A stretch of 64,000 nt of DNA. It comes from Patescibacteria group bacterium. Lineage in GTDB: Bacteria; Patescibacteriota; Minisyncoccia; Phycocordibacterales; JAKFXT01. How positions within the stretch are numbered: position 1 is the stretch's first letter; the number at the start of each line of letters is the position of its first letter. The position numbers and the translations under genes were made by a program. The notes under the pieces are model-generated. The model searched no databases. It was not told where the DNA came from and saw only the letters and a list, made by a program, of their open reading frames with translations. Below are positions 1 to 64,000 of the stretch, piece by piece. The DNA lies in assembly GCA_021731245.1 (NCBI GenBank), contig JAKFXT010000002.1, positions 24,164 to 88,163 of the forward strand. Direction: 5' to 3'.

Positions 1-329
1 GATTAAATTTGGTAATAAATTTTGCCTACAATAGTATTTTCGGAATATTCATACCGCTTGTTGTTTCTCTTTTGGTACCAGCGACAATAATAAGCTCTAG
101 CGCAGGAGTGGCTTTTATATACTTGGTCTTACTTATGGTTGTCTATTTTATTATTGTTCACATAATCAATCTCGCTTTGTTGTCTTTCGTCTTGAATAAA
201 GAAAATCCTTTTTGGAAATGGGGGATTAAGGTCAATATGATTGAAGCGCTCAAGAGATTTATATTTTCTATTGCATCTGTATTTGCTTATCTTTGTTTGA
301 GTATGGCTTATTTGTTTGTGGTTTTGTAA
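1..329 (+). CDS. Hypothetical multi-pass membrane protein. Likely the C-terminal part of a gene that starts upstream of the window; the frame is open to position 1 and the track start is TTG.
   Basis: The ORF track protein is strongly hydrophobic with several predicted TM helices. There is no in-frame stop between position 3 and the TTG at 9. Confidence 0.3.
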   Translation, partial: LNLVINFAYNSIFGIFIPLVVSLLVPATIISSSAGVAFIYLVLLMVVYFIIVHIINLALLSFVLNKENPFWKWGIKVNMIEALKRFIFSIASVFAYLCLSMAYLFVVL

Positions 330-612
330 ATTATTAATAATAAATAAAATTATGGGAATGGAAGCATTAGATTTTACTAAAGACAAAGAGGGAGAGTCCA
401 ATGAAGTGGACGTATCTTCTGCCAATAAGCTTTTGGAAGATATTAAGGCACTCGAAGGTTCTGGTAATCAAGAAGGACAGGTTGGTTTAGTTGAAGAAAT
501 TAAATTGAAAATCTCAGACTTAGAAGATATACAAAAATTCGCACCAAATTCTCAAAATGTAAGAAAAGCTCTTTCAGAACTACGAGGACACCTTCAACGT
601 CTAACTAACTAG
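316..612 (+). CDS. Hypothetical small acidic, coiled-coil-like protein. The real start may be the internal Met near 352.
   Basis: A 98-aa ORF that converges on dacA. No recognisable motif. Confidence 0.3.
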   Translation: MWFCKLLIINKIMGMEALDFTKDKEGESNEVDVSSANKLLEDIKALEGSGNQEGQVGLVEEIKLKISDLEDIQKFAPNSQNVRKALSELRGHLQRLTN

Positions 613-675
613 GAATTTACTTAAATTCACCCCCAAGCCTAAGGCCCAGCCTTATGGCATGAGGACAGTGGGATT

Positions 676-1584
676 TTATCTCCACTCGAAGGAATCCACG
701 GCCCAGTGTGCTAAGCGGGCAGTGTCGGCAAAGTTCTCATTACTTTTCAATACTACAAATACTAGATAGCCCTTTTTGTTGGGGGCTTCTGTGATGAGGG
801 CTAGGTTTTTCTTAGCATTTGGTGTTTCGCCGGTTTTACCTCCTAAAATAATAAGAGGGAATGAGGAGAATCGTAAAAGTATATTAGTACTCGTTGCAGT
901 TATGCTTTTTGACCTTTCTATATCATAGGCAATGAATTCATCCTGTCGGCTTACTTCTATGATCTTAGGATATTTCTTCTGTATATAAATGATGAGCTTT
1001 GCGACTTCATCCGCGTTAGACATATTACTTTTTTCTTCTTCAAGACCACTTGGATTTACGAAACTTGTATCTTTTAGACCAAGTTCAAATGCTTTGGCAT
1101 TCATTTTGTCTATAAATGCTCTGTATCCGAAAGTATTAGCAAAGCTCTCGGCTGCGTCATTGTTCGATGGGAGCAACATCAGGTGAAGCAGGGAATCATA
1201 GCTCCATTTTTCACCGCCTTTGAAAAGAAATGAAGAATTTCTATCATTTGCGACCGTTTCTGTAATAGTGATTGGCATACTCTTGTTTACATTTTCTTCA
1301 GCGATGAGAGCGGTCATCAGCTTGGTGACGCTTGCAATAAGGCGAATTTCTTTATAATTCTTTTCAAACAAATCTTCTTCATAACTTCCGTCGGTTGAGA
1401 CAAATCTTATTAAAGCGCTCTCAGCTGTAATCTCGGGAATTTCTGTTACCGGTTTCTTGGTGATAGTTATTTCCTCTTTTTCATCTATTGGAGCAGCTTT
1501 CTCTTTAGGAATAAAAATGGCAATCAAAAAGGCTATTATAAAAATAGCGATGAATAGGAGTATTAATTTTTTCAAAAGATACAT
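676..1584 (-). CDS. dacA: D-alanyl-D-alanine carboxypeptidase (serine peptidase S11, PBP5-like) with an N-terminal membrane anchor
   Basis: Has the SxxK active site (SVTK), an SxN motif (SNN) and a KTG motif (KTGET). N-terminal TM helix. This is the classical low-molecular-weight PBP architecture. Confidence 0.75.
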   Translation of the reverse strand: MYLLKKLILLFIAIFIIAFLIAIFIPKEKAAPIDEKEEITITKKPVTEIPEITAESALIRFVSTDGSYEEDLFEKNYKEIRLIASVTKLMTALIAEENVNKSMPITITETVANDRNSSFLFKGGEKWSYDSLLHLMLLPSNNDAAESFANTFGYRAFIDKMNAKAFELGLKDTSFVNPSGLEEEKSNMSNADEVAKLIIYIQKKYPKIIEVSRQDEFIAYDIERSKSITATSTNILLRFSSFPLIILGGKTGETPNAKKNLALITEAPNKKGYLVFVVLKSNENFADTARLAHWAVDSFEWR

Positions 1585-1617
1585 AAGTGTTCCCTTATCG
1601 TATCTCTAGTTTAACCC

Positions 1618-2715
1618 TTAAAAGTTATTTAGTGGAATTACCCAAGAATCCCCAAGCCACTCCCATTTGTCACTCATACCGCCATATATAAACAATTTAT
1701 CTTTAAATATTGTGGCTCTATGATCTTCTCTTGGTGCCCAAGCGCCATCTGGTATTTTGTTCCAATCGCGTCCATTAAAGCTAAACCAAGTATCTGCTGT
1801 GCCTAGATTTGTCTTGGCATCAAGGCCACCAACTAAGAAAAGAATGTTTTTGTAAGAAACAAGGACTTGCCCTTGGATTTTGCCAATCTCTGAATCAGAT
1901 GATACGAGAGTCCAATTTATAGCGTCAGGTGAAGTCCATAAATCATTGAAGCCAACATCTCCTGTGTCCATTCCGCCATATAGAACGAATTTGTTATTAA
2001 AATAAGCGACATCATGATCCCAGCGAGAATGCCACGGAGCGCTTTCTGTCAAAACTTCCCAATCAAAACCGTTCTCACTAACCCAAACATCATTGAATCT
2101 TTTGTGTTGCTCATAATTTACTCCACCGAAGACATACATCTTGCCCTTAGAAACGAGCATACGTCCACCTTCACGCGCACCAAACTCTGGTCCTTTGTCT
2201 TCTTTTTTCCAACTTTTTCCGTCTTCACTTGTCCAAATATTCTTGTTGTAACCAATGGTCGGACCCCAACCACCCATAAGGAAAATTCTCCCTTTGAATG
2301 GAACTATAGACATAGAGCGCATCGGCGGGAGATTAGAGCTTTCTTTTTCGAGAGTCCAATTTATGCCATCTGCGCTTTTCCAAATGTCATTGTAGTATTT
2401 TGCCTTTTCATAATTAGGTAAGCCATTTACAAATGTGCCTGTAGCGTCGAGGCCACCAAATAAATAAAGATTGTCGTTCCACTCATATATTTCATGAGAG
2501 TCACGCTTACCCCAAGGAGAATTTTGGCTTATTTGTGTCCAAGATAGATTTTCTACACCACTTCTTTCTAATCCTTCTATTGACGCTAATAATCTCTCTG
2601 ACTCTATTTCATAGGTTAGAGATTTATCACTTGAGATGACGAAAATAATAGCAAAAGCTACTACTATGAAAAATAGTCCGTTTACAGAAACTTTGTGGGG
2701 GATTGGTTGGTGCAT
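1618..2715 (-). CDS. Kelch-repeat beta-propeller protein with an N-terminal TM anchor
   Basis: Six repeats, each carrying the diglycine signature (LFGGLD, LMGGWG, VFGGVN, LYGGMD, LVGGLD, IYGGMS) followed by W/Y positions typical of Kelch/galactose-oxidase blades. Confidence 0.7.
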   Translation of the reverse strand: MHQPIPHKVSVNGLFFIVVAFAIIFVISSDKSLTYEIESERLLASIEGLERSGVENLSWTQISQNSPWGKRDSHEIYEWNDNLYLFGGLDATGTFVNGLPNYEKAKYYNDIWKSADGINWTLEKESSNLPPMRSMSIVPFKGRIFLMGGWGPTIGYNKNIWTSEDGKSWKKEDKGPEFGAREGGRMLVSKGKMYVFGGVNYEQHKRFNDVWVSENGFDWEVLTESAPWHSRWDHDVAYFNNKFVLYGGMDTGDVGFNDLWTSPDAINWTLVSSDSEIGKIQGQVLVSYKNILFLVGGLDAKTNLGTADTWFSFNGRDWNKIPDGAWAPREDHRATIFKDKLFIYGGMSDKWEWLGDSWVIPLNNF

Positions 2716-2716
2716 T

Positions 2717-3262
2717 TTAATTTTTGTTTAAAAACTCAATCATTTTTTCTAATGCTATTTTACGCATTGATGTTTTATGTTTTTCGTCATCTGTCATTTC
2801 TGCCCATGTTTTGTCATATCCTTTTGGTATAAAAATCGAGTCCCATCCAAAACCCGCTTCTCCTTTGGGTGTTTTTGCAATAGTACCTTCCATTGAACCA
2901 TTGAATGTGTGTACTTCCTTGCCGTCATAAATAGCAAACTGTACTTCAGCAAATGCATTTCTATCATGAGAACCTGCTAATAATCCACAGAGGCCCTCGT
3001 TACCCAAGGTATCCAAGAACCATCTTATTAATGGCCCTGGAAGAGCCTTAAGGGTGACGAAAGTCAGAGAGACATCTTCAACTAACACTGGTGATTTTAC
3101 TATTTCGTAAGCTCGTCTAGCCTTATCTTGGACTACTTCTTTTAGGTCAAGAGACTGTATTTCTTTTAAATCCAGTTTTTTATGTTCAACAGGTAAATGG
3201 AAATAATCACTCAAATATTTTGCTTTTCCTGCATTTCCCGTTATAAAAGTAAGTTTTTCCAT
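2717..3262 (-). CDS. rdgB: Non-canonical purine NTP pyrophosphatase (Ham1/RdgB family, dITP/XTP-ase). The probable start is the MEKLTFITGN Met at 3262, not the track start at 3334.
   Basis: ITGNxGK N-terminus, a central motif like SHDRNAF...GFGWD, and a size of ~180 aa, all typical of Ham1/RdgB. Confidence 0.8.
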   Translation of the reverse strand: MEKLTFITGNAGKAKYLSDYFHLPVEHKKLDLKEIQSLDLKEVVQDKARRAYEIVKSPVLVEDVSLTFVTLKALPGPLIRWFLDTLGNEGLCGLLAGSHDRNAFAEVQFAIYDGKEVHTFNGSMEGTIAKTPKGEAGFGWDSIFIPKGYDKTWAEMTDDEKHKTSMRKIALEKMIEFLNKN

Positions 3263-3457
3263 AATTTTTCGCACTGGTGGACCTATGGGGAATCGGACCC
3301 CAAATTCGATCATGCCATGATCGCGTATTACCACTATACTATAGGCCCTTGAACAAGCTTTTAGTTTTTAGCTACTAGCTTTTAGGAAAGAGTATACTAG
3401 AAATTATTACCTTTCAAATACTTGACTTGAAAGTATTAGGGGGGAGATAATTAGAAT

Positions 3458-3733
3458 ATGAAGAAGAATAAAACAGAAATGAATATGAATGATCTCGCTA
3501 TTATGGTGCAAAGGGGATTTGCTGAAACTGCTACAAAACAAGATTTGCACGAATTAAGGCTGGAAATTAAGGATAACTATGCTACCAAAGCGGAGTTAAG
3601 ATTGGAAATAAAGAATCTTAAAGATGATATAGAGATTATGATGAGTAAGTATATAGGTAGTTTTCGTAAAGATTTCGATGATTTGGCAAAGAGAGTAAGG
3701 AAATTGGAGGATAAGGTTTTTACTAACCGTTAG
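3458..3733 (+). CDS. Hypothetical coiled-coil protein. Appears to be expressed from a leaderless or near-leaderless promoter.
   Basis: TTGACT-N18-GATAAT sits immediately upstream, with the ATG 5 nt after the -10. A heptad-like charged repeat runs through the ORF, which ends at a terminator. Confidence 0.4.
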   Translation: MKKNKTEMNMNDLAIMVQRGFAETATKQDLHELRLEIKDNYATKAELRLEIKNLKDDIEIMMSKYIGSFRKDFDDLAKRVRKLEDKVFTNR

Positions 3734-3752
3734 TTATTTTTTGTATGGGAGT

Positions 3753-3800
3753 AAGGACTCATTGGTACAACGGGTCTTTTTTTTGTGTCTTTTTTAAATA
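3753..3800 (+). terminator. Rho-independent terminator after the 3458..3733 gene
   Basis: Stem aggacuc/gggucuu followed by a long T run (tttttttt...tttttt). Confidence 0.5.
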
Positions 3801-4138
3801 GTAAATAGTTTTATATTCAGAAGTATTCGGACTGAGGATTTGTGAAAGAGCGAGCTTGTCTCCAGATGTTTTGTCGGAACATCTGTAACAACTCTTTTGC
3901 AAAACCAATATGTTTAGAATACGCGGGGCATTGGGTCTTGGTTTAACAATAATAATACTCCAAAACCTTGTGCCAGAGATCTTCGGAGCTTTTAGCAAAA
4001 CTCTTCTCACTTTTTTCAATGTGTTCATTAAGACATTGGAATTAGTTGATTTGAATTCGGTTGCAGATGTGAACCGTTTTCGCTAGAAGTTACATCGTCC
4101 CCGCGCAACTGCCGGGGACTTTCGTATTTAGGGGTTTT

Positions 4139-4166
4139 TTGCTACAATCTGTCTTGCCCATATAGT
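4139..4166 (+). promoter_or_regulatory. Candidate sigma70-type promoter for the ATP synthase operon
   Basis: TTGCTA-N16-TATAGT, located ~25 bp upstream of repeat copy 1 and atpB. Confidence 0.35.
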
Positions 4167-4190
4167 GTATTTTGGGCACTTTTTATTGTA

Positions 4191-4331
4191 TGGATCCCGT
4201 AGTAGAAAATGGCATTAGAGGAAGGCGGGGGATACAAAATATTACAATGGAGTCGAATATTAAAAGCAGAATTAATTTGAGTGGTCATATTGCTCTATAA
4301 AAGAGCGATGCCATTTTTCACTACCGGATGG
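4191..4331 (+). repeat. Copy 1 of a ~140-bp inverted-repeat-flanked element. Its last bases form the atpB start codon.
   Basis: Left arm TGGATCCCGTAGTAGAAAATGGCATTAGAG and right arm CTATAAAAGAGCGATGCCATTTTTCACTACCGGATGG form a ~28-bp imperfect inverted repeat. The element ends ...CACTACCGGATGG with the ATG at 4328. Confidence 0.85.
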
Positions 4332-5074
4332 ACCATATTCACATATCACTTGCGGCCGAGAAAATAGGCGAAATAGCAGGATTTCCCATAACTAACGCTC
4401 TTTTAATGTCTTTGATTGCGACGGCTATTTTGACCACATTTGCTTTTTTACTCCTAAAAAATATAAAACTTATTCCAAGTCGATTGCAAACGGCAGGAGA
4501 AATGGTGGTAGGAGGGATTTATTCATACACAGCAACAACCTTAGAAAGTGAAACAATGGCTCGTAAGTATTTCCCAATAATAATTACAATTTTCTTTTTT
4601 GTATTAATTTCAAATTTTTTACATTTTCTACCTGGAGTTGGAAGCATTGGATTTTACTCTGAAGATCATGGAGTTAAGGTCTTTGAGCCACTTTTCCGAT
4701 CAGCGAGTACTGACCTTAATGTCACTCTGGCTCTCGCTTTGATTGCTTTCTTTACTATTCAAACAGCTGGTGTAAAAGCTTTGGGACTTTTTTCATATTT
4801 AGGTAAATTTTTCAATTTCAAATCTCCTTTAGGTTTTTTTGTTGGCATGATAGATTTGTTTTCGGAACTCGCTCGTCTTATATCATTTTCTTTCAGATTG
4901 TTCGGTAATATTTTTGCAGGAGAAGTTATTATTGCTGTTATTATATTCTTTGTTCCCGTGATATTGCCGGTTCCCTTGATGGCGTTTGAAGTGTTTGTGG
5001 CACTGATTCAGGCGGCCGTATTTGCTTTACTTACTCTATTTTTTATTAAAGTAGCAGTAACGGAGCATCATTAG
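4328..5074 (+). CDS. atpB: F0F1 ATP synthase subunit a
   Basis: Multi-TM protein with the conserved C-terminal R-containing helix (SFRLFGNIFAGE). First gene of the atp operon. Confidence 0.9.
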   Translation: MDHIHISLAAEKIGEIAGFPITNALLMSLIATAILTTFAFLLLKNIKLIPSRLQTAGEMVVGGIYSYTATTLESETMARKYFPIIITIFFFVLISNFLHFLPGVGSIGFYSEDHGVKVFEPLFRSASTDLNVTLALALIAFFTIQTAGVKALGLFSYLGKFFNFKSPLGFFVGMIDLFSELARLISFSFRLFGNIFAGEVIIAVIIFFVPVILPVPLMAFEVFVALIQAAVFALLTLFFIKVAVTEHH

Positions 5075-5129
5075 AAGGTCGATTATTATTATTTCCGCCA
5101 TAGGCGGACCAGCTTGTGGCTGGAGTTAA

Positions 5130-5369
<240 letters not shown>

Positions 5370-5401
5370 TTAAGTAAAATAGTCAGATTAAAAAATAAAA
5401 A

Positions 5402-5541
5402 TGGAATCCTGTAGTAGAAAATGGCATTAGAGAGAAAGTGAAAATATAAAAAATTATGTTAAAGTCGAATATTAGTAATTTAATTAAAATAAACTGGTAA
5501 CAGCTCTCTAAAGAGCGATGCCATTTTTCACTACGGGATGG
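5402..5541 (+). repeat. Copy 2 of the inverted-repeat element. It ends on the atpF start codon.
   Basis: Same terminal arms as copy 1 (…GTAGTAGAAAATGGCATTAGAG … AAAGAGCGATGCCATTTTTCACTACGGGATGG). Its internal ~60 bp are nearly identical to copy 3. Confidence 0.85.
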
Positions 5542-5984
5542 AAGAATTAGCTAAAGTATTTGGTGTAGATTGGAAGCTCCTTTTGGTGCAGCTAATTAAC
5601 TTTGGTATTTTGCTTTTCATTTTGCAAAGGTTTCTTTATAAGCCACTACTTAAAATAATTGATGATAGGAAAGCTATTGTTGAAAAAGGAGTGGGGGATG
5701 CAGAGGAAGCGAAGGTTGCATTAGAGAAAGCCGGAGAAGAAAGTAGTTTAATAGTTGATGGCGCTAAAAAGGAGGCGCGCGACTATTTAAACACTACTAA
5801 GAATGACGCCGCTTTAATTAAAGAAAAGATTATGGCGGATGTAGAAAAGGAGAAAGAGAGAGTGTTAAAAGAAGCGGCAATTTCTGCAAAGAGAATGGAG
5901 GAAGAGGCGATTTTGAAATCAAAAGAATCAATTTCTAAAATGGCTGTTCTCGCAGCAGAAAAGATATTGAAGGAGAAACACTAG
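5538..5984 (+). CDS. atpF: F0F1 ATP synthase subunit b
   Basis: N-terminal TM helix followed by a long charged coiled-coil (E/K/A-rich). Operon position between atpE and atpH. Confidence 0.8.
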   Translation: MEELAKVFGVDWKLLLVQLINFGILLFILQRFLYKPLLKIIDDRKAIVEKGVGDAEEAKVALEKAGEESSLIVDGAKKEARDYLNTTKNDAALIKEKIMADVEKEKERVLKEAAISAKRMEEEAILKSKESISKMAVLAAEKILKEKH

Positions 5985-5985
5985 T

Positions 5986-6369
5986 ATGAATAAATATCTT
6001 TTAGCTGATGCTCTAATAATGAAAGGAAAGGAATCCGCGAGCTCACTCGAGCATTTCCTCACTAAGTTGAATTCTTATTTGAAGGAAACACATAGAGAGA
6101 AACTTCTTAAAGATACACTCCTACTTTTAAAGTCAAAAAGAATTAAGTCACAAAATAATGCCAAAATTCTAAGCTCTAAAGAACTTACTGAAAAAGAAAT
6201 AAAAAATATAAAAGAAAAGCACGAAGATATTTTAAAAGAAAAGAATTTGATTTACGAAATAGATAAAGATTTAATCGGAGGGTACAGAATTGAGACGATA
6301 AACACTAGAGTGGACACCACATATAAAAGAGAACTCAGTGATTTGTACCAGCTTATGAGTAAAGAGTAA
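5986..6369 (+). CDS. atpH: F0F1 ATP synthase subunit delta (OSCP), unusually short at 127 aa
   Basis: Position between atpF and atpA. C-terminal motif ...LIGGYRIETINTRVDTTYKRELSDL resembles the delta C-terminal domain. The N-terminal domain appears reduced. Confidence 0.6.
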   Translation: MNKYLLADALIMKGKESASSLEHFLTKLNSYLKETHREKLLKDTLLLLKSKRIKSQNNAKILSSKELTEKEIKNIKEKHEDILKEKNLIYEIDKDLIGGYRIETINTRVDTTYKRELSDLYQLMSKE

Positions 6370-6374
6370 AAATA

Positions 6375-6513
6375 TGGATCCCGTAGTAGAAAATGGCATT
6401 AGAGAATGGTAGAAAATATAAAATATTATGATAAGGTCAAACATTAGTAATTTAATTAAAATAAACTGGTAACTTGCTCCAAAAGAGCGATGCCATTTTT
6501 CACTACAGGATGG
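6375..6513 (+). repeat. Copy 3 of the inverted-repeat element. It ends on the atpA start codon.
   Basis: TGGATCCCGTAGTAGAAAATGGCATTAGAG … AAAAGAGCGATGCCATTTTTCACTACAGGATGG, with the ATG at 6510. Confidence 0.85.
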
Positions 6514-8051
6514 ATGATAAATTAATACAAAAAATAATAGATAAAATAGAACACTTCACTCCTACGAGTGGGAATAAGGAAGTGGGCTCTGTTATTACCG
6601 TTGGAGACGGTGTGGCTGAAATAGAAGGCTTGAGTGGCGCCATTATGTCTGAAATGGTGCTCTTTTTGGAAAATGACAATAAGTCGCTTGAAGAAAATTT
6701 AAAAAATAAGAAACAACTTTTTGGTCTCGTTCTTAACTTGGAAGAGCGAAGTGTGCGCGTGATTATTTTGGGAGACTCCAGTCGTGTGAAAGAAGGAATG
6801 AAAGTAGAAAGATTACACAAAGTTCTTTCTATTCCTGTTGGTGAAGGATTTTTAGGAAGAGTGGTAAATACTTTAGGAGAACCGCTTGATGGTAAAGGTC
6901 CTATTAAAGAAAGTGCAGTTTATCCGATTGAGAGAGACGCATATGGAGTTATTGATAGACAATCAGTGAACACCCCACTTCACACCGGATTAAAAGCAAT
7001 TGATGGAATGGTTCCGATTGGTCGCGGACAAAGAGAGTTGATAATTGGAGACAGAGGATCCGGAAAGACGGCAATTGCAATTGATGCGATTATAAATCAG
7101 AAACACGAAGAGGAGAGCAATAGACCAATTTGTATTTATGTTGCTATTGGTCAAAAAGAATCAAAGACAGCGCGCCTTGTAAAAGAATTAGAAGAAAAAG
7201 GTGCTTTGCAATACTCAATTATTATTTCAGCGGGAGCAAGTAATCCCGCCGCTCTTCAATTCCTAGCGCCTTACGCTGGGGCAACTATGGGAGAGTATTT
7301 TATGGAGAAAGGGAAAGACGCTCTAGTTATTTATGATGATTTGTCTAAACAAGCTGTAGCTTACAGACAATTGGCTTTGATTTTGAGACGCCCACCAGGA
7401 CGCGAAGCATATCCAGGAGATGTGTTTTATCTACACTCAAGATTGTTGGAGCGCGCAGCCAAACTTTCTAAAGAAAAAGGAGGAGGCTCTCTTACAGCAC
7501 TTCCTATTATTGAAACTCAAGAAGGTGATGTGTCAGCCTATATTCCGACAAACGTAATCTCTATTACTGACGGACAAATTTATCTTGATATGGATTTGTT
7601 TAACAAAGGATTGAAACCGGCAATTAATGTGGGAATTTCTGTGACACGCGTTGGAAGTGCGGCGCAAACAAAAGCTATGAAAAAAGTAGCGGCAAAAATT
7701 CGTCTAGAGCTTGCACAATTCCGCGAACTTGAAGCGTTTATGCAATTCTCACAAGACTTGGATGCGGAAACCAAAGCACGTATTGATAAAGGACGCAGGC
7801 TTTCTGAAATTCTAACTCAATATAAATTGGAGCCAGTTCCATTTGAAACACAGGTTGCTGTGATTTATGCTGGAGTATCTGGTTATTTTGATAAAACTCC
7901 AATTGAAGAAGTGCGAGACACTGAAAAGAATTTACAAATGCACCTTGAGTCACGTGGGAAGGATGTTCTAAAAGCTATACGCGAAACTAGAGATTTGTCA
8001 GCTGAAACTGAAACGGCATTGAAAGCTACTTTGACTCAATTCTTCTCATAA
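6510..8051 (+). CDS. atpA: F0F1 ATP synthase subunit alpha. Start placed at the Met that coincides with the repeat end.
   Basis: Walker A-like GDRGSGKT and the alpha-specific central domain and C-terminus. The upstream in-frame residues ([12 protein letters not shown]) are repeat sequence. Confidence 0.95.
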
Positions 8052-8054
8052 AAT

Positions 8055-10356
<2,302 letters not shown>

Positions 10357-10358
10357 AA

Positions 10359-10589
10359 ATGTTTACACTGACTATTACAAATGTTGAGAATGTGCTTTTT
10401 CATGGACAAGCCAAGTCTGTGACAGTGCCAGGAAGTGAGGGAGAAATGACAATACTTCCAAATCATATTTCACTTGTAAGTGGATTAAAAAATGGACAAA
10501 TAACAGTAAGAGGAGAAGAAGATTCTTTTTTCAAAATAGAAAAAGGCGTGATCAAAGTTTCTCCAGAGGAAGTGCTTATCTTGGTGTAG
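10359..10589 (+). CDS. atpC: F0F1 ATP synthase subunit epsilon, N-terminal beta-sandwich domain only (76 aa)
   Basis: Operon position and an epsilon N-domain pattern (VTVPGSEGEMTILPNHISLVSGLKNGQITV). The C-terminal helical hairpin is absent. Confidence 0.8.
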   Translation: MFTLTITNVENVLFHGQAKSVTVPGSEGEMTILPNHISLVSGLKNGQITVRGEEDSFFKIEKGVIKVSPEEVLILV

Positions 10590-10614
10590 TTTTTCTGCTA
10601 AAATTATCTGTATT

Positions 10615-10839
10615 ATGTTACAGAATTTTTTATTCAAATCACTTTTAAAGAGTAAGTTAAAAGATGTGCCTGCTGAACAGCAAGAAAAGATTTTTTCTGC
10701 GATTGAGAAAAACCCTGATTTATTTACAACAATAGCTAAAAAAATTGAAGAGAAAGTAAAAAGTGGTCAAAGCCAGCAAGAAGCTGCTATGAGTGTAATG
10801 ATGGAACATCAAACAGAAATTGGAGAAATGATGAAATAG
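10615..10839 (+). CDS. Hypothetical small soluble protein
   Basis: 74-aa ORF after the atp operon, charged and helical. No motif recognised. Confidence 0.35.
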   Translation: MLQNFLFKSLLKSKLKDVPAEQQEKIFSAIEKNPDLFTTIAKKIEEKVKSGQSQQEAAMSVMMEHQTEIGEMMK

Positions 10840-10841
10840 TT

Positions 10842-11432
10842 ATGGTTAATAAGAAAAAGATACTAGTTCTTTTGGGCCACCCAGATTGGGATTCTATGTG
10901 TGGTTATCTCGCTACTCGTTATCAAGAGGGCGCGGAAGAAGCTGGACATGAAGTAAGAAGAGTAAATATTGGGGACATACAATTTGATCCAATTTTGCAC
11001 AAAGGATATAAGGTGATTCAAGCGCTTGAGCCAGATTTGATTTCATTACAAAAAGATTTTAATTGGGCAGATCATATTGTCGTTTTGTATCCAAATTGGT
11101 GGAGTACAATGCCTGCAAAACTTAAAGGACTTTTCGATAGGTTCTTTCTACCTGGTTTTGCTTTCAGAATAAATAAAGGAACAATAATTCCTTCTTGGCA
11201 GAAATTACTAAAAGGGAAAACAGGAAGAATAATAATAACGATGGACAGTATTCCAATTCTTATAAGAATTTTCGTGGGAGATTATAGTAATGAAATAAGA
11301 CGAGGTATTTTTTGGTATTCAGGTATTTGGCCAACGAAAGTGACTCCTATTGGTCCTATTCAAACAATGGGACCAGAAAAAAGAACCGCTTGGGGAGACA
11401 AAATAGCTCAGTTTGGCAAAGAAGCAAAGTAA
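10842..11432 (+). CDS. Flavodoxin-like fold NAD(P)H dehydrogenase (quinone) / FMN reductase family protein
   Basis: N-terminus KILVLLGHPDWDSMCGYLA and the ...WSTMPAKLKGLFDR pattern are typical of the Flavodoxin_2 / NAD(P)H:quinone oxidoreductase family. Confidence 0.7.
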   Translation: MVNKKKILVLLGHPDWDSMCGYLATRYQEGAEEAGHEVRRVNIGDIQFDPILHKGYKVIQALEPDLISLQKDFNWADHIVVLYPNWWSTMPAKLKGLFDRFFLPGFAFRINKGTIIPSWQKLLKGKTGRIIITMDSIPILIRIFVGDYSNEIRRGIFWYSGIWPTKVTPIGPIQTMGPEKRTAWGDKIAQFGKEAK

Positions 11433-11459
11433 ATAAGTTTGTGATATAAATCGACCTCT

Positions 11460-12551
11460 ATGTCTTTATCTGTTGGAATTGTCGGTTTACCAAATGTGGG
11501 GAAATCCACGCTTTTTAATGCATTAACTAAGAACTCTGTTCCTGCAGAAAATTATCCATTTTGTACTATTGATCCATCAGTAGGGATTGTACCCGTGCCT
11601 GATGAAAGACTTTGGAAATTATCTGAATTTTCTAAATCAGCTAAGACACTTCCTGCGGTAGTGGAATTCGTAGATATTGCGGGATTAGTAAAAGGTGCAT
11701 CCGAGGGGCAAGGTCTTGGTAATAAGTTTTTGGCAAATATAAGAGAGACGGACGCAATACTGGAAGTGGTGAGAATATTTGAGAATGCTGATGTGATACA
11801 CGTGGACGGAGGGATAAATCCAATAAGAGATATAGGTGTAATAAATCTTGAATTAATGCTATCGGACTTGGATACAGTAAATAAAAGACTTGGAAATGTG
11901 GAGCGTGATAAAAAAAGAGGTGAAAAAAGTGCTGTAATAGAATTTGATGCATTAGCAAAAATTAAAGCAGCTTTAGAATCTGAAAAAATGGCACACACAA
12001 TTACACTTGATGAAAAAGAGCAACCTTTGATAAAACAATTAAACCTTTTGACCAATAAGCCAATTCTCTACGCTCTTAATAAACAACAGGGTGGAAAAAA
12101 CATTGATGAGAATAATAAAGAAGAATTTAATAAATTAATTGAATATATAAAAAGTATAGGTGGAAATTATTTAGTATTTGACGCTAAGACAGAAGATGAA
12201 CTCAAAGAGTTTAGCGAAGAAGAAAAAAAAGAATTGCAAAGCAATACCGATATTAGCGGAGTAAACAATTTGATTAAGAAATCTTACGAGTTACTTAATC
12301 TCATTACTTATTTCACAACAGGTGAAGATGAAAGCAGGGCTTGGACTATTAAGAAAAATTCAACGGCACCAATTGCGGGCACGGCCATTCATAATGATTT
12401 CAAAGATAAATTTATAAGAGCAGAAGTTATTTTCTGGAGTGAATTACTAGAAAGTGGCTCATATGCAGTCGCTCGTGAAAAAGGATTAGTCAGAATTGAA
12501 GGTAAGGAATATATAGTCAAAGATGGGGACGTCGTAGAGTTTAGGATTTAA
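11460..12551 (+). CDS. ychF: Ribosome-binding ATPase YchF (Obg-like GTPase family)
   Basis: P-loop GIVGLPNVGKSTLFNALT, G4-like motif NKxD, and the C-terminal TGS-like domain. 363 aa. Confidence 0.9.
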   Translation: MSLSVGIVGLPNVGKSTLFNALTKNSVPAENYPFCTIDPSVGIVPVPDERLWKLSEFSKSAKTLPAVVEFVDIAGLVKGASEGQGLGNKFLANIRETDAILEVVRIFENADVIHVDGGINPIRDIGVINLELMLSDLDTVNKRLGNVERDKKRGEKSAVIEFDALAKIKAALESEKMAHTITLDEKEQPLIKQLNLLTNKPILYALNKQQGGKNIDENNKEEFNKLIEYIKSIGGNYLVFDAKTEDELKEFSEEEKKELQSNTDISGVNNLIKKSYELLNLITYFTTGEDESRAWTIKKNSTAPIAGTAIHNDFKDKFIRAEVIFWSELLESGSYAVAREKGLVRIEGKEYIVKDGDVVEFRI

Positions 12552-12577
12552 AAAAAGAAACCCCACCGAAGTGGGAT

Positions 12578-12868
12578 TCAATAGCCGCCTTCTGTTTTCG
12601 GCTTCTCAAGCTCTGATATCTTTTCTAGCCAATCCGTTTTTGATACCCGGTACGATCCAGGGAGGACATGGGTGACGAATCCTTCTTCGTCTTCATCGGG
12701 AGTTGCTAGACGAGTACGGTAGAAAATCGCAGAAGCAATTTTCCCATCCCAGAAGGTGTTTTGCCAGTCTATCGAACGCCCTGTTTCTTGTACTCTAGAT
12801 TTTACTGATGTGGGTGGACATAAAGGTGCGGAGTAGTTCCACCAGTCGTATTCTTCCATCATCCTCAT
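12578..12868 (-). CDS. Hypothetical small protein. It is locally GC-richer than its neighbours and has a good SD, unlike them.
   Basis: AAGGAG sits 9 nt upstream of the ATG. Downstream is the hairpin cccac-cgaa-gtggg followed by a T run on this strand. Local GC is clearly above the surroundings. Confidence 0.35.
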   Translation of the reverse strand: MRMMEEYDWWNYSAPLCPPTSVKSRVQETGRSIDWQNTFWDGKIASAIFYRTRLATPDEDEEGFVTHVLPGSYRVSKTDWLEKISELEKPKTEGGY

Positions 12869-12975
12869 GGAGGTGTCTCCTTGTGGCTGTCTTATGCCAA
12901 TAAAACATATAAAATATCTATAATCAAACTAGGAAAAATATTGTCATATTGCCTATAAACAAGTATATTTTCTTA

Positions 12976-15825
12976 ATGATTTCGTACGACCATAAGAAAA
13001 TTGAAAAAAAGTGGCAAGCTATTTGGGAAAAAACCAAAGCTTTTAAAGCTAAATTTCCTTCAAAAACAAAGAAATTTTATGGTCTTATAGAATTCCCGTA
13101 CCCATCAGGTGATGGACTCCACGTGGGGCATATTAGAAGTAATACCGCTATGGATATTATTTCTAGAAAGCGTCGTGCTGAAGGATATAACGTACTTTAC
13201 CCAATGGGCTGGGACGCCTTCGGACTTCCTACAGAAAACTATGCGATTAAGACGGGAATTCATCCTGCTATTGTCACGAAGCAAAATACAGACACATTCC
13301 GAAAACAATTAAAAAATTTAGGATTCTCTTTTGATTGGGATAGAGAAATAAATACAACGGACCCAAAATATTATAAATGGACACAGTGGATTTTCTTACA
13401 ATTATTTAAAAAAGGCTTAGCTTATAAAGCCACTATACCTATTAATTGGTGTTTGAACTGTAAAGTTGGTTTAGCGAACGAAGAGGTGGTAGACGGAAAA
13501 TGCGAAAGATGTGGGGGACCAACAGAAAAAAGAGACAAAGAACAGTGGATGCTTGCTATTACTAAGTATGCTGACCGATTGGATAAAGATTTGGATTCCG
13601 TTGATTATTTACCGCAAATAAAAACACAACAGAGAAATTGGATAGGGCGTTCTGTAGGGGCTGAAATTGAATTTAAAATAAAAGGGACTGATAGTAGTTT
13701 AAAAGTTTTTACTACAAGACCAGATACGCTTTTTGGTGCCACATATGTAGTAATTGCACCAGAGCATAAAATTATAGATACGCTTAAAAATAAAATTAAT
13801 AATGCTCTTGAAGTGGGTATGTATGTGCAACTTGCAGCCAATCAAAATGAGATGGAACGTCTTGCAGAAGGTAAGGAAAAAACAGGTGTAGAAATAAAAG
13901 GAATTAAAGCAATTAATCCTGCAAATGGAGAAGAGCTTCCTGTTTATGTAGCTGACTATGTTTTATCTACATATGGTACGGGGGCAATAATGGCAGTTCC
14001 AGCGCACGATGAGAGGGATTATGAATTCGCTAAGAAGCTTAGTTTGCCAATCAAAGAAGTTGTAATACCAAGCAGAATAGATAGAAATAATCCACCGCGT
14101 AAAGAAGGTAAAAAAACAGTAGAAAGGACCAATGTTCATGCCATTATTAGAAATCCAAAGAATGGAAATATTTTGTGTTTAAAATGGAAAAAACAACCGT
14201 GGATTACTTTTCCTATGGGTGGAGTTGAAAAGGGAGAGGATTTGGTGGAAGCGGCTAGACGTGAGGCACGAGAAGAAACCGGCTATACCAACTTAAAGTT
14301 GGTGAAAGTCATGGGAGGTCTTGTTAAAGCTGAATATTTTGCGACGCATAAAAATGAAAACAGAGTGTCTTGGACCAACGCCGTAATGTTTGATTTAAGT
14401 GATGAATTTCAAGAAGAAAGGAGCGAGGAAGAAAAAAATAATTATGACCTTGTTTGGTTTTCTAAAAATGAAATAACTTATCCAAAAATAGTCCACGCAG
14501 AACTCGATATATGGTTATCACGTTGGGATAAAGAAGATTTTACATATATAGAGGAGGGTGTACTTATAAATTCTGGAAAGTTTGATGGAATGGAAAGTGA
14601 AAAAGCTAAGTCAGAAATTACAAAATTTGTTAAAGGTAAAAAAGTTACTAAATTTAAACTCCGTGATTGGGTTTTTTCCCGTCAAAGATATTGGGGGGAG
14701 CCGATACCTGTAATTAATTGTAAGAAATGTGGGCTTGTTCCAGTGCCCGAAAAACAACTTCCTGTATTACTGCCTGATGTAAAAAATTATAAGCCAACTG
14801 ATAATGGAGAATCTCCACTTGCAAATATTAATTATTGGGTAAATGTGAATTGCCCAAAGTGTAAAGGTAAAGCAAAAAGAGAAACTGATGTTATGCCAAA
14901 CTGGGCCGGGTCCTCTTGGTACTTCCTTCGTTATACGGACTCAAAAAATAATAAGGAATTTGCCTCTAAAAAGGCGCTTAAATACTTCACGCCCATTGAT
15001 TGGTACAACGGAGGAATGGAACACACTACACTACATCTTCTTTATTCAAGATTTTGGCACAAGTTTTTGTTTGATTTGAAATTAGTGCCAACAAAGGAAC
15101 CTTATCAAAAAAGGACTTCACATGGACTTATTCTTGCAGAAGGAGGAGTTAAAATGAGCAAGTCAAAAGGGAACGTTATTAACCCAGACACAATAGTAGA
15201 AAATGTCGGGGCGGACACTCTTCGTTTGTATGAAATGTTTATGGGTCCATTTGATCAAGCTATTGCTTGGAATGAAGACAGTATGGTTGGATGCCGCAGG
15301 TTTATAGAAAGAGTTATAAAACTAAGTGAAAAAATTAAGAATATACCAAATAAAAATGGAGATGAAACACTTGAAGTCTTAATAAATCAAACTATAAAGA
15401 AGGTGACTGAAGATATTGAGAGTATGAAGTTTAATACTGCCGTGAGTGCCATGATGATACTCTGTAATGAATTTGAAAAAAGAGAATTTATTTCAAAAAA
15501 TGAATTTGAAGTGTTTATAAAAATACTTTCTCCATTTACACCGCACATAACAGAAGAGCTCTGGCAGAACATTGGCAATAAAGGAAGTGTCCATTCTGTA
15601 AAATGGTCCGTATTTAATAAAAATAAATTATTAAATGATGAAGTTAATATTTCAGTTTCGGTGAACGGTAAAAGTAGGGGAATCGTAAAAGCAAAAAATG
15701 ATGCCACGGAAGAAGATGTTATACGTTTAGCAAAGAAGAATTCTGAAATAGAGAAGTGGATTAAAGAGTATGAGAAAGTTATATACGTTAAGGGTAAAAT
15801 TATAAATTTCGTAACAGGTAAATAA
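12976..15825 (+). CDS. leuS: Leucyl-tRNA synthetase with a Nudix hydrolase domain inserted after the editing-domain HDxRD motif. An alternative start exists at 12949.
   Basis: HIGH motif (HVGH), KMSKS, two Cys4 zinc knuckles, the TTRPDT editing motif and AHDERDYEFA. A ~160-aa insert (14065-14550) carries a perfect Nudix box, GGVEKGEDLVEAARREAREETGY. Confidence 0.9.
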   Translation: MISYDHKKIEKKWQAIWEKTKAFKAKFPSKTKKFYGLIEFPYPSGDGLHVGHIRSNTAMDIISRKRRAEGYNVLYPMGWDAFGLPTENYAIKTGIHPAIVTKQNTDTFRKQLKNLGFSFDWDREINTTDPKYYKWTQWIFLQLFKKGLAYKATIPINWCLNCKVGLANEEVVDGKCERCGGPTEKRDKEQWMLAITKYADRLDKDLDSVDYLPQIKTQQRNWIGRSVGAEIEFKIKGTDSSLKVFTTRPDTLFGATYVVIAPEHKIIDTLKNKINNALEVGMYVQLAANQNEMERLAEGKEKTGVEIKGIKAINPANGEELPVYVADYVLSTYGTGAIMAVPAHDERDYEFAKKLSLPIKEVVIPSRIDRNNPPRKEGKKTVERTNVHAIIRNPKNGNILCLKWKKQPWITFPMGGVEKGEDLVEAARREAREETGYTNLKLVKVMGGLVKAEYFATHKNENRVSWTNAVMFDLSDEFQEERSEEEKNNYDLVWFSKNEITYPKIVHAELDIWLSRWDKEDFTYIEEGVLINSGKFDGMESEKAKSEITKFVKGKKVTKFKLRDWVFSRQRYWGEPIPVINCKKCGLVPVPEKQLPVLLPDVKNYKPTDNGESPLANINYWVNVNCPKCKGKAKRETDVMPNWAGSSWYFLRYTDSKNNKEFASKKALKYFTPIDWYNGGMEHTTLHLLYSRFWHKFLFDLKLVPTKEPYQKRTSHGLILAEGGVKMSKSKGNVINPDTIVENVGADTLRLYEMFMGPFDQAIAWNEDSMVGCRRFIERVIKLSEKIKNIPNKNGDETLEVLINQTIKKVTEDIESMKFNTAVSAMMILCNEFEKREFISKNEFEVFIKILSPFTPHITEELWQNIGNKGSVHSVKWSVFNKNKLLNDEVNISVSVNGKSRGIVKAKNDATEEDVIRLAKKNSEIEKWIKEYEKVIYVKGKIINFVTGK

Positions 15826-15828
15826 TAT

Positions 15829-15963
15829 ATGGAATCGTTTTGGGGTCTGCTTTTTTTCGTTTTTAGAATGGGGTTCTTTTTCTTATTTGGGATTATTATG
15901 TTGCCGGCTATGGGCCTAGTACTAGTCTTTTGGGATCCTTGGATGAGCCTCATTGAGGACTAA
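15829..15963 (+). CDS. Possible 44-aa hydrophobic peptide (below the track threshold)
   Basis: ATG at 15829, strongly hydrophobic (MESFWGLLFFVFRMGFFFLFGIIMLPAMGLVLVFW...). No RBS. Speculative. Confidence 0.15.
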   Translation: MESFWGLLFFVFRMGFFFLFGIIMLPAMGLVLVFWDPWMSLIED

Positions 15964-16046
15964 ATGTTGTGTAATTTGGTACCCTTGACGAAGAAAGGTT
16001 GAGGTGGTAGAAATAGGTCTGTTACGAGATTCTTTACTCCGTATTC

Positions 16047-17078
16047 ATGTCTATCAAACTTACATTTAAACCAAAACAAGTAGTCAAAAGGCTTTTGTCA
16101 GCCCTTCCTCCACGTGCCTCCGACGTGGTTGTTAATCGTTATGGTCTTGGAAAAACACCAGAAAGAATGACACTTGAAGCTATTGGAAAGAACTACAAAA
16201 TCACCAGAGAAAGAGTTCGTCAGATTGAGAATTACTCTTTTGGTGTTATAAGGAAATCTCCACTTTATAATAAAGAAAAAGCTATTTTTGATGAGTTACA
16301 AACAGTGGTGGATGAGATGGGCAATGTCGTTTCGGAACATCATCTTTTGAAAAATATTTCTGAAGATTTGAGTACGCAAAATAATATACACTTTCTACTA
16401 GTGTTGGGAGATGCTTTCAAGAAAAGAAAAGAGGATGAACATTTTAATCACCGCTGGTTTGTGGATGATTCTTTGGCTAATAAAGTTGAAACGGCTTTGA
16501 AGAAACTTTATGAGACACTTGAAGATGAGGCTATTATACCGGAGTCAGAAATGATCTCTACATTTTTAGATAGTTTGAAAGAAATTTCAGAAAAATACAG
16601 AAACGATGAAATAGCCAAAAGATGGCTAGGTTTGTCTAAAAAAATTGGACATAATCCACTTGGAGAATGGGGCATCTCTCATTCTTCAAATATAAAAGCT
16701 AAGGGTATGCGTGACTTCGCCTATCTTTCTATTCGTCGTCACGGATCCCCAATGCACTTTACTGAAGTTGCCAAGTCTATAAAACAGCTTTTTGATCGTG
16801 AGGCTCATGTTGCAACATGCCATAACGAACTTATAAAGGATAAGAGGTTTGTTTTGGTTGGACGTGGGCTTTATGCGCTTTCTGAATGGGGCTACTCATC
16901 TGGTGTTGTAAAAGATGTTATTCGCGAAATAATAAAGAAATATGGGCCACTTAGTAAACAAGAGGTGGTAGATAAAGTTTTGAAAGAAAGATATGTAAAG
17001 GAAAATACTATTGCCGTGAACTTACAAAACCCAAAGTTTTTCAAAAAGAATAAAGAGGGTAAGTATAGTATTGTTTAA
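16047..17078 (+). CDS. Sigma-70 region-4-like HTH protein with a C-terminal winged-helix-like domain. Putative transcription factor.
   Basis: The N-terminus (TLEAIGKNYKITRERVRQIE) matches the sigma70 region 4.2 helix-turn-helix signature. Promoter TTGACG-N17-TAGAAA lies upstream at ~15990. Confidence 0.5.
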   Translation: MSIKLTFKPKQVVKRLLSALPPRASDVVVNRYGLGKTPERMTLEAIGKNYKITRERVRQIENYSFGVIRKSPLYNKEKAIFDELQTVVDEMGNVVSEHHLLKNISEDLSTQNNIHFLLVLGDAFKKRKEDEHFNHRWFVDDSLANKVETALKKLYETLEDEAIIPESEMISTFLDSLKEISEKYRNDEIAKRWLGLSKKIGHNPLGEWGISHSSNIKAKGMRDFAYLSIRRHGSPMHFTEVAKSIKQLFDREAHVATCHNELIKDKRFVLVGRGLYALSEWGYSSGVVKDVIREIIKKYGPLSKQEVVDKVLKERYVKENTIAVNLQNPKFFKKNKEGKYSIV

Positions 17079-17107
17079 TAAATTGTAATTTAATTAGTTA
17101 ACAAAAA

Positions 17108-17140
17108 ATGACTCCTCAAGGGTCATTTTTTGCGTTACAA
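17108..17140 (+). terminator. Rho-independent terminator
   Basis: aATGACtcctcaaggGTCATtttttt. Confidence 0.5.
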
Positions 17141-17142
17141 TA

Positions 17143-18438
17143 TTGGGAATGGATATTTTCATAGAACTTTTTAGAGAGACTATCAGTGTCTTTACAGGAC
17201 CTGAGTTTGCGCTTGCTTATAAGTTTGTTTATGTCACCTCTCCTTTTTGGCTACCTTTTTTCTTAGCAATTTCTTTTTGGTATGTTTGGGTAAATTATAT
17301 TAGATCGCGCTACATAGCTTCTTTGGAGTATATTTTACTTGAAATAAAATTACCACCAGAGGTATATAAATCACCGCTTGCAATGGAATTAGTTTTAAAT
17401 GGTCTGTACACCACTGCGGGAGAGACTGGTTGGTATAAACTTTATATAAGAGGTTCGACGAGAGCTTACTTTTCTTTTGAAATAGTTTCTCTCGAAGGGA
17501 ATGTTCATTTGTATGTTTGGGCAAGAAAAATAACTAAAAATATAATTGAATCACAATTTTATAGCCAATATCCTAATATAGAAATTACAGAAGTGCCTGA
17601 TTATACAGATATGGTAGCTCATTATGACCCCAGTATTTATAATTTGTGGGGTGCGCATTATAAATTGAAATTACCTGACCCATACCCAATAAAAACATAT
17701 TTAGATTTTGGATTAGAAAAAGACCCGAAAGAAGAATTTAAGGTGGATCCCTTATCGGCTGTTATTGAATATCTCAGTGTCTTAGGTAAAGGAGAATATG
17801 CCTGCTTCCAGTTTGTATTCCGTGCTCATAAAGAGAAGGCAAAAGGTGGGTCTTGGTTTAAGAAAACTACTTGGCAAGATGAGGCGCGAGAGATAATAGA
17901 TGAGATTTATGAAAACATGGAAAATGTTCAAGAAACCGAAGATGGCGAAAGGCGTTTTAGGCGCTCTCCTACAAAAGGAGAGAGTATGGCACTTGAAAGA
18001 TTGGAAAGAATTATAACCAAGCCCGCTTTTGATGTCGGTGTTAGGTCTTTATATTTTGCTAAACCGGAAAATTATAAAGGTGTTAATATTCCTGGACTTG
18101 TTAATATTTTTAAACAATTCGGTGGGGTTACTTTTGATGATAAGTCTCACAATCTAGCTTACTCATATAACACTTTGGCTATTTCAGGGGCTACTGATTA
18201 TGACTACCCTTGGCATGATTTTAGAAAAATAAGAGAAATGTCTAATCGTTATGAAATAGTTGACGCCTATAGAAGAAGACAGTTCTTCCATACTCCACAT
18301 AAGATGGATGAAGTTTTTGTCTTAAGTACGGAAGAATTGGCGACTTTGTTCCACCCAATTGGAACTGTATTACAGACATCTAATATTGAGCGTATTTCTT
18401 CACGCAAAGCTGAGCCGCCAAGAAATTTACCGAGATAG
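17143..18438 (+). CDS. Hypothetical protein with an N-terminal TM segment
   Basis: 431-aa ORF with no recognisable catalytic motif. Confidence 0.4.
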   Translation: MGMDIFIELFRETISVFTGPEFALAYKFVYVTSPFWLPFFLAISFWYVWVNYIRSRYIASLEYILLEIKLPPEVYKSPLAMELVLNGLYTTAGETGWYKLYIRGSTRAYFSFEIVSLEGNVHLYVWARKITKNIIESQFYSQYPNIEITEVPDYTDMVAHYDPSIYNLWGAHYKLKLPDPYPIKTYLDFGLEKDPKEEFKVDPLSAVIEYLSVLGKGEYACFQFVFRAHKEKAKGGSWFKKTTWQDEAREIIDEIYENMENVQETEDGERRFRRSPTKGESMALERLERIITKPAFDVGVRSLYFAKPENYKGVNIPGLVNIFKQFGGVTFDDKSHNLAYSYNTLAISGATDYDYPWHDFRKIREMSNRYEIVDAYRRRQFFHTPHKMDEVFVLSTEELATLFHPIGTVLQTSNIERISSRKAEPPRNLPR

Positions 18439-18442
18439 TTTT

Positions 18443-19414
18443 ATGCCCGAGTTCCTCATAAACAGGAAGCGCTTTTTCATCGCCCATTTCCTTTCAATGT
18501 GTTTTTTCTTATTTATTTTTTATGGAGTTTTTTTAAGTGCGCCTTATAATTTTCCAGTAGACAAAATGGTAGTTATTCCTAAAGGAACGACGGTTTTAGC
18601 TGCTGGGGAATTATTAAAAGAAAATAGAATTATTTCTTACCCATCAATTTTTTCAATGATTGTAAAAATTACAAGTCCTAACGATGCGATTATTGCTGGA
18701 GGATATATTTTTAGAGAGAGAGAAAGTGTCATAACTGTCGGTAGGCGCCTTGCCACAGGACGTCATGAGCTCGACACAATTAAGATTACCTTTCCTGAGG
18801 GTCTTACTGTTAAGGAAATGGCAAAATTATGTAAAGATAATTTGCCACTTTGTGATGAAAAAGAATTTATAAAATTGGGGGCCTCACTTGAAGGATATCT
18901 ATATCCTGATACTTATTTTTTTATTCAATCTTCAATTGCTGAAGATGTTATACAAATGATGAAAGATACTTTTAATCAAAAGATTCTACAACTTGATAAA
19001 GAAATAAAATCTTTCGATAAATCAGAGAAAGATATACTTATAATGGCTTCTATTTTAGAAAAGGAGGCACAAAACTTTGAAAATAGAAAAGCGGTGGCCA
19101 GTATTCTTTGGAAGAGAATTTCTATAGGTATGCCACTACAGGCTGATGCTACGCTTCAGTACGAAACTGGTAAAAATACCTATCAACTTACAACAGAAGA
19201 TTTGGCAAAAAAATCTCCTTACAACAGTTATACAAGTAAAGGTCTTCCTCCAACCCCAATAGCAAATCCTTCAATTGAATCTATAAGGGCGGCAATAACT
19301 ATAAAACCAACTAAGTATCTTTATTATTTGACTGATAAAAGCGGTAATTTCTACTTTGCAGAAACCCATGAACAGCATGTCATTAATAAGCAGAAATATC
19401 TTAATAGCTTTTAG
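18443..19414 (+). CDS. mltG: Endolytic murein transglycosylase MltG (YceG-like)
   Basis: N-terminal TM helix, a YceG-like domain with the conserved ...MASILEKEA... and the C-terminal YNTY...GLPP pattern. Confidence 0.8.
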   Translation: MPEFLINRKRFFIAHFLSMCFFLFIFYGVFLSAPYNFPVDKMVVIPKGTTVLAAGELLKENRIISYPSIFSMIVKITSPNDAIIAGGYIFRERESVITVGRRLATGRHELDTIKITFPEGLTVKEMAKLCKDNLPLCDEKEFIKLGASLEGYLYPDTYFFIQSSIAEDVIQMMKDTFNQKILQLDKEIKSFDKSEKDILIMASILEKEAQNFENRKAVASILWKRISIGMPLQADATLQYETGKNTYQLTTEDLAKKSPYNSYTSKGLPPTPIANPSIESIRAAITIKPTKYLYYLTDKSGNFYFAETHEQHVINKQKYLNSF

Positions 19415-19455
19415 GCGCTAGCTTTAAGAAAAGAATAGGGTAATCTAGGTTCCGT

Positions 19456-20502
19456 ATGAATGTTAAAGGAAAAAAAGTGTTTGTTGGTATGTCAGGGGGC
19501 GTAGACTCATCGGTTTCAGCCTATCTACTTAAAAAAGCGGGATATGACGTTACAGGTGTTTTTATTAAGGTTTGGCAGCCAGACTTTGTTCCATGCACAT
19601 GGAAGGAAGATAGATTAGATGCTATGAGAGTGGCGGCCTCTTTAAATATTCCTTTTAAAACACTAAATCTGGAAAAAGAATATAAGGAAGGAGTTATTGA
19701 TTATATGATTGAAGAGTATAAAGCAGGAAGAACGCCTAATCCAGACGTTTTTTGTAATAAAGAAGTTAAATTTGGAGCTTTTTTAAATTGGGCAATTAAG
19801 AATGGGGCGAATTATGTGGCTACGGGTCACTATGCTCAAAATAAATCCCAGCTTTTAAAAGGGAAAGATGATAGTAAGGATCAGAGCTACTTTTTATGGA
19901 CGTTGACGGAAGAACAGTTAAAACATATTTTATTTCCAGTAGGGGGTATGAAAAAGACTGAGGTGAGGAAAATTGCAGAAAAAGCCGGACTTGCCACTGC
20001 AAATAAAAAAGATAGTCAGGGATTATGTTTTATTTCAAATATTGATATGAAGCAGTTTCTTAAGCATTTTATAAAAGAAAAAAAAGGAAACGTTATTGAT
20101 GAAAAGGGGAAAGTTTTAGGCAAACACAGTGGAGTGGTGTTTCATACAATTGGTGAAAGAGGGGGATTTGAAATTAATGAGGCAGCTCCGGACAATAAAC
20201 CCTATTATGTAGTGAAAAAAGATGTTTCAAAAAATGAAATTATTGTTTCCCATGTTCCACATGCGGGGGAATCTTTCAAATCAAAATTTTTGATTAATAA
20301 TATTAATTTTGTATCAAAAAAAGAAAATGACTTTAATTGCGTTGCTCAAATTCGTTATCATGGAGAATTTTTGCCGTGCCAAGTTTCACTAAATAAAAAA
20401 GAAAATACGGTGACTTTCAAAAAACCCACACTTGTTTCGTCTGGCCAATCAATTGTTTTTTACGACAAAGAGGTTTGCTTGGGAGGAGGGATAATAAATT
20501 AG
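19456..20502 (+). CDS. mnmA: tRNA-specific 2-thiouridylase MnmA
   Basis: PP-loop SGGVDSS, the conserved catalytic cysteines and a C-terminal beta-barrel. 348 aa. Confidence 0.9.
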   Translation: MNVKGKKVFVGMSGGVDSSVSAYLLKKAGYDVTGVFIKVWQPDFVPCTWKEDRLDAMRVAASLNIPFKTLNLEKEYKEGVIDYMIEEYKAGRTPNPDVFCNKEVKFGAFLNWAIKNGANYVATGHYAQNKSQLLKGKDDSKDQSYFLWTLTEEQLKHILFPVGGMKKTEVRKIAEKAGLATANKKDSQGLCFISNIDMKQFLKHFIKEKKGNVIDEKGKVLGKHSGVVFHTIGERGGFEINEAAPDNKPYYVVKKDVSKNEIIVSHVPHAGESFKSKFLINNINFVSKKENDFNCVAQIRYHGEFLPCQVSLNKKENTVTFKKPTLVSSGQSIVFYDKEVCLGGGIIN

Positions 20503-20525
20503 CAGCTTTTTTACATATTGCTATA

Positions 20526-21374
20526 ATGTCTGAAATGAAAAAACCTCTATTGGTTCTAAAAGAAAATGGTGAACTTGAGGCATTTGATGCTTCTAAATTT
20601 GTACACTCTCTTCATCGCTCCGGTGCGTCTGACAAGACAATTACCACTCTTTTAAAAGAAGTTAGGAATGAATTACATCAAGGGATGCCAACCAATTTAA
20701 TCTATAGGAATGCTTACGACCAGTTAAGAAGACTCGAGAAACCGGCTGCTATGAGATATTCGCTTAAAAGAGCGGTACTAGACCTGGGACCATCAGGGTT
20801 TCCTTTTGAGGATTTTATAGGGGAAATATTTAAAGCTAAGGGTTTTAGCGTAGAAACGGGAGTTATGATGCAAGGATCTTGCGTTGAGCACGAAGTTGAT
20901 TTGGTGGCTACAAATGAAAAAAAGTCTATCGTTGGAGAAGTGAAGTTCCACAATGAACTCGGAATGAAATCCGACTTAAAAGTAGCTTTATATGTTAATT
21001 CGCGTGTTGAAGATTTAAAAAAATATAGAGCGGAGAGAGGAGAAAGGGCCATTGACGAAGGTTGGCTTATAACTAATACCAAATTTTCAAAACCCGCCGT
21101 GCACTATGCAAACTGCAAGGGCTTAAAAGTTTTAAGTTGGACATACCCTCGTTATGGGAATCTACAAGATTTAATTGAAGAGACTAAGATACATCCAATA
21201 ACGGCACTAACGACACTTTCTAGAGGTGAGAAGAATCAACTTTTACAAAACAAAATAGTTTTATGTAGAAATATAAATGAGAATGAAAAAGCACTTAAAT
21301 CAATTGGCATAAGTGGTCTGAAGCTTGGGCGCGTGCTTGAAGAAGGTAAAATGATGTGCGAAAATACTTTATAA
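20526..21374 (+). CDS. ATP-cone domain fused to a restriction-endonuclease-like (Mrr/PD-(D/E)xK) domain
   Basis: The N-terminus (LVLKENGELEAFDASKFVHSL...) is ATP-cone-like. The central region (FEDFIGEIFKAKGF...EHEVDLVAT...GEVK) matches Mrr-type catalytic core spacing. Confidence 0.5.
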   Translation: MSEMKKPLLVLKENGELEAFDASKFVHSLHRSGASDKTITTLLKEVRNELHQGMPTNLIYRNAYDQLRRLEKPAAMRYSLKRAVLDLGPSGFPFEDFIGEIFKAKGFSVETGVMMQGSCVEHEVDLVATNEKKSIVGEVKFHNELGMKSDLKVALYVNSRVEDLKKYRAERGERAIDEGWLITNTKFSKPAVHYANCKGLKVLSWTYPRYGNLQDLIEETKIHPITALTTLSRGEKNQLLQNKIVLCRNINENEKALKSIGISGLKLGRVLEEGKMMCENTL

Positions 21375-21375
21375 T

Positions 21376-21825
21376 ATGTTGGAATCTTTCTTTGCATTTA
21401 ACATTCCATTACTAATAAAACTTTTACTGGCTATTTTACTTGGTGGCTTGATTGGTGTTGAAAGAACCATGGCCAATAAAATGGCGGGGCTTCGAACCTA
21501 TGCATTCGTTTCACTTGGCTCATGCTTGCTTATAATTATTTCTTCTCTGACAACTGATAATTTTGTTAGTGTTACTGATTTTGACCCCCTTAGAATTGCT
21601 GCAGCCATAGTAATGGGAATCGGTTTTATTTGTGGAGGGGCTATCATTTATCACGATAATAGACTTTCAGGCTTAACTACTGCTGCTGGTATGTGGGTAG
21701 CTTCTGGTATTGGGGTTGCTGTTGGTTTTGGGTACTTTTCTCTTGCGATAATGACGACAGTTCTTACTTTATTTATTTTCTCTACTCTTTGGGAGGTAGA
21801 GGAGAAATTCAAAAAGAGTGAATAA
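21376..21825 (+). CDS. MgtC/SapB family membrane protein
   Basis: LLGGLIGVERTMANKMAGLRTYAFVSLGSCLL is the MgtC-family signature. 149 aa, 4-5 TM helices. Confidence 0.75.
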   Translation: MLESFFAFNIPLLIKLLLAILLGGLIGVERTMANKMAGLRTYAFVSLGSCLLIIISSLTTDNFVSVTDFDPLRIAAAIVMGIGFICGGAIIYHDNRLSGLTTAAGMWVASGIGVAVGFGYFSLAIMTTVLTLFIFSTLWEVEEKFKKSE

Positions 21826-21852
21826 TTGTAAGCATGTTATAATTGCTTACAA

Positions 21853-22662
21853 ATGGCTTATAAATCAAGAATAACCACTCGAGGTTTGTTTGAAGCTAAG
21901 GATACAAGTCCCTATAAAATTTCTAGATCAAAATTGGATTTATTTTCTGATTGTCGTCGTTGTGCTTATTTAGATATGAGATTGGGCGTGAAGAGGCCTT
22001 CGATGCCAGCTTTTACTTTGAATAATGCCGTGGACGAACTTTTAAAAAGAGAGTTCGATATACACAGGGCTAATGGAACGGTCCACCCACTTCTTAATAG
22101 TTACGGGGTAAAGGCAATTCCATTTAACGATGAGCGAATGGATGAGTGGAGAGACGCACTTCGTCGTGGCATATCTTATTTTCACGAGCCAACAAATATA
22201 ATTTTAAGAGGTGGCGTGGATGATGTTTGGATAAATGATGATAAAGAAATAATAATTGTTGATTATAAAGCAACAAGTAAAAAAATTGGCCCATCATCTG
22301 GTGAAGATCTTTATCCTTCATATAAAAAACAAATGGAGATATATCAGTGGCTCTTTAGGAAAAATGGATTCAAAGTTTCGCCAATTGGATATTTTGTTTA
22401 TGTAAACGGTAAATCTGATGCCAAAGCATTTGATGCCAAATTAGAATTTGATTTGAAACTGATTCCTTATGAAGGAAATGATTCTTGGATAGAAGAAATG
22501 TTGTTTGATTTAAAGAAAACATTACTCTCTGATCAAATACCAGAAGTTGGGATTTCGTTTGGCGGTGGCCCTTGCGAATATTGTTCTTACAGAGAGGATG
22601 CGGGTAAGATTTTAATGTCAATTCATTCTAAAAATAAAAATGGTAAAAAAGAGTCTATTTAA
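21853..22662 (+). CDS. PD-(D/E)xK nuclease superfamily protein (RecB/Cas4-like) with N- and C-terminal Cys pairs
   Basis: CxxC near the N-terminus (CRRCAY) and CxxC near the C-terminus (PCEYC). A GGVDD...IIVDYK motif (D...D/ExK) lies between them. Confidence 0.5.
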   Translation: MAYKSRITTRGLFEAKDTSPYKISRSKLDLFSDCRRCAYLDMRLGVKRPSMPAFTLNNAVDELLKREFDIHRANGTVHPLLNSYGVKAIPFNDERMDEWRDALRRGISYFHEPTNIILRGGVDDVWINDDKEIIIVDYKATSKKIGPSSGEDLYPSYKKQMEIYQWLFRKNGFKVSPIGYFVYVNGKSDAKAFDAKLEFDLKLIPYEGNDSWIEEMLFDLKKTLLSDQIPEVGISFGGGPCEYCSYREDAGKILMSIHSKNKNGKKESI

Positions 22663-22930
22663 AGAAAGGGTTCAGAGAGCCGTAAGAAGTATCCCGAAAG
22701 GGAAAACTTTTTCTTATGGGGAAATTGCCAAAATGTCTGGTAATCCAGGCGCTGGAAGAGCTGTCGGAACTATAATGGCTAATAATTTTGATAAAACCAT
22801 TCCATGTCACAGGGTTGTGAAAGCAGGTGGAAAAATTGGTAACTACAATCGCGGAGGAATTAGTAAAAAGATAGAATTATTGAAAAAAGAAGGAGTTGAA
22901 ATTAAAGCTGGCAGTGTGGTAAAACAATAA
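22640..22930 (+). CDS. Methylated-DNA-protein-cysteine methyltransferase DNA-binding domain protein (MGMT family, 96 aa)
   Basis: The active-site signature IPCHRVV (PCHR) and an HTH segment. Stand-alone C-terminal Ogt domain. Confidence 0.7.
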   Translation: MVKKSLFKERVQRAVRSIPKGKTFSYGEIAKMSGNPGAGRAVGTIMANNFDKTIPCHRVVKAGGKIGNYNRGGISKKIELLKKEGVEIKAGSVVKQ

Positions 22931-22931
22931 A

Positions 22932-24686
22932 ATGACTTCTGAAGAAATACGTAAACGCTTTTTAACTTTTTTTGAGACTAGAGGGCATAAAATTATACCC
23001 TCAGCTTCACTTGTGCCAGAAAATGACCCCACTGTCCTTTTTAATACAGCGGGAATGCAACCTTTAGTCCCGTATCTTATGGGAACACTTCATCCTGCTG
23101 GAAAACGCCTTGTAGATGTACAAAAATGTGTTCGCACTGGAGACCTTGAAGATATAGGCGACAATAGACATTTTTCTTTTTTTGAAATGATGGGAAATTG
23201 GTCTTTAGGTGATTATTTTAAAAAAGAAGCAATAACCTGGAGCTACGAATTCCTTACTTCTAAAGATGAAGGTTTGGGATTAGACCCATCTCGTCTTTAT
23301 GTAACTTGCTTTGAGGGCGATGACAATGCTCCGAAGGATGATGAATCTCCTAAGATTTGGATGGATTTAGGAATTCCTAAAGAAAGAATTTATTTTTTAG
23401 GAGCCGAAGATAATTGGTGGAGTCCAGGAGACAATGGTCCGTGCGGACCTGATACTGAGATGTTCTATGATTTTACTGAAAAAGGTACGGGGAAACTTTC
23501 TAAAGAAGAGTTTCTTAGTGCTGTAAAAAGTGAACATCTTATTGAAATCTGGAATGATGTTTTTATGGAGTATCAAAAAAAGGATGGAAAAGTTATCGGT
23601 AAATTAACTCAAAAAAACGTAGATACGGGCGCTGGGCTTGAGCGTATAAGCGCTTTGATGCAGAAAAAGAAAACGGCATACGACACAGATCTTTTTGAAG
23701 GAATTATGAGTAAAATAAAGGATTTTTCATTGGAACCAAATACCAAATCAATGAGAATAGTAGCCGATCACATTAGAACTTCTGTTTTTCTTATAGCTGA
23801 TGGAGTTACTCCTTCTAATACAGACCAAGGATATATTTTGCGTCGACTTTTGCGTCGGGCTGTCACTTCCGCTGATAAACTTAAAATGAAAAGTGGAGAT
23901 ATTTCACTATTGGCCGATGTAGTTATAGAAAAATATCAAAATATTTATTCAAATCTTAAAGAAAAAGAAATTGATATAAAACGCGAGATAAATGAAGAGG
24001 AAACAAGGTTTAGAAAAACTCTTACAGAAGGATTGAAGGAATTCAAAAAACTTTCAACAGGTAAGATTACAGGACATGAAGCTTTCACCCTCTTTTCTAC
24101 TTATGGCTTTCCATTTGAAATGACGAGAGAGCTGGCTATTGAATTTGGCAAAGAAATTGACGAGAATGCTTTTAAAGAAGAAATGATGAAGCATCAAGAA
24201 ATATCGCGCGTAGGAGCTGAACAAAAATTTAAAGGGGGTCTTGGAGACACGAGTGAAGTGTCTGTTAAATATCACACAGCTACTCACTTGCTTCACCAGG
24301 CACTTCGAGATGTTTTAGGAGACAAAGTTTATCAAAAAGGAAGTAATATAACACCGGAGAGATTGCGTTTTGATTTTTCATATGGAGAAAAGATGACTCC
24401 AGAGCAGAAAAAATTAGTAGAAGATTTAATTAATGACAAAATAAATCAGTCTTTACCTGTAACATATGAAGATTTACCAATAGACGAGGCTAAGAAAAAG
24501 GGGGCTATCGGATTATTTGAAGAAAAATATGGAGATAAAGTAAGAGTTTATAAAATAGGGGATTTTAGTTTGGAATTTTGTGGAGGCCCTCATGTCAATA
24601 ACACTAAAGAACTTGGTATTTTCAAAATAGAAAAAGAGGAAGCAATTTCGGCTGGAGTAAGAAGAATTAAAGCAACCCTTAAATAA
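22932..24686 (+). CDS. alaS: Alanyl-tRNA synthetase, short form (584 aa) lacking the C-terminal C-Ala/oligomerisation domain
   Basis: Class II AlaRS N-terminus (FFETRGHKIIPSASLVP...) and editing-domain motifs HxxxH (HTATHLLH) and CGGPH. Confidence 0.9.
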   Translation: MTSEEIRKRFLTFFETRGHKIIPSASLVPENDPTVLFNTAGMQPLVPYLMGTLHPAGKRLVDVQKCVRTGDLEDIGDNRHFSFFEMMGNWSLGDYFKKEAITWSYEFLTSKDEGLGLDPSRLYVTCFEGDDNAPKDDESPKIWMDLGIPKERIYFLGAEDNWWSPGDNGPCGPDTEMFYDFTEKGTGKLSKEEFLSAVKSEHLIEIWNDVFMEYQKKDGKVIGKLTQKNVDTGAGLERISALMQKKKTAYDTDLFEGIMSKIKDFSLEPNTKSMRIVADHIRTSVFLIADGVTPSNTDQGYILRRLLRRAVTSADKLKMKSGDISLLADVVIEKYQNIYSNLKEKEIDIKREINEEETRFRKTLTEGLKEFKKLSTGKITGHEAFTLFSTYGFPFEMTRELAIEFGKEIDENAFKEEMMKHQEISRVGAEQKFKGGLGDTSEVSVKYHTATHLLHQALRDVLGDKVYQKGSNITPERLRFDFSYGEKMTPEQKKLVEDLINDKINQSLPVTYEDLPIDEAKKKGAIGLFEEKYGDKVRVYKIGDFSLEFCGGPHVNNTKELGIFKIEKEEAISAGVRRIKATLK

Positions 24687-24744
24687 AGAAAATACTAACA
24701 GTTGGAAGCTGTAAGGGGTTCACTTATCTTGCTATAATTTATTC

Positions 24745-25950
24745 ATGGCATTTTTCTCTTTTCTTGAAGATAAAAAAAATACTAAAATAAAAATAGTTCT
24801 ATTTTTGGACGCTGGCAAAGGCCATGCGCGCGGTGCGGTTGTTGAAATGCGCAATGATATACCCCATATTCTTTATTCCGTTTCAGGAGAGAAAAAAATA
24901 GGACTACCTGAAAGTAAGGAGTCTTTGTCTCTCGCTATGTCTTCACTAGAAGAGGTTTTGCAAGACATAGCGAGAGCTCTTCAAAAATCAGTATTTAAAA
25001 ATAAAAGTTATGTTGCAGAAGAAGTTTGTTGTATTTTAGCTGAGCCATATTATTTATCGCACACATCTCTAATCACTGAAACACAAAAAGAACCATTTAC
25101 TGTTACGGAGGGAGTTATAAAGAAAATAATGAGCTCGTATCACGAGTTGCTTCCAGAAGCTCACAAAGAGGTTTTACTGGACTCCAATCCTGATGTAATT
25201 CATGAAAAAATAATTGAAGTTCGTATAAATGGATACCACAGCGATAATCCATACGGAAAAATGGCTAATGAATTACAACTTGCGGTATTTAGAACAAAAA
25301 TAAATAAAAATATTGTAGATTCTATAATTAAAATCGTAAAAAAAGTCACACCAGCTCCTCTTTCTGTAGAGCCGTTATCCCTTGCCGCCTTTATCACTGT
25401 CCGTAATAGACTGAGCACAGATAAAGATTTTATTCTAGTTACTGTGGGGAATGATGTTTCCGAAATTTCTTTGATTAGAGATCACGCTCTACTTGAGACA
25501 GTTTCATTTCCTTTTGGTAAACACTCTTTAGCAAGATTAATTGCATCTAAAATCTTTGCCACCCCAGAAGAGGCCTTAACAAGGTTGGGGCTTTATCACG
25601 ATAAAAAACTTTCTAAAGAAAGTGAGGCGGCGTTTTTCCCAGTTATGGAAGAAACTCAGGCTTTGTGGTTTTCATATCTTGAGAAATCATTAGTAAGTCT
25701 TTCAGGGGAAGTGATGATACCGGAAAATATTTATATATTTGTAGACACGGATCTTAAAGACATGCTCGGATCAAACATCACACAAAAAGGTTTTGCGAGT
25801 CAAACACTTGTTCCTAATGGATTCATTATTAATACATTAGATACAAGCGCTCTTTCTGAACAGTGTACTTTTGGGTTGGATATTCGTTTCGACACCATAC
25901 TAGCTATAGCAGCATCGTTCGCTGGAGCATCCAAAGAATCTTTAAGTTAG
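24745..25950 (+). CDS. Actin-like ATPase superfamily protein (PilM/FtsA-like)
   Basis: Phosphate-1-like IVLFLDAGKGHARG, a connect motif EPLSLAAF, and a phosphate-2-like LVTVGNDVSEISLI. The order fits the ASKHA fold. Confidence 0.4.
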   Translation: MAFFSFLEDKKNTKIKIVLFLDAGKGHARGAVVEMRNDIPHILYSVSGEKKIGLPESKESLSLAMSSLEEVLQDIARALQKSVFKNKSYVAEEVCCILAEPYYLSHTSLITETQKEPFTVTEGVIKKIMSSYHELLPEAHKEVLLDSNPDVIHEKIIEVRINGYHSDNPYGKMANELQLAVFRTKINKNIVDSIIKIVKKVTPAPLSVEPLSLAAFITVRNRLSTDKDFILVTVGNDVSEISLIRDHALLETVSFPFGKHSLARLIASKIFATPEEALTRLGLYHDKKLSKESEAAFFPVMEETQALWFSYLEKSLVSLSGEVMIPENIYIFVDTDLKDMLGSNITQKGFASQTLVPNGFIINTLDTSALSEQCTFGLDIRFDTILAIAASFAGASKESLS

Positions 25951-25978
25951 TAATAAATTTGTGATAAAATAGATTTCT

Positions 25979-27340
25979 ATGAAGAGAAAGATTGTACAAG
26001 ATGTAATACCACCTAAAGAAGGACGAAGTATAAGGAATATTCCCATACCACAACGTGTTTCTAAAAATGAAACTTCAGAGATTGAGAGCCGTGTTAACAA
26101 TAATGTGATTAGGCAGGAGGCTGTTATTGGCGAAGATGTCTCTACTCAAAATCGTAAGAAAAATATAGAAGTTACCACTATACCAGCTGTCGAAAAAAAG
26201 AATTTCAGCGGTAAGTTGAAGTTCGTCTTTTTTATTTTAGGAACAGCTATTGTTTTTGGTGGAGGATATTTTATATATCTATTTTTTAATATTGGGGCTG
26301 TGGTAACAGTCACTCCTAAAGAAAAAGAGATTTACGTAGATAATTCCTTCGTATCTAAAAAAACCGCTAAGGAAGGAGAGTTGAATTTTGAAGTAATCTC
26401 ACTTGTGGAAACTATGGAAAAAGCTGTGCCTACAACGGGAGAGAAGAAAGTTGATAAAAAAGCAAGAGGAGAGATTGTCGTATATAACGATTATAGCACC
26501 CAGTCTCAAAGACTTATAAAAAATACTAGATTTGAAACCCCGGAAGGTTTAATTTTCAAATCAGAATCATCTATCGTCGTACCGGGTCAAACTAAAAAAG
26601 ATGGTAAAAGTACACCTGGTAGTGTCGGAGTTGTCGTTGTTGCTGATGAATCTGGAGAAAAATACAATGTGGATTTGAAAGATTTCACTATTCCTGGCTT
26701 TAAAAATGAACCCGAGTATGAAAAGTTTTACGCTCGCTCAAAAACAGCCATGACAGGTGGCTTTAGTGGAATTATAAAGACAGCTTCTCCAACAGATATA
26801 GAAATTGCTCGCAAAGAATTGACCGTAGTGTTGAAAGAAAAAGTACAGAAGGCGGTAAGTGAGAAAGTTCCAGCAGGATTCATTTTATTCGATAATGCTT
26901 TTTTTACATCATTTGAAACATTATCAAACCCGGAAGACAGTAATGTTTCAATGAAAGTTTTAGCAAATGCCATTATCTTTAATAAAGATAATTTAGCTAA
27001 AATATTGGCGGGATTAAAAATAGATGACTATAGGGGAGAAAATATAACTTCTAATGTATTAGACAAAATGTCTCTGAAAGTAGATCCTAAAGAGGCAACA
27101 CCTTGGATTACGGGGGTATTTCCAGTCACTTTTACAGGAACAACTACTTTAACTTGGAATATTGATACGGGTAAACTACGAAAAGACTTGGTTGGTGTGC
27201 CCAAAAACTTTGTCAACGATATATTTAAAAATTATATAGGTATTGATAAGGCTGAAGTTGCTCTAACTCCAACATGGAAATCTGTTTTTCCAGAGGACGA
27301 GGGTAAAATAGAGATAAAGATTAAGCCGTCCCTAGAGTAG
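25979..27340 (+). CDS. Hypothetical bitopic membrane protein. Possibly a PilN/PilO-like partner of the upstream actin-like ATPase.
   Basis: An ~80-aa cytoplasmic N-terminus, one TM helix (FVFFILGTAIVFGGGYFIYLFF) and a ~350-aa extracytoplasmic domain. Confidence 0.35.
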   Translation: MKRKIVQDVIPPKEGRSIRNIPIPQRVSKNETSEIESRVNNNVIRQEAVIGEDVSTQNRKKNIEVTTIPAVEKKNFSGKLKFVFFILGTAIVFGGGYFIYLFFNIGAVVTVTPKEKEIYVDNSFVSKKTAKEGELNFEVISLVETMEKAVPTTGEKKVDKKARGEIVVYNDYSTQSQRLIKNTRFETPEGLIFKSESSIVVPGQTKKDGKSTPGSVGVVVVADESGEKYNVDLKDFTIPGFKNEPEYEKFYARSKTAMTGGFSGIIKTASPTDIEIARKELTVVLKEKVQKAVSEKVPAGFILFDNAFFTSFETLSNPEDSNVSMKVLANAIIFNKDNLAKILAGLKIDDYRGENITSNVLDKMSLKVDPKEATPWITGVFPVTFTGTTTLTWNIDTGKLRKDLVGVPKNFVNDIFKNYIGIDKAEVALTPTWKSVFPEDEGKIEIKIKPSLE

Positions 27341-27491
27341 AGAACCTCAAAATACTAGGCCCCTTGCCGTATATAGCCCTTTAATGCTAGTCTATTTGAA
27401 CTGCAGTCAATTTTGCTGTTTGCTCTGTTTTTATTGACGATTGCAGTATTTTTGTGTTAGGATTCTAACTTCGTTCTACAAATACTTTCTA

Positions 27492-27713
27492 ATGGGTACT
27501 GAAAGAGAAAAGGAAAAAAAAATCGGTATCGTCCTAGAAGCGCTTCCAAATACGCTTTTTCGCGTTGAATTGAAAGACAGTAAAAAGGTGATACTGGGCT
27601 ATTTGTCAGGAAAAATGCGACTTCATAGAATCAGGGTCCTTATTGGAGACACTGTAGAGGTAGAAATAGACCCGTATAACGAGGAAAAAACAAAAATAAT
27701 AAGACGTTCATAA
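27492..27713 (+). CDS. infA: Translation initiation factor IF-1
   Basis: S1-like fold sequence ([54 protein letters not shown]). Promoter TTGACG-N18-TAGGAT at ~27425. Confidence 0.85.
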
Positions 27714-27715
27714 AA

Positions 27716-27829
27716 ATGAAAGTAAGAACCTCTGTAAAAACAATCTGTGCTAAATGCAAAATGATTCGAAGAAAAGGTCGGGTCTGTGTAATTTGCGCTG
27801 ACCCAAGACATAAGCAAAGACAAGGTTAA
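27716..27829 (+). CDS. rpmJ: 50S ribosomal protein L36
   Basis: 37-aa [40 protein letters not shown] with the C-x2-C...C-x4-H zinc-ribbon pattern. Not in the ORF track because it is too short. Confidence 0.85.
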
Positions 27830-27844
27830 TTTTAAATATATATT

Positions 27845-28225
27845 ATGCGTATTGTAGGAATAACACTTCCAGATAATAAAAGAATTGAATATGCCCTAAC
27901 AGCTCTTTATGGTATTGGAATTTCTACTTCTCGTTCTATTTTAGATAATGCAAAAGTGGATGCCACTAAAAAAACAAAGGAATTAACTGCGGAAGAAGAG
28001 AATTCAATTCGTACCTTGATTGAAAGTATGAAAATTGAAGGAGATTTGCGCAGAAACGTCGCTTCAAATATTAAACGTCTCAAAGATATAAAGTCTTATA
28101 GGGGGAGTCGTCACACAAAACATTTGCCAGTAAGAGGACAAAGAACGAAGACAAACACTCGTACAGTTCGTGGAAACGTTAGAAGAACTATGGGATCTGG
28201 TCGTCGTGCGGTAGAAAAAACATAA
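27845..28225 (+). CDS. rpsM: 30S ribosomal protein S13
   Basis: MRIVGITLPDNKRIEYALTALYGIG... is the canonical S13 N-terminus. Conserved gene order. Confidence 0.95.
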   Translation: MRIVGITLPDNKRIEYALTALYGIGISTSRSILDNAKVDATKKTKELTAEEENSIRTLIESMKIEGDLRRNVASNIKRLKDIKSYRGSRHTKHLPVRGQRTKTNTRTVRGNVRRTMGSGRRAVEKT

Positions 28226-28226
28226 T

Positions 28227-28661
28227 ATGGGTAAAAAACGCGTAGCTTCAAAATCAGGTGGTGAAGTGGATCAAGGTCTTCGTGCTAAGTCCTTGTCTAA
28301 GGGTGCTAAAAAAAGAATTGATATCGGTGTTCTATATGTTGAATCAACTTACAACAACACCCGTGTTCTCTTGGCTGATAAAAGTGGTAATGCAGTTTGT
28401 GCATCATCAAGTGGCTCTCTAGGGTTTACCGGAGCGAAAAAAGGGACTCCTTTTGCTGCAGCTAAAGTGGGGGAATTGATTGGGGAAAAGGCAGTAGCGG
28501 TTGGGGTAAAAAATGTAGACGTGATAATAAAAGGAGTGGGGTCTGGTCGCGAAGCAGCAGTTAGAGCCTTCACAAGCAAAGGAATAGGATTACTTTCAAT
28601 AAAAGACGTTACACCAGTGCCACACAATGGACCAAAAGCTAAAAAGCCAAGAAGAATTTAA
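28227..28661 (+). CDS. rpsK: 30S ribosomal protein S11
   Basis: Canonical S11 core (YVESTYNNTRVLLADKSGNAVCASSSGSLGFTGAKKGTPFAA). Confidence 0.95.
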   Translation: MGKKRVASKSGGEVDQGLRAKSLSKGAKKRIDIGVLYVESTYNNTRVLLADKSGNAVCASSSGSLGFTGAKKGTPFAAAKVGELIGEKAVAVGVKNVDVIIKGVGSGREAAVRAFTSKGIGLLSIKDVTPVPHNGPKAKKPRRI

Positions 28662-28670
28662 ATAAAATAT

Positions 28671-29282
28671 ATGATAGTAGGACCAAAATATAAAATAGGT
28701 AAAAGATTAGGCGCGGGTGTTTTTGAAAAATGCCAAACTCAAAAGTTTGCCATATCAGAAGCTCGTACTGGTAAGAAAAATAAAGGCCGCCGTGGTGGTC
28801 GTAGTGATTACGCTAAGCAATTTTTGGAAAAACAAAAAGTGCGTTACACCTATGGAATTATGGAGAAGCAATTCAAAAATTACATAATAAAAGCTAATGA
28901 CACTAAAAATATAAAGCCAGCCGATTATCTCTATCAAATGCTTGAACAAAGATTGGATAATGTTGTCTATCGTTTGGGTCTTGCAAAGACAAGACGTGGA
29001 GCAAGACAAATGGTTTCTCACGGCCACATATTATTGAATGGAATTAAAGTAACTGTTCCATCAGCTAATGTGAAAGTCGCTGATGTGATTAAAATTCGTG
29101 AAGGAAGTAAAGTCAGTCCACTTTTTACAAATCTGGAAGAAAGATTTAAGGAATACACAATGCCAGCGTGGGTCTCATTCGATGTTAACAAGGGAGAAGG
29201 CATAGTAAAACAGAATCCAACTTACGAAAGAATGAGTCTTCACTTTGACCTTTCTCCGGTTTTGGAGTTCTACAGTCGTTAA
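28671..29282 (+). CDS. rpsD: 30S ribosomal protein S4
   Basis: S4 domain (YRLGLAKTRRGARQMVSHGHILLNG). Conserved order S13-S11-S4-rpoA-L17. Confidence 0.95.
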   Translation: MIVGPKYKIGKRLGAGVFEKCQTQKFAISEARTGKKNKGRRGGRSDYAKQFLEKQKVRYTYGIMEKQFKNYIIKANDTKNIKPADYLYQMLEQRLDNVVYRLGLAKTRRGARQMVSHGHILLNGIKVTVPSANVKVADVIKIREGSKVSPLFTNLEERFKEYTMPAWVSFDVNKGEGIVKQNPTYERMSLHFDLSPVLEFYSR

Positions 29283-29339
29283 GCATTGATTATTACTAAC
29301 TTTTGTTGTAAAACATTATTCATTATTAATTTTTAATAT

Positions 29340-30299
29340 ATGTCAGAAATAAACGTTATATTGCCATCAAAACCTAAGGTTGTAGAAGAAAGTGCAACTA
29401 GTGGAACTTATGAAATAGACGGCCTTTACCCTGGTTATGGCCATACGCTTGGAAATTCTCTAAGAAGAATAATTCTGTCTTCTCTTCCGGGTGCGGCTAT
29501 TACTAATGTAAAAATAGACGGCGTTAGTCACGAATTCTCAACTGTTTCTGGCATAAAGGAAGATATAGTGACCGTTCTCTTAAATTTGAAGAGAGTTCGC
29601 ATCAAGATGTTGACTGATGAGCCACAAACTCTAAGTATCTCTGTCAAAGGGGCTAAGAGTGTTGAGGCGTCTGACATAAAAGCGCCCGGTCAAGTTGAAA
29701 TAATTAACAAAGACCAGCACATAGCAACTCTTACAGAAAAATCATCTTCTTTTGAAGTAGAGATGAGAGTAGAAAGAGGGATTGGTTTTGTTTCTAAGGA
29801 AAACATACAGAAAGATCGTGTTGAAATTGGCGCCATTGCACTTGATGCAAGTTTTACTCCTATTCGCCGTGTTAACTATGAAGTAGAGAATATGCGCGTT
29901 GGAGACAGAACTGACTTCAATAGATTGAAATTATTTATAGAAACAGACGGAATAATCACTCCTCATGAAGCACTTGAAAAAGCTATTGAAACAATGATTA
30001 ATCAGCTTCGAGCTATTGTTGGTTTCAAAGAAGAAGATTATGCTCTTCCTGCAAAAGAAGAGGTTTCAACTTCAAAAGAAGTTAAAATTTCAATTGACCC
30101 AGAACTCCTTAAAACTAGAATTGAAACTATGGATCTTTCACCAAGAACAATAAACGCCCTTAATACAGCTAATATAAGAACACTAGGCGGACTTGCTCGT
30201 AAAAGAGAGGAGGACATCTTGGATATAGACGGCTTGGGAAGTAAGGGGATGCAAGAAATTAAAAAGGCATTAGCGGGTTTTGGTATCGGTCTTAAGTAA
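29340..30299 (+). CDS. rpoA: DNA-directed RNA polymerase subunit alpha
   Basis: Has the N-terminal dimerisation domain and the C-terminal alphaCTD (DLSPRTINALNTANIRTLGGL). Confidence 0.95.
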   Translation: MSEINVILPSKPKVVEESATSGTYEIDGLYPGYGHTLGNSLRRIILSSLPGAAITNVKIDGVSHEFSTVSGIKEDIVTVLLNLKRVRIKMLTDEPQTLSISVKGAKSVEASDIKAPGQVEIINKDQHIATLTEKSSSFEVEMRVERGIGFVSKENIQKDRVEIGAIALDASFTPIRRVNYEVENMRVGDRTDFNRLKLFIETDGIITPHEALEKAIETMINQLRAIVGFKEEDYALPAKEEVSTSKEVKISIDPELLKTRIETMDLSPRTINALNTANIRTLGGLARKREEDILDIDGLGSKGMQEIKKALAGFGIGLK

Positions 30300-30322
30300 T
30301 ATATAGAAATAATTAAAATTTT

Positions 30323-30673
30323 ATGAGACATCACAGAAAAGGTCGAGCTTTCGCAAGAAAGGATAATCAAAGAAAAGCATTGCTAAGATCTTTAGCGCGT
30401 GGACTTATTCTTAATCAAAAAATGGAAACTTCTATTGCTAAGGCAAAGGAAATTCGTCCTATTATCGAAAAACTTATAACCAAAGCTAAGATAAATAATC
30501 TAACCACAAGAAGACTTCTACAGTCTCGTTTGGGGAATAATGATTCTTCAATAGATAAATTATTTGAAACAGCTAAACGTTTTGAAAAAAGAAACGGTGG
30601 TTATACAAGAATAATAAAATTACCAATTCGTAAGAGTGATAGTAGTGAAAGAGCTATTATTGAATTTGTTTAG
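30323..30673 (+). CDS. rplQ: 50S ribosomal protein L17
   Basis: MRHHRKGRAFARKDNQRKALLRSLA is the canonical L17 N-terminus. Confidence 0.95.
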   Translation: MRHHRKGRAFARKDNQRKALLRSLARGLILNQKMETSIAKAKEIRPIIEKLITKAKINNLTTRRLLQSRLGNNDSSIDKLFETAKRFEKRNGGYTRIIKLPIRKSDSSERAIIEFV

Positions 30674-30685
30674 TAAATTATTTAT

Positions 30686-31033
30686 ATGAAAGAATATACA
30701 ATAGACGCTAAAGAACAAAAACTAGGACGCCTTGCAAGTAAGGTAGCGGTTATTCTTATGGGTAAAAATGTTACAACTTTTCGTAAAAATCTTTTCCCAA
30801 GTACTAAAGTTCATATAATAAACGCATCAAAAATTTCTATAACTGATCGTAAGTTGGATGAAATAACTCATAGTCGTTATTCAGGTTATCCAGACGGACT
30901 TAAACAAAAATCAGGAACAATTATACGTTCACAGAAAGGAACGGAAGAACTCATCCGTCATGCTGTATCACGTATGTTGCCTAAGAACAAACACAGAAGT
31001 GGTATGCTTAAAAACTTAAGTGTTTCAGAGTAA
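30686..31033 (+). CDS. rplM: 50S ribosomal protein L13
   Basis: L13 N-terminal pattern (TIDAKEQKLGRLASKVAVILMGK) and conserved rplM-rpsI pairing. Confidence 0.9.
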   Translation: MKEYTIDAKEQKLGRLASKVAVILMGKNVTTFRKNLFPSTKVHIINASKISITDRKLDEITHSRYSGYPDGLKQKSGTIIRSQKGTEELIRHAVSRMLPKNKHRSGMLKNLSVSE

Positions 31034-31049
31034 ATAAATTTAAAGTATT

Positions 31050-31457
31050 ATGGATACAAATAAAAAAGATAAATATATAGAAGGTGTAGGTCGCAGAAAG
31101 ACAGCCATTGCCAGAGTTCGCATTTCCAAGAATTCAAAGCCAACGTTTGCTGTGAATGGCAAGAAGCTTTCTGAATATTTTGATTTGAAAGAACACCAGC
31201 ATATAGCCCTGGAATCTCTAAAAAAGGCTTCTATGGAAGATTCTTTCTCTATTTCGGCTAAGGTATTAGGAGGCGGTATTGCCGCTCAAGCTGACGCAGT
31301 GCGACACGGTGTAGCGCGTGCTTTAATAGATTTCAACATAGACCTAAGACCAGACTTAAAACACGCTGGGTTCCTTAAGAGAGATCCACGAGCTAAGGAA
31401 CGTAAGAAATTCGGTCTTAAAAAAGCAAGAAAGGCACCTCAGTGGAGTAAGCGCTAA
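31050..31457 (+). CDS. rpsI: 30S ribosomal protein S9
   Basis: The C-terminus (...RDPRAKERKKFGLKKARKAPQWSKR) is canonical S9. Confidence 0.9.
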   Translation: MDTNKKDKYIEGVGRRKTAIARVRISKNSKPTFAVNGKKLSEYFDLKEHQHIALESLKKASMEDSFSISAKVLGGGIAAQADAVRHGVARALIDFNIDLRPDLKHAGFLKRDPRAKERKKFGLKKARKAPQWSKR

Positions 31458-31516
31458 AGAAGAGAAATTTCCTCTTGACTTTTGGGTTAGTTTTTAGAAA
31501 AATAATATTTTTTGAT

Positions 31517-32128
31517 ATGACAAATGAATTTTCTAAAAAATATGATACGGGGGTAGATGGAAATGATGGGGTGATTTCTAATGATGCACCCGAGGAAGCT
31601 TTTGTATTAGAAGAAGGAGAAGAAGCTGATATTAAAGCTACGGAAAAACTTCACGAACTTAGAGATAAGCTGAAAGCTTGTGAAAAAGAAAGACTAGAAT
31701 ATCTTTCTGGCTGGCAAAGAAGTAAAGCTGATTTTATAAATGCAAAGAAAGAAGTTGCAATAGAAAAAGAAAGCTTCATCTCTTTTTCTGAAGGCGCTTT
31801 GATTAAGGACCTTTTGCCCGTGCTTTCTAGTTTCAGCGCCGCTATGGCTGACAAAAAAGTCTGGGAAGAAGTTCCTCTTAATTGGAGACAAGGGGTTGAA
31901 TATATATATAGCCAATTAATGCAGGTCCTCTCGACAAGGGGCCTTGAAGTAAAAGAGCCGAGGGATGAGAGGTTTGACCCAAACTTACACGAAGCTGTCG
32001 GAGAAGAAATAGTTGATACTGAAGACAAAGATCATAAGATATTAAAAACACTTTCACCGGTTTTTTTACAAAAAAGTAAAGTGATTCAGCCAGCAAAAGT
32101 GATAGTTGGAAGATTTCCCAAAAAATAA
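31517..32128 (+). CDS. grpE: Nucleotide exchange factor GrpE
   Basis: A long paired helix with RSKADFINAKKE (similar to the RxxADFENYRKR consensus), a C-terminal beta-domain, and a position immediately upstream of dnaK. Confidence 0.8.
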   Translation: MTNEFSKKYDTGVDGNDGVISNDAPEEAFVLEEGEEADIKATEKLHELRDKLKACEKERLEYLSGWQRSKADFINAKKEVAIEKESFISFSEGALIKDLLPVLSSFSAAMADKKVWEEVPLNWRQGVEYIYSQLMQVLSTRGLEVKEPRDERFDPNLHEAVGEEIVDTEDKDHKILKTLSPVFLQKSKVIQPAKVIVGRFPKK

Positions 32129-32294
32129 TGAGCGCAGTGACTATATTTTTTGAGGACCCAGCACCTTATTGCGATAAATAAACTTATTAAGTAATATGTC
32201 CATCATCAAACAAAATAAAATTAAACATTTAATAACTTAAAAGGTGCTGGGTGATGATTTTTATAGTCGTTACCACTCCTTAAAAATTAATCAT

Positions 32295-34181
32295 ATGTCA
32301 AAAATACTTGGAATAGATTTAGGAACAACAAATTCAGCGATGGCCATAATAGAAGGGGGTGAACCTCGTATTATAGAAAATGTGGAGGGAGTTCGTACAA
32401 CGCCTTCTATTGTTGCTATTTCTAAAGCTAATGAGCGTTTAGTAGGACAGCTTGCCAAAAGACAAGCTGTAACGAATCCGGCCAATACTGTATACGGTAT
32501 AAAGCGTTTTATTGGACACTCATTTGAAGAAGGTGCTGTGCAACAAGACAAGAAAACAGCTTCATATAAAATAGAGAAAAGTGAGAACGGTGGAGTAAAG
32601 GTTCAACTCGGAGGAAATTGGTTTACACCAGAACAAATATCAGCTCTTATTTTGCAAAAATTAAAAACTGACGCTGAAAGTAAATTGGGAGAAAAAATAA
32701 CAGAAGCCATAATTACAGTTCCTGCGTATTTTAATGACGCCCAAAGACAAGCAACAAAAGACGCAGGCGCAATTGCAGGACTTGATGTAAAAAGAATCAT
32801 TAATGAACCAACTGCCGCCGCTCTCGCATATGGGTTTAATAAAAAGAAAAATGAAAAAATAGCCGTCTTTGACTTTGGTGGTGGAACTTTCGATATCTCT
32901 ATTCTAGAAGTAATACATGACGCTGAAGGGAATGACACAATTGAGGTTAAATCAACCGACGGGGACTCACACCTGGGTGGACGCGACATTGATCAAACTA
33001 TAATGCGCTTTATTGCCAGTGAATTTAAAAAAGAAAGTGGAATTGATGTGATGAACGATCCTCTTGCTGTTCAAAGACTTGATGAAACTGCAGAAAAAGC
33101 AAAACACGAGCTTTCTACTACAATAGAAACAGAGATAAACATTCCCTTCATAACTTCCGGCGTATCAGGTCCTCAACACTTATTAATGAAATTAAGTAGA
33201 GCAAAACTTGAAGAATTAACAGCTCCTTTTATAGACAGATCTATCGAAATAAGTAAGAGGGCAATGGATGCTTCTGGAATATCATTTGGAGAATTGAGCG
33301 AGGTTATCTTAGTTGGCGGACAAACTAGAATGCCAGCTATACAAGAAGCGGTAAAGAAACTTTTTGGCAAAGAACCAAATAAGTCTATTAATCCAGATGA
33401 GGTGGTGGCAATAGGCGCTGCAATTCAAGCGGGTATTCTCCAAGGAGATGTAAAAGATGTCTTACTTTTGGATGTTATACCGCTTTCTCTTGGAATTGAA
33501 ACATTGGGAGGAGTTGCAACTCACTTAATCGATAAAAATACTCATATACCAGCAAGTAAGTCGCAAGTATTTTCTACTGCGGCTGATAATCAAACTTCTG
33601 TTGAAATTCATATAACTCAGGGCGAAAGACCTCTGGCAACAGATAATAAAAGTTTGGGAAGATTCATATTGGATGGTATTCCACCATCGCCTCGTGGTAT
33701 GCCGCAAATAGAAGTTACCTTTGATGTGGATGTTAATGGAATTCTACAAGTTAAAGCGAAAGATAAAGCCTCTGGTAAAGAACAGTCTATAAGAATAGAG
33801 GCTCGTTCTGGATTAACGGATGATGACATTGAGAGAATGAAAAAAGAAGCTGAGGTTCATAGCGAGGAAGACAAAAAGAAGAAAGAAGAAATTGAACTTA
33901 AAAATCAAGCCGAACAACTTATATATGTTTCCGAAAAGTCTTTGAAAGATGCGGGGGACAAAGTAACAGCTGAACTTAAAACAAGTGTAGAATCTAGAAT
34001 TGCAGATTTGAAAAAAGCTAAGGATAGCGGTACAGGTCTTAAAGAAGCGCTGGATTCTTTGTCAACGGAGCTTTCAAAAATAGGAGAAGCTATGCAGAAA
34101 AACACACCTCCTCAAGAAAATAAAACTGATGATAACAAAGGTGAAGGAGAAGCTCCTATACGTGACGCTGAAACTAAGTAA
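32295..34181 (+). CDS. dnaK: Molecular chaperone DnaK (Hsp70)
   Basis: N-terminus [15 protein letters not shown], and the [12 protein letters not shown] and [11 protein letters not shown] signatures. Confidence 0.95.
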
Positions 34182-34228
34182 ATTCAATTAAATTTGATAA
34201 AAAATATTGAAGTCGTATAATAAAAAGT

Positions 34229-35284
34229 ATGGCTAAAAATTACTACAATATTTTAGGTGTAGAAAAAAGCGCTACTAAAGACGATATAAAGAAGGCCTTT
34301 CATAAAATGGCTCATAAATATCACCCTGATAAAAAGGGGGGTGATAGTGATAAGTTTAAAGAAGTGAATGAGGCCTACGCCATACTTTCAGATGAGAATA
34401 AAAGAGCCGAATATGACGCTTATGGACAAACTTTCCAGAGCGGAAATGGCGGTGCTGGTTTTTCTGGTTTTAATGGATTTGATTTTAGTGGGCAAGGCTT
34501 CAACACAGAAGATCTGGGAGATATCTTCGGGGATATTTTTGGTGGTGGGAGAGAAAAAGTTAATCGCGGGCGCGATATCTCTATTGATTTGGAACTTTCT
34601 TTTGATGAAAGTATTTTTGGGGTGGAGCGTAAAGTTTTGATATCAAAATTATCTACTTGTGAAATATGTAAGGGAAGTGGCGGAAAACCAGGAACAACGC
34701 TCGATAAATGTAAAACTTGTAATGGAAATGGGAAAATTCGTGAAAATCGTCGTTCGTTTTTCGGTTCAGTTAGTGTCACTCGCTCATGTGATACCTGCGG
34801 AGGAACTGGCAAAATGCCAAAGGAAAAATGTGGAACTTGCCATGGAGAAAGGGTGCTTAAAAGACAGGAAGAAATTACAATTGCCGTTCCAAGAGGAATT
34901 GATCATGGGGAGGTTATACGCTTAACCCAAAAGGGGGAAGCTTCTCCAAATGGCGTTGCGGGAGATTTGTATGTGAGAATTCACGTAAAAAACCATGCAA
35001 CCCTTAGAAGAGATGGTAATAATTTAATTACGAATATATCTATAAAGCTAACGGACGCACTACTTGGCTCAGAATATAAAATAGAAACTCTTGAGGGTCC
35101 TCTTACAATAACAATTCCTGCCGGTATATCTTTCGGAGAAATATTAAGAGTCAAAGGCAGAGGTGTGCCGTATGAAAAGAATCATCGTGGCGACTTACTT
35201 ATTAAAGTGTCTATTGCTATACCACAAAAATTATCTAAAGAATCTAAGAAACTTTTGGAGGAATTAAAAAAGGAAGGCGTTTAA
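34229..35284 (+). CDS. dnaJ: Molecular chaperone DnaJ
   Basis: J-domain with HPDKK, a Gly/Phe-rich linker, and four CxxCxGxG zinc-finger repeats. Confidence 0.9.
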   Translation: MAKNYYNILGVEKSATKDDIKKAFHKMAHKYHPDKKGGDSDKFKEVNEAYAILSDENKRAEYDAYGQTFQSGNGGAGFSGFNGFDFSGQGFNTEDLGDIFGDIFGGGREKVNRGRDISIDLELSFDESIFGVERKVLISKLSTCEICKGSGGKPGTTLDKCKTCNGNGKIRENRRSFFGSVSVTRSCDTCGGTGKMPKEKCGTCHGERVLKRQEEITIAVPRGIDHGEVIRLTQKGEASPNGVAGDLYVRIHVKNHATLRRDGNNLITNISIKLTDALLGSEYKIETLEGPLTITIPAGISFGEILRVKGRGVPYEKNHRGDLLIKVSIAIPQKLSKESKKLLEELKKEGV

Positions 35285-35335
35285 ATGTGGAGAATAAATT
35301 CAATAAATAACAATTAGTGTAGTAAAATATAGACT

Positions 35336-35809
35336 ATGTCTGTCGATATTATTGTTCTAGTTGTCCTGCTTTTTTTAATATTAGGAGGAATACTCCATTT
35401 TGGTAAAAGTGTTGGCGTTGCGATTATTTTTTCTATACCCATAACAGCTTTCCTCTATGACAGACTTCCATTTTTAGAAAAAATTACAACCTTTGCCAAA
35501 GGTTCCGTTGGAATTGAGGTAGTTAAAGTTTTGGTTTTTATAATACTCTTACTTGTCGTATATATAGTGGTTCGTAAAGCTGTGTCAGTTGTATTCCCTT
35601 GGAATCCACTGCCAAAAGTGTTTGAGGGCTCTGTTATAACAATAATCGTTTTTGGTCTTTTAGTTACAACTCTATCAACTTACATTGACCCGAGTTTCAT
35701 AACTTCTCATCTTCCTTTTGTTTCTAAAATCCTCAATATACCGAACATCCTCTTTTGGTGGATGGTCGGCAGTATGTTTTCTTTGATTTTTATACTGAAT
35801 CAGAACTAA
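35336..35809 (+). CDS. Hypothetical multi-pass membrane protein (possibly CvpA-like)
   Basis: 157 aa with 4 predicted TM helices. The assignment is weak. Confidence 0.35.
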   Translation: MSVDIIVLVVLLFLILGGILHFGKSVGVAIIFSIPITAFLYDRLPFLEKITTFAKGSVGIEVVKVLVFIILLLVVYIVVRKAVSVVFPWNPLPKVFEGSVITIIVFGLLVTTLSTYIDPSFITSHLPFVSKILNIPNILFWWMVGSMFSLIFILNQN

Positions 35810-35813
35810 ATAC

Positions 35814-36506
35814 ATGATACCGGCCCTTATACCCTTTTTACTTCAAAATTTAATTTGGATACCAACTCAACTCTTTTTGAGAACTTTCGGACACTTTAAA
35901 GTCTCTGGCTTAGAAAATTTAAAAGATCTCAAGGGCTCAGTCATTTTTGTCAGCAATCATACGAGTGAACTTGATCCAATTCTACTCCCAGCATCCCTCC
36001 CCTTATTTTCTAGGTTTTATCCAATTTTCTATGTCTCTCGCGAGAAAACTTTCTATAACATAAGACAGATATTGAAACGTATTTTTTATGGAGGTTTTTT
36101 CTTTGAAATATGGGGTGCTTATCAAACTCACGTCGGAATACATAATTACGAAGAATCTTTGAAAACTCATATAAAAATTTTAGAAAAAGGACACTCCCTT
36201 TTTATATTCCCAGAAGGAAAAAAGAGTGTCGATGGTAATTTACAAGAGGGGAAAGGCGGAGCTACTTTCTTATCCCACAGAACAAATACACCAATTGTCT
36301 CTATTGCTATAATAGGAGTATACAAAACAAACTTAATGGATTTTCTTCTGTTTAGAAATAATTTTAAGTTGATTTTTGGTAAGCCAATTTACCCTAATGA
36401 GTTGTTTGTAAATAAAATTGATAATTATCATCAGTATAAGACGATTATCAATGACAAGGTGATGCCTTGTATTCAAAAATTGTTAAGTGAATCTTCTAGA
36501 GAATAG
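35814..36506 (+). CDS. plsC: 1-acyl-sn-glycerol-3-phosphate acyltransferase (PlsC family)
   Basis: The HxxxxD acyltransferase motif (NHTSELD) and the FPEGKKS block. Confidence 0.75.
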   Translation: MIPALIPFLLQNLIWIPTQLFLRTFGHFKVSGLENLKDLKGSVIFVSNHTSELDPILLPASLPLFSRFYPIFYVSREKTFYNIRQILKRIFYGGFFFEIWGAYQTHVGIHNYEESLKTHIKILEKGHSLFIFPEGKKSVDGNLQEGKGGATFLSHRTNTPIVSIAIIGVYKTNLMDFLLFRNNFKLIFGKPIYPNELFVNKIDNYHQYKTIINDKVMPCIQKLLSESSRE

Positions 36507-36529
36507 CAGCTTATTGATGTATTATTTTT

Positions 36530-38191
36530 ATGATGTTAAGCCAAGAAGCCATAGAGGTAATTTTAAATATTAAAGGTAAGACAGTTACTACGCCAGAAGA
36601 TATGGCGGACAGACTAAACATTACCTTTTATCCCTTATCTAAAGATCGCACCATATCACCTCAAATGGAGGAGTTTAGTGCTAAATTAAAAGAAGTATTT
36701 GAAAAACTCAAAGTTAATGTAGTACCTTACTCAGAGTCCCTAGAAGTAGTACCCCTGAAAAAGCGCCTGAAGCGTGGTGTGTATATTCTATTAAATAATT
36801 TTCTATATTTATTCGAAAAAACATATGGAAAAAAAGAAAAACGACACTATTTTGACGTCGAAACATTCAAAGGCATATTAAAAAATCAAAGAATTAAGCC
36901 AGGAATTTCTATAGTTGCTTGTGGAGAAAATGATATAGGTAATCTTCCTATTGAAAAAACTTCAAGTTTTCGTCACAGCTCTGTAATTACTATTTTGGAT
37001 AAGCCAATAACGATCAATAAAGATAGTAACTTCTACGATCATTTTGACACCGCAATGTCTCTTTTTGCTTATCACATGACTAATATAATTATATTAGTTG
37101 ATAAAGAAGAATGGACTCTCTACAATTTTAACGCGTCACACCCTACATATAACTTAACCAACACTTTTGAAAAGGGAGTTCTTTATGGACTAATTCCTAA
37201 AATAGTAGCGCCAATTTTACCCTATAGATTTTCTGATTTTATTGTAAATAAAAACTCTTTTAATATTGATGATACTAACCATTCTTATATCGTAAGAGAT
37301 TTAGTGGAAAGCGGTAAATTATTTGAACAATCTGGACTTTACCCTAAAGGTAAGAAAATTGACGATCTCCCTTTTCGTAATACATTTCATCGTTGGATTG
37401 GTAAAATACATCTAGATAATAGAAGTGGTATGAGTTATGGATTCTTGGCCTATCAAATCCCTGCGAGACTCTCGCCTCTAATTCCTTACAATGATAAGGA
37501 AAAGATTTTCGGTAAAAACACTAAAATAGATAAAGATTATTTCTTCTATAAAAATGAACTTTATGCACTTATAGAATTAAAGGATGGTAAGTTTTTTATG
37601 AAAATTCCAGAAGTTTGGATTCTAAGCCAACGGTCAGGATCTGATAAAACTAATATAAATCCTAACAAAGATTTGGTTAAGCTTGGCTTAAAAGATGGAG
37701 AGATGTATCTCCAAACACCAAAAGGATTGGCATTAAAAAATGATTATAAACCATCTTTCGATACGGGGGTTATTCTTTCTCATGCTGTAGGTAATGCCAT
37801 AGTTGCATCAATACTTAATCACTATGATTCGAATGATGCTTTTGCAAAAAGAGTCTCTAACAAGGGCCTTTCTATAAGTCATTGGCATGGTTATATAAAT
37901 CCAAAATTTATACCAGAAGGTTGGTTTTTATATGGTGAAAATAATCCAAACGTATCTTGCTCCTCTCCTCAATCAGCCATATATGCGATCGACGGTAAAT
38001 TTAAGGTATTTTTAGAAGCTCTTCGAGAAAATAAGAAGTTTCTTGGCGATATTCACATAGAACCACATCACGGTACTAACATTTCATATCCGTCACTAAT
38101 AGAATTAGGTAGTTACTTTGTAAAGAATATAGAAGCGGCTAGCTTAGGAAATAAATATTTATCCTCTTATGAAAGCAAGGAAAATGTATGA
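36530..38191 (+). CDS. Hypothetical 553-aa soluble protein. Its stop overlaps the start of the downstream histidine kinase (ATGA overlap), suggesting translational coupling.
   Basis: Long ORF with no recognised motifs. The 3' end ...GTATGAttc shares bases with the kinase start. Confidence 0.45.
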   Translation: MMLSQEAIEVILNIKGKTVTTPEDMADRLNITFYPLSKDRTISPQMEEFSAKLKEVFEKLKVNVVPYSESLEVVPLKKRLKRGVYILLNNFLYLFEKTYGKKEKRHYFDVETFKGILKNQRIKPGISIVACGENDIGNLPIEKTSSFRHSSVITILDKPITINKDSNFYDHFDTAMSLFAYHMTNIIILVDKEEWTLYNFNASHPTYNLTNTFEKGVLYGLIPKIVAPILPYRFSDFIVNKNSFNIDDTNHSYIVRDLVESGKLFEQSGLYPKGKKIDDLPFRNTFHRWIGKIHLDNRSGMSYGFLAYQIPARLSPLIPYNDKEKIFGKNTKIDKDYFFYKNELYALIELKDGKFFMKIPEVWILSQRSGSDKTNINPNKDLVKLGLKDGEMYLQTPKGLALKNDYKPSFDTGVILSHAVGNAIVASILNHYDSNDAFAKRVSNKGLSISHWHGYINPKFIPEGWFLYGENNPNVSCSSPQSAIYAIDGKFKVFLEALRENKKFLGDIHIEPHHGTNISYPSLIELGSYFVKNIEAASLGNKYLSSYESKENV

Positions 38192-39849
38192 TTCTAAATT
38201 TTGCTATTAACTATTATAGTGTCTCTCTTTTTATAGGCGGTTTTGTTGCTCTTCTTTCAGGAGCCGTAGTCTTTTTGAATGATAGAAAAAGTTTTACAAA
38301 TTGGAGTTGGCTACTACTAAATATAAGTAGCTCCATATGGAGCTTTGCTTATTTTCTAATGATTACCGCAGGAGATGTAATTTCTGGATACAGGTACAAT
38401 GTGATATTGCACTGGGGGGCTATTTGTATACCCTTCTTTTATTTTCTTTTTATACTTGGAATAACAAAGACCTTAAGTAGGTTTAGGACACTTGCTTTTG
38501 TCATAGGAACCATTGCTTTATTTTTTTCAGTAATAAATCAATCTCTACTATTCGTTGATAAGGTTCTTCCAAAATTTGTTTTCAACTATGCACCAAATGC
38601 AGGTCCATTTTATATATATTTCACAATTTATTTTTTCTCAATAAATATAATTGCGGGATTAATTTTACTAGAAAAAATATTAAAAAATAAAGACTCTAAA
38701 GAGGCCTCTCAATTAAAGCAGATACTGTTTTCTTCTGCAGCTGGGTTCATTGGAGGAGGGAGTGTTTTCTTTCTCACTTTCAATATAAATCTTCCACCGT
38801 ACCCAATAATTTTATTTGCTCTTTACCCGATAATAATTGCTTACGCAATCTCTAAATATAATCTATTTAATGTAAAACTGATTGCTACAGAACTTTTAAT
38901 ATTTTCAATTTGGTTAATATTAACTGTAAAGATGGTACTCACTCAGAGTTTCTACGATCAATTAATAGACGCCACTCTATTACTAATTACTATTGTCCTA
39001 GGAATATTCTTAATAAGGAGTGTTTTGAAAGAAGTTAAGCAACGTGAAGAAATTGAAAAATTAGCAAGTCAATTAACAGCCGCCAATGCACGATTGAAAG
39101 AACTTGATAAATTGAAGTCGGAATTCGTTTCCATTGCCTCCCACCAACTTAGAAGTCCACTTACGGCCATAAAAGGTTACGCCTCACTCATCTTGGATGG
39201 CTCCTACGGAAAAATTACTTACGGAGTACATGAAGCGGTAAACAAAATATTCCAGTCCAGCGTGTCACTTGTCATAATGGTTGAAGACTTCTTAAGTATT
39301 TCTCGTATAGAACAGGGAACAATGAAATATAATTTGGAAACTATTGATATTGAGGAATTAATTAAAACGGTAGTAGGGGAACAAGAGGCAAATGTTGAAA
39401 GGGTGGGGCTCAAGATTAGTTTTTCAACTGATAAAAAACCACCCTATCTTGTCAGTATTGATATAAACAAAATAAGACAAGTGATAACAAACTTAATAGA
39501 TAATTCTGTTAAGTACACACCTAAGGGTTCCATCTCTGTTCGTCTATATAAAGAACCATCCAGAAATAAAATTATGTTTTCTATATCTGACACCGGTGTT
39601 GGAATTGATAAAGAAACCATACCTCAATTATTTGCTAAATTTAGTAGAGCTAAAGATGCAAATAAGGTTAATGTTGTGGGAACTGGGCTTGGATTATACA
39701 TAGTTAAAGAAATTATAATGGGTCACAAGGGCCGTGTCTCTGTAACGTCCGAGGGTAAAGGGAAGGGGTCTAATTTCTTTGTAGAACTAGATGAGAATTT
39801 AGATGCCGCGCGCGTAAACAGGGTTAATGAGTTTGCAAAAAGTGTTTAA
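38188..39849 (+). CDS. Sensor histidine kinase with an N-terminal membrane domain of ~9 predicted TM helices
   Basis: HisKA H-box (SIASHQLRSPLTAIKGY), HATPase_c N/G boxes (DNSVKYT...ISDTGVGID...GTGLGLYIVKEI). Eight to nine hydrophobic helices at the N-terminus. Confidence 0.8.
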   Translation: MILNFAINYYSVSLFIGGFVALLSGAVVFLNDRKSFTNWSWLLLNISSSIWSFAYFLMITAGDVISGYRYNVILHWGAICIPFFYFLFILGITKTLSRFRTLAFVIGTIALFFSVINQSLLFVDKVLPKFVFNYAPNAGPFYIYFTIYFFSINIIAGLILLEKILKNKDSKEASQLKQILFSSAAGFIGGGSVFFLTFNINLPPYPIILFALYPIIIAYAISKYNLFNVKLIATELLIFSIWLILTVKMVLTQSFYDQLIDATLLLITIVLGIFLIRSVLKEVKQREEIEKLASQLTAANARLKELDKLKSEFVSIASHQLRSPLTAIKGYASLILDGSYGKITYGVHEAVNKIFQSSVSLVIMVEDFLSISRIEQGTMKYNLETIDIEELIKTVVGEQEANVERVGLKISFSTDKKPPYLVSIDINKIRQVITNLIDNSVKYTPKGSISVRLYKEPSRNKIMFSISDTGVGIDKETIPQLFAKFSRAKDANKVNVVGTGLGLYIVKEIIMGHKGRVSVTSEGKGKGSNFFVELDENLDAARVNRVNEFAKSV

Positions 39850-39868
39850 TTTAAATTAAAATTAAAAG

Positions 39869-40564
39869 ATGGAATTTACAACAACATTCTTTTTCATAGT
39901 AGGAGGGACACTCTGTCTTGTAACTTCTATTTTCTTTTTCATTTCATATTTTAAGACAAAACAAAGAGCAAGTCTTTCCCTCGCTTTTGTATCTTTTTGG
40001 ATAGCGCTACATGCTTACGCTTTTTCACTACCAACAATAATAGACCCGGGTAATCTTGAACTCCTAGCGGTTGGATACATAGTGGGAATTGCAGCCCTCT
40101 TTTTAGTACAGATTTCTGGTCTTGAAGTTCAAAACTTTATGACAAAACATGCTACTAATATTAATTTCCCAACAATAGGTAGTCTACTGATAACTCTAGT
40201 GGCCTCCATAACATTAATTATCATGTCTTATGACTTTAGAACACCCATATTTAATGATTCTGGTATTATTTTTTGGAATGTAAATAAAATAGCTCAGTGG
40301 CTTATTGGCTTATCTAGTCTCACATACGGTCTTTTTTGGAATTATGTTTTTTATCAAGCGGCTATAATAGTAGATGATTCTTACGCTCGCTTCAGATTGA
40401 TGATAATAGGTATAGCAGGAACGAGTATGGGAACTACTGCTTTTTTGGTTCACACATCATCAAGTGAAATACAAACTCTCACTGGACATATAATATTCGT
40501 TATTTCAGGCCTAATGATCTTGGGTATATTCATAATCCCAAAGAGACTTTTCTCATCCAAATAG
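39869..40564 (+). CDS. Hypothetical multi-pass membrane protein
   Basis: 231 aa with ~6 TM helices. Followed by a terminator. Confidence 0.45.
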   Translation: MEFTTTFFFIVGGTLCLVTSIFFFISYFKTKQRASLSLAFVSFWIALHAYAFSLPTIIDPGNLELLAVGYIVGIAALFLVQISGLEVQNFMTKHATNINFPTIGSLLITLVASITLIIMSYDFRTPIFNDSGIIFWNVNKIAQWLIGLSSLTYGLFWNYVFYQAAIIVDDSYARFRLMIIGIAGTSMGTTAFLVHTSSSEIQTLTGHIIFVISGLMILGIFIIPKRLFSSK

Positions 40565-40576
40565 AGCTTCAAAAAA

Positions 40577-40608
40577 ACGGCATTATACCCTTTAAATTAA
40601 GGGTCTTT
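40577..40608 (+). terminator. Rho-independent terminator
   Basis: ACCCTT-taaatt-AAGGGT followed by cttttttg. Confidence 0.55.
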
Positions 40609-40625
40609 TTTGTTAGGATGATGCA

Positions 40626-41609
40626 ATGACTAAAAAGGTGTTGGTTTCAGGAATTCAAGCAAGTGGACGCCTCCACTTTGGCAATTATTTTGGTGCTATG
40701 AAACAAAATGTAGCCCTAACTGAAAGTGGAGAATATGAGTCTTTTGTATTTATAGCTGACTACCACGCCCTAACAACCTTAAAAGACAGGGATTCTCTAT
40801 CGAAGGCAACGAGTGAGATAGTTGCAAGTTATATGGCCTGTGGATTAGATACCAAAAAAGTAGCTCTTTTTAAGCAATCGGATGTACCACAACATACTGA
40901 ATTAGCGACAATCTTTAATAACGTTGTTACTGTTCCTTACCTTATGCGTGCCCACGCATTTAAGGACCACGAAGCAAAAAACAAAGAGGTGAATGTGGGT
41001 CTTTTTGATTATCCAGTTTTAATGGCAGCAGACATTTTGATGTATCAAGCAGATATCGTTCCTGTAGGATCTGACCAAAAACAGCACGTTGAATACGCAC
41101 GCGACATAGCTGGTTTTTATAATAGAGCTTGGGGAGTAGATTATTTCAAACTTCCTAAAGAATATATTTTAAAAGATGTCGCAACAGTTCCAGGAATTGA
41201 TGGACAAAAAATGAGTAAGAGTAAGGGAAATGTAATTCCACTTTTTGAAGATGAGGAAGAGCTTAAAAAGGCAGTAATGGGAATAGTAACTGATAGTTCT
41301 ACGCCAGATGATAAGAAAAACCCTGACGAAAATATCATCTATAATATTCACAAGCTTTTCTTGGATGACAGTCAGAACTCTGAATTAAGAAATAAATTTG
41401 AAAACGGTGGATACTCATATAAAGAAGCCAAAGACGACTTACTAAAGACTATTATTGATTGGAGAAAAGGTAAAAAAGATATTTATGATGGACTTATAAA
41501 TAATCCTGAAAAGATAAAGGAAATATTGAAAGAAGGTGGAGAAAAAGCTAAGAAAAAAGCTACGGAAACAATGCACGATGTCCGCTTACAAACCGGTTTA
41601 GACTTTTAA
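40626..41609 (+). CDS. trpS: Tryptophanyl-tRNA synthetase
   Basis: Class I HIGH-like motif (LHFGNYFGA), KMSKS, and a ~330-aa size. Confidence 0.9.
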   Translation: MTKKVLVSGIQASGRLHFGNYFGAMKQNVALTESGEYESFVFIADYHALTTLKDRDSLSKATSEIVASYMACGLDTKKVALFKQSDVPQHTELATIFNNVVTVPYLMRAHAFKDHEAKNKEVNVGLFDYPVLMAADILMYQADIVPVGSDQKQHVEYARDIAGFYNRAWGVDYFKLPKEYILKDVATVPGIDGQKMSKSKGNVIPLFEDEEELKKAVMGIVTDSSTPDDKKNPDENIIYNIHKLFLDDSQNSELRNKFENGGYSYKEAKDDLLKTIIDWRKGKKDIYDGLINNPEKIKEILKEGGEKAKKKATETMHDVRLQTGLDF

Positions 41610-41613
41610 ATTT

Positions 41614-42924
41614 ATGGAAAGAATATTAATCAAAGATTTAAAAAGTGAAGTGAGTAAAAGTGTCCTTATTAAAGGGTGGGTTTCTGTACGTCGCGACCAA
41701 GGTAAAATGGTCTTTTTTGATATTCGTGACAGGTCCGGTTCAGTCCAAGGGGTGGTCTTACCTCAAGCGACAGAGGCTATCTCTGTGGCTAAAGAAATTC
41801 GTCCAGAATATGTAGTTGAAATGGAAGGGATTGTTAACCAACGTCCTCCTAAAAATATAAATCCTGAAATACTAAATGGAGATATTGAACTTGAAATCAA
41901 ATCAATAAAAATACTTTCAGTTGCGGAGCCGCCTTTTGAATTGCAAAGTGAAATAAATATTGATACATATTTAGACCATCAGCCATTTACGCTTCGTTCA
42001 AGTCGCGCGAGAGACGTATTTAAAGTCCAGGAAACTCTTATTTCAGGATTCCGTGAAGGACTTAGAAATCAAGATTTTACAGAATTTCAAGCGCCAGCGC
42101 TTGTAGGAGGAGATGCAGAAGGGGGAGCGGCTGCTTTTACAGTTGATTATTATTACAATCAAAAAGCGTATCTAGCTACAAGTCCGCAATTTTATAAACA
42201 AATAATGGTTGGTGTATATGAAAGATGCTTTGCTACACCAAAAGTGTTTCGTGGAGAGAAGCATGCGACAACAAGGCATCTTTCAGAATATTCTTCATTG
42301 GATTTCGAAATGGGTTTTATAAATGATCACACTGATGTGATGGAGGTTTTAGAAAAGACAATAAATCACATAGTGTCCAGCATTAAAGAAAAACATACCG
42401 ATATATTAAAAAGATTTAATGTAGAAGAAATATTATTGCCGAGAAAAATCCCAGTACTGAAATTACGTGAAGTACAAAAAATATTAGGTGTAGCAGAAGA
42501 CCCAGATCTTGAACCAGAACAAGAGCGTGCGATTTCCGAATGGGCAAAAGAAAATCATAAAAGTGATTTTGTCTTTGTAACTCATTATCCTGTAAGTAAG
42601 AGACCTTTCTATACCTATGAGGATGAGAGCGATAAGGGTTTTACTAAAAGCTTTGACTTACTCTTTAGAGGCTTGGAAATTACAACTGGGGGACAACGTG
42701 TACACAATCACGATGAACTTATTGAGAGAATGAAAATGAAAGGGCTGGATCCTAAAAAATTCCTATTTTATCTAGAAGCTTTTAAGGTAGGCATGCCTCC
42801 TCATGGTGGCTCTGCAACAGGACTTGAGCGTCTTACAGCTCGTATATTGGGATTATCTAACGTAAAAGAAGCCACTCTCTTCCCAAGAGACATAAATCGC
42901 ATAGACACACTTCTTTCAGAGTAA
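41614..42924 (+). CDS. aspS: Aspartyl-tRNA synthetase, archaeal/eukaryal-type (436 aa, lacking the bacterial GAD insertion)
   Basis: Class II motif 2 (FRGEKHATTRHLSEYSSLDFEMGF), the QSPQ-type LATSPQFYKQ, and motif 3 GGSATGLERL. The short length suggests the non-discriminating type. Confidence 0.8.
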   Translation: MERILIKDLKSEVSKSVLIKGWVSVRRDQGKMVFFDIRDRSGSVQGVVLPQATEAISVAKEIRPEYVVEMEGIVNQRPPKNINPEILNGDIELEIKSIKILSVAEPPFELQSEINIDTYLDHQPFTLRSSRARDVFKVQETLISGFREGLRNQDFTEFQAPALVGGDAEGGAAAFTVDYYYNQKAYLATSPQFYKQIMVGVYERCFATPKVFRGEKHATTRHLSEYSSLDFEMGFINDHTDVMEVLEKTINHIVSSIKEKHTDILKRFNVEEILLPRKIPVLKLREVQKILGVAEDPDLEPEQERAISEWAKENHKSDFVFVTHYPVSKRPFYTYEDESDKGFTKSFDLLFRGLEITTGGQRVHNHDELIERMKMKGLDPKKFLFYLEAFKVGMPPHGGSATGLERLTARILGLSNVKEATLFPRDINRIDTLLSE

Positions 42925-42939
42925 TTACAAAGTCTTCCT

Positions 42940-43674
42940 ATGACCGATTTTTCTGTAAAACTAGATCAATTTGAAGGACCTTTAGATTTACTTCTAAATC
43001 TAATAGAGGATAGGAAAATGCACATAAATGACATTTCTTTGTCTAAAGTAACGGATGATTTCTTGTCTCACGTTAAAGAAATAGAAGAATACAAGCCAGC
43101 AAAAGTGGCTCATTTTATTTTGATAGCGTCCACCTTACTCTTAATAAAATCAAAGTCACTCCTCCCAACACTTTCCTTAACCACAGATGAGCAGGCTGAT
43201 ATTAAAGATTTAGAATACAGACTCAAAATGCTTCAAAGAATGCGAGATTTGAGTTTGGGTATAAAAAAGCAGTTTGGAAAAAATATAATTTTTCAAAAAT
43301 CAGAAAATAGATACTTTCAGCCAGTTTTTTCTCCAGAACCTGAGATTAATAAAGATGGGCTTTTGGAGTCAATAAAGAATGTAATAAATTCTATACAAAT
43401 AAAGGAGTTGCTTCCAAAGGTTTTAGTTAAAAAGGTCATAAGTATAGAGGAAATGATTAATAGACTCGTAGATAGGGTGCAAAAATCACTCAAGACTTCC
43501 TTTAGAGATTTCGCTAAAAACCAAGGAGGAGGGGATGAACGGATAAATCTAATAGTGGGTTTCTTGGCAATGTTAGAATTAGTTAAACAAGGAGCTGTTT
43601 CTGTTGCCCAGCAAGAAGATTTTGGTGACATTGAGATAGAAACTGCTTCAGTTGGGGTTCCTAGAATAATATAA
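42940..43674 (+). CDS. scpA: Segregation and condensation protein A
   Basis: FEGPLDLLLNLIEDRKMHINDISLSKVTDDFL is the ScpA N-terminal signature. Confidence 0.85.
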   Translation: MTDFSVKLDQFEGPLDLLLNLIEDRKMHINDISLSKVTDDFLSHVKEIEEYKPAKVAHFILIASTLLLIKSKSLLPTLSLTTDEQADIKDLEYRLKMLQRMRDLSLGIKKQFGKNIIFQKSENRYFQPVFSPEPEINKDGLLESIKNVINSIQIKELLPKVLVKKVISIEEMINRLVDRVQKSLKTSFRDFAKNQGGGDERINLIVGFLAMLELVKQGAVSVAQQEDFGDIEIETASVGVPRII

Positions 43675-43679
43675 AAGCC

Positions 43680-44252
43680 ATGGAACTCTCAAAATTAATT
43701 GAAGCTATACTTTTTTGGAAAGGAGAACCTATTTCTATTAAAAAATTATCTGAAATAACGAAAAAAAGTATATCGGATATTAATGAAGCTATAACAGTCC
43801 TAGAAAACTCTCTTTCTGAGAGAGGTGTCACTCTATTAAAAAAAGATGACGAGGTAATGCTTGGAACCAAAGGAGAAGCTAGTTCTTTAATTGAAAGCTT
43901 AATAAAAGAAGAACTTCAGAAAGACTTGGGTAAAGCGGGGCTTGAAACTCTCTCTACCATTCTTTATTTAGGACCGGCGACACGAAGCGAAATTGATTAT
44001 ATAAGAGGAGTAAATTCTTCTTTTATAATACGCAATCTACTTATAAGAGGATTAGTTGAGCGTTCTGAAAATGTCCCAAACAAAAGAGGTTACGCTTATA
44101 GTCCAACCTTTGATTTACTTTCTTATTTAGGAATTACTAAAGTAGAAGATTTACCAGAATACAAAGAATTACAGCAAGAATTACTTGAACGTAAAGATGA
44201 AAAGGAACGTGTTGATTATGAACAAAAATTATCAGAAAGTAAACAAGAATAA
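43680..44252 (+). CDS. scpB: Segregation and condensation protein B
   Basis: Tandem winged-helix protein (LIEAILFWKGEPISIKKLSEIT...) directly after scpA. Confidence 0.85.
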   Translation: MELSKLIEAILFWKGEPISIKKLSEITKKSISDINEAITVLENSLSERGVTLLKKDDEVMLGTKGEASSLIESLIKEELQKDLGKAGLETLSTILYLGPATRSEIDYIRGVNSSFIIRNLLIRGLVERSENVPNKRGYAYSPTFDLLSYLGITKVEDLPEYKELQQELLERKDEKERVDYEQKLSESKQE

Positions 44253-44257
44253 ATATT

Positions 44258-45328
44258 ATGATAATTGATGTTGTAAAAATATTTCTACCGACAGTCCTTT
44301 CCTTCGTTATAGGTATTACTTTGACTCCACTTCTGACTCATTACCTTTACAAATACCAAATGTGGAAAAAGAAAGCTGGTAAAATTGGGCTCGACGGAAA
44401 AGAAACTGTCATATTCAATCAATTACACAAAGAAAAAGAAGTGGGAACCCCTAGAATGGGAGGAGTCCTTGTTTGGCTCTCTGTTATTACAACGGCATTT
44501 ATTTTATGGTTTCTCGATTATATTTTCTTTGGTTCTACCTTTGATCAGCTAAACTTCTTCAGCCGAAATCAAACTTGGATTCCTATTGCAGCCATGTTTG
44601 TAGGTTCATTGGTTGGACTTATTGACGATTACTTAGAAATAAAGGGGACTGGAACTCATTTTTCAGGGGGGCTTTCACTTAAAAAAAGATTATTAGCTGT
44701 CGCAACCGTGGCTCTTCTTTGCGCTCTTTGGTTTTATTTCAAACTTGAAGTTGCAACTATCTGGCTTCCAGTTTTTGGTGATTTATATATTGGACCATTT
44801 TTCATTCTTTTGTTTGTTATTGTTGCTATAGCTATATATTCAGGTGGAGTCATAGATGGTATAGATGGCCTTTCTGGTGGAGTTTTTGCAGCTATGTTTT
44901 CTGCTTATGCTGGTATTGCTTTCTATCAACAACAATTGGACTTAGCTGCCTTTTGCGGAGTAGTAGTTGGAGGAATTCTTGCTTTTCTTTGGTTCAATAT
45001 TCCACCTGCTAGATTTTATATGTCAGAAACAGGTATGATGGGTCTCACTATAGCTCTATCAATTGTCGCCTTTATGACAGACTCTCTCGGAGAGGGAAAC
45101 GGTCTCATAGTTTTACCAATTATTGCTTTCCCACTTGCTATCACAACTCTTTCAAATATTTTACAATTATTCTCTAAAAAAATACGTGGAAAAAAATTAT
45201 TCTTAGTAGCGCCACTTCATCATCACTTTGAAGCATTAGGCTGGCCACCTTATAAAGTTACTATGCGTTATTGGATAGTTAGCGTTGTCTGCGCAATCTT
45301 TGGTTTAACCCTTGCCTTAATGCTTTAA
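44258..45328 (+). CDS. mraY: Phospho-N-acetylmuramoyl-pentapeptide transferase
   Basis: Glycosyltransferase family 4 motifs (GTPRMGGVLVWLSV, GLIDDY) and the mraY-ftsW-murG context. Confidence 0.85.
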   Translation: MIIDVVKIFLPTVLSFVIGITLTPLLTHYLYKYQMWKKKAGKIGLDGKETVIFNQLHKEKEVGTPRMGGVLVWLSVITTAFILWFLDYIFFGSTFDQLNFFSRNQTWIPIAAMFVGSLVGLIDDYLEIKGTGTHFSGGLSLKKRLLAVATVALLCALWFYFKLEVATIWLPVFGDLYIGPFFILLFVIVAIAIYSGGVIDGIDGLSGGVFAAMFSAYAGIAFYQQQLDLAAFCGVVVGGILAFLWFNIPPARFYMSETGMMGLTIALSIVAFMTDSLGEGNGLIVLPIIAFPLAITTLSNILQLFSKKIRGKKLFLVAPLHHHFEALGWPPYKVTMRYWIVSVVCAIFGLTLALML

Positions 45329-45335
45329 AATAAAT

Positions 45336-46436
45336 ATGGGCTCAAACAGATATGACAGAGTTCTCTTTTTCATAGCAGCTGTACTGATTGTCGGTGGTTT
45401 CATAATATTTTCCTCAGCTTCTTTAGGACTTTTAGCACGCGAGGGGGCAAGTTTTGGCAGTATTGCTTTAAAACAATTAATTTTTGGTTTAGGCTTTGGA
45501 AGTGTTGCTTTTTTTATTGCCTTAAATTTACATTATAAAAATTATAGGAAATACGCCTTTTATTTTTTCTTATCGGCCATAATTTTAACCTGTCTTGTTT
45601 TTGTACCTGGTATTGGTTTTTCTCACGGAGGAGCTAAACGTTGGATTGAATTTGCTTCAATTTCTTTTCAACCTGGAGAATTACTAAAGATTGCTTTTGT
45701 AATATATTTTGCCGCTTGGCTTTCTGCTATAAAAGATAAGGTTCAAGTCTCTCGCTTTGGCGTAATACCTTACATAATATTGTCTGTAATAGTGGGCGGC
45801 ATTCTTCTTGCTCAACCAGACACAGATGGATTTCTAATAATTGCTCTAACTGGATTCATAATGCTCTCCGTCTCCGGTGCTAATTGGAAACATTTTATTT
45901 TATTTGCAATTCTCGGAGCTGTCGCTGTAGGAGGTCTTTTTTATACTAAACCATACATAAAAGATCGTGTTTTGACTTTTTACAAGCCAGAGTTGGCTGA
46001 TGACCTTGGTTCTGGGTATCAAATAAATCAATCCTTGATTGCAATAGGCTCCGGAGGGCTCTCTGGTCGGGGCTTTGGCCAAAGCATACAAAAATTTGAA
46101 TATTTACCAGAACCGATAGGGGATTCTATATTCGCCGTTGCAGGAGAAGAATTCGGTTTTATTGGCACAACCACGCTACTTATATTTTTTATTATTTTTG
46201 CATTACGTGGAATTAAAATATCAAGCAACGCGAAGGACTCATTCGGGCAATTATTGGGTATTGGCATTGTCCTCCTGATTATCATTCAGTCCTTTATAAA
46301 CATGGCTTCGATGATTGGTCTTTTCCCACTCTCTGGGACCCCTCTCGTATTTGTAAGCCAAGGGGGAACATCTCTCATGTTGGCGCTTGCTGAAGTGGGG
46401 ATTCTCTTAAACATATCTAGATACCAGAAGAGCTAA
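45336..46436 (+). CDS. ftsW: SEDS-family peptidoglycan glycosyltransferase FtsW/RodA
   Basis: ~10 TM helices with a conserved C-terminal region (GLFPLSGTPLVFVSQGGTSL). Lies between mraY and murG. Confidence 0.85.
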   Translation: MGSNRYDRVLFFIAAVLIVGGFIIFSSASLGLLAREGASFGSIALKQLIFGLGFGSVAFFIALNLHYKNYRKYAFYFFLSAIILTCLVFVPGIGFSHGGAKRWIEFASISFQPGELLKIAFVIYFAAWLSAIKDKVQVSRFGVIPYIILSVIVGGILLAQPDTDGFLIIALTGFIMLSVSGANWKHFILFAILGAVAVGGLFYTKPYIKDRVLTFYKPELADDLGSGYQINQSLIAIGSGGLSGRGFGQSIQKFEYLPEPIGDSIFAVAGEEFGFIGTTTLLIFFIIFALRGIKISSNAKDSFGQLLGIGIVLLIIIQSFINMASMIGLFPLSGTPLVFVSQGGTSLMLALAEVGILLNISRYQKS

Positions 46437-46450
46437 GCAAATGAGCCAAA

Positions 46451-46470
46451 AATGGCTTTTTTTGATATAA
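46451..46470 (+). terminator. Rho-independent terminator after ftsW
   Basis: AGCCAaaaaTGGCT followed by tttttttg. Confidence 0.45.
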
Positions 46471-46522
46471 TTAGCCCTATACGGTCATGGATGAGGGAGT
46501 CTTAATTTAGCTTTAAAACCCA

Positions 46523-47650
46523 ATGAAAATACTATTCACCGGTGGCGTCACGGGAGGGCATTTCTATCCTATTATCGCCATAGCCAAGGAAGTACAGAAA
46601 ATAGCAAAAGAGGAGCATGCTTTGCCCCCTAAGATGTACTTTATGGCGCCCGGCCCATATGACACCAGGCTTCTTTTTGAAAATGAGATTGAATTTATTC
46701 AGGCCCCAGCGGGTAAAATGCGTCGTTATTTTTCTATAGCTAACTTTTTTGACTTAATAAAAACTTTTATTGGTGTAATTAAAGCGATAATATCGGTCTT
46801 CTCTGTATATCCAGATGTTGTTGTAGGGAAAGGTGGGTACGGTTCATTTCCAGCACTTTTGGCCGCAAGATTGTTTAATATACCAGTGATAATTCATGAG
46901 TCCGACACAGTACCTGGAAAAGTTAATTCTTGGGCGGGTAAATTTGCCACTCGCATCGCAACGTCCTACCCAGAAACTGTTAAATTATTTTCAGAAGAAA
47001 GAACTGCTTGGACGGGACAACCAATAAGATATGAAGTGACTCAGCCGATTAAAGAAGGTGCTCACGAATTTCTAAAACTTGAAAAAGAAGTACCGATAAT
47101 TCTTATTTTGGGCGGCTCTCAAGGAGCTCAAAAATTAAATGATGTCATTTTGGATTTACTTCCAAAATTATTAAATAAGTATCAAATAATTCACCAGACA
47201 GGAGAGGCGAATTATAAAGATGTGATTAATACAGCTTCTGTTGTTCTAGAAAAACATGAGCACCCTACTCGTTACAGGCCATTTGCGTATTTAAATGAAT
47301 TGGCTCTTCGAATGAGCGCAGGAGTCTCTTCCGTTATAGTCACTCGTGCCGGCTCTACTTTATTTGAAGTAGCAAGTTGGGGATTACCTTCAATTGTTGT
47401 GCCAATTGGAGAAGATGTAAGTCATGACCAGACTACAAACGCTTTTGCATATGCAAGGTCAGGTGCCGCAAACGTAATAGAAGAAAAGAATTTAACTTCA
47501 AGCATTTTGGATTTTGAAATTGATAAAATAATGAATAACAAAGATTTGCAAGAAAATATGAAGAAAGAGGCTTTAGCTTTTGCCAAACCGGACGCAGCAA
47601 AAAAAATAGCTAGGGCCATCTTTGAAATAGCTATTAAACACGAATCATAA
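46523..47650 (+). CDS. murG: UDP-N-acetylglucosamine--N-acetylmuramyl-(pentapeptide) pyrophosphoryl-undecaprenol N-acetylglucosamine transferase
   Basis: N-terminus MKILFTGGVTGGHFYPIIAIAKE and the GT-B C-domain GGSQGA. Confidence 0.9.
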   Translation: MKILFTGGVTGGHFYPIIAIAKEVQKIAKEEHALPPKMYFMAPGPYDTRLLFENEIEFIQAPAGKMRRYFSIANFFDLIKTFIGVIKAIISVFSVYPDVVVGKGGYGSFPALLAARLFNIPVIIHESDTVPGKVNSWAGKFATRIATSYPETVKLFSEERTAWTGQPIRYEVTQPIKEGAHEFLKLEKEVPIILILGGSQGAQKLNDVILDLLPKLLNKYQIIHQTGEANYKDVINTASVVLEKHEHPTRYRPFAYLNELALRMSAGVSSVIVTRAGSTLFEVASWGLPSIVVPIGEDVSHDQTTNAFAYARSGAANVIEEKNLTSSILDFEIDKIMNNKDLQENMKKEALAFAKPDAAKKIARAIFEIAIKHES

Positions 47651-47652
47651 AA

Positions 47653-49047
47653 ATGAAAATAATTACCCGATTTCCACCGAGTCCAACGGGACTTCTTCAT
47701 ATAGGTAGTGCAAGAACCGCCCTTTTTAATTATTTATATGCCCAAAAAGAGGGGGGTAAAATGCTTTTGCGCTTTGAAGACACTGATAAGTCTCGTTCCA
47801 AAAAAGAATATGAGGAAGATATTTTCAAAGGGCTTGAGTGGCTTGGAATGGGGTTTAGTGAAGTCTTTCACCAATCAGAAAGAACTTTAGTTTATAGAAA
47901 ATATTTGGAAAAACTTTTAGCGGAAGAGAAAGCTTATTATTCTGATGAAAGTAAGGTCACAGAATTTAAAAGTGAGGGAGATGAATCAGAAAACCCAGCT
48001 GAAACTCTTATAGACGCTCCACTTCGCGTGATAAGACTTAAAAATCCTAAAAAAGTCATAACTTTTAATGACGCTGTGCGTGGCGAAATCTCAATTGATA
48101 CTACTGAACTTGGTGATTTTATTATCGCAAGAAGTATAGAGGAACCCCTATACCACTTCGCGGTCGTGGTAGACGACTTTGAAATGGAAGTAAGTCATAT
48201 AATAAGAGGGGAGGACGGAATATATAATGCACCAAGGCAAATATTGATACAGGAAGCAATCGGTGCACCTCGCCCCGTTTATTGCCATATACCATTCGTT
48301 TTAGGCGAGGATAAAAGCAAACTCTCTAAAAGGCATGGTGCAGTGTCCGTGAATGAATACAGAGCCATGGGAATTCTGCCGGATGCCCTTTTAAACTATT
48401 TAGCACTTCTTGGCTGGAACCCAGGAACTGAAAAAGAAATATTTACTCGTGAAGAGCTTATAAAAGAATTCTCTTTCTCTAAAATTCAAAAGAGTGGAGC
48501 TGTTTTCAATCTCGAGAAGCTCCGTTGGGTAAATAGAGAGCATATAAAAAATATGCCTCTGCCTGATTTCAAAAAGTTAGTACTTTTGTGGATTCCTAAA
48601 GAAATAACGACACTTCCTGAGTGGAGTGATGATCGTCTTAATAGATTTCTACCAGATTTGAAAGATAGAATTGCTGTTTTAAAAGAAATAAATGATTTGG
48701 CGAATGCAGGCGAACTTTCTTATATATTTGATAAACCACAATATGAAACAGAACTTTTATTACCTAAGAAGGGCGAAAAAAGTAAGGAGGTGCTCGTCTC
48801 ACATCTAGAAAAAGTTGTTGATTTTATAAGCACAATAGATGCTACAAAACTTTTCAACAAAGATACTGTAAAGGAAGCAATTTGGGATTATGCAGGAGAA
48901 CAAGGTAGGGGGAATGTACTCTGGCCAATGCGTGTTGCCCTTTCTGGTAAGCAGAAATCACCTGACCCATTTACCCTTTCAGAAATTTTTGGAAAGGAGC
49001 AGACCACAATCAGATTGCAGAGCGCTATAGCATTGCTCAAAGGTTGA
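47653..49047 (+). CDS. gltX: Glutamyl-tRNA synthetase
   Basis: N-terminus TRFPPSPTGLLHIGSARTALFNYLYA (HIGH-like), and KLSKR. Confidence 0.9.
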   Translation: MKIITRFPPSPTGLLHIGSARTALFNYLYAQKEGGKMLLRFEDTDKSRSKKEYEEDIFKGLEWLGMGFSEVFHQSERTLVYRKYLEKLLAEEKAYYSDESKVTEFKSEGDESENPAETLIDAPLRVIRLKNPKKVITFNDAVRGEISIDTTELGDFIIARSIEEPLYHFAVVVDDFEMEVSHIIRGEDGIYNAPRQILIQEAIGAPRPVYCHIPFVLGEDKSKLSKRHGAVSVNEYRAMGILPDALLNYLALLGWNPGTEKEIFTREELIKEFSFSKIQKSGAVFNLEKLRWVNREHIKNMPLPDFKKLVLLWIPKEITTLPEWSDDRLNRFLPDLKDRIAVLKEINDLANAGELSYIFDKPQYETELLLPKKGEKSKEVLVSHLEKVVDFISTIDATKLFNKDTVKEAIWDYAGEQGRGNVLWPMRVALSGKQKSPDPFTLSEIFGKEQTTIRLQSAIALLKG

Positions 49048-49072
49048 GAAGTTAAAATCAAATTGTAAATTT

Positions 49073-50452
49073 ATGTTTAAAAAAGCTCTTCACAAAAAAA
49101 TAAAAATCTTCTTCTCAGCAACTATTTTACTCTCAGTTCTTTTTCCTAATATACTCATATCAGTGAGTGCCCAAGTATCGACAAGCACCCTAACCTCAGT
49201 AGAAGAAGCTGAAGCGGCACTCAAAGCCGAGGAAGACGCTCGCCTTCAAAAGGAATCTAGTATTTCTCAAATAAAATCCCAAATAAGTACCAAAAACCAA
49301 GAAATAGCGGAACTGGAAAAAGAAATAAAAGAATTCCAAGAACAAATACAAAAGACGGGCACAGAACAAAAAACCTTAAATAATGAGCTTAAAACTCTAG
49401 AATTAACCCGCAAAAAACTAGCGGCGGATATTTCTCTTACTAATAAGAAAATAGAAAGTACAAATCTTACAATTCAATCCTTAACTAAAAATATTTCGCA
49501 AAAACAAAGCGCTATCGGAGTCCAACAAGACGGACTTCGTTCAACCATAAAAAAAGCTAAAGAAGCTGATGACTTTTCATTACTTGAGGCACTTCTCAAA
49601 AATCAATCACTAAGTACTTTTTGGAATACAAAAATTGAGCTTGCTGAACTCCACGAAAGCATGTCGGCTCGTGTACAGACGCTTCTTGCCATAAAAGAAG
49701 ACCTGACTAAAACCAAGACAACGACAGAAGTAGAGCAAAAAAAACTAACTAAATTAAACAGCCAATTGGGAGATCAGAAAAACATTGTTGAAGTAAATAA
49801 AAAACAAACAGATCAAGTACTAAAAGAAACAAAAAATAAAGAGTCGGAATATAAAAAGCTATTAGCGGAACGCGAGGCACGTCGTCTTGCTGTAGAAAAA
49901 GAAGTTAGTGACTACGAGTCGCAGCTTCGCCTCATCATTGACCCAAATAGTTATCCAACACCAAGCAAAGTGCTTTTTGCGCCACTTGATATTTTACTTA
50001 TGACGCAGGCTTTTGGTGACACTGACTTCGCAAGACAAAATGCCGGTGTTTATAGTGGTAAGGGTCACAATGGAGTGGACTTCAGAGCATCTCCCGGAAC
50101 TCCAGTAAAGTCCGCCGCATCCGGCATTATCCTTGGAACAGGAAACACTGACACAGTGTGTCCTGGGGCCTCATACGGCAAATGGGTATTTATAAAGCAC
50201 GGCAACGGTCTCTCCACCATTTACGCCCACCTCTCGCTTATAAAGGCCGTGGAAGGGACTCAGGTTGAGGCAGGGGAACTCATTGGATATTCAGGTAATA
50301 CTGGATACTCCACTGGCCCACACCTACACTTTGGATTATTCGCTTCTCAAGGAATTCAAATAACAAATCTTAAGAGTAAGGTTTGTCGTGGTACTTACAG
50401 AGTTCCTGTTGCGGACCTACGTGCCTATCTAAACCCAATGTTGTATCTCTAG
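49073..50452 (+). CDS. M23-family metalloendopeptidase with an N-terminal signal/TM segment and a long coiled-coil (EnvC-like)
   Basis: HxxxD (GHNGVD), the ...GNTGYSTGPHLHF motif (HxH) and ~250 aa of heptad-repeat coiled coil. Confidence 0.8.
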   Translation: MFKKALHKKIKIFFSATILLSVLFPNILISVSAQVSTSTLTSVEEAEAALKAEEDARLQKESSISQIKSQISTKNQEIAELEKEIKEFQEQIQKTGTEQKTLNNELKTLELTRKKLAADISLTNKKIESTNLTIQSLTKNISQKQSAIGVQQDGLRSTIKKAKEADDFSLLEALLKNQSLSTFWNTKIELAELHESMSARVQTLLAIKEDLTKTKTTTEVEQKKLTKLNSQLGDQKNIVEVNKKQTDQVLKETKNKESEYKKLLAEREARRLAVEKEVSDYESQLRLIIDPNSYPTPSKVLFAPLDILLMTQAFGDTDFARQNAGVYSGKGHNGVDFRASPGTPVKSAASGIILGTGNTDTVCPGASYGKWVFIKHGNGLSTIYAHLSLIKAVEGTQVEAGELIGYSGNTGYSTGPHLHFGLFASQGIQITNLKSKVCRGTYRVPVADLRAYLNPMLYL

Positions 50453-50516
50453 GGCTGTATTTGTAACCCACAAGCAATAACTTACAACTCATCATATTTA
50501 AGATAAAATTACATTA

Positions 50517-50831
50517 ATGAAAAGACAAACAAACGGGGGATTAGTGGGGCTCATAATAATGATAGTAATCGGAATATTTGCGCTTAGTTATTTTGGGATT
50601 TCTATTCGCGGTATAACCGAGTCCGACACAGGTAAAGAAAATATCGGTTTCGTAAAAGAAACTTCTATAAAGATTTGGGATGGTTATCTCAAAAAACCAG
50701 CTGAATATCTCTGGTATGACATTTGGCTAGACCTATCATGGCACCCATTTGTAGAAACATTAAAATCCCTTAAAGCGGGTAGGGGAACGGGAATAGAGCC
50801 ACCCACACCCAATCTCACTTCTGTAGATTAG
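50517..50831 (+). CDS. Hypothetical small membrane-anchored protein
   Basis: One N-terminal TM helix. 104 aa. Confidence 0.35.
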   Translation: MKRQTNGGLVGLIIMIVIGIFALSYFGISIRGITESDTGKENIGFVKETSIKIWDGYLKKPAEYLWYDIWLDLSWHPFVETLKSLKAGRGTGIEPPTPNLTSVD

Positions 50832-50836
50832 TTTTT

Positions 50837-51316
50837 ATGTCACACATAAACGAGAAAATTGACTACACAGTGGATGTTTATATTGTCTACAAAAATAAAG
50901 TACTGCTCCGTTTACATGAAAAATACAATGTTTGGCTTGGAGTTGGTGGCCACATAGAACTTGATGAAAATCCAAATCAAGCAGCAATTCGTGAAGTAAA
51001 AGAAGAAGTTGGTCTCGACATAACTATTTTTAATTCCTTAGATTTAGAAATATCTAAAATTAATAAAGAAAAAAAGAATGGAAAATATTTAGAATTAATA
51101 CCTCCAGTCTTTATGAATATGCATCCAATAGATGATATTCACAGTCATGTATCTTTAATATATTTCGCTGAAGCCAAGAATGATGAGGTTATTCCAGAAA
51201 ACATTGATGATCAATGGAAATGGTTGTCCAAAAAAGAATTAGAGGAAATGCAAAATGAAATTCATCCTCAAGTTTATCTCTATGCAAACAAAGCATTAGA
51301 GTGTTTGACAAATTAA
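50837..51316 (+). CDS. Nudix hydrolase
   Basis: Perfect Nudix box, GGHIELDENPNQAAIREVKEEVGL (Gx5Ex7REUxEExGU). Confidence 0.75.
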   Translation: MSHINEKIDYTVDVYIVYKNKVLLRLHEKYNVWLGVGGHIELDENPNQAAIREVKEEVGLDITIFNSLDLEISKINKEKKNGKYLELIPPVFMNMHPIDDIHSHVSLIYFAEAKNDEVIPENIDDQWKWLSKKELEEMQNEIHPQVYLYANKALECLTN

Positions 51317-51394
51317 ATAATAAATTGTAAAGTTTTTAAAGCGTACAAATTGGGCAATCTTGCCCAAACCAAACAAAGAAAGGTGGATAAAACC

Positions 51395-51826
51395 ATGGAA
51401 GAAGACCCGGGCTTTTTGAGGAGGAATCTCCTCTACAAGTATCTGGGAGATGTGGAGCCATACATCAAGCGCTATTACTGGGTGGCCATCATCTGCGGAG
51501 TGGTCCTCTGGTACGGCTGGCTCCCCAGCGGTTGGGTCAAGGCCTCTACTTGGGTTGCCTTCATCCCAACGCTTTTCGTTGCCTTATTTCACTTCGTTTC
51601 CGCTTACAACACAAGACGTGAAGAAAGACAGGAAATTGAGGAAAGAAAATCGAAGAAAAACAAAAAACCAAGCAACGAGGACACTGTCATCAGCCTCGAG
51701 ACAAGAAGAATTCGGGCGGCGAAAAAAAGGCAGGAGGAAGCCCAGCAGGCCGCCGCAAAAAAGGAAGGGGAGAGAAAAGAGCAGGAGAAACAAGACCACC
51801 TGGACTTCACCCAGGTCCAGAAGTAA
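51395..51826 (+). CDS. Hypothetical protein with two TM helices and a highly charged K/E/R-rich tail. Start chosen at the SD-preceded Met.
   Basis: AAAGGTGGA sits 7 nt upstream of the ATG at 51395. Followed by the terminator GGCCGGAAGC-ccagc-GCTTCCGGCC plus a T run. Confidence 0.5.
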   Translation: MEEDPGFLRRNLLYKYLGDVEPYIKRYYWVAIICGVVLWYGWLPSGWVKASTWVAFIPTLFVALFHFVSAYNTRREERQEIEERKSKKNKKPSNEDTVISLETRRIRAAKKRQEEAQQAAAKKEGERKEQEKQDHLDFTQVQK

Positions 51827-51842
51827 GAACACCAAGAACACC

Positions 51843-51880
51843 CCGGCCGGAAGCCCAGCGCTTCCGGCCATTTTTTTATT
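51843..51880 (+). terminator. Rho-independent terminator (plus strand)
   Basis: ggccggaagcccagcgcttccggcc followed by atttttttatttt. Confidence 0.65.
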
Positions 51881-51894
51881 TTATATAAAAACAA

Positions 51895-51917
51895 ACGCCC
51901 CGACGCGACGTCGGGGC
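51895..51917 (-). terminator. Rho-independent terminator for the convergent minus-strand gene
   Basis: gccccgacg-cga-cgtcggggc followed, on the minus strand, by a T-rich run. Confidence 0.55.
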
Positions 51918-51921
51918 TGGC

Positions 51922-52179
51922 TTACTCCTTCCATGAAAAGGTTTCTCCTTCCTCAATGCCAGCGAACTTGGATTCTTTGACTTCGACCTTGAACTCGCCG
52001 TTCTGGTCCTTCTCGTAGACATAGACCAGCACCGTTCCTTTCGGTGTGATGGGGGTGTCGAGGTTTCCGTATTTTATGACGAGATTTATTTCCAGTTTTT
52101 CCCCCGTTTGGATGACAGTAGCCCCGTACAGACCGCTTTCGAGGTCAGACGATGGCTTAAGCAGGGAAATATCGGGCAT
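51922..52179 (-). CDS. Hypothetical 85-aa protein
   Basis: AAAGGA SD, GC-rich codon usage, and its own terminator. Confidence 0.45.
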   Translation of the reverse strand: MPDISLLKPSSDLESGLYGATVIQTGEKLEINLVIKYGNLDTPITPKGTVLVYVYEKDQNGEFKVEVKESKFAGIEEGETFSWKE

Positions 52180-52248
52180 ATAATGTCCTTTGCAGAGGGT
52201 CAGAATTGACTAATTTGCACATTATCTTGTTTTACAAAAAGTGTCTAT

Positions 52249-52278
52249 TCATTACCCTTTGACCAAATAAGGAGTCGA
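52249..52278 (+). promoter_or_regulatory. Candidate promoter for the 52330 gene. It is embedded in a repeated 17-mer.
   Basis: TTGACC-N18-TAATGT. The -35 lies inside TTACCCTTTGACCAAAT (52242-52258). Confidence 0.4.
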
Positions 52279-52329
52279 GAGTAATGTATTTTTAGGCAGT
52301 TCAACTAATTCCGACAGGAGGATTCCGCA

Positions 52330-52740
52330 ATGGCTGCAATGAAAGCTCCAAAAAACAAACCTTTCGCAACCAAAGCGAAAGTCCTTTTCTATGATGGATT
52401 GAGAGTCTTTGCCACCGAAGTGCCACACGGCCTCAAAGTGGTTTTCTGGCCGATTGAGAGTCAGCGTCATTACAAAAATACGCCCGCAACGATGGGGAGA
52501 TTGATTCTCTTGACCAATGCTCCTCGCGAAAGTCACGTGCTGCTCGAAGTGGATGGCGTTCCAAGAAAAGAATGTGGGCGCATGATGCGAATTCTTGGCT
52601 TTTGCTTCATCAGCGGAGACCACCGCGAAGGACATTTCTTGTCCTCTCGCAAAATGTCGAGAAACCATCGCAGTCACGATTCTCGCAACAAACTCATCAA
52701 CCAGTGGGTCAAAGGAGAAATCGACACCTGCTCACGTTAA
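52330..52740 (+). CDS. Hypothetical 136-aa protein
   Basis: Strong RBS ACAGGAGGattccgcaATG and a clean downstream terminator. The overlapping antisense ORF lacks both. Confidence 0.5.
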   Translation: MAAMKAPKNKPFATKAKVLFYDGLRVFATEVPHGLKVVFWPIESQRHYKNTPATMGRLILLTNAPRESHVLLEVDGVPRKECGRMMRILGFCFISGDHREGHFLSSRKMSRNHRSHDSRNKLINQWVKGEIDTCSR

Positions 52741-52745
52741 AATTC

Positions 52746-52790
52746 AACCGCTTCACAGGAAACCTGGGAGCGGTTTTCTGTTTTTATAAT
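52746..52790 (+). terminator. Rho-independent terminator
   Basis: AACCGCT-tcacaggaaacctggg-AGCGGTT followed by ttctgttttt. Confidence 0.6.
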
Positions 52791-52798
52791 TGAAAAAA

Positions 52799-52966
52799 TT
52801 ATTCAGGTTTCTTTTTATAAACTTCGTAAGCTGAATAAAGAACGAGCCAGACACAAAATATATAGAGCCAAGTATCATCTTTGCCGTTTACCCACCAAGC
52901 GATTACAAGAAAAGCAAAGACCCCGATGAAGACGAACATCATTCCGTATTTCTTTAAGATATCCAT
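52799..52966 (-). CDS. Possible 55-aa two-helix membrane peptide (MDILKKYGMMFVFIGVFAFLVIAWW...)
   Basis: An ATG-initiated ORF below the track threshold. Hydrophobic, found by manual translation. Confidence 0.3.
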   Translation of the reverse strand: MDILKKYGMMFVFIGVFAFLVIAWWVNGKDDTWLYIFCVWLVLYSAYEVYKKKPE

Positions 52967-53001
52967 AATATTTCAATTGTTACAGATGGATTATTTGTTT
53001 T

Positions 53002-53205
53002 TTATGAACTACCATCACCACCGCCACTGCCGCCATCACCAGTAGAGCCTCCGTCAGTACTTTCAGAGCCATTTGCTCCATCTGCTTCAGAGCCTGACTC
53101 TTCAGAATCATCTGAGGGAAAGACGGGAGCAGTATAGGCGCCTCCATCTCCACTATCCTTATTAGGTTTCTTAGGTCCAAACATTTTTTTGAATATTTCA
53201 AACAT
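53002..53205 (-). CDS. Hypothetical small acidic Gly/Ser/Asp-rich protein (67 aa)
   Basis: Low-complexity acidic tail (DGGSTGDGGSGGGDGSS). Preceded on the minus strand by a ~290-nt GC-rich leader. Confidence 0.35.
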   Translation of the reverse strand: MFEIFKKMFGPKKPNKDSGDGGAYTAPVFPSDDSEESGSEADGANGSESTDGGSTGDGGSGGGDGSS

Positions 53206-53284
53206 ATAACTAATTATATCAGGCTTTGTATCTTACCTCCTTGACCAAATAAAAAAAGCCGCACCCAATTTATTTTTATTATAA

Positions 53285-53490
53285 ATTCTGGGGTACGGCT
53301 GGTATTGCGAGCCAACAAACGAGCTGACATCGAGAGTGTTTCGAGCAAAACAACGAGAAGAACAACGAGTCGCGAATGACCCCCGAGGAACCACGACGCG
53401 CATCAGACCTTGAAAGAACTTGGGGACGGCCGTCCCTTTCGAACTCCCAGAAGACCTGTTGGCCTAGCGTCAACCGTAACCCCTCGGAGG
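53285..53490 (-). ncRNA. Candidate structured GC-rich non-coding RNA or long 5' leader. Family unknown.
   Basis: Upstream minus-strand promoter TTGACA-N18-TATTTT (plus coordinates 53497-53526). The ends pair (GGGGTTACGG with CCGTACCCC). Internal hairpins include GGGACGG/CCGTCCC. No convincing ORF. Confidence 0.3.
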
Positions 53491-53551
53491 TATATAGAAA
53501 ATAACAATTAGATGACTTTCTGTCAATTCACCCTCGAAAAAGGAGATTGTC

Positions 53552-54037
53552 TCACAAAATAGAAAAAGTAAGTGTCATTGGAGAATGGAAAGGTGTGGCA
53601 CTCCATTGCCCCTTTAACTTACGAAAACATTCTTGCGTCATTCTAATAGATTCCTCAATAAGCCAAGGCGGCAATGGTTCATGATAACTATTATATAAAT
53701 TATTAAAGCTCTCCATCGCTTCAATGGGAGTAATTAAATCTTTCATTACAGCCGTTAGTACTCCTACGACTCGCTCGGTATTTACGATCTCAGAATCTCG
53801 CAGTGGGTCTGAGCTACCTAGCCCAGAAGAAAGCTCAGCGTAAGATTTTCCTGATGCCAATAATCCAAAGAACGAATATTTAAGGCCCACCTGTGTTTCA
53901 AGTGCATAATGAATCAAGTCATGCTCAAGGGTGCTCTTCGTCTCATTTTTTACTATATCCCAGTCTCCATCTCCTTTTCTATATTCAAACATGTGATGGG
54001 TCGGGGATATTCGGGTAAAACGGATCGTGAGAATCAT
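53552..54037 (-). CDS. Hypothetical 161-aa protein
   Basis: ORF in the island with no recognised motif. Confidence 0.45.
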   Translation of the reverse strand: MILTIRFTRISPTHHMFEYRKGDGDWDIVKNETKSTLEHDLIHYALETQVGLKYSFFGLLASGKSYAELSSGLGSSDPLRDSEIVNTERVVGVLTAVMKDLITPIEAMESFNNLYNSYHEPLPPWLIEESIRMTQECFRKLKGQWSATPFHSPMTLTFSIL

Positions 54038-54129
54038 TCACTTATTTTATCAAATTATGTAGAACCTTGAAAAAGGAAAGAAAAGTGATAGAAATAAAGG
54101 TAGACCACCTCACAGGAGGGAGATAACAC

Positions 54130-54225
54130 ATGGAAGACCACGGTGATACGATTCCGCCAGTCGGCTCTTATCAGACGATTGCCTTCGCGGTTTGCCACCC
54201 AGTAAAATTCGTACAGTCGCTCTAG
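54130..54225 (+). CDS. Possible 31-aa peptide (MEDHGDTIPPVGSYQTIAFAVCHPVKFVQSL)
   Basis: Strong RBS CAGGAGGGagataacacATG. Upstream TTGAAA-N17-AGAAAT at ~54066. A downstream plus-strand terminator at 54268-54296. Confidence 0.3.
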   Translation: MEDHGDTIPPVGSYQTIAFAVCHPVKFVQSL

Positions 54226-54267
54226 AGAATGTTTACCGAAGCGGCTGGCTGGCAATAGCCCACCTTT

Positions 54268-54296
54268 TTCTCAACCCCCCGCTTCGGCGGGGTTTT
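54268..54296 (+). terminator. Rho-independent terminator (plus strand)
   Basis: CCCCCCGC-ttcg-GCGGGG followed by ttttttc. Confidence 0.6.
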
Positions 54297-54370
54297 TTCT
54301 TTACCCTTTGACCAAATGGGGGATTAGGTGGCAAAAGATATAAAACAGGATGATGTGCGGAAAGAAAAAA

Positions 54371-54676
54371 TTACCTCTTCTTCGGTTTTGGTTTCTCAGG
54401 TCCTTTCTTGTCAGAATCTCCAATATCTTGTATCGGAGACATTAACGGTTCATTCGAAAGCCGAGCGTCAAATTTTTGTCCAGTTTTCGCTTCGATTTCT
54501 TCTACTTGTTTTAAAAGCAATCTTCCTATTTGTTTGGCGGTGGCTAAGTGGAAAAGAAACGTATATTTCTCTGTCCCTGACCTCAACCAGAACTGAAGTA
54601 AGCCATTCACAGCCTGAGCTTTAGCTTCGTCGACAAAAATCTTTTCAGGGCCATTTGTAAATATAGGGTCTTCCAT
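54371..54676 (-). CDS. Hypothetical 101-aa protein with a basic C-terminal tail. Apparently leaderless.
   Basis: Near-consensus promoter TTGACA-N16-TAGAAT whose -10 ends ~7 nt before the ATG. No SD. Confidence 0.5.
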   Translation of the reverse strand: MEDPIFTNGPEKIFVDEAKAQAVNGLLQFWLRSGTEKYTFLFHLATAKQIGRLLLKQVEEIEAKTGQKFDARLSNEPLMSPIQDIGDSDKKGPEKPKPKKR

Positions 54677-54682
54677 ACAAAC

Positions 54683-54710
54683 ATTCTATTACTGTGAATA
54701 ATAGTGTCAA
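54683..54710 (-). promoter_or_regulatory. Near-consensus sigma70 promoter (TTGACA-N16-TAGAAT) for 54371..54676
   Basis: Plus-strand tgtcaa at 54705-54710 and attcta at 54683-54688. Part of a repeated 25-nt module that also occurs at 53521-53545. Confidence 0.45.
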
Positions 54711-54750
54711 TTACCCTTGAAAAAGGAGCTGAGGGGAGTAGGATGGGGGA

Positions 54751-55503
54751 ATGGAAACTTTTATTAAGTGGTGGCCCAGAGTAATCGCTTTCATTTCAGG
54801 TTACATTTTGGGTTCATATATTATGGATTTTTGGTTAACTCGTGTATTGAAAATACCTACTACACTTGGAGATTGGGCATACATAGCAGAAATCATTACT
54901 GGGTTCTCAATAATTATTGCAATAATTGAGTATTACTCTCACCAAGAAAAAGATAAAAAAATTGCTGTTGCTGACCAAGTTCACATGCTACGAACCGAGG
55001 TGATTGATGGATATGAAAAAGCTTTCAGGTCAATAATTCCTGCTTTAAAGATAAAAATGTTAGTTTTTCCTAGACCAATACCTATTGTGGAAGAATTTAG
55101 TTACTCTTGGGTTATTGAAAATTATGAGGATATAACACAAGAGCAAAACTTTATTCTCAGAGAACTAATGAAAAACGATATTTATTGGGGACATAAAGAA
55201 ATTAACAGTTATTTAAATGTATTAGAGGAATTAGCAATTCGTATAAAAATAACCGGAACTGTAAATGACCCAACTTTGGGTGCCATAAAACAAACTTTTG
55301 TAAGTAGCGTTGAATTATTTTTAATAAAAATTTTAGAAATGATATCAAATAATGATTCTTATTATCGCAACATAAGGTGGCTTTATTCAAAGTGGTATAA
55401 AGACGAAGATGTTGACCGAAGCCTACTAGAAGTTAGACAGAAAAAAATTAATGACAGTATTGAGGATGGGGTTCGTAAAAAAAGAGAAAAACTATCTAAA
55501 TAA
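54751..55503 (+). CDS. Hypothetical protein with two N-terminal TM helices and a ~190-aa cytoplasmic domain
   Basis: AT-rich ORF at the island's right edge. No motif recognised. Confidence 0.45.
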   Translation: METFIKWWPRVIAFISGYILGSYIMDFWLTRVLKIPTTLGDWAYIAEIITGFSIIIAIIEYYSHQEKDKKIAVADQVHMLRTEVIDGYEKAFRSIIPALKIKMLVFPRPIPIVEEFSYSWVIENYEDITQEQNFILRELMKNDIYWGHKEINSYLNVLEELAIRIKITGTVNDPTLGAIKQTFVSSVELFLIKILEMISNNDSYYRNIRWLYSKWYKDEDVDRSLLEVRQKKINDSIEDGVRKKREKLSK

Positions 55504-55751
55504 GGTTTCTAACTTTTTTTTAATGAACGTGTGTTATGCCAAAGAAGATATGCCAAGCCATTTTTATAGTTACTTTTTCATATAAAAATAGGGAAGTGAC
55601 TCCCCCGATTTTATAAGAAATTTTTTAAAGAATTTATTTTGTAATTAATTCAAGTAGATTGTGCGATAGGAAAGTGATCTACGTTATCTTTTACGAATGT
55701 CGGACTTTGATTACTATTGCTTTTGCGACATTCGAGTTATAATTAGTAGAT

Positions 55752-56426
55752 ATGACCCTTCGTACACAAAAGACTGGGACCCAATCACCTTGGACGACAG
55801 AAGAACTTAAAAGTGGTTTATTACATTTTCATAAAGAAAATGGTCATTATCCAACTTCAACAGAAATTGATAACTATCAATATTTACCTTCAGCAAGAAC
55901 AATTGAAAGAAGTCACGGTGGGCTCGTTGAATTGAGGAAAAAATTAGGCCTTGGCGATGAACATGACTACAGATTAGGCTCTCACAGCTCAAAACGAGCT
56001 CATACCATCAATACCAGAGCTCACAAAACAGAAGATATTGTCTACCAATTTTTAATTGAAAAGTTTGGCAAAGAATTTGTGCATCGTGAATACTTTTTTA
56101 CTGATGATCACCGTACAAGAGCTGATTTCTTCGTCTACGATGAAGGAAAGGGCTTCTGTGTAGATGTATTCTACCCAAACTCAACAAGAAACCTCACAGG
56201 ATGCCTCAATATAAAGTTAAATAAATATAATAAAGAATACATGGGCTTTGTCCCATATCCAGTCATTTTCCTACAAATGAATGAGAGTATAGACGATGAT
56301 TCATTAAATAAACTCCTGAAAAATAAAAAGCGCCAATTATTAAGTAATCAATACCTAATGGGTTGGGAAGCATTCAAAGAATTCACTAAATCTAGAAAAG
56401 CTTTGTCTGTTAGAAGAACCAAATAA
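55752..56426 (+). CDS. Hypothetical protein, possibly endonuclease-like (Vsr/PD-(D/E)xK-like core)
   Basis: RADFFVYDEGKGFCVDVFYP resembles the ...DF.....VDG..WH... core of Vsr/DUF559-type endonucleases. The N-terminal W..EEL......G..P helix is HTH-like. Weak. Confidence 0.35.
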   Translation: MTLRTQKTGTQSPWTTEELKSGLLHFHKENGHYPTSTEIDNYQYLPSARTIERSHGGLVELRKKLGLGDEHDYRLGSHSSKRAHTINTRAHKTEDIVYQFLIEKFGKEFVHREYFFTDDHRTRADFFVYDEGKGFCVDVFYPNSTRNLTGCLNIKLNKYNKEYMGFVPYPVIFLQMNESIDDDSLNKLLKNKKRQLLSNQYLMGWEAFKEFTKSRKALSVRRTK

Positions 56427-56655
56427 TATTAAAGGGGAGTATCGTTTTAATTAAACCCCACACCCCCTTTACTTCTATAGCTTATAGCTATGTCGCACAA
56501 GCTTCCCGCGTAAAAGATATATTGTGCGACGTTACCTCTATAGAGCCTTTGACCCATCAATACAACCTTAAAGACCCCTTCCCTTACTTAATATGTTTAT
56601 ATTGTTTTGGATTCCAGGCTGGCGTACAAGATATAAATATTTCCATATTCCCTTG

Positions 56656-56922
56656 CTAATAAAACTTTTCTTTTTTATTTATTAAAATTAAATCCCCAGA
56701 ATTTATTTTTTTACTTTTACCATTTATAACGACTTTCCCTGAACCATTTAATACATAGGCCATTTCCTTTGACTTCAGGTTCGTTGATACCCCATTTTGA
56801 GGATATCTACCACTTATTTTGGCCAAAGCGCCGTTTATTGAACGTTCTTTGAGCCCATACTCATAAACCAAACAATTTTTATCATTAAACTCTTTCCTCT
56901 TTATCTTTTTAATTATTTCCAT
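56656..56922 (-). CDS. Small cupin-like protein (88 aa)
   Basis: Glycine-rich beta-barrel pattern (AYVLNGSGKVVINGKSKKINSGDLILI). Confidence 0.35.
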   Translation of the reverse strand: MEIIKKIKRKEFNDKNCLVYEYGLKERSINGALAKISGRYPQNGVSTNLKSKEMAYVLNGSGKVVINGKSKKINSGDLILINKKEKFY

Positions 56923-57358
56923 AAATTTCTTTTCTTATTTTCATCCAAATTTTACCCATCATGTTTTCTCCTGAACCATTTTCTCCCGTACCCCAGAAAT
57001 AATCTTCTGGATGATTTTTCTCAATAATTTTATCAGCGGTCTTTATAAGCATTCTTTTGACATCGTCATGCTGTTCTAATTTTGCCTTCATAACCTTTTC
57101 CATGACAGAAACCTTATCAAAAGGTTCCTTGCGACCATTTTTACTTCCTCCATACTCTCTGGCAAGAAATGCGCTCGGAGCTTCTTTTATCTTCTTTCTT
57201 ATTTCAATATCAGAAAATTTGGAAACCTGATAGGCATGTTCTGATGTCATATACTCTTCCCCCTCGAATACTACTTTGTGCGCTGAGAAATTTGAAAGAA
57301 GATAGAATGGCCCTTCGTAAAATTTAATTTTATTATCATCAGTAGACTTACTCTCCAT
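56909..57358 (-). CDS. NADAR/YbiA-family (DUF1768) protein
   Basis: FYLLSNFSAHKVVFEGEEYMTSEHAYQVSKF... and the DYFWGTGENGSGENMMGKIWMKIR region match YbiA/NADAR. Confidence 0.7.
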   Translation of the reverse strand: MESKSTDDNKIKFYEGPFYLLSNFSAHKVVFEGEEYMTSEHAYQVSKFSDIEIRKKIKEAPSAFLAREYGGSKNGRKEPFDKVSVMEKVMKAKLEQHDDVKRMLIKTADKIIEKNHPEDYFWGTGENGSGENMMGKIWMKIRKEIYGNN

Positions 57359-57665
57359 ACATTTCTAATTTTATTTTTTGAAGCTCCTCAATTGTTTTTG
57401 AATCAGTAATTTTTGTAAATCTAGGAAAAGTTTTTCCATCTTTTTCTACCATACCCATCCACATATCTAATGGGCGCACAACATGTGTCGCCGGAGCTAA
57501 AAAATCATTTTCATAAAGAGGTCTGTATATGACGGTGTAATTTCGTTCTTCAGAATGAAGTGCGACTCCAACATATTCATAAGAATAGTTATTCATATCC
57601 CCTTTCGGGTCGTGTTTGTAATGATAATAGAATCCTTTTTCCGGAATTTTTTTAATTATCTCCAT
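57348..57665 (-). CDS. Small conserved protein, paralog 1 (resembles DUF1653 by recall)
   Basis: KGFYYHYKHDPKG...YRPLYE...VRPLDMWMG.VEKDGKTFPRF.KITD. About 60% identical to the adjacent gene. Confidence 0.45.
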   Translation of the reverse strand: MEIIKKIPEKGFYYHYKHDPKGDMNNYSYEYVGVALHSEERNYTVIYRPLYENDFLAPATHVVRPLDMWMGMVEKDGKTFPRFTKITDSKTIEELQKIKLEMYGE

Positions 57666-57990
57666 ACATTTCTTTTTTAGTTTTTTCCAATTCTTTTATA
57701 ATTTTTTCATCAGTAATCTTGGCAAATCTAGGAAATGTCTTCCCATCTTTTTCTACTATACCCATCCACATATCTAATGGACGAACATCATACATTTTAC
57801 CTGCCTTGTAAACTGCCGCCTCATATAATGGTCTATAAATTATCATATTCTCATCTTCCGGTCGGCAATCTTCTTCTGTGTGCACTCCTGCGCCAATATA
57901 TTCATAAGCGTAATTATTTACACTCCCCTTCGGGTCGTGTTTGTAATGATAATAAAATCCTTTTTCAGGAACTTTAGTAGGTATTTTCAT
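57652..57990 (-). CDS. Small conserved protein, paralog 2 (tandem duplicate)
   Basis: Same motif set as 57348..57665. The two genes overlap by 14 nt. Confidence 0.45.
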   Translation of the reverse strand: MKIPTKVPEKGFYYHYKHDPKGSVNNYAYEYIGAGVHTEEDCRPEDENMIIYRPLYEAAVYKAGKMYDVRPLDMWMGIVEKDGKTFPRFAKITDEKIIKELEKTKKEMYGDN

Positions 57991-58019
57991 ATAAAAAATA
58001 ATATCACATAAACAGAAAT

Positions 58020-58048
58020 CGTCCGCGAGACGATCTCTGCGGACGAAA
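58020..58048 (-). terminator. Rho-independent terminator for the 58051..58506 gene
   Basis: GTCCGC-gagacgatctct-GCGGAC followed on the minus strand by gatttctgttt. Confidence 0.5.
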
Positions 58049-58050
58049 AA

Positions 58051-58506
58051 CTACTTTGCTTTGGGATATTTGGGATACCAGAATGGATGCCACGTCCACG
58101 GCAAAATCTTGTAGATATAGCTTGAGTGCCATCCAAACCTGGTGATGATCCAACGATTCTGGTCTTCGATGTCTTTCCAGCCGTTGTCATACCCTATTTG
58201 CCACCCCGAATCTCCCCAGTCCACCCCGATGCGAGTTCCAGAAGCTCCTCCTGGGGCCTCAAACTTCCACTTGCGAAAGTTGAACTTGAAAACCGCGAAG
58301 TGGATACGGCCCTTATAGGCGCTTCCCATAGGCCACTGCCAGAAGTAGAGATCCCAGCTAAAGAAGCCGTAGAACCTCCAAGAAACGAGGGGCGGAATGG
58401 AGTTGTTCAAGAAGAAGTCCTTGAAACTCCACCAAAACGACCTGAACCTGAAACCAATGCGACTTTCAATGCGACGGAACGCTTCCAAACAAATCGAGTT
58501 TCTCAT
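58051..58506 (-). CDS. Hypothetical Trp/aromatic-rich protein (14 Trp in 151 aa), GC-rich
   Basis: SD GGAAGGGG sits 8 nt upstream. Terminators lie on both sides. The overlapping plus-strand ORF looks like a wrong-frame reading. Confidence 0.5.
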   Translation of the reverse strand: MRNSICLEAFRRIESRIGFRFRSFWWSFKDFFLNNSIPPLVSWRFYGFFSWDLYFWQWPMGSAYKGRIHFAVFKFNFRKWKFEAPGGASGTRIGVDWGDSGWQIGYDNGWKDIEDQNRWIITRFGWHSSYIYKILPWTWHPFWYPKYPKAK

Positions 58507-58593
58507 TTTGAAAACCCCTTCCTGAGTTGGTGTTCTGTAGCAAAAATACTGCCTACTTGTAACATTAAAAAATTAATAGACTAATGTAAAGCA

Positions 58594-58625
58594 AAAAGCC
58601 CCCCGATGTTACATCGGGGGGCTTT
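58594..58625. terminator. Bidirectional rho-independent terminator
   Basis: GCCCCCCGATG-ttac/gtaa-CATCGGGGGGC flanked by A and T runs. Confidence 0.65.
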
Positions 58626-58736
58626 TTGGATAATTTCTGGTTTTATAATGACAAGCGAGGAGCGGAGCGAAAATTTATTTTCATTTCGTCCGAGTGAAGT
58701 CATTATATAAGAGCGACCTCACCTTTCCTGCTGCTT

Positions 58737-59195
58737 CTATTTCTTATTAAGAGCCAACTTTGCTTCAGTTTTTAACTTAGCTATTTTTGGTCCCCAACAA
58801 GGCTTTGAGGCACTCCATGGTTGTAAGCCTTCTCTCTCATAGAGATATCTAGCGTATGCCATATTGCCTTTCAAGTCATAGATGTCGTAACCAAGTTCTT
58901 CTGAGTCTACCTGATGGTAGTGCTCATTAACCTGCATAACACCTACGTCCTTACTATTAACCACACCGCGAATCGTATTACCTTCACTATCCGCTTGGCG
59001 GAAACGTGACTCACAATACGCTACTTGAATCATCTCTGGGATGTCTTCAAAGTATGAACGAACTTCTTTTTCAACGAAAATGTATTTCTTATTCTCCTTG
59101 CGGGAACTTTCCGTTATTAGCACTTCCTCCTGTTTAGGAGTTGGTACTTGTTCGTTTACCGGTTGATTATCATTATTGTTAATGTTCGAGATCAA
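58737..59195 (-). CDS. Transglycosylase-like (lysozyme-like) domain protein. Start codon uncertain (TTG in the track, no in-frame ATG).
   Basis: VAYCESRFRQ...GVMQVNEHYH resembles Rpf/SLT-like transglycosylase domains (CES...G..Q.N..W). The in-frame upstream region encodes a hydrophobic stretch without an ATG. Confidence 0.45.
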   Translation of the reverse strand: MISNINNNDNQPVNEQVPTPKQEEVLITESSRKENKKYIFVEKEVRSYFEDIPEMIQVAYCESRFRQADSEGNTIRGVVNSKDVGVMQVNEHYHQVDSEELGYDIYDLKGNMAYARYLYEREGLQPWSASKPCWGPKIAKLKTEAKLALNKK

Positions 59196-59579
59196 AAAAA
59201 GTATTCCTGTTGCTAACCCGATAATAGTCGTATTTTAGCTCCTAATGTCGTCTAGGGATTTCCTTTTGACACAGGTTTTGTGCCAAACATTCGCCCCTAA
59301 ATGAAAAAACCAGATGTTATCTGATTTCTTTTATACTATCATATTTTTATTCTTCTGTCAATACTTCCCAATAAATTCACCATTTGGTCAATGGATAATA
59401 AATGGCTATAAATATAGCTATTTTTCCATTTTTCATCTCACAATAGGTTATGACTTTTTTCAAACCTTACCAAGGACGGGCTGCCAAGAGCCCATCTTCA
59501 ATCCCCTATCCCCACTTATGCTTCCTTATTACCCCCCAATTTGCGATAATCTAGTCATTAAAAATTTTTAAACTATATT

Positions 59580-60047
59580 ATGTTGAATAAACTAATGGGT
59601 TGTCAGTGGTGTTCAGATGCTTGGCAAGATGCGGGCAAGCTTGTGCTACGTGTTGTGCTCGGTGCGGTTTTGTTTATGCACGGCTATCAGAAAGTCGTCA
59701 CAGTAGGAGTTGATCAAGTTACAGCTGGGCTCTTTGGAGCAGGTGCTCTAAATTGGCCAATGCCATCACTTTGGGCCTACTTGGTAAGCTATGGTGAATT
59801 AATCGCTGGAGCACTTCTTATTGTCGGATTATTCACTCACTGGGCGGCTAAAATTGGTGTTGTGATTGCCACAGTCGCCCTTTTTTCAGTACATATAAAA
59901 AATGGTTTCTTCTTAGGAACTGGAGGATATGAATACATACTCCTTATTCTTGCAGCATCTGTCGCTATAATGACTACAAGTTCTGGAAAATATTCAGTAG
60001 ACACTTGGTGTAAAAACAGAAACTCTTCAATGGGAGGAGGAATGTAA
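59580..60047 (+). CDS. DoxX-family membrane protein
   Basis: Four TM helices with the DoxX-like LRVVLGAVLFMHGYQKV... pattern. Confidence 0.65.
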   Translation: MLNKLMGCQWCSDAWQDAGKLVLRVVLGAVLFMHGYQKVVTVGVDQVTAGLFGAGALNWPMPSLWAYLVSYGELIAGALLIVGLFTHWAAKIGVVIATVALFSVHIKNGFFLGTGGYEYILLILAASVAIMTTSSGKYSVDTWCKNRNSSMGGGM

Positions 60048-60079
60048 TCTCAAATTACAGGATTCTCAAAAGAAACCCC

Positions 60080-60112
60080 CGTCAGAGTCTAGGCTCTGAC
60101 GGGGGTTTGACT
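60080..60112 (+). terminator. Rho-independent terminator
   Basis: CCCGTCAGAG-tctagg-CTCTGACGGG followed by ggtttgacttt. Confidence 0.5.
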
Positions 60113-60132
60113 TTAATAAACACAAATATATA

Positions 60133-60567
60133 GTGATTTTGGACAACAAATTCTGCACCCACACACAGGAGATTCCACCAATGGAACCCGTTTGCTCAGT
60201 AAACACCTTCAAACAGCTCATGAGCTTAATCGTCCTTATTGCTTTTTTCGGGGCAATCATCGGAATGGTTGTCTTCTTCATCACCCGCCGGCAAAATGCG
60301 GGTACCATTCTGGAAACTGCCGCTTGGAGCTCACAATATCTGACTCCTGGAATTTACAGATTTCAAATAATCAATCGAAGTCTGGGGTTAGTCGCGCTTC
60401 AAAAAACTTCAGGCGATACCTTGCGTGTCTGGAAGTTTACAGCAGGGTTGCCATCTGCTTTTGACGGAAGTGACCAGGACGAGGGATTGATAACATACGA
60501 CCCGGGAGTCGATTCGATACATTACAGTGACAGATGGGCAAATACACCCAAGCTGGTTGGTGCTTAA
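60133..60567 (+). CDS. Hypothetical membrane-anchored protein
   Basis: One TM helix (LMSLIVLIAFFGAIIGMVVFFI). Followed by the terminator GCCGCCTACGT-ggaa-ACGTAGGCGG. Confidence 0.4.
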   Translation: MILDNKFCTHTQEIPPMEPVCSVNTFKQLMSLIVLIAFFGAIIGMVVFFITRRQNAGTILETAAWSSQYLTPGIYRFQIINRSLGLVALQKTSGDTLRVWKFTAGLPSAFDGSDQDEGLITYDPGVDSIHYSDRWANTPKLVGA

Positions 60568-60582
60568 ATCCATCTCCTTCTT

Positions 60583-60615
60583 CAAAGGCCGCCTACGTGG
60601 AAACGTAGGCGGTTG
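60583..60615 (+). terminator. Rho-independent terminator
   Basis: gccgcctacgtggaaacgtaggcggttgtttta. Confidence 0.6.
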
Positions 60616-60621
60616 TTTTAT

Positions 60622-61014
60622 TTATCCAACGTAAACAAAATCATTAGTTGGATTCGGCTCGTCAGATTTCTTAAAGCCATTCTTAATCCAAAAGTTTTCA
60701 CTAGGAGTCTGTACCTGCACAGCACGAATATCCTTTAAATTATTTTCCTGTGCCCAAGACAATACAGATTCTATTGATTTACTTCCAAAACCACTATTTT
60801 TCTGACTATCTGGTAGCGTTGTCATATTTGTTATAACCAAATCTGCCCCACTGTAATCTTTTAATACTATTCTTATGGTTGTCATAGCGTCTTCAAATGG
60901 AAATTTAACAATGTAGGCATTTTCAGATAAATTATCTAATTCTACAGTTGCTCCATAATTTTTCAGAAGCTCCATCCTAGGGTCATATGATATTTTTTCT
61001 ATTTTATTTTCCAT
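60622..61014 (-). CDS. GNAT-fold acetyltransferase-like protein
   Basis: A loose motif A (GFGSKSIESVLSWAQEN) and C-terminal SENFWIKNGF. Confidence 0.4.
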   Translation of the reverse strand: MENKIEKISYDPRMELLKNYGATVELDNLSENAYIVKFPFEDAMTTIRIVLKDYSGADLVITNMTTLPDSQKNSGFGSKSIESVLSWAQENNLKDIRAVQVQTPSENFWIKNGFKKSDEPNPTNDFVYVG

Positions 61015-61023
61015 AGCCCTGAC

Positions 61024-61617
61024 TTATTTCCACGGCATCTCAAACTTATCAAATTCTGGCAAAAACTTTTTATCATAAAGCAGTCTGTGTGCCACTTCTG
61101 CGTGTGAAATCGCTCCAGTCAAAGCATTGTGTGGCTTTGGTTCTTCCGGAATACCACAATATTGCAAAACGGCATCAAGATTTAACGCTGAGTGGCGTTT
61201 AATTTCATCAAATGGTGGCACCAGCCCTCTCTTTATTATGTGCATATAACAAAGAGAATGAGTGTCAATAATTCTATGAGCCAAAGAACATTCGAGATGA
61301 ATTCTTGCGCAAGCATGCTTTATGAAATCTCTATCAAAAGAAACATTTTGTCCGACTAAGGTTCTATCCTCACAACTATCAATCCAACGCATAAACTTCT
61401 CTACCAATTCCCCCTCAGTCTGTTTTTTAGTATCAGTTATTTCTTCGTCCGTCTGTCCATGTATAGCAGTCGCTTCCTCTGAAATGTGTGCCCCATCCCA
61501 AATACGACATTCGCCATAAAAGCGCTTATCTTTGTCATTCAAATCAACTGCTCCAATACTTATAATAGAATGTGTATTTGGATTAGTGCCTGATGCTTCT
61601 ATGTCTATAGCTATCAT
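61024..61617 (-). CDS. DEDDh-family 3'-5' exonuclease (DnaQ-like)
   Basis: Exo I (IAIDIEASG), Exo II (LVGQNVSFDRDFI) and Exo III (HNALTGAISHAEVAHRL, the H-x4-D type). Confidence 0.7.
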   Translation of the reverse strand: MIAIDIEASGTNPNTHSIISIGAVDLNDKDKRFYGECRIWDGAHISEEATAIHGQTDEEITDTKKQTEGELVEKFMRWIDSCEDRTLVGQNVSFDRDFIKHACARIHLECSLAHRIIDTHSLCYMHIIKRGLVPPFDEIKRHSALNLDAVLQYCGIPEEPKPHNALTGAISHAEVAHRLLYDKKFLPEFDKFEMPWK

Positions 61618-61632
61618 CCCTGTAGTGAAATT

Positions 61633-61911
61633 TCAGTTTGTTAAATCTTTCGACTTTTTACTATACAAAAACTCTTTTAATCGTCTTTTCAGTAGTCTAC
61701 CACCTTGGGTTGTTTTTAAATAATATTCTCGTCTCCTAGCGTCTTTTTCATCCAAGCACGCTTCATAATAAATTATTTTCCAAGGCTTATATTTTTTAGT
61801 CGAAAGATTTAACCCTTGATTATGTTCTTTAAACCTCTTTTTTAAATCACTAGTAAACCCTATATAAATCTCTCCATTTTTATCACTTTGTAATACATAG
61901 TTGTAGAACAT
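61633..61911 (-). CDS. GIY-YIG domain nuclease-like protein (UPF0213/YhbQ-like)
   Basis: FYNYVLQS...GEIYIGFTSDLKKRFKEHN...E carries the GIY...YIG...R...E...N signature. Confidence 0.8.
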   Translation of the reverse strand: MFYNYVLQSDKNGEIYIGFTSDLKKRFKEHNQGLNLSTKKYKPWKIIYYEACLDEKDARRREYYLKTTQGGRLLKRRLKEFLYSKKSKDLTN

Positions 61912-61950
61912 AATCGAACTGAAATTCTACTACGGGGTCATTTCTTTGTT

Positions 61951-62310
61951 TTATAAACCTTTGCAATTAGAGGCCTTATTATAACCTGCTTTTTCCGCTT
62001 CCTCCGAATTTTCAAAAGTGATTAGATTTTCTGGCTTTATTTTTAAAGCCCCAGGGCACCATGGCAAATGATAAACTTTACCGTTTTTTGACCCCACTAC
62101 CCCACCATTTGTAACCGGCAGAGAATTGGCCACCGAAGCCACTAAATCTGATGAATCTGCTGAATTAATTATAGAAATAGGCTCTTTTTTCTGTTGTTTT
62201 ACAGAAAGCCGGCCCAAACCAAAACTGCCGAGCCCCACCAAAATAATGACAATAATGAGTATAATCTCGTCCTTGCCTTTTAGCTCAAAATGTTTTAAAC
62301 TCTCTTTCAT
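61951..62310 (-). CDS. Membrane-anchored protein with a C-terminal sunset-like domain (YHxxxC...GYxxxxxC)
   Basis: One TM helix, then KVYHLPWCPG...AEKAGYNKASNC. Confidence 0.35.
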   Translation of the reverse strand: MKESLKHFELKGKDEIILIIVIILVGLGSFGLGRLSVKQQKKEPISIINSADSSDLVASVANSLPVTNGGVVGSKNGKVYHLPWCPGALKIKPENLITFENSEEAEKAGYNKASNCKGL

Positions 62311-62354
62311 TCCTCAGATTATACTTTAATTAGGATAAAAAATAACACTTAAAT

Positions 62355-62627
62355 ATGGCATCAAGAAAAGCGGGGGGTTCCGCCAAAAACCTGACTGACT
62401 CAAATGCTCAATACCTGGGTATTAAACTTTACGCGGGAGAAATTGCCAAAATTGGTAATGTAATAGTCCGCCAAAGAGGTACTGACATAATGGCAGGAAC
62501 TAATGTATCTTTAGGTAAAGACCACACTCTATTTGCATCAAAAGACGGTATCGTTTCATACGGCACAAAAAGAAAAACCCATTTCAATGGAAAAACTGTC
62601 GTTAAAAAGATAGTGCACGTAAAATAA
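62355..62627 (+). CDS. rpmA: 50S ribosomal protein L27
   Basis: KAGGSAKNLTDSNAQYLGIKLYAGE...RQRGTDIMAGTNVSLGKDHTLFA is the L27 signature. Confidence 0.9.
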   Translation: MASRKAGGSAKNLTDSNAQYLGIKLYAGEIAKIGNVIVRQRGTDIMAGTNVSLGKDHTLFASKDGIVSYGTKRKTHFNGKTVVKKIVHVK

Positions 62628-62632
62628 ATAAA

Positions 62633-62662
62633 AAAACCCGCCGACCTAGGCGGGTTTTTTCT
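62633..62662. terminator. Bidirectional rho-independent terminator
   Basis: aaaaaaaCCCGCCgacctaGGCGGGttttttc. Confidence 0.7.
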
Positions 62663-62665
62663 TGA

Positions 62666-62869
62666 TCAGGAAATTCCCAGCTCGCAAGAGGGCGGTATAC
62701 CAAAATCTGCCAGTTTCTTGTCGCCCTTGGCGATAGCCGTCACATCATCGAAGCTCAGCTGGGGATAGTCCTCGAGGATCTGACAACGGAGCTTGAGTTG
62801 CTGCATACTCAAGCCTTCGACATTTGCCTGTATTGCGTTGGAATTTTCAAGAACCTTTTTTGCAATCAT
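62666..62869 (-). CDS. Hypothetical small GC-rich protein, the last gene after rplI on the minus strand
   Basis: SD AAGGAGA precedes the second Met. GC ~50% over ~200 bp within an AT-rich context. Confidence 0.35.
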   Translation of the reverse strand: MIAKKVLENSNAIQANVEGLSMQQLKLRCQILEDYPQLSFDDVTAIAKGDKKLADFGIPPSCELGIS

Positions 62870-62913
62870 CCACATTCTCCTTAGGTGATGTGCTTACTAA
62901 TAAAAAATTTAGC

Positions 62914-63357
62914 TTACATTCTTTCTATAGTCAATTTAAACTTCCCTTCCCTATTATTTATCTTTATTTTTATTGAATGTTCCCCAACGATTTTTATAGG
63001 TTCATCTAAAACAATAGCTCCATCTGGTAACTCCAACCGAGTTTGCTTTTTAAGAGCCTCAGCTATTTCTTTACTATGAATCTTGGCATATAAATGACCT
63101 TCTTCATTCGCCTTTCCTTTTATAGTAACGACAGTATTTTTAATCGTTTCAAAATTACTATTAAGTAACTCTTCCTGTATTTTCAAATGAGCAGAGTGTT
63201 CGGCCTGTTTCTCCTTAACGCGAGCGAGAGCTTCGGGGGTGGCTGTCTCCACCAATTTCTTAGGTATTAAAAAGTTAATAGCATGTCCAGAAGACACCTC
63301 TTTAACTTCGTATTTCTTTCCAAGTTTTGGAACATCTTTAAGTAAAATTACTTTCAT
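62914..63357 (-). CDS. rplI: 50S ribosomal protein L9
   Basis: MKVILLKDVPKLGKKYEVKEVSSGHAINFLIPKKL is the L9 N-domain. Confidence 0.9.
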   Translation of the reverse strand: MKVILLKDVPKLGKKYEVKEVSSGHAINFLIPKKLVETATPEALARVKEKQAEHSAHLKIQEELLNSNFETIKNTVVTIKGKANEEGHLYAKIHSKEIAEALKKQTRLELPDGAIVLDEPIKIVGEHSIKIKINNREGKFKLTIERM

Positions 63358-63369
63358 ATATTTATTTCA

Positions 63370-64000
63370 TTATTGCATTTTTACCGTAATTTGCGGAGTA
63401 TTTAAAATCCAATCACCTGAACTTGTAGCGTTCTCTTTTCTCAATATTTCCGCCGCCTTTTCTAATTGAATGTCTCCCTCTTTTGCATATTGGTCTTGCG
63501 TCATCTTAACCTCAATGTCTGGCACAATACCTTGTTTTGAAATAGAGACGCCGTTTGGGGTGAGCCAGCGAGCAATAGTAACCTTAAGAGATGTCTTGTC
63601 CGAAATTTGTATTAATTCTTGCACAGACCCTTTACCAAAAGTTTTTTCTCCAATAATTCTCGCTTTTCCATGATCACGCAGTGCTCCAGCCAAAATTTCT
63701 GATGCTGAAGCAGATCCACCGTTTACCAAAATAAGCATTTTCAATTTGTCATTAAAAATATTATAGCCACTACTTCTGTGAGTTTTCTCATTCTTAGCGT
63801 CGCCTGAATCTTCTCTGACCACTATTTTTCCAGGAGCGAGAAACCAGCTAGCAATATCCACAGCAGATTCCAAATATCCCCCTGGATTATTTCTTAAATC
63901 TAAAATTAATTTGTCACTACCTGAATCCACAAAAGCACGGAGTGCTTCTCTAAATTTACCGAAAGAAATTTCAGAAAAATTATATAATTTAATTACATAT
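63370..64000 (-). CDS. ctpA: Carboxyl-terminal processing (tail-specific) protease, S41 family. The C-terminal part only; the gene continues past the window end.
   Basis: LILDLRNNPGGYL, catalytic-region motifs (GEKTFGKGSVQ), and an open frame extending to position 64000. Confidence 0.8.
   Translation of the reverse strand, partial: YVIKLYNFSEISFGKFREALRAFVDSGSDKLILDLRNNPGGYLESAVDIASWFLAPGKIVVREDSGDAKNEKTHRSSGYNIFNDKLKMLILVNGGSASASEILAGALRDHGKARIIGEKTFGKGSVQELIQISDKTSLKVTIARWLTPNGVSISKQGIVPDIEVKMTQDQYAKEGDIQLEKAAEILRKENATSSGDWILNTPQITVKMQ

Follow-up and report, generated by a model that had tools for sequence, protein, structure and literature searches.

Introduction

Few enzymes of translation have been studied as thoroughly as leucyl-tRNA synthetase (LeuRS), whose CP1 domain is a drug target, that of the benzoxaboroles. 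The bacterial-type enzymes from Thermus (1H3N/2BYT) and Escherichia coli (4AQ7) have in common with the patescibacterial LeuRS described here the catalytic core, the ZN1 and ZN2 regions and a CP1 domain with the T-rich and HDxRD motifs, as well as the anticodon-binding and C-terminal domains. In contrast, the patescibacterial enzyme has a 159-residue Nudix domain where the others have a 13-residue loop of CP1, and it is devoid of the leucine-specific domain.

A second catalytic domain is also found in IleRS enzymes that carry a GNAT acetyltransferase domain (NCBIfam NF040702), but the domain involved is a different one, and NadM-Nudix is a bifunctional Nudix fusion in which a nucleotide enzyme is joined to a second catalytic domain. 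To our knowledge, fusions of the IleRS-GNAT and NadM-Nudix types are terminal instead of nested in an editing domain, and none of them consists of a Nudix domain within an aminoacyl-tRNA synthetase (aaRS). A full-text search of the literature yielded no paper in which LeuRS or any other aaRS is described as having a Nudix domain, a result that is no proof of absence given the thin coverage of subscription journals.

On the Nudix side, RppH of E. coli is an RNA pyrophosphohydrolase that also hydrolyses Ap4A and Np4A caps. RppH and the Nudix enzymes of the Ap(n)A-hydrolase type (Ndx1, NUDT2 and the lupin and Aquifex Ap4A hydrolases) are only 17-23% identical to the inserted domain which, unlike them, has motifs of its own subfamily and is nested in another enzyme. 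The aaRSs are a main cellular source of Ap4A, which is broken down by Nudix hydrolases including RppH, and LeuRS belongs to the group of 'low' Ap4A producers (PMC10148737).

Results

The window, meaning the whole stretch of 64,000 nucleotides of patescibacterial DNA that was analysed, contains a leuS gene for a bacterial-type LeuRS with a nested Nudix domain (12976..15825, with the stop codon TAA at 15823-15825), assigned by the TIGR00396 model, alignments and motifs; this gene and all the features mentioned below are on the forward strand. The gene lies in a single unbroken frame (12949..15825) that is open from a TTG codon at 12949, and translation very probably begins at the ATG at 12976, since the homologues open with MKxYDHxKIEKKWQ. 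No match to a regulatory RNA or T-box was found upstream of the gene with Rfam.

The product scored 978.9 bits with TIGR00396 (leuS_bact, cut-off 548.4), the match being divided into two stretches with an insert between them. When compared by Foldseek with structures of bacterial-type LeuRS, TM values of 0.75-0.85 (normalised to target length) were obtained at 30-36% identity. The class I signatures HVGH (residues 58-61) and KMSKS (residues 735-739) were present and invariant, or nearly so, in 101 homologues. In the alignment with T. thermophilus LeuRS (Tth), residues 731-734 of the query were paired with Tth 580-636, so that the leucine-specific domain (approximately Tth 581-635) is missing.

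The CP1 editing domain was found in two parts. The first one (residues 229-372, 13633..14064) contains the motifs TTRPDT (residues 255-260, 13711-13728) and HDERD (residues 353-357, 14005-14019), whereas the last one (residues 532-566, EEGVLINSGKFDG..., 14542..14646) aligns from Tth 376 on and returns to the catalytic core at FKLRDWVFSRQRYWG. In the match to the CP1 model PF13603 (E=1.1e-63), residues 229-378 corresponded to positions 1-146 of 185 and residues 530-560 to positions 153-183. Therefore, the insert, which starts 16 residues past HDERD, falls between model positions 146 and 153 and is nested within CP1. The preliminary description had rightly located it after HDERD (residues 373-531), but had set it between CP1 and a leucyl-specific, KMSKS-proximal segment; residues 530-560 are CP1 instead, and the enzyme has no leucine-specific domain. 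In the Tth alignment, query residues 12-372 corresponded to Tth 3-362 and residues 532-744 to Tth 376-593, and therefore residues 373-531 (nt 14065-14541) stand in for a loop of 13 residues, with a net gain of about 146 amino acids. The region from TTRPDT to HDERD, thought at first to be shortened, is of the usual length, as it aligned nearly without gaps to the enzymes of Thermus (361 query residues to 360) and E. coli (364 to 360).

The T, T, R, D, T and H, D, R, D positions of the CP1 motifs were invariant in an alignment of 101 homologues with 60-85% identity (alignment A1), and the editing-site motifs TTRPDT and GTGAIMAVPAHDERD were intact and invariant over the relatives, likewise HVGH and KMSKS. 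The enzyme probably charges and proofreads tRNA-Leu as any LeuRS does.

The insert (residues 373-531, 14065..14541) comprises a Nudix core with N- and C-terminal extensions of its own. The Pfam NUDIX model PF00293 matched residues 393-512 (nt 14125-14484) with E=2.2e-15 and 57.3 bits (gathering score 21.1) which, along with the TIGR00396 score, bears out the initial proposal of a Nudix domain embedded in LeuRS. The Nudix box, the source of the metal-binding and catalytic residues in this family, was also where it had been reported, at 14218..14286 (residues 424-446). Its sequence, GGVEKGEDLVEAARREAREETGY, is complete and agrees with G-x5-E-x7-R-E-U-x-E-E-x-G-U, with the catalytic glutamates present (key residues E430, R438, E439, E442 and E443).

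A second motif, HKNENR (H467, K468, N471, R472; 14347..14364), is located in the model where the chain turns from the first to the second of the two long strands after the Nudix helix. Residues K468, N471 and R472 were invariant in alignments A1 and A2. R393 (in 'VER') was invariant too, and the HKNENR residues and R393 are candidates for phosphate binding. Motifs peculiar to the subfamily are NPPxxGKKxVER, WKK and AHKxxNR. The AF2 model of the full-length LeuRS had a pLDDT of 89 and a pTM of 0.80, with pLDDT values of about 85-94 across the insert and its linkers, and the Nudix domain modelled alone reached a pLDDT of 93; the insert adopts in these models the alpha/beta/alpha sandwich of the Nudix fold.

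The distribution of homologues was followed by an exhaustive profile search and a DNA-motif scan; a word-index search with the insert alone gave only a free-standing protein (P0121) and missed a LeuRS with 85% identity. PF00293 was present in all of the 120 best LeuRS homologues (52-85% identity). The DNA-motif scan, with a hand-made pattern (EETG[YF], 20 codons, then HKxxNR), provided 120 species-representative loci, mostly from Patescibacteria, of which 103 had the collinear order LeuRS-Nudix-LeuRS and 10 more were cut by the end of the locus or contig (113/120). Proteins of this kind are annotated merely as LeuRS or as 'class I tRNA ligase family protein'.

As the genome is of the metagenome type, in which chimeras are possible, an assembly chimera, a frameshift artefact or a chance motif could be put forward in place of a real fusion protein, but nothing else speaks in favour of it. 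The frame is unbroken, the GC content is even over the junctions of the insert (0.34-0.39), the Pfam E-value is 2e-15 and the identical architecture recurs in over 300 proteins from independent assemblies and in 113 genome loci, so that such an origin is refuted. The nested architecture is common to Patescibacteria LeuRS and is neither an assembly artefact nor a recent fusion, and we hold it practically certain that this LeuRS contains a genuine, conserved and nested Nudix domain.

Nudix domains of the same subfamily were found at three further sites of LeuRS, with two to three copies per protein, making four insertion sites in all: CP1, the CP1 linker, the CP1 hairpin and ZN2. The box of the extra copies is often degenerate (E to Q, R to A/K/Q), which means that catalysis is not required of each copy, and tandem pairs of an intact and a degenerate domain resemble pseudo-dimers. 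Both observations, together with the absence of the leucine-specific domain, would suit a non-catalytic module in which the Nudix fold senses a ligand, mediates dimerisation or offers an additional tRNA-binding surface that compensates, for example, for that missing domain. However, the box was intact in 118 of 121 sequences, and the five key residues E, R, E, E and E were all kept in 260 of the 281 copies at the canonical site. In alignment A1, its R, two Glu and two Gly were invariant and E430 and E442 were conserved in at least 90% of the sequences, a pattern expected for catalysis and not for binding alone. A purely non-catalytic role is thus very unlikely, and the Nudix module is probably catalytically active. 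When decay of the Nudix box was compared with decay of the editing motifs, nearly all the 'degenerate' editing calls were conservative TTR[IV]DT variants, and for this reason no usable co-variation signal was obtained.

Outside LeuRS, the same subfamily was detected in a small clade of archaeal-type (class II) ProRS, as an independent insertion, and in free-standing proteins such as P0121; the neighbourhoods of free-standing relatives (L069, L070, L106) had no conserved partner. In related lineages, other loops of LeuRS are occupied by domains of the alpha/beta-hydrolase (PF06821/PF00561) and HAD (PF13419) types, and one Taylorbacteria enzyme has three Nudix, one alpha/beta-hydrolase and one HAD domain. 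These inserts fit a permissive scaffold carrying passengers as well as they fit functional coupling. The window also contains a stand-alone Nudix gene (50837..51316; PF00293, E=1.1e-13), as had been noted from the start. Its product belongs to a different subfamily and its likeness to the insert is confined to the box (BLASTP, E=0.03), which indicates at the sequence level that it is not a paralogue of the insert.

The Nudix domain diverges faster than its host, with a median identity of 42% compared to 57% for the LeuRS flanks. This faster change, the free-standing members and the alpha/beta-hydrolase and HAD domains in other loops would all be expected if the insert were a pure passenger, that is, an ordinary housekeeping Nudix enzyme (RppH-like or a nucleotide-pool sanitiser) caught in a surface loop that tolerates insertions, in a protein both essential and constitutively expressed, without any tie to leucylation, editing or tRNA-Leu. 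Against it, the same subfamily is fixed at four LeuRS sites, although the extra copies could stem from intragenic duplication with no functional link needed; the canonical copy is kept with an intact box over deep lineages of Patescibacteria; and the unrelated class II ProRS acquired the domain independently, while a random passenger would be unlikely to hit aaRSs repeatedly. We regard the pure passenger as a real possibility, yet one that we would not favour.

The structures nearest to the insert were 2azw, a MutT/Nudix protein of Enterococcus faecalis from structural genomics (16-18% identity), and then E. coli RppH, followed by the Ap6A hydrolase Ndx1, MutT1, NudI and Ap4A hydrolases, with ADP-ribose pyrophosphatases lower. 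As 2azw is itself uncharacterised, no function can be transferred from it. The insert does not belong to the RppH family, as it scored 26-28 bits with the NCBIfam PRK00714 models and a free-standing relative 36, compared to cut-offs of 116-259; even so, it may work like RppH. The equivalog models for NudI, NudB, NudE, MutT and ADP-ribose pyrophosphatase all gave 29 bits or less against cut-offs of 95-248 (NudI, 29 against 95). Searches for a subfamily in NCBIfam and with PDB sequences and PDB profiles produced only generic Nudix matches below threshold. Because no curated subfamily model reaches its cut-off and the top structure is uncharacterised, the class of substrate can be suggested only weakly.

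The proximity to RppH is also compatible with an RNA-end enzyme, in which the Nudix domain, placed on the domain that handles the 3' end of tRNA, would remove a 5'-triphosphate, an Np4A cap or a toxSAS-type 3'-pyrophosphate and restore a chargeable tRNA. RppH is the best characterised structural neighbour, the weak NCBIfam matches were mostly to RppH models, and the four insertion sites are all in what we take to be peripheral modules around the acceptor-end side of LeuRS. However, mature tRNA has a monophosphate at its 5' end, and we know of no Nudix enzyme that takes a 3'-pyrophosphate off tRNA. Furthermore, the RppH models remained far under their cut-offs, and the free-standing members in Firmicutes-labelled MAGs were without conserved tRNA-related neighbours. 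An RNA-end enzyme is therefore unlikely, even though pyrophosphorylation of the tRNA CCA end, which blocks aminoacylation, is an established mechanism of toxins (10.1101/2021.04.30.441581, PMC11559606).

Discussion

In the explanation that we prefer, this LeuRS would be bifunctional, combining charging and proofreading with the activity of a Mg2+-dependent Nudix pyrophosphohydrolase. Its likeliest substrate would be a nucleoside 5'-polyphosphate, either an Ap4A-like dinucleoside polyphosphate, an NTP-like compound or a 5'-polyphosphorylated RNA end, because the nearest characterised structures are RppH, Ap(n)A hydrolases, NudI and MutT1, and because the invariant basic residues R393, K468 and R472 adjoin the box. 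We would put the chances for this substrate class at about even, and an ADP-sugar appears less likely. Hydrolysis of Ap4A, in particular, would agree with RppH, Ndx1 and the Ap4A hydrolases being structural neighbours, although a rationale specific to LeuRS is not compelling, since this enzyme is among the 'low' Ap4A producers. From established Nudix chemistry, Leu-AMP or misactivated adenylates are chemically less likely substrates, as aminoacyl-adenylates are acyl-phosphates built on a nucleoside monophosphate and not a nucleoside diphosphate linked to X.

The simplest working model would be that of a tethered house-cleaning hydrolase, which clears away the nucleotides that arise as by-products when adenylates are formed, in cells with a minimal metabolism, with LeuRS acting as an always-expressed scaffold. 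That the Nudix domain is functionally coupled to aaRS chemistry, and is not a mere passenger, can be proposed tentatively, with somewhat more doubt than confidence. Taken as a whole, with the suggested substrate class included, the preferred explanation could equally well prove right or wrong.

A more far-reaching proposal would be that the Nudix domain is a third catalytic site and a functional part of the synthetase, serving as a new kind of module for quality control or self-defence on the domain in charge of the tRNA 3' end. Such a module could either free damaged or toxin-modified tRNA ends of a pyrophosphate or nucleotide adduct (e.g. after toxSAS-type 3'-CCA pyrophosphorylation), or destroy adenylate-mimic or dinucleotide inhibitors where these act. 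It would explain the repeated recruitment of the domain into aaRSs, at four LeuRS sites, in up to three copies and independently in class II ProRS, but we consider it distinctly unlikely.

The presence of a second hydrolase nested in CP1, and conserved over a major bacterial radiation, should be surprising to specialists. As the insert lengthens a widely used protein, it is relevant when LeuRS sequences are aligned, and it is a candidate lineage marker for Patescibacteria. If by-products of the Ap4A type or tRNA ends are the targets of the Nudix domain, this would be a synthetase with a nucleotide-clearing or tRNA-repair activity of its own, of which we know no earlier example, and it would offer a handle on the management of alarmone-like nucleotides in ultra-small symbiotic cells. 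If it is only a passenger, it would show, along with the alpha/beta-hydrolase and HAD inserts, that an essential synthetase serves Patescibacteria as the scaffold of up to five hydrolase domains, a striking case of genome economy.

Leucyl-tRNA synthetase contains a Nudix domain within its editing domain

A single unbroken ORF was found on the + strand of the window (12949-15825), and its likely start, judging from the sequence, is the ATG at 12976, because the N-termini of homologues read MKxYDHxKIEKKWQ. The predicted product is a bacterial-type leucyl-tRNA synthetase (LeuRS), which scored 978.9 bits against TIGR00396 (cut-off 548.4) in a match split into two stretches. In Pfam searches, tRNA-synt_1, the editing domain PF13603 (E=1e-63) and Anticodon_1 were detected together with the embedded NUDIX domain that the preliminary description had proposed, the latter matching significantly over residues 393-512 (E=2.2e-15, 57 bits vs a gathering score of 21). 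The Nudix box GGVEKGEDLVEAARREAREETGY was located exactly where it had been placed, at residues 424-446 (nt 14218-14286, + strand), and the GC content was even on crossing the junctions of the insert.

When the protein was aligned by phmmer with the LeuRS of Thermus thermophilus (Tth), residues 12-372 paired with Tth 3-362 and residues 532-744 with Tth 376-593. Therefore, residues 373-531 (nt 14065-14541) take the place of a 13-residue loop. The PF13603 model (185 positions) matched on both flanks of the insert, with residues 229-378 corresponding to model positions 1-146 and residues 530-560 to positions 153-183, so that the Nudix domain is nested within the CP1 editing domain, 16 residues past the HDERD motif (residues 353-357). 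The segment downstream of the insert, EEGVLINSGKFDG, still belongs to CP1 and is not leucyl-specific, contrary to what had been supposed. Nor has CP1 undergone the suspected shortening, as the spacing between TTRPDT (residues 255-260) and HDERD equals that of Thermus and E. coli. What the window enzyme does lack, by comparison with Thermus, is the true leucine-specific domain (about Tth 581-635); the gap falls at window positions 15139-15150 (residues 731-734), and 'LAEGGV' directly precedes KMSKS.

A full-length AlphaFold2 model obtained with 101 homologues as input was confident (pLDDT 89, pTM 0.80), with 10-residue pLDDT blocks of about 85-94 across the insert and its linkers, and was matched by LeuRS structures with TM values of 0.75-0.85.

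The leuS gene is preceded by a gene for a YchF-type GTPase (11460-12551) and followed by one for a protein with sigma-70 region 4 and HARE-HTH domains (16047-17078), neither of them with an obvious link to Nudix. The upstream spacer (12552-12948) has a GC content of 0.43-0.45 vs about 0.35, and includes a 96-aa ORF on the - strand (12578-12868) with GGAG 8 nt ahead of its ATG, and a hairpin, ccccaccgaagtggg, at about 12561-12575, between the ychF stop and this ORF. No Rfam family matched within the spacer.

Conservation of the three sets of catalytic motifs

The complete Nudix box was present in 118 of 121 aligned proteins, and its E, R, E, E and E residues in 260 of the 281 copies located at the canonical site, the CP1 position occupied in the window LeuRS (376 proteins and loci). 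In an alignment of 101 homologues, no variation was seen at G424, R438, E439, E443 and G445 of the box, and conservation was 90% or more at E430 and E442; R393 was likewise invariant, as were K468, N471 and R472 of an AHKxxNR motif and the editing and synthetic motifs of LeuRS. By their motifs, the synthetic, editing and Nudix sites are all intact, and these conservation patterns point to an active hydrolase within a fully functional LeuRS. The Nudix domain is diverging faster than its host (median identity 42% vs 57%).

Distribution of the LeuRS-Nudix architecture

PF00293 was detected in 120 of the 120 best homologues (52-85% identity), whose named sources were MAGs called Patescibacteria or Paceibacter. 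When one genome per GTDB species was scanned for a DNA pattern covering two motifs of the subfamily, at least 120 loci were obtained; by tblastn, the order LeuRS(N)-Nudix-LeuRS(C) was collinear in 103 of 120, 10 were cut by the locus or contig end, and 7 were free-standing Nudix genes. The architecture is thus neither an artefact nor rare. Among the labels of the loci were Paceibacterota, Parcubacteria, Taylor-, Nomura-, Zambryskii-, Buchanan-, Magasanik-, Uhr-, Falkow-, Komeili-, Berkel-, Moran-, Peri- and Gracilibacteria, with a Saccharibacteria label on many. According to their record labels, some LeuRS-Nudix MAGs belong to Bacilli, Clostridia, Gammaproteobacteria or DPANN archaea; if these labels are correct, leuS would have been transferred horizontally in its entirety. 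Labels of Bacilli, Clostridia or Erysipelotrichaceae were carried by the MAGs of loci L009, L018, L034, L048, L050, L080 and L095, and DPANN labels by those of L016, L055, L063 and L097.

The insert represents a distinct Nudix subfamily

On sequence comparison, the insert is assigned to a distinct, uncharacterised Nudix subfamily. No NCBIfam equivalog came near its cut-off (RppH models, 26-36 bits vs 116-259; NudI, 29 vs 95), and PDB sequence and profile searches gave generic Nudix matches only. Free-standing members of ~160 aa share the subfamily motifs; they include P0121, with 38% identity, the genes in loci L001, L011, L069, L070, L106, L111 and L113, and about 40 among the matches listed of an exhaustive profile search. 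Several of the longer matches among these 40, however, turned out to be LeuRS fragments, and one was a ProRS. One MAG (SRR15604581_bin.61) has both an embedded (L017) and a free-standing form (L106). A partial protein of 379 aa (P0133) consists solely of tandem repeats of the subfamily Nudix with 71% mutual identity, without a synthetase part. The stand-alone Nudix gene of the window (50837-51316) aligned with the insert only over the Nudix box (E=0.03), and its product belongs to a different subfamily, unrelated beyond the box.

Insertion at further sites of LeuRS and in ProRS

The profile search returned 137 cluster representatives at E<=1e-30 and 438 at E<=1e-10, and located the subfamily at three LeuRS sites beyond the canonical one: before CP1, between the 'DLD' segment and WPExxKxxQRNWIG (P0122, P0123, P0125, P0126, P0136, P0138); in the CP1 hairpin before TTRPDT (P0013, P0019, P0124, P0127, L053); and in the ZN2 region (P0140, P0232, P0260, P0149). 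The copies are often in tandem, as at the canonical site of P0129 and L103, and up to three occur in some proteins. Copies within the same protein are only 19-43% identical and are therefore old paralogues; in a recurrent one the box is degenerate (E to Q; R to A, K or Q), and in P0125 and P0260 the canonical copy is absent while copies exist elsewhere. Other domains are also inserted in some LeuRS lineages (L013, P0126, P0136, P0074, P0045, P0050), namely Ser_hydrolase/alpha-beta-hydrolase in the CP1 hairpin and HAD_2 in ZN2, and a Taylorbacteria LeuRS of 1702 aa (L013:1325-6430, - strand) combines three Nudix, one alpha/beta-hydrolase and one HAD domain. Such hydrolase and HAD inserts support the main rival explanation, in which the Nudix domain would be no more than a passenger and LeuRS a permissive scaffold that is expressed constitutively.

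The same subfamily was also found in archaeal-type class II ProRS, between the anticodon-binding and C-terminal domains, in five protein clusters (P0242, P0271-P0274) with the box GGQDNLDIKEAAQKEIIEETGY. The nearest listed insert-free ProRS (P0275-P0278) are 78-80% identical to these over the aligned part, and more distant insert-free relatives among the matches listed are, where they have a source name, called Nanoarchaeota or Woesearchaeota. This independent insertion, like the repeated fixation of the subfamily in LeuRS, argues against a mere passenger.

Putative function of the Nudix domain

Given its invariant basic residues and its structural neighbours, which are RppH, Ap(n)A hydrolases, NudI and MutT1, the domain is predicted to be a Mg2+-dependent pyrophosphohydrolase of nucleoside 5'-polyphosphate type substrates. 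From the chemistry of Nudix enzymes, the cleavage of Leu-AMP proposed in the preliminary description is unlikely.

Aminoacyl-tRNA synthetases are a main source of Ap4A, which Nudix hydrolases such as RppH degrade (PMC10148737). Because Ap4A links both kinds of enzymes, and although LeuRS is classed as a low Ap4A producer (PMC10148737), we favour with modest confidence a role in which the domain would be a tethered hydrolase of nucleotide by-products. More speculatively, the similarity to RppH and the position on CP1 suggest that the domain might instead act on the ends of tRNA or RNA, including removal of the 3'-pyrophosphate added to tRNA by toxins (10.1101/2021.04.30.441581, PMC11559606).

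LeuRS-Nudix proteins are already in public databases with precomputed Pfam domains, under names like 'leucyl-tRNA synthetase' or 'class I tRNA ligase family protein', and a full-text literature search found no description of a Nudix domain in LeuRS or any other aminoacyl-tRNA synthetase. The window protein is rated as a putative bifunctional LeuRS, of a directly testable architecture that would surprise specialists and whose conservation spans a major radiation.

Follow-up and report, generated by a model that had tools for sequence, protein, structure and literature searches.

The interval 51350-54730 of the 64,000-nt stretch of Patescibacteria DNA analyzed here (the window) is a mosaic of two expression styles and not a single coherent island. 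We think it somewhat probable that this is a variable zone near dif, in which an ancestral core of Shine-Dalgarno (SD)-style genes has been joined by later, lineage-specific cassettes. The interval holds eight genes, p143 (143 aa, or 158 aa from a TTG), p85 (85 aa), p136 (136 aa), p55 (55 aa), p67 (67 aa), p161 (161 aa), p31 (31 aa), and p101 (101 aa), confirming the small gene sizes (31-161 aa) that an earlier note had reported for what it took to be an island of about 50% GC.

GC content was elevated, at 44.2% (0.442) compared with 36.3% (0.363) in the remaining window, but the figure of about 50% proved overstated. GC in 1 kb windows across the interval was 0.41-0.43, and values of 0.48-0.535 were confined to sub-blocks at 51.4-52.2, 52.3-52.75, 53.0-53.2, 53.3-53.5, and 54.1-54.3 kb, with AT-rich DNA at the host level between them. 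A tetranucleotide comparison, as the note had proposed, placed the interval as the most deviant of all 3.4 kb windows (L1 distance of 0.27 vs. a mean of 0.163, SD 0.028). We observed a GC3 of 0.53-0.64 in p143, p85, p136, and p31 compared with ∼0.28 elsewhere, and third-position C reached 0.33-0.35 in the core genes p143, p136, and p31 of both this genome and its closest relative (L004), vs. 0.13 in host genes and 0.17 in accessory genes. Hairpins with GC-rich stems followed by a T-run were also present: four have 6-8 G:C pairs (51845-51869 on both strands, 51897-51917 on the minus strand, and 54277-54292 on the plus strand), and a fifth, weaker one lies at 52755-52781. None of the terminator hairpins in 20 kb of housekeeping genes exceeded 4 G:C pairs. 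Several convergent terminator pairs had been described; one was clear (51845-51869 and 51897-51917). Upstream, a 50% GC patch at 49.9-50.4 kb corresponds to a conserved M23 peptidase domain that is GC rich at codon positions 1 and 2; its GC3 is only 0.39-0.40, and it therefore falls outside the island phenomenon.

Translation signals differed among the eight genes. SD/anti-SD duplex energies were −7.1 kcal/mol for p143, −4.6 for p85, −10.3 for p136, and −10.8 for p31 but at least +0.2 kcal/mol for p55, p67, p161, and p101, so that the strong ribosome-binding sites claimed for the island as a whole belong to p143, p136, and p31, with a weaker one at p85. SDs are rare among housekeeping genes, as the note had observed: 7% of 59 host genes reached −6 kcal/mol or below, vs. 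13% of random 20-mers. Host SDs include an AAGGAG before 5986 and an AAGGA before 38188, both at internal operon genes. Of the 59 host genes, 17 have a −10 box 4-12 nt ahead of the start codon, as do p67, p161, and p101; p143, p85, p136, and p31 all lack one. The host-like genes p55, p67, p161, and p101 are without an SD and follow host codon usage, and three of the four have a −10 box lying 6-7 nt ahead of the start ATG. As predicted from sequence, the core genes have leaders with an SD, host initiation is mostly leaderless or SD-less, and sequence elements for a separate promoter and terminator accompany every unit. The "different dialect" of the note is thus distinct in composition and grammar, combining an SD leader, C-ending codons, and a GC-rich terminator, but only p143, p85, p136, and p31 use it. 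Ribosomal-protein genes lack the C-ending codon preference, arguing that there is no host-wide translational selection for this style.

The core consists of three one-gene units on the plus strand. Unit 1 has a predicted promoter at 51305-51333 (TTGACA-17-TAAAGT, 10/12 consensus matches), and the surrounding 51305-51372 is 85% identical to L004 13172-13239. Its leader of ∼55 nt carries a 5′ hairpin, TTGGGCAatctTGCCCAA, and the SD, AAAGGTGGA, both kept in L004. The p143 gene (51395-51826, GC3 0.64) encodes a protein with a hydrophobic, membrane-like N-terminal half, a Lys/Glu-rich tail, and a conserved C-terminal LDFTQ(V/I)QK; its ortholog (L004 13259-13660) is 30-34% identical in amino acids and shares the C terminus. 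The gene is followed by the GC-rich bidirectional terminator hairpin at 51845-51869 (10-11 pairs, 8 G:C), which in L004 reads GGCCGAACGC/GCGTTCGGCC, with paired changes relative to the window (judged by eye). The predicted promoter of unit 2 (52259-52287, TTGACC-17-TAATGT) lies within a repeated motif, TTACCCTTTGACCAAAT, and L004 has TTGACC-17-TAATCT at the equivalent position. p136 (52330-52740, SD AGGAGG, GC3 0.53) is a basic protein (pI 10.2) whose ortholog, L004 13793-14206, is 46% identical with a conserved C-terminal block. Beyond itself and this ortholog, p136 had no relatives in 1.84 billion representative proteins or in a 5.8-billion index; on these searches, it is an ORFan restricted to this lineage. 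The unit 2 terminator (52755-52781) is near-identical in L004 (window 52661-52782 vs. L004 14127-14258). In unit 3, the predicted promoter (54067-54094, TTGAAA-16-TG-a-TAGAAA) is conserved in L004, and a quasi-palindrome, CCTTGAAAAAGG, holds both this promoter and the −35 element of the divergent p161 promoter. p31 (54130-54225, SD AGGAGGG) is a 31-aa peptide in the window; the L004 ORF runs to 61 aa because TGG there replaces the TAG stop. Changes between the two fall mainly at third codon positions, and a dN/dS of 0.14 indicates that p31 is coding. The unit 3 terminator (54277-54292, CCCCGC-TTCG-GCGGGG and T6) has the same stem but a different loop in L004.

L004, a sister species, is the closest genome (GluRS 84% identical), and it carries the three core units in the same order and at the same site, within a 1.3 kb GC-rich version of the region (GC 0.44-0.54; genome 0.36). 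Promoters, SD positions, the unit 1 leader hairpin, and terminators align between the two. The core proteins are 34% (p143), 46% (p136), and 74% (p31) identical, compared with 69%-89% (∼80%) for ten flanking housekeeping genes, consistent with evolution 4-6 times faster than that of housekeeping proteins. Synonymous sites are saturated (housekeeping dS 0.9-3.7). On this comparison, the core is not a recent acquisition, as it is syntenic and orthologous in L004. The synteny check gave a divided answer: more distant relatives lack the whole interval, but L004 has its core. For a core inherited vertically, a two-state amelioration estimate would predict a GC3 of at most 0.33-0.49 vs. the observed 0.48-0.64, suggesting that something besides simple descent is acting.

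The remaining features, all on the minus strand, are specific to the window. p85 (51922-52179) is a GC-rich cassette encoding an acidic protein (GC3 0.62, weak SD AAAGGA); its terminator at 51897-51917 (9 pairs, 8 G:C) converges with that of p143. It is absent from L004 and matched only itself among 5.8 billion proteins, and is an ORFan. A further window-only gene of the same GC-rich style may lie at 58051-58506. The host-style p67-p55 operon (52799-53205) has no SD, host-like codon usage, and no counterpart in L004; p67 is acidic and Gly/Ser-rich, with a TATAAT 7 nt ahead of its ATG (predicted leaderless), and p55 is a membrane peptide. A candidate small RNA of ∼240 nt (53491 down to 53252, within 53252-53526) has a predicted promoter (TTGACA at 53526-53521, 17 nt, TG-TATTTT; 10/12 matches plus TG), a GC-rich sequence with a 113-nt hairpin, and a terminator-like stem followed by U7. 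Its minus strand folds at −82.9 kcal/mol (z −2.4; plus strand z −0.6), and we found no convincing ORF, Rfam match, or relatives for it. p161 (53552-54037) has a predicted leaderless-type promoter with TAAAAT 6 nt before the ATG and belongs to a family of 17 uncharacterized proteins with invariant R-x-SPTHH, HDxxHxxxE, YxEL, PxW, and GxW motifs. Its homologs occur only in contigs of 54%-67% GC with non-Patescibacteria gene neighbors, and its AF2 model (pLDDT 91.9) had no significant PDB match. The host-style p101 (54371-54710) has a predicted leaderless-type promoter with 11/12 matches (TTGACA at 54710-54705, 16 nt, TAGAAT, ATG 6 nt further); it is absent from L004, and viral relatives were not found. 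The cassettes missing in L004 may reflect insertion here or deletion there, both of which fit the one close relative compared.

Beyond the interval, at 56506-56531 (plus strand), lies a candidate dif site, a 28-bp quasi-palindrome of 11+6+11 (CCGCGTAAAA-GATATA-TTGTGCGACG). The consensus, tGTCGcAAAA-GaTATA-TTGTGCGAC, was found in 27 loci, once per locus and always just downstream of the conserved flanking gene p104, including loci whose GluRS is only 40%-84% identical; the position weight matrix (PWM) scored 37 bits compared with at most 16 in shuffles. GC skew is positive to the left and negative to the right of the site in 15 of 18 loci. Taken together, architecture, copy number, synteny, and skew lead us to regard 56506-56531 as the probable dif (chromosome dimer-resolution) site. 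The interval sits between p104 and this site and ends 1.8 kb from it. Among 12 other relatives with both features found, p104 and the candidate dif are mostly 16-370 nt apart (1,648 nt in L005), compared with 3,155 nt in L004 and 5,678 nt in the window; given the short spacing in more distant relatives, the DNA in between appears to have been inserted. A PWM scan of the 64 kb returned one full candidate site, with 51.3 kb, 54.7 kb, and the cassette junctions at background. Half-sites (TTGTGCGA) occur only at 55659, 56493, and 56522, and the neighboring gene p224 (55752-56426) alone sits between them.

We favor, with modest confidence, the layered history given at the outset. Within a variable zone grown between p104 and the probable dif, the interval would form the oldest layer. 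Its core would comprise autonomous units for a membrane protein (p143), a basic protein (p136), and a micro-protein (p31), each read from a predicted sigma-70-type promoter through a 30-55-nt leader bearing a strong SD, coded with C-ending codons, and closed by an intrinsic terminator rich in GC. This core would predate the split between this genome and L004. Composition is the basis on which a foreign origin of the core is suggested, in keeping with its grammar, and the source was probably a mobile element. p85, the p67-p55 operon, the candidate small RNA, p161, and p101 would then have been inserted between core units, most of them in host grammar. The core would be translated by SD-dependent initiation, of which the host ribosome is presumably still capable, since SDs persist at a few genes inside operons. 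DNA may have entered by Xer-dependent recombination at or near dif, a route that calls for no dedicated integrase; the lack of any dif-like remnant beside the island or its cassettes counts against this route for the core. Short-repeat-mediated insertion or deletion may be a second route, for example at the 8-nt repeat TTGAAAAA seen by eye to bracket the 52.79-54.07 kb block. The encoded proteins are probably accessory, of a cell-envelope or interaction type.

An unlikely alternative, in line with the unusual regulatory regime that the note had also raised, is that the core is native: GC-rich codons, leaders, SDs, and terminators would be held by selection for a private regime, such as anti-SD-dependent translation or unusually stable mRNAs, in an otherwise SD-less initiator. 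Codon style, SD positions, the unit 1 hairpin, and terminator stems have indeed been kept in both lineages despite the housekeeping dS of 0.9-3.7, and SD-like sequences are depleted ahead of host genes relative to random 20-mers. There is also a precedent in Bacteroidia, an SD-poor lineage with rare strong SDs on rpsU and prfB (PMC9976891, PMC10798248, PMC13000453), where ribosomes are SD "blind" and the rpsU SD serves autoregulation via bS21-less ribosomes (PMC9976891, PMC7797042, PMC13000453). The likeness is a handful of strong-SD genes in an otherwise SD-avoiding genome, which suggests a role for SD-ASD pairing confined to special regulation. However, the Bacteroidia genes are conserved translation factors, with the ASD sequestered by bS21/bS18/bS6, whereas here they are lineage-specific ORFans in an apparently mainly leaderless host. 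Poor protein conservation (34%-46% identity) is also odd alongside strong synonymous-site selection, ribosomal-protein genes do not share the codon preference, and the same-style window-only genes (p85, perhaps 58051-58506) resemble arrivals rather than old residents. Recurrent allele replacement, which we hold to be rather doubtful, would use the conserved promoters and terminators as anchors for recombination, with coding cores swapped time and again for divergent alleles out of a pool of higher GC, be it an unsampled mobile element or a different host; the composition would stay foreign and the proteins would seem hyper-divergent. It would account for promoter and terminator blocks that are 73%-85% identical to L004 around p143 and p136 cores that are 48%-55% identical at the nucleotide level (pS 0.78-0.81), for promoter motifs that recur at six sites inside the interval, and for TTGAAAAA on either side of the 52.79-54.07 kb block, but searches of 15 billion proteins and of viral, plasmid, and metagenome collections turned up no pool member, and p31 has diverged like the flanking genes (dS 1.1).

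A single recent 3.4 kb acquisition from an SD-using donor of ∼50% GC, close to what the note had envisaged, is improbable. Atypical GC, tetranucleotides, and codon use are in its favor, as is absence from distant relatives, but it is contradicted by the syntenic core in L004 despite saturated synonymous sites, half of the genes are host style, and the searches yielded neither a donor nor mobility genes or boundary repeats. The note's idea of horizontal acquisition thus retains the absence from most relatives and the p161 kin in GC-rich non-Patescibacteria and loses the core shared with L004, with a donor not found. An assembly chimera or contaminant contig fragment, which the abrupt composition shift in a metagenome-assembled genome (MAG) might suggest, has a negligible probability: Logan contigs from two sequencing runs span both borders at 100% identity (L003, 49565-51503; L084, 53559-55141) and match the interior and right side equally well (L001, 52126-53497; L002, 52221-53237; L085, 54109-55144), and an independent MAG has identical junctions. 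This exclusion draws on assemblies from the same two runs.

Searches for known systems agreed with the note that the proteins match no recognizable family (Pfam, NCBIfam, PHROGs, and PADLOC) and likewise found no integrase, tRNA, or boundary repeats, the only tRNA of the window being at 3275-3348. No phage, plasmid, or donor relatives of the GC-rich genes were found. PHROGs gave no match for the island proteins, IMG/VR gave no relatives of p136, p161, p85, or p101 and no conserved DNA motif, and INPHARED blastn gave no match; a prophage remnant was accordingly set aside. Rfam gave only sub-threshold chance matches. Known anti-phage defense or toxin-antitoxin systems were likewise unmatched in PADLOC, Pfam, and NCBIfam. 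An integron cassette array was rejected: no integrase was found, each unit has its own predicted promoter, and the motifs that recur are promoter elements of the −35 type rather than imperfect palindromes resembling attC. A classical genomic island shares the atypical composition, but the core is present in a close relative, and mobility genes, a tRNA target, and flanking direct repeats were not found.

Two kinds of accessory DNA come closer. Like integrative mobile elements exploiting Xer (IMEX, e.g., CTX-phi/TLC-phi of Vibrio) and Acinetobacter pdif modules (PMC6744903, PMC12907356, PMC11705084), the interval is integrase-less DNA beside a candidate chromosomal dif, with small self-contained modules in either orientation; unlike them, the island and its cassettes are not bounded by dif or pseudo-dif sites, and phage or plasmid genes were not found. 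With classical islands and terminus-proximal plasticity zones, it shares atypical composition, gene content that varies among close relatives, ORFans, and a switch in GC-skew sign. In a classical island one would look for the strongest atypicality in the newest part; here it lies in the oldest part, shared with L004. Overall, a terminus-proximal plasticity zone is an ordinary kind of feature, and the one puzzle is the persistence of a foreign codon style.

The island (51350-54730) lies in a Patescibacteria (CPR) chromosome segment that carries an ATP synthase operon, aminoacyl-tRNA synthetases, ScpAB, MraY/FtsW/MurG, GluRS and an M23 peptidase. The nearest public genome is a groundwater MAG, H41-bin038_1 (sister locus L004), with a GluRS that is 84% identical; the other GluRS matches, about 50, came from Paceibacteria/Parcubacteria-type MAGs. 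The earlier note had raised the concern of a chimeric assembly. We observed that independent Logan assemblies of two sequencing runs are 100% identical to the window across both borders and in the interior (contigs L003, 49565-51503; L001, 52126-53497; L002, 52221-53237; L084, 53559-55141; L085, 54109-55144), which dispels that concern.

The host background has a GC of 0.36 and a third-codon-position GC (GC3) of ∼0.28. A Shine-Dalgarno (SD)/anti-SD duplex of -6 kcal/mol or stronger was found for 7% of 59 host genes compared with 13% of random 20-mers; SD is rarely used by the host. In 17 of the 59 genes, a -10-like hexamer ended 4-12 nt 5' of the start codon, while other 9-nt distance bins held 2-7 genes, and therefore the first genes of operons appear to be leaderless. 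A small number of genes within operons (5986, 38188) retain an SD, so the host ribosome is probably still able to use one. Our literature search turned up no publication that addresses SD use or dif sites in Patescibacteria. Elsewhere in the window, the genes for ATP synthase subunits a and b share a near-identical 25-nt sequence directly 5' of their start codons (4303-4327 and 5513-5537; gagcgatgccatttttcactacCgg / ...acGgg), and residues 393-512 of the leucyl-tRNA synthetase (12949-15825) form an inserted NUDIX domain (Pfam E = 2e-15).

The island is the most tetranucleotide-deviant 3.4-kb stretch of the window, confirming its compositional distinctness. Its overall GC is 0.442 rather than the ∼50% first proposed, a level reached only by sub-blocks (0.48-0.535) that alternate with host-level stretches. 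A 50% GC patch at 49.9-50.4 kb is not part of the phenomenon; it corresponds to the catalytic domain of the M23 peptidase, where both genomes are GC-rich at codon positions 1-2 and have a GC3 of only ∼0.4. The strength of the terminators was also borne out: four terminator-like island hairpins have 6-8 G:C pairs, and none in 20 kb of housekeeping DNA exceeds 4.

The SD-using dialect described by the earlier note applies to four of the eight small genes, named here by their length in amino acids. A leader, an SD and C-ending codons were found for p143 (51395-51826, plus strand; SD/anti-SD pairing energy -7.1 kcal/mol, GC3 0.64), p85 (51922-52179, minus; -4.6 kcal/mol, 0.62), p136 (52330-52740, plus; -10.3 kcal/mol, 0.53) and p31 (54130-54225, plus; -10.8 kcal/mol, 0.59). 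Pooled codon counts put third-position C at 0.34-0.35 for these SD-style genes; the host value is 0.13 and that of ribosomal-protein genes 0.11. For the core genes, ATC stands at 0.53 versus 0.07 and TTC at 0.73 versus 0.26. The dialect does not extend to p55, p67, p161 and p101, which are without an SD (pairing energies of at least +0.2 kcal/mol) and host-like in codon use, with a third-position C of 0.17. In p67, p161 and p101, a -10 box lies 6-7 nt 5' of the ATG.

Comparison with the sister genome separated an old core from the rest. The two genomes are collinear at 40-50.8 kb and 58.7-63.8 kb, with 74-86% nucleotide identity. Immediately 3' of the conserved flanking gene p104, L004 holds a 1.3-kb GC-rich stretch (0.44-0.54) with exactly three plus-strand units, the counterparts of p143 (30-34% amino acid identity, with a C-terminal LDFTQ(V/I)QK in both), p136 (46%, C-terminal block conserved) and p31 (74%). 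Their signals are conserved as well. The unit-1 promoter reads TTGACA-17-TAAAGT in the window and TTGACA-17-TAAGGT in L004, with 85% identity across 68 nt, and its leader hairpin is kept; the unit-2 promoter reads TTGACC-17-TAATGT and TTGACC-17-TAATCT, respectively, and the unit-3 promoter is kept. SD positions of the core genes match, and all three terminators are kept, with paired substitutions in the unit-1 stem. The p31 unit differs mostly at third codon positions (dN/dS 0.14), and therefore encodes a peptide. Its ORF stops at a TAG where that of L004 reads TGG and continues through the terminator, and the ∼30 nt beyond the p31 stop are near-identical in both genomes (window 54222-54260 aligned with L004 14417-14455); either a recent nonsense change or a downstream RNA-level constraint could account for this pattern.

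The window carries extra DNA relative to L004: a NUDIX gene (50837-51316), p85 plus a terminator of its own, a block at 52.79-54.07 kb holding p55, p67, a small RNA (sRNA) candidate and p161, and p101. With one close relative, each may be an insertion here or a deletion there. By eye, TTGAAAAA flanks the 52.79-54.07 kb block on either side and occurs in one copy in L004. The NUDIX gene missing from L004 is AT-rich, and homology restarts exactly at the unit-1 TTGACA -35 box, which overlaps the NUDIX stop in the window and the p104 stop in L004. The single island of the earlier note is thus a real feature, though one in which an old three-gene core had been fused with later host-style cassettes.

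Both layers lie within a plasticity zone next to a candidate dif site. Shortly 3' of p104, 27 fetched Patescibacteria loci carry a 28-bp quasi-palindrome, once per locus (window 56506-56531, L004 16327-16352 and 25 others). Its consensus, tGTCGcAAAA-GaTATA-TTGTGCGAC, has the 11+6+11 layout typical of Xer/dif sites. In the window it scores 37 bits by position weight matrix (PWM); the next score, 10 bits, is the same site on the opposite strand, and shuffles reached at most 16. The site coincides with a switch point of convergent genes and GC skew: in 15 of the 18 loci with enough flank, the skew turns from positive on the left to negative on the right. The canonical proteobacterial/Firmicutes dif pattern gave chance-level matches only, and the lineage's own site was found by comparing relatives. 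We rejected a skew change at ∼3.5 kb as an origin, since all that happens there is that three minus-strand genes give way to the ATP synthase operon.

Most relatives have 16-370 nt between p104 and the site; locus L005 has 1648 nt, L004 3155 nt and the window 5678 nt. On the far side, the gap to p152, the next conserved gene, measures 118-1242 nt elsewhere and 2208 nt in the window. The short distances in relatives indicate an ancestral order of gltX, M23, p104, site and p152, with DNA gained on both sides here. Xer-mediated entry in the style of IMEX or pdif modules (PMC6744903, PMC12907356) would be a plausible route into the zone; a PWM scan found no dif-like remnant bounding the island or its cassettes. 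The only gene between dif half-sites is p224 (55752-56426). Within 55659-56531, this gene has a TTGTGCGA half-site on either side, with an inverted half-site at 56493, and the 224-aa product weakly matches the HNH-associated repeat family. A homolog in locus L032 (12305-13117), 62% identical, shows the same arrangement, and in L004 a mere 155 nt, holding no gene, separates the two half-sites. We therefore read p224 as a likely dif-associated insertion.

To the right of the site lie further accessory genes: a DUF1653 gene and then an apparent shorter tandem paralog (57380-57650 and 57652-57990, minus strand), beside a NADAR-domain gene. Two GC-rich ORFs, 58051-58506 (minus; GC3 0.66) and 60133-60567 (plus; GC3 0.50), had no homolog in L004 or the other fetched loci by tblastn. 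The former carries a leader, an SD and, once more, a TAATGT -10 box, and lies between strong terminators. It would encode an odd Trp/Phe-rich basic protein, which makes the reality of this ORF uncertain.

The sRNA candidate (53252-53491, minus) is GC-rich, has no convincing ORF, and shows a good promoter, a terminator-like hairpin with U7 and a strand-specific predicted fold (z -2.4 versus -0.6). No relatives were found for covariation, Rfam at gathering and permissive thresholds returned nothing real for the two GC-rich non-coding or small-ORF stretches, and in duplex predictions against island mRNAs long sequences scored like shuffled controls. In a distant relative, the interval that separates the dif candidate from p152 contains a ∼470-nt GC-rich block (L077 13395-13860; 0.53-0.54 in a 0.35 genome) without ORFs. 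This block matched neither Rfam nor any part of the window, the sRNA candidate included, and may be a novel structured RNA. We also noted a -35-type motif, (TT)ACCCTTGA(A/C)(A/C)AA, that occurs six times on the plus strand, at 53530-53545, 54063-54078, 54713-54728, 52253-52269, 53234-53250 and 54301-54317. Three drive the plus-strand genes p136, p31 and p250; the other three lie directly 3' of the minus-strand sRNA candidate, p161 and p101, where they would give antisense transcripts. The copies could be operator sites.

No island protein had a family match in Pfam, NCBIfam, PHROGs or PADLOC, and searches of metagenome, viral, phage and plasmid collections were likewise negative. In a set of 1.84 billion representative proteins, p136 matched only itself and its L004 ortholog (weak phmmer matches P0020 and P0021 are low-complexity repeat proteins and spurious); p85 matched itself alone among 5.8 billion proteins. 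The p161 family has 17 uncharacterised members (including P0003-P0018), ∼160 aa long, in which the motifs SPTHH and HDxxHxxxE (His, Asp, Glu) are invariant. Relatives with retrieved contigs sit in 54-67% GC DNA among ordinary non-Patescibacteria neighbours (beside a HIT protein, or after obg), which is the clearest direct sign of cross-phylum transfer. The AF2 model of p161 (53552-54037, minus) is confident, with a pLDDT of 91.9, and has no convincing solved-structure match, and a PDB sequence search gave no match for p136, p85 or the p161 family. According to the family alignment, the public annotation starts p161 15 codons too late. Sequence features suggest that p143 is a membrane protein bearing a charged tail, that p136 is basic (pI 10.2), and that p55 and p67 are a membrane peptide and an acidic disordered peptide, respectively.

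We then weighed the age of the core against its composition. Recent acquisition does not hold for a core that is old, fast-evolving and common to both genomes. Between the window and L004, housekeeping genes have a saturated dS of 0.9-3.7 and a dN of ∼0.1, and p143 and p136 have a dN of 0.47-0.67 and a pS of 0.78-0.81. Nevertheless, core GC3 is 0.53-0.64 in the window and 0.48-0.63 in L004, with equal preference for C-ending codons. Our own two-state amelioration estimate (equilibrium GC3 of 0.28; 0.43-1 substitutions/site/lineage) predicts at most 0.33-0.49 even from a start at 0.9. Simple vertical descent of an old import therefore does not quite fit.

Two explanations are possible: selection on codon and SD style keeps the composition, or the coding regions of the core have been replaced from a GC-richer pool. 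We discarded GC-biased gene conversion in the vicinity of dif as a general explanation, since the neighbouring inserted NUDIX gene, p250 and p224 have GC3 values of 0.24-0.29. A stronger form of the selection explanation, which we think improbable, is that selection, and not recent transfer, holds a few dif-adjacent genes to a grammar of their own (leader, strong SD, C-ending codons, strong terminator). This grammar would gate expression, for example by requiring a condition or ribosome state that leaves the anti-SD available. Such an arrangement can be likened to the bS21/rpsU circuit of Bacteroidia, although the proteins here are lineage-specific accessory ones. If it were true, a codon style outlasting saturated synonymous divergence would be a signature of selection.

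The foreign-looking codon and SD style that lasts in two species is the sole aspect that could be more than ordinary; otherwise this is an ordinary plasticity zone holding ORFan small proteins, one more instance of a familiar type of feature. The conserved 28-bp site offers a candidate dif/terminus marker for a large uncultured group, of use in checking genome completeness and orientation and in finding similar hotspots. Overall, our analyses support the idea that accessory DNA in the tiny, streamlined genomes of Patescibacteria builds up layer by layer, without integrases, at a single hotspot that has a conserved gene on one side and the probable dif site on the other. If selection is responsible for the style of the core, SD-dependent translation would serve as a dedicated route of regulation in an organism that is otherwise mostly leaderless.

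Follow-up and report, generated by a model that had tools for sequence, protein, structure and literature searches.

The short motifs that recur in the window, a 64,000-nt stretch of a Patescibacteria chromosome, are mostly ordinary σ70-type promoter cores. They are probably −35-centred cores of housekeeping (σ70/σA-type) promoters that were locally copied or homogenised within a hypervariable segment. This segment, previously described as an island, is rich in lineage-specific ORFan genes. The anatomy of the motifs, their conservation in relatives and their excess over chance were observed directly and are set out below. The initial annotation had matched the motifs to −35 elements, and this held for most instances, three of which are backed by conservation in a relative; the boxes at 53232, 54301 and 56549 lack a −10.

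Anatomy of the repeated boxes

Module 1 is the 17-mer TTACCCTTTGACCAAAT, the core of which, TTGACCAAAT, has four occurrences, all intergenic. Copy 1 is exact and was located at 52252-52268 (+), 10 nt from the position first given (52242-52258). It contains the −35 (TTGACC, 52259-52264) of the gene B promoter, TTGACC-17-TAATGT. The −10 at 52282-52287 (+) was read from the sequence and aligned with TAATCT in the syntenic relative L244, and gene B (52330-52740) has an AGGAGG ribosome-binding site. Copy 3, the other exact 17-mer, was found where it had been placed, at 54301-54317 (+). It is an orphan box directly after a terminator (54277-54292) and is directed into the 3' end of gene F, with GCAAAA in place of a −10 at 16-18 nt and a TATAAA 25 nt away.

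Copy 2, CTTACCTCCTTGACCAAAT, was confirmed at 53232-53250 (+). This orphan box also has no −10 at 16-18 nt, the hexamer 17 nt downstream being CCCAAT. It is situated between a minus-strand terminator (53259-53300) and the −10 of gene D (53002-53205), and overlaps positions of about −29 to −47 of the opposite-strand gene D promoter. The extended −10 of gene D, TGaTATAAT (53213-53221, −), stands 7 nt ahead of the ATG, a distance suggestive of a leaderless mRNA. A weak relative of the 17-mer, AGCCTTTGACCCATCAA, had been reported at ~56545 and was located at 56544-56560 (+), with TTGACC at 56549-56554, in a convergent intergenic region and without a −10. The boxes at 53232, 54301 and 56549 are directed at the 3' ends of minus-strand units and are antisense to them. 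These three are not promoters as they stand, leaving two or three copies without an attached promoter. Their location at 3' ends or insertion junctions would make them relics or the sites of some binding factor.

Copy 4, TTATCCATTGACCAAAT at 59382-59398 (−), was missed initially and is outside the range first given for the repeats. It starts exactly 30 nt upstream of the gene N −35. The main gene N promoter, TTGACA-17-TGaTAGTAT (59333-59361, −), is kept in 13 of the 16 relatives examined, and the copy 4 box is conserved in L293 (as TTAGCCATTGACCAAAC), L244, L250, L247, L265 and L246. Both elements are conserved among relatives with N proteins merely 40-80% identical. Copy 4 is thus a conserved second TTGAC box and not the −35 itself.

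The duplication reported for a 25-nt module was recovered at 53521-53545 (module 2a, TGTCAATTCACCCTCGAAAAAGGAG), with a 24-nt twin at 54705-54728 (module 2b, TGTCAATTACCCTTGAAAAAGGAG). The two differ by one indel and one mismatch and share 23 identical positions. The similarity spans the −35 and upstream region and leaves out the spacer and −10, which is not the pattern expected from simple duplication of a whole promoter. Module 2a provides a minus-strand −35 (TTGACA, 53521-53526) in the arrangement TTGACA-17-TGtTATTTT, with the −10 at 53498-53503; on the plus strand its other half is degenerate, with TCGAAA separated by 20 nt from TAGAAA. The minus-strand promoter precedes a putative non-coding transcript of ~240 nt (53252-53492, −) that ends at a hairpin and U-run (53300-53259). 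No convincing ORF and no Rfam match were found for this unit, which has a predicted fold of −82.9 kcal/mol on the minus strand (z −2.6; plus strand z −0.5).

Module 2b was the back-to-back core between genes F (−) and G (+). On the minus strand, TTGACA (54705-54710) is followed after 16 nt by TAGAAT (54683-54688) and after a further 6 nt by the F ATG at 54676. On the plus strand, TTGAAA (54717-54722) is followed after 16 nt by TAGGAT (54739-54744) and after 6 nt by the G ATG at 54751. Both gene starts agree with database proteins of 101 and 250 aa. Both copies of module 2 carry the minus-strand TTGACA given in the initial annotation, but the CCCTTGAAAAAGG half of the module is a plus-strand −35 (TTGAAA), and module 2b is therefore a bidirectional core and not just a minus-strand −35 with an upstream element. 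As in known bidirectional promoters, the two −35s are on opposite strands, 6 nt apart (TGTCAA-TTACCC-TTGAAA), each with its own −10 and gene; unlike them, the 25-nt core is duplicated as module 2a, where one half alone looks functional.

The shorter relative, ACCTTGAAAAAGGAAAG, lies at 54064-54080 (+), one nucleotide from its first assignment (54063), and is also a plus-strand TTGAAA box. Its −35 (54067-54072; box CCTTGAAAAAGG) is followed after 16 nt by TGaTAGAAA at 54086-54094, ahead of a small ORF (54130-54225). The complement, TTTTCA (54068-54073), is the −35 of leaderless gene E, with a −10 of TAAAAT at 54044-54049. The connection drawn to a host promoter at ~15990 also holds. There, ACCCTTGACG (15981-15990) begins a plus-strand promoter, ACCC-TTGACG (15985-15990)-17-TGgTAGAAA (16008-16013), spanning 15981-16013 before the Sigma70_r4/HARE-HTH gene 16047-17078. 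The arrangement ACCCTTGACG-17-TGgTAGAAA is conserved in L296, and the promoter is kept as AACCCTTGACG-17-TGGTAGAAA in L296 and L298. The C-rich flank (ACCC) before the −35 recurs among the boxes and is conserved at this host promoter.

Conservation and comparison with known promoters

Three boxes are kept at orthologous positions in L244: those of the B promoter, the small-ORF promoter and the upstream TTGAC box before gene N. The B and small-ORF promoters are conserved with their −10 elements. At the B promoter, L244 retains TTGACCAAATAA-N11-TAATCT-ATTTTTAG, where the window has TAATGT; the TTACCCT flank of copy 1 is not kept. Before the orthologous small ORF, CCTTTGAAAAAAGG-...-TGATACAAA is retained despite the absence of gene E from L244. 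No within-genome repeat comparable to that of the window was found in L244.

A σ70/σA-type promoter consists of a −35 (TTGACA), a 17±1 nt spacer and a −10 (TATAAT), with an optional TGn extended −10. The motifs agree with this class in their hexamers, spacing and TG extension and in lying ahead of gene starts, and −35 and −10 are conserved jointly in orthologous promoters. Unlike in typical members, the stretch conserved within the genome takes in 7 nt on the upstream side of the −35 and 4 nt on its downstream side, the flank ahead of the −35 is rich in C, and three copies have no −10. The extent of the identity counts against the promoter reading: it continues far past the −35 hexamer, is 17/17 between two loci and ends abruptly on both sides. 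This similarity exceeds the known contacts of σ region 4. The three boxes that lack a −10, the loss of the TTACCCT flank in L244 and the lack of a comparable repeat there count against it as well.

The upstream part, suggested to be an UP element or activator site, does not resemble an UP element. Such elements consist of A/T-rich sequence between −40 and −60, whereas the flank here is C-rich (ACCC) or a second TTGAC hexamer. The boxes do share with UP elements and class I activator sites a conserved sequence ahead of the −35, and copy 4 is ~30 bp upstream, near −64; no activator was identified for the boxes.

In leaderless-mRNA promoters of Actinobacteria, Deinococcus and archaea, the −10 is ~6-8 nt before the start codon. 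In the window, genes D, E, F, G and H likewise carry TAnnnT 6-8 nt ahead of the ATG and lack a Shine-Dalgarno sequence, as do many host genes, and relatives show the same arrangement; all are candidates by sequence. In the same region, gene B and the small ORF differ in having classical AGGAG ribosome-binding sites. The −35 of candidate leaderless promoters in 21 related loci is mostly TTGAAA or TTGAGA, TTGAAA being the commonest.

Alternative origins of the repeats

The identity beyond the −35 could instead mark TTAYCC-N1-2-TTGACCAAAT as the operator of a sequence-specific DNA-binding regulator, for example the σ-region-4-like HTH protein 16047-17078. Binding would repress or activate B and D (site near −35) and modulate N (near −64), and the boxes would resemble a −35 because the protein reads a −35-like sequence. 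The 15-17 nt conserved within the genome have sharp edges on both sides, and three copies have no −10 and so would not be simply promoters. Copy 4 keeps a constant 30-bp phase relative to the complete promoter downstream of it, in a layout that is conserved in relatives and typical of class I activator sites. The flank of copy 1 has changed from an L244-like TTATAA to TTACCCT and is now identical to that of copy 3. The window encodes a Sigma70_r4 and HARE-HTH protein whose own promoter bears ACCCTTGAC. We nevertheless consider an operator unlikely. No regulator gene was recognisable within the variable segment, and the structure model of gene B was unusable (pLDDT 44.7). The motif is asymmetric, with no dyad or direct-repeat structure, and its TTAYCC part is not conserved at the orthologous sites of L244 or L293. 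No more than four sites are known, within 7 kb, and only its domain type ties the σ4-like protein to them.

Less probable still, and in our view doubtful, is that the boxes are recombination junctions, copies left behind at cassette borders where cassettes were inserted or exchanged by microhomology or a site-specific enzyme, with the −35 likeness incidental. The window and L244 stop being homologous exactly at copy 3 (54302); homology starts again at copy 1, or just before it, and at the TTGAAAAA box (54067). A second TTGAAAAAA at 52790 is on the left edge of a 1.3-kb window-specific segment; the flanking repeats are, however, short and imperfect. Each unit in 52.2-56.6 kb has a plus-oriented box on its left regardless of gene orientation, a bias that is partly ascertainment because the plus strand was the one scanned initially. 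Gene H has a weak match to a homing-endonuclease-associated repeat (E 0.057), but no integrase, transposase or recombinase was found in the region. As in integron cassette arrays, the array is variable and has short repeats separating small genes that are promoter-poor or foreign; here there are no R''/R' core sites or imperfect-palindrome hairpins, and each gene is supplied with a promoter and terminator of its own. No hairpins form at the boxes, which are therefore not attC-like. Relatives that lack the insertions retain copy 1, the small-ORF box and copy 4 along with their −10 elements, and these boxes therefore predate the insertions as promoters.

The repeats exceeded chance in shuffle comparisons. 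With ≤2 mismatches allowed, the 17-mer had 3 matches against 0.05 expected (0/100 shuffles reached 3) and ACCCTYGAAAAAGGAG had 3 against 0.09; TTGACCAAAT had 4 against 0.32 (0/100 reached 4). These patterns were picked post hoc, after being seen, and the window is AT-rich, with 240 AT-rich 10-mers of ≥4 copies against ~133 in shuffles; a few unrelated exact 15-20-mers also recur. The case therefore also rests on location: every copy is intergenic and falls within 52.2-59.4 kb. The core first proposed as common to all motifs, (A)CCCTT(T)GA, is short and statistically weaker, CC ≤5 nt upstream of TTGA[CA]N occurring at 12/47 intergenic against 41/376 coding sites, a comparison confounded by the higher GC of the region. 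That the boxes are a few −35-like hexamers picked by eye from a locally GC-richer intergenic background is hardly credible, being largely refuted by the shuffles and the three boxes conserved in relatives; the 24/25-nt pair and the intergenic placement of every copy within 7 kb also speak against it.

Promoter style and gene gain

On the promoter-core reading, the lineage would favour a C-rich flank (ACCC or CC) directly upstream of a −35 of TTGAC(C/A) or TTGAAA, a 16-17 nt spacer that is often purine-rich (AAGGAG, AAGGAAAG), and a −10 of TAnnnT, often with an upstream TG and often no more than 6-8 nt ahead of the ATG, as leaderless mRNAs would suggest. We infer from these features where transcription starts, that mRNAs are leaderless and how the copies arose. 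Copy 1 would serve as the gene B −35, and the shorter relative as the −35 of the conserved small ORF and, on the opposite strand, of gene E. Module 2b would be a compact core that serves the leaderless genes F and G in both directions, and module 2a a second copy of which the minus-strand half alone is intact and may drive the non-coding RNA. Copy 4 would act as an auxiliary TTGAC box, placed three helical turns (30 bp) upstream of the N promoter. For copies 2 and 3 and the 56549 box, the likeliest reading is that they are remnants of promoters at insertion junctions or have an auxiliary role like that of copy 4.

Relatives lack genes A, C, D, E, F, G and H, which would therefore have needed new local promoters; homologs of gene E were found in unrelated bacteria in another genomic context. 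Small genes specific to the lineage, each equipped with a promoter and a terminator, may have been gained beside pre-existing promoter boxes, with local copying or homogenisation of promoter cores during gene gain. Repetition of the motifs would then follow from their place in a hypervariable segment, in which genes are gained beside such boxes.

Inventory and genomic setting of the repeated boxes

The 17-mer TTACCCTTTGACCAAAT (module 1) was present as two exact copies on the plus strand, as reported in the initial annotation; copy 3 lies at 54301-54317 as given there, and copy 1 lies at 52252-52268, its position having been placed 10 nt too low. The variant CTTACCTCCTTGACCAAAT (copy 2, 53232-53250, plus strand), AGCCTTTGACCCATCAA (56544-56560), the motif ACCCTTGACG of the promoter at 15985 (15981-15990) and the duplicated module 2 (25 nt at 53521-53545, module 2a, and a 24-nt twin at 54705-54728, module 2b) were likewise recovered. 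A shorter relative of module 2 was located at 54064-54080 by sequence search. A fourth copy of module 1, TTATCCATTGACCAAAT (copy 4, 59382-59398, minus strand), had been overlooked. Four occurrences of the 10-mer TTGACCAAAT were counted in the 64 kb, each of them intergenic and within 52.2-59.4 kb, and the remaining 57 kb of the window contains no motif copies. Spacings between the boxes are irregular (982, 1067 and 5074 nt).

Chance expectations were estimated from shuffles preserving dinucleotides. The 17-mer with up to two mismatches was observed 3 times with 0.05 expected, exact TTGACCAAAT 4 times with 0.32 expected and ACCCTYGAAAAAGGAG with up to two mismatches 3 times with 0.09 expected. 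All three patterns thus exceed shuffle expectation. The patterns were picked post hoc and many AT-rich 10-mers recur in this AT-rich window, as do some 15-20-mers by chance or paralogy, so the argument also draws on the intergenic clustering. The repeats are real.

The window is a piece of chromosome of a Patescibacteria (CPR) bacterium, one of its proteins being named Patescibacteria in the database source, and carries housekeeping genes, among them those for LeuRS, AlaRS, GltX, DnaK and L9 and an ATP synthase operon. LeuRS (12949-15825, plus strand) has a NUDIX domain inserted at residues 393-512, an architecture shared by the related loci L296 and L297. The ATP synthase operon contains a 100-140-nt element three times (4185-4330, 5397-5540 and 6369-6476 onward, plus strand; ∼80% identical), each copy preceding a gene (at 4328, 5538 and 6474). 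In its long closing stem GTAGTAGAAAATGGCAT pairs with ATGCCATTTTTCACTAC; the fold has a z of −1.6 and the element has no Rfam match.

GC content is ∼36% in the window and 41-43% at 50-55 kb. Small genes on both strands occupy 51.9-56.6 kb, namely genes A-H (A, 51922-52179, minus; B, 52330-52740, plus; E, 53552-54037, minus; F, 54371-54676, minus; G, 54751-55503, plus; H, 55752-56426, plus) and a 31-codon small ORF from 54130 (plus). Scans of the proteins of this segment with Pfam, PHROGs, NCBIfam and PADLOC returned no regulator, recombinase, phage or defence function, and no match other than a sub-threshold homing-endonuclease-associated repeat in H (E 0.057). The C-terminal half of H looks nuclease-like by eye, and H may be what is left of a mobile element in this variable segment.

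Syntenic contigs were obtained by a metagenome scan using the neighbouring M23 peptidase. The nearest relative, L244 (76% amino-acid identity), retains the flanking genes, B, the small ORF, the NADAR gene, gene N (58737-59195, minus strand) and DoxX, and lacks A, C, D, E, F, G, H and the cupin gene. Homologs of E were found in unrelated bacteria in a different context, adjoining a HIT-family gene. On these differences in gene content and the occurrence of E homologs elsewhere, the island is a hypervariable segment of lineage-specific and probably horizontally acquired genes. Homolog searches with B and F returned only B and F themselves, and the structure model of B was unusable (pLDDT 44.7). 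Exact-protein look-ups returned only short Logan contigs, which were identical to the window and therefore carried no polymorphism information. A scan for the degenerate 17-mer in viral_contigs and genome_contigs gave single, taxonomically scattered chance matches, none related to the window, and no comparable repeat family was present within L244. Rfam found no credible family in the whole window at the gathering threshold or in E-value mode at 51.8-56.8, 58.6-59.7 and 4.0-6.6 kb, and a literature search on the 10-mer or CPR promoters found nothing relevant. Downstream of the island, a DUF1653 gene is tandemly duplicated (57348-57990, minus strand; copies 78-81% identical in DNA) and is single-copy in L250. 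A 40-nt inverted match (73%) between the A/B intergenic region (52215-52254) and the DoxX 3' end (59991-60030) is probably due to chance.

Promoter anatomy and conservation

A hexamer was counted as −35-like if it agreed with TTGACA at 4 or more of its 6 positions. The boxes supply TTGACC five times, TTGACA twice and TTGAAA twice, and one degenerate hexamer, TCGAAA. A −10-like TAnnnT lies at 16-18 nt from copy 1, module 2a (minus strand), module 2b and the shorter relative (both strands of each) and in the promoters at 59361 and 15985; none lies at that distance from copies 2 and 3, the box at 56549 or copy 4 itself. Placement and orientation upstream of a transcription unit fit for B, F, G, E, the small ORF and a non-coding unit. 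At orthologous sites the −35 and −10 are kept for the B and small-ORF promoters (L244), the N promoter (13 of the 16 relatives examined) and the promoter at 15985 (L296); no orthologous sequence was available for modules 2a and 2b or copies 2 and 3.

Copy 1 provides TTGACC (52259-52264), a 17-nt spacer and TAATGT (52282-52287) on the plus strand, 43 nt upstream of B. The corresponding site of L244 has TTGACCAAATAA-N11-TAATCT-ATTTTTAG, so that copy 1 is, on comparative grounds, a predicted conserved promoter; its flank TTACCCT is not kept in L244, which reads TTA-TAA there. The shorter relative reads TTGAAA-16-TGaTAGAAA on the plus strand before the small ORF (L244 counterpart CCTTTGAAAAAAGG…TGATACAAA), and TTTTCA-18-TGaTAAAAT on the complement, 6 nt before the ATG of E. 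The small ORF itself (54130-54260, plus) is conserved as MEDHGDTIPPVG… with synonymous changes in L244 (12918-13103), where a TGG replaces the TAG stop of the window and the frame runs on to 61 codons; the product may be a small protein that is truncated or made by read-through.

Module 2b is a predicted promoter core facing outwards in both directions. On the minus strand TTGACA-16-TAGAAT lies 6 nt before the ATG of F, and on the plus strand TTGAAA-16-TAGGAT is at the same distance from the ATG of G; 6 nt separate the −35 hexamers. The starts of F and G are those of the deposited proteins. Module 2a carries TTGACA-17-TGtTATTTT on the minus strand, facing a 240-nt stretch without a credible ORF, and its plus half is the degenerate TCGAAA. 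That GC-rich stretch (53252-53492, minus strand) has its own promoter in module 2a and its own terminator, a hairpin followed by a U-run, and folds into a long hairpin, better than shuffles on the minus strand only (z −2.6; plus strand −0.5). It has no convincing ORF and no Rfam match, and L244 lacks it; we regard it as a candidate small RNA.

Copy 4 is not a −35 element. It is a second TTGAC box, and exactly 30 nt separate its start from the downstream −35 of the strong N promoter, TTGACA-17-TGaTAGTAT, and the box, its spacing and the promoter are kept in L293 (89% nucleotide identity), L244, L250, L265 and L246. The product of N is SLT/lysozyme-like. Its leader (59296-59361, minus strand) is conserved in L244, L293, L246, L247, L249, L250, L253, L255, L257, L263, L265, L271, L277 and L284: a 5-7-bp hairpin and a T-run come within 7-12 nt downstream of a strong extended −10 promoter, e.g. 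AATCAGATAACATCTGGTTTTTTC. The stem varies in sequence between clades with pairing preserved; the leader has no Rfam match and looks like a 5'-proximal attenuator. The N frame extends upstream of the listed TTG (58737-59260, minus strand) through the signal-peptide-like TTIIGLATGILFLIS to a TAA stop. This extension contains no ATG, GTG or TTG and is preceded directly by AGGAG, which suggests a non-canonical start (ATT or ACG); the arrangement is the same in L244 and L293.

Many genes of the window lack a Shine-Dalgarno sequence and show TAnnnT 6-8 nt ahead of the ATG, and candidate leaderless promoters in 21 related loci mostly have TTGAAA or TTGAGA as −35. The promoter at 15985, which precedes the Sigma70_r4/HARE-HTH gene, reads ACCCTTGACG-17-TGgTAGAAA, is kept in L296 including ACCC and resembles the small-ORF promoter in spacer composition and −10. 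TTGA[CA]N had a CC in the 5 nt preceding it about twice as often at intergenic as at coding sites. With this conserved promoter, the enrichment lends some support, at modest statistics, to the proposed common core (A)CCCTT(T)GA as a C-rich −35 extension. The anatomy of most boxes fits σ70-type, leaderless-mRNA and back-to-back bidirectional promoters. As an observation the initial annotation was largely correct; of its alternatives, extended promoter modules were mostly borne out by anatomy and conservation once strand and architecture had been corrected; an UP element was not. The α C-terminal domain contacts UP elements as A/T-rich tracts at −40 to −60, whereas the flank of module 1 and of plus-strand module 2 is the C-rich TTACCC(T). 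The T5 run of minus-strand module 2, at about −45 to −49, is a loose likeness only.

Origin of the repetition

We consider it reasonably probable, and the reading with the best support, that the boxes serve the housekeeping RNA polymerase as promoter cores, repeated through copying or homogenising as foreign genes were installed. Promoters in a cassette-like segment would have been copied or homogenised while incoming genes settled beside existing boxes. The three orphan boxes, those without an acceptable −10 at 16-18 nt, and the pattern of identity speak against promoters as the whole explanation and keep two rivals alive. The orphans (copies 2 and 3, and the box at 56549) each aim at a minus-strand unit, entering it at its 3' end. 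Copy 2 shares −29 to −47 with the extended −10 promoter that gene D has on the opposite strand, and copy 3 directly follows the small-ORF terminator, starting where homology between the window and L244 ends (54302). Within the genome the 17-mer is identical at 17/17 positions with sharp edges, the likeness of 2a and 2b spans the −35 and its upstream side and excludes the spacer and −10, and the copy 1 flank was altered only in the lineage of the window, becoming identical to that of copy 3.

The first rival, a dedicated DNA-binding factor reading the extended box, is unlikely overall and is best placed at the orphan copies. Only its domain type makes the σ4-like protein encoded at 16047-17078 a candidate, and profile scans found no HTH protein in the segment. 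The 17-mer is asymmetric, with neither the dyad nor the direct-repeat half-sites of a transcription-factor operator; only TTGnnCAA is weakly palindromic, and CCATT-N5-AATGG occurs in copy 4 only. A more specific form, which we regard as distinctly doubtful, makes the TTAYCC-N-TTGACCAAAT box and the extra TTGAC boxes docking sites for this conserved Sigma70_r4 + HARE-HTH protein, as a stand-alone σ-region-4-like DNA-binding protein of Patescibacteria. The protein would read the −35-like sequence independently of RNA polymerase, would occupy −35 elements, upstream sites in 30-bp phase and cassette borders, and would tune or insulate expression of newly gained genes.

The second rival, in which the boxes are junction sequences of cassette recombination, gains from breakpoints that fall at boxes; we hold it to be very unlikely, as no recombinase was found, the boxes lack hairpin potential and they are older than the insertions. 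Pure chance is scarcely credible.

Several other known elements were considered and rejected. DNA folds of all six modules were no better than shuffles (z −1.2 to +0.8), unlike integron attC sites, and Pfam, NCBIfam and PHROG scans found no integrase. Single-subunit (T7/T3-like) promoters are 23-nt conserved sequences, and module 2a matches the T3 promoter at ∼16/23 positions; no phage-type RNA polymerase is present, the chromosome is cellular and half of the copies would fire antisense. Iterons were rejected on the irregular spacings and missing Rep gene, DNA uptake sequences, which are over-represented across a genome, on the absence of copies from the other 57 kb of the window, and MITE ends on the lack of a partner inverted repeat and a transposase gene. 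Copy 4 resembles a DnaA box (TTATCCATT and TTATCCACA), but the CACA part is absent and the likeness is not common to the other copies.

Significance for CPR promoters

The boxes are a fresh example of an already known feature type, of value mainly since CPR promoters are uncharacterised; to our knowledge, almost nothing about them has been established experimentally. Binding of a factor by the orphan boxes would point to a σ4-like regulator class; otherwise the finding is one of ordinary promoter anatomy. The locus provides a small, comparatively supported set of CPR promoters with a C-rich flank and TTGAC/TTGAAA, frequent candidate leaderless starts and a compact bidirectional core, and shows how probably horizontally acquired ORFan genes get wired into expression in a hypervariable chromosomal segment.

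Follow-up and report, generated by a model that had tools for sequence, protein, structure and literature searches.

Small RNAs of the 3'-UTR type that have an internal promoter share the terminator of the upstream mRNA, as is the case for the enterobacterial RNAs of the DapZ and MicL type. In riboswitches of the ON type, such as the pbuE/ydhL adenine riboswitch, the closing helix and the terminator share a strand, which serves as 3' strand in the former and as 5' arm in the latter. To our knowledge, regulatory RNAs of Patescibacteria (Candidate Phyla Radiation) have hardly been described, and we know of no RNA chaperone or small-RNA regulon in this group. A survey of the literature on regulatory RNAs in Patescibacteria found nothing relevant.

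Here we describe a locus in a patescibacterial chromosome, located in a stretch of 64,000 nucleotides that was analysed as a whole (the window, 64 kb). The locus looks like a gene for a small non-coding RNA of about 240 bases that forms a long hairpin and is equipped with a terminator and a promoter of its own. We regard it as a candidate for a bacterial small RNA of the promoter-to-terminator kind that has an attenuator-like alternative fold; it is an orphan, strain-specific and represented by a single sequence. As in the small RNAs of the 3'-UTR type, the putative promoter lies at the end of the upstream gene (here 26 nt after its stop codon), one Rho-independent terminator would serve both the mRNA and the small RNA, and the order of the parts is a structured 5' portion, an open region and the terminator hairpin. 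The candidate differs from them in its length of about 241 nt, which exceeds that of most, and in that neither a conserved seed, nor a significant target, nor a sequence relation to any Rfam family was found.

The likeness to the pbuE/ydhL riboswitch lies in a closing helix, formed between the 5' end and a distant strand on the 3' side, that competes with a terminator upstream of a gene on the same strand. In contrast to the riboswitch, no conserved aptamer or Rfam riboswitch match was found, the 113-nt hairpin of the candidate acts in the predictions as a third competitor that sequesters the 5' strand by default, and the gene that follows carries, by sequence consensus, a promoter of its own and lacks a usable Shine-Dalgarno (SD) spacing. 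With 6S RNA the candidate shares the size class (about 200 nt), a promoter of its own and ends that are complementary to each other. However, it folds into a hairpin plus tail or into a multi-branch structure instead of a rod with a central bubble, it gives no match to the Rfam 6S models even at E<=10, and its gene is absent in the sister species, which would be unlikely for a housekeeping RNA. An assignment to 6S RNA was rejected on the grounds of the fold and the missing match. If verified, the candidate would be a useful first example of a promoter-to-terminator small RNA in such a reduced genome, and its value would be greater if the competition between hairpin, long-range helix and terminator turned out to be functional; as it stands, it bears on no open question yet.

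Genomic setting

The host is a patescibacterium of the Parcubacteria-like kind, and the window is a piece of its chromosome that carries the genes for DnaK, AspRS, MraY, FtsW, MurG and GltX. The nearest genome records, found via GltX, were all metagenome-assembled genomes of Patescibacteria, the closest of them with 84% amino-acid identity in this protein. According to blastn, this closest genome (L004) is collinear with the window on both sides of the locus and lacks a cassette of 1.29 kb, which in the window holds the 161-aa gene, the RNA unit and two small ORFs (Table 1). On either side of the cassette, a presence/absence polymorphism between the two species, lies a direct repeat of 8 nt, TTGAAAAA (52790-52797 and 54067-54074), of which L004 has one copy. 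The cassette may have been acquired. Since the sister species is without the whole cassette, the RNA would be dispensable.

GC content is about 36% over the window and 41-43% between 50 and 55 kb. The segment itself reaches 56.5% (200 nt, 53291-53490), which is the 99.98th percentile of 200-nt windows. The neighbouring genes conserved in the sister species are likewise GC-rich (49-50%), and thus the GC richness of the segment alone is no proof of structure.

The 161-aa gene directly upstream has a TAAAAT box 6 nt before its ATG and belongs to an uncharacterised His-rich family with invariant SPTHH and HD..H..E motifs. In the protein library the family forms 17 clusters, and at least 296 relatives (up to 46% identity) come from metagenomes. 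The structure model of the protein is confident (pLDDT 92); it matched no Pfam family, and a profile search of PDB sequences came back empty. The genomic context of the family is not conserved, with the exception of one sub-clade in which small membrane and acidic ORFs follow. A conserved three-gene module of an enzyme, a small membrane protein and a small acidic protein was considered and rejected, as it was seen only in loci L003 and L080-L083 and was absent from most of the 42 loci. No defence or phage family matched the proteins of the cassette or its neighbours (PADLOC gave no match), and the one weak PHROG match fell on an unrelated neighbour. Contigs encoding either an identical copy of the 136-aa neighbour (two, both short) or the 67-aa protein were 100% identical to the window, with no variation among them. 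A contig from the runs SRR10388252 and SRR10388253 ends at 53497.

Table 1. Positions of the features discussed in the text, in window coordinates
Feature	Position	Strand	Remarks
Cassette, 1.29 kb	52783-54069	genes on minus	161-aa gene, RNA unit, 67-aa ORF, 55-aa ORF
161-aa gene, uncharacterised His-rich family	53552-54037	minus	-10 box TAAAAT at 54049-54044
Promoter-like site, sigma-70 type	53526-53498	minus	TTGACA, 17-nt spacer, TGnTATTTT
Predicted transcript (candidate small RNA), ~241 nt	53491-53251	minus	ends predicted from geometry of promoter and terminator
Long irregular hairpin at the 5' end (nt 1-113)	53491-53379	minus	fold prediction
Alternative helix, 5' strand GGGGUUACGGUUG	53483-53471	minus	also in closing stem of 5' hairpin
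Apical palindromic hairpin GGGAC-GGCC-GUCCC	53436-53423	minus	tip of long hairpin
Middle region, weakly structured, pyrimidine-rich (GUUGUUCUUCUCGUUGUUUUGCUCG...)	53378-53302	minus	small GUCAGC/GUUGGC hairpin
Alternative helix, 3' strand CAGCCGUACCCC	53301-53290	minus	identical with terminator 5' arm
Intrinsic terminator	53300-53251	minus	AGCCGUACCC/GGGUGCGGCU stem, AU-rich loop, U run
64-codon ORF, TTG start	53473-53279	minus	spans almost the whole unit; stop in terminator loop
SD-like AAGGAGGT	53241-53234	minus	~28 nt before 67-aa ATG
Extended -10 box TGATATAAT	53221-53213	minus	7 nt before 67-aa ATG
67-aa acidic Gly/Ser/Asp-rich ORF	53002-53205	minus	GC3 0.27, +0.38 bits per codon
55-aa hydrophobic ORF, last cassette gene	52799-52966	minus	weak DUF6442 match, E 0.009
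Other promoter-pattern site	51305-51333		before ORF at 51350
Other promoter-pattern site	54710-54683		before ATG at 54676

Putative promoter, terminator and predicted transcript

The initial annotation of this DNA, made from the letters alone, had pointed to a GC-rich, structured and promoter-driven non-coding segment on the minus strand. This was partly confirmed: what had been observed does exist and exceeds chance to some degree, and the features described are present, with corrections. Both promoter hexamers are present, with TTGACA at 53526-53521 and TATTTT at 53503-53498 (minus strand), but the spacer between them is 17 nt instead of 18, and the -10 box is preceded by TG and hence of the extended type. 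From this consensus geometry, transcription is predicted to start at A 53491 of the minus strand. Unlike in the leaderless genes of the same genome, there is no start codon at this position. The pattern TTGACA-N16-18-TAnnnT is not enriched in the window (4 sites in 64 kb vs 3.0 expected). Of the three further sites, at least two are located directly 5' of ORF starts.

The 3' end needed a larger correction. The segment had been taken to end at 53285, which falls inside the loop of an intrinsic terminator that had been overlooked, and the unit extends to about 53251. The terminator consists of a 10-bp stem between AGCCGUACCC (53300-53291) and GGGUGCGGCU (53266-53257), an AU-rich loop with an inner AU helix, and a U run reaching to 53251. 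Its z-score is -2.8 and its pairs have probabilities of 0.85-1.0 in the full-length ensemble. No other terminator was found downstream of the 161-aa gene, there being none between the stop codon (53552) and 53300, and therefore the RNA unit would also form the 3' UTR of the 161-aa mRNA. According to promoter consensus and thermodynamic prediction, a promoter and a Rho-independent terminator thus bracket a non-coding unit.

Fold of the RNA unit

The full unit has a minimum free energy (MFE) of -82.5 to -82.9 kcal/mol (z -2.4). Against dinucleotide shuffles, the z-scores of the folds range from -2.2 to -2.8 and are moderate. The most prominent element is the 113-nt hairpin, which begins at the first nucleotide of the predicted RNA and folds with -49 kcal/mol (z -2.2). 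When both strands of the 64 kb were scanned in 120-nt windows (12,778 in all), its stability ranked third, with -47.4 kcal/mol for the hairpin window against a mean of -19.4 (sd 6.6), that is, 4.2 SD from the mean; the two windows that are more stable are terminator clusters. The hairpin has 42 pairs (24 G-C, 9 A-U and 9 G-U), and because 9 of the 42 are G-U, the opposite strand reaches only -34.5 kcal/mol (z -0.8). Such an asymmetry of the strands points to an RNA of the minus strand and not to a DNA palindrome.

The smaller pairings that had been noted by eye fared differently. The GGGACGG/CCGTCCC hairpin is present at the tip of the long hairpin, as GGGAC-GGCC-GUCCC. The proposed pairing of GCCAAC with GUUGGC is found in neither of the best folds, GUUGGC being paired locally with GUCAGC. 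This local hairpin belongs to the middle region, through which the RNA might contact its partners in case it acts in trans. When the open middle was scanned against the 62 start regions of genes in the 64 kb, the result was not significant (p 0.09); the best duplex, with the gene at 22932, had -41.4 kcal/mol and was matched by 9% of the shuffles.

Complementarity of the 5' and 3' ends, which had also been proposed, is real and longer than described. GGGGU-UACGGUUG pairs with CAGCCGUACCCC over 12 bp with one bulge (-21.6 kcal/mol). As the 3' strand of this helix is the 5' arm of the terminator, the long-range helix and the terminator are mutually exclusive. A complementarity of this kind to the terminator arm was reached in 2.6% of shuffles when any upstream position was allowed and in 0.2% when only the first 30 nt were considered. 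In the predicted folding path of the growing RNA, the 113-nt hairpin is preferred between nt 115 and nt 200. At nt 204, when CAGCCGUACCCC has been made, the best fold is a multi-branch structure closed by the 12-bp helix (-68.8 vs -61.9 kcal/mol for the hairpin fold), and at nt 236, with the 3' arm of the terminator made, the fold of hairpin plus terminator is again the best with -82.5 kcal/mol. In the full-length ensemble, the probability of the terminator is about 1 and that of the alternative helix about 0. As predicted from one sequence, hairpin, helix and terminator compete in the manner of an ON-type attenuator, which keeps alive the possibility that the segment is a leader.

Searches for related RNAs

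It had been stated that the segment resembles no RNA family recognisable by eye, and the Rfam check agrees with this. None of the 4227 models of Rfam 15 reached its gathering score anywhere in the window, and at E<=10 the area around the segment gave matches at chance level only (E 2-9, 11-18 bits). That the RNA is not tmRNA was upheld by ARAGORN, which found neither tmRNA nor tRNA at the locus and in the whole window only tRNA-Ala at 3275-3348.

The segment has no paralog within the window, and blastn against phage and plasmid records gave no match. With nhmmer and blastn, no homolog was detected in the window, in the first 3 loci or in the 78 loci searched thereafter. A covariance model of the hairpin, built on the single sequence, and nhmmer recovered only the segment itself from 72 sequences that included Patescibacteria loci (1.06 Mb). 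In 80 loci with relatives of the 161-aa gene, the covariance model gave one non-significant match (E 2.7) and nhmmer none. Six degenerate 24-nt patterns, representing 144 of the 192 bases of the 64-codon ORF, were run against viral and metagenome contigs and returned nothing confirmable. Since no homolog was found, neither covariation nor conservation backs the reading as a small RNA.

Coding potential of the segment

The claim that the segment contains no credible ORF held in part only. A 64-codon ORF starting with TTG spans the unit, with the SD-like sequence GAGGGG 6 nt upstream of the start, and an ORF of this length was found in 6% of shuffles (p 0.06). However, its codon usage is poor, at -0.60 bits per codon compared to +0.27 +/- 0.06 in 25 long genes of the window, and its GC1/2/3 profile is flat (0.55/0.48/0.58). 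Four ORFs of the segment were tested, three from the minus and one from the plus strand; all had coding scores that were zero or negative, and none matched Pfam. The 64-aa product had no homolog among 5.8 billion sequences. When 1.84 billion representatives were searched in full with HMMER, only three matches came up, all to repeat-containing proteins and each made up of 2 to 5 stretches; these were treated as chance matches inflated by the repeats. The ORF was judged to be probably non-coding.

Weighing the explanations

The explanation we favour, with a probability of roughly 0.4, is that the minus strand encodes a small RNA of about 241 nt, either stand-alone or of the 3'-UTR type. Of the possibilities listed initially (a small RNA, a leader resembling a riboswitch or the RNA component of a system), an RNA product agrees with a segment that is stable, asymmetric between the strands, bracketed by a promoter-like site and a terminator, and non-coding by score. 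A role as leader was weakened by the analysis, and a role as the RNA component of a system found no support, with no defence or phage matches and nothing beyond the single non-significant match in the 80 loci. In the favoured reading, transcription would start at the TTGACA-17-TGnTATTTT promoter and end at the terminator, and the product would consist of the GC-rich 113-nt hairpin at the 5' end, a pyrimidine-rich and poorly paired middle, and the terminator hairpin. The same unit would additionally be made as the 3' UTR of the 161-aa mRNA. We infer that the RNA would act alone, either by base-pairing through its open middle or by binding a protein. It would not be a switch for the genes downstream, because the next gene has its own leaderless promoter past the terminator.

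A self-contained RNA is thus ranked first. A cis-acting leader seems unlikely; it would control the 67-aa and 55-aa genes as a riboswitch-like transcription attenuator of the ON type. In the default state, formation of the 5' hairpin would come first and transcription would stop at the terminator; in the ON state, a ligand, protein or RNA would free GGGGUUACGGUUG to pair with CAGCCGUACCCC, and the terminator would lose its arm, resulting in read-through. The segment does lie 5' of a gene on the same strand, 45 nt separating the U run from the ATG, and it does end in an intrinsic terminator. The 12-bp helix overlaps the terminator arm exactly, belongs to the MFE structure of the nascent 204-nt RNA and excludes the terminator in the single-sequence prediction; its rarity in shuffles, especially in the first 30 nt, also speaks for a leader, as does an SD-like AAGGAGGT, a motif rare in this genome, after the terminator. 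Against this, the 67-aa ORF has by sequence consensus an extended -10 box of its own, TGATATAAT, 7 nt before its ATG, and read-through would not be needed. The full-length ensemble is given over to the terminator, and as the hairpin forms about 90 nt ahead of the competing strand, the default path would be a kinetic trap. Moreover, 28 nt separate the SD-like site from the ATG and no start codon follows it at 5-10 nt, no conserved aptamer is demonstrable among homologs, of which none were found, and the small genes offer no hint of a ligand.

That the segment is a non-functional spacer is about as unlikely as the leader. It would then be made up of the terminator of the 161-aa gene, a fortuitous promoter and GC-rich hairpins from acquired or decayed DNA. 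This agrees with a cassette by which the window differs, through insertion or deletion, from the sister species, with the 49-72% GC of the DNA in which all other relatives of the 161-aa gene found are situated (a GC-rich origin being plausible), with promoter-like sites that do not exceed chance, with z-scores of only about -2 and with the lack of conservation anywhere. However, third-position GC in the flanking genes of the cassette is low (0.36 and 0.27), and 56.5% in the spacer between them would be unexpected for unconstrained DNA in a background of 36% GC. Translated comparison with the small proteins that follow the 161-aa homologs gave noise only and no gene remnant, and neither the strand asymmetry due to G-U pairs nor the rank-3 stability would be expected of junk. 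A gene for a small protein, with the 64-codon ORF translated and the hairpin controlling its translation, is clearly more doubtful. The ORF fills the unit from promoter to terminator, few shuffles match its length, and SD motifs are used by several genes in this part of the window, but neither host-like codon usage nor homologs elsewhere were found, and the TTG start is buried together with its SD-like site in the 16-bp closing stem of the hairpin. We hold it very unlikely that the segment founds a new class of regulatory RNA in Patescibacteria, be it as an ON-type attenuator with a 5' strand that alternates, on some signal, between the 113-nt hairpin and an anti-terminator helix, or as the RNA partner of the 161-aa family.

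The downstream gene and leaderless transcripts

The acidic 67-aa ORF with an SD-like motif far from its ATG was described correctly, AAGGAGGT being placed about 28 nt away. No homolog of the ORF was found in our search, and it is probably a real, leaderless gene. Its own -10 box stands at the distance typical of leaderless genes, and this accounts for the seemingly misplaced SD, so that AAGGAGGT is probably not the ribosome-binding site of this ORF. Because the box lies after the terminator, the terminator parts two transcription units. In the window, an SD-like motif was found in 11 of the 62 genes, and 20 of the 62 have TAnnnT 5-8 nt before the start codon. Judged from these upstream sequences, leaderless mRNAs are evidently widely used in this genome; in about ten genes, the box at this distance is a consensus-like TATAAT or TAAAAT.

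Cassette and flanking genes

A 1.29-kb cassette of the window, carrying the candidate small RNA (RNA unit), is missing in L004, the closest available genome and a sister species (compare L004 14258-14267). It is bracketed by an 8-nt direct repeat, TTGAAAAA, of which L004 has one copy. This arrangement would fit the gain of the cassette by insertion with target duplication, or else its loss by deletion between short repeats.

Features of the window and of the public contigs matching it
Feature	Window position	Strand	Remarks
Cassette	52783-54069		161-aa gene, RNA unit, 67-aa ORF, 55-aa ORF
Direct repeat TTGAAAAA	52790-52797; 54067-54074		
136-aa ORF	52330-52740	plus	GC 49%; AGGAGG SD
SD-like motif AAGGAGGT	53234-53241	minus	
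Small conserved ORF MEDHGDTIPPVGSYQTIAFAVCHPVKFVQSL	54130-54225	plus	L004 counterpart 14325-14510
Terminator after MEDHGDTIPPVGSYQTIAFAVCHPVKFVQSL	54277-54292		
Stretch without L004 counterpart	57253-58750		~1.5 kb; includes 112-aa ORF
151-aa ORF	58051-58506	minus	GC-rich (up to 56%); Trp, Phe, Tyr abundant
Bidirectional terminator	58593-58628		strong
~135-nt element	~4195-4327; ~5405-5537	plus	
Logan contig L084	52126-53497		
Logan contig L085	52221-53237		

Within the cassette, a strong Shine-Dalgarno-like (SD-like) motif, AAGGAGGT, lies directly past the terminator of the RNA unit. No start codon follows this motif at a distance of 5-10 nt, and it is complementary to the 5' end of the candidate small RNA (ACCUCC). 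Two public Logan contigs, from the runs SRR10388253 and SRR10388252, match the window at 100% identity. One of them stops at 53497, 6 nt away from where transcription of the RNA is predicted to begin, and this contig end would count as transcript evidence if the runs were RNA libraries.

Next to the cassette, the 136-aa ORF is a real gene with a homolog of 143 aa in L004 (13775-14206), and the 141-aa minus-strand ORF overlapping it is probably an artefact. Unusually high GC was also detected in several neighbouring genes that are conserved in L004. The small ORF MEDHGDTIPPVGSYQTIAFAVCHPVKFVQSL differs from L004 by third-position changes that are synonymous. The ORF is closed by TAG in the window, while L004 has TGG at the same place, and the frame beyond the TAG is still conserved (RMFTEAAGWQ). 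The TAG may have arisen recently as a nonsense mutation, or it may be a site of stop-codon read-through. Further along the window there is a second stretch without a counterpart in L004, where the 151-aa ORF has an SD-like motif (GGAAGGGG) and its own terminator.

Gene starts and a repeated element

SD-like motifs were found in only 11 of the 62 genes whose starts were surveyed across the whole window. A TAnnnT box 5-8 nt ahead of the start codon was present in 20/62, about 10 of these boxes being consensus-like (TATAAT or TAAAAT). Together, the few SD-like motifs and the position of the TAnnnT boxes suggest that leaderless mRNAs are widespread in this Patescibacterium.

Each of the two copies of the ~135-nt element immediately precedes an ATP-synthase gene, probably atpB (at 4328) and atpF (at 5538). 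The conserved 5' end of the element, GTAGTAGAAAATGGCAT, is complementary to its conserved 3' end, GATGCCATTTTTCACTAC, over ~17 bp, and no match to it was obtained when the whole window was searched against Rfam 15 at gathering score. The element may function as a structured leader or a processing element. When the 120-nt windows of the 64 kb are ranked by stability, the top 15 include two that are located just upstream of the copies (4091-4210 and 5161-5280).
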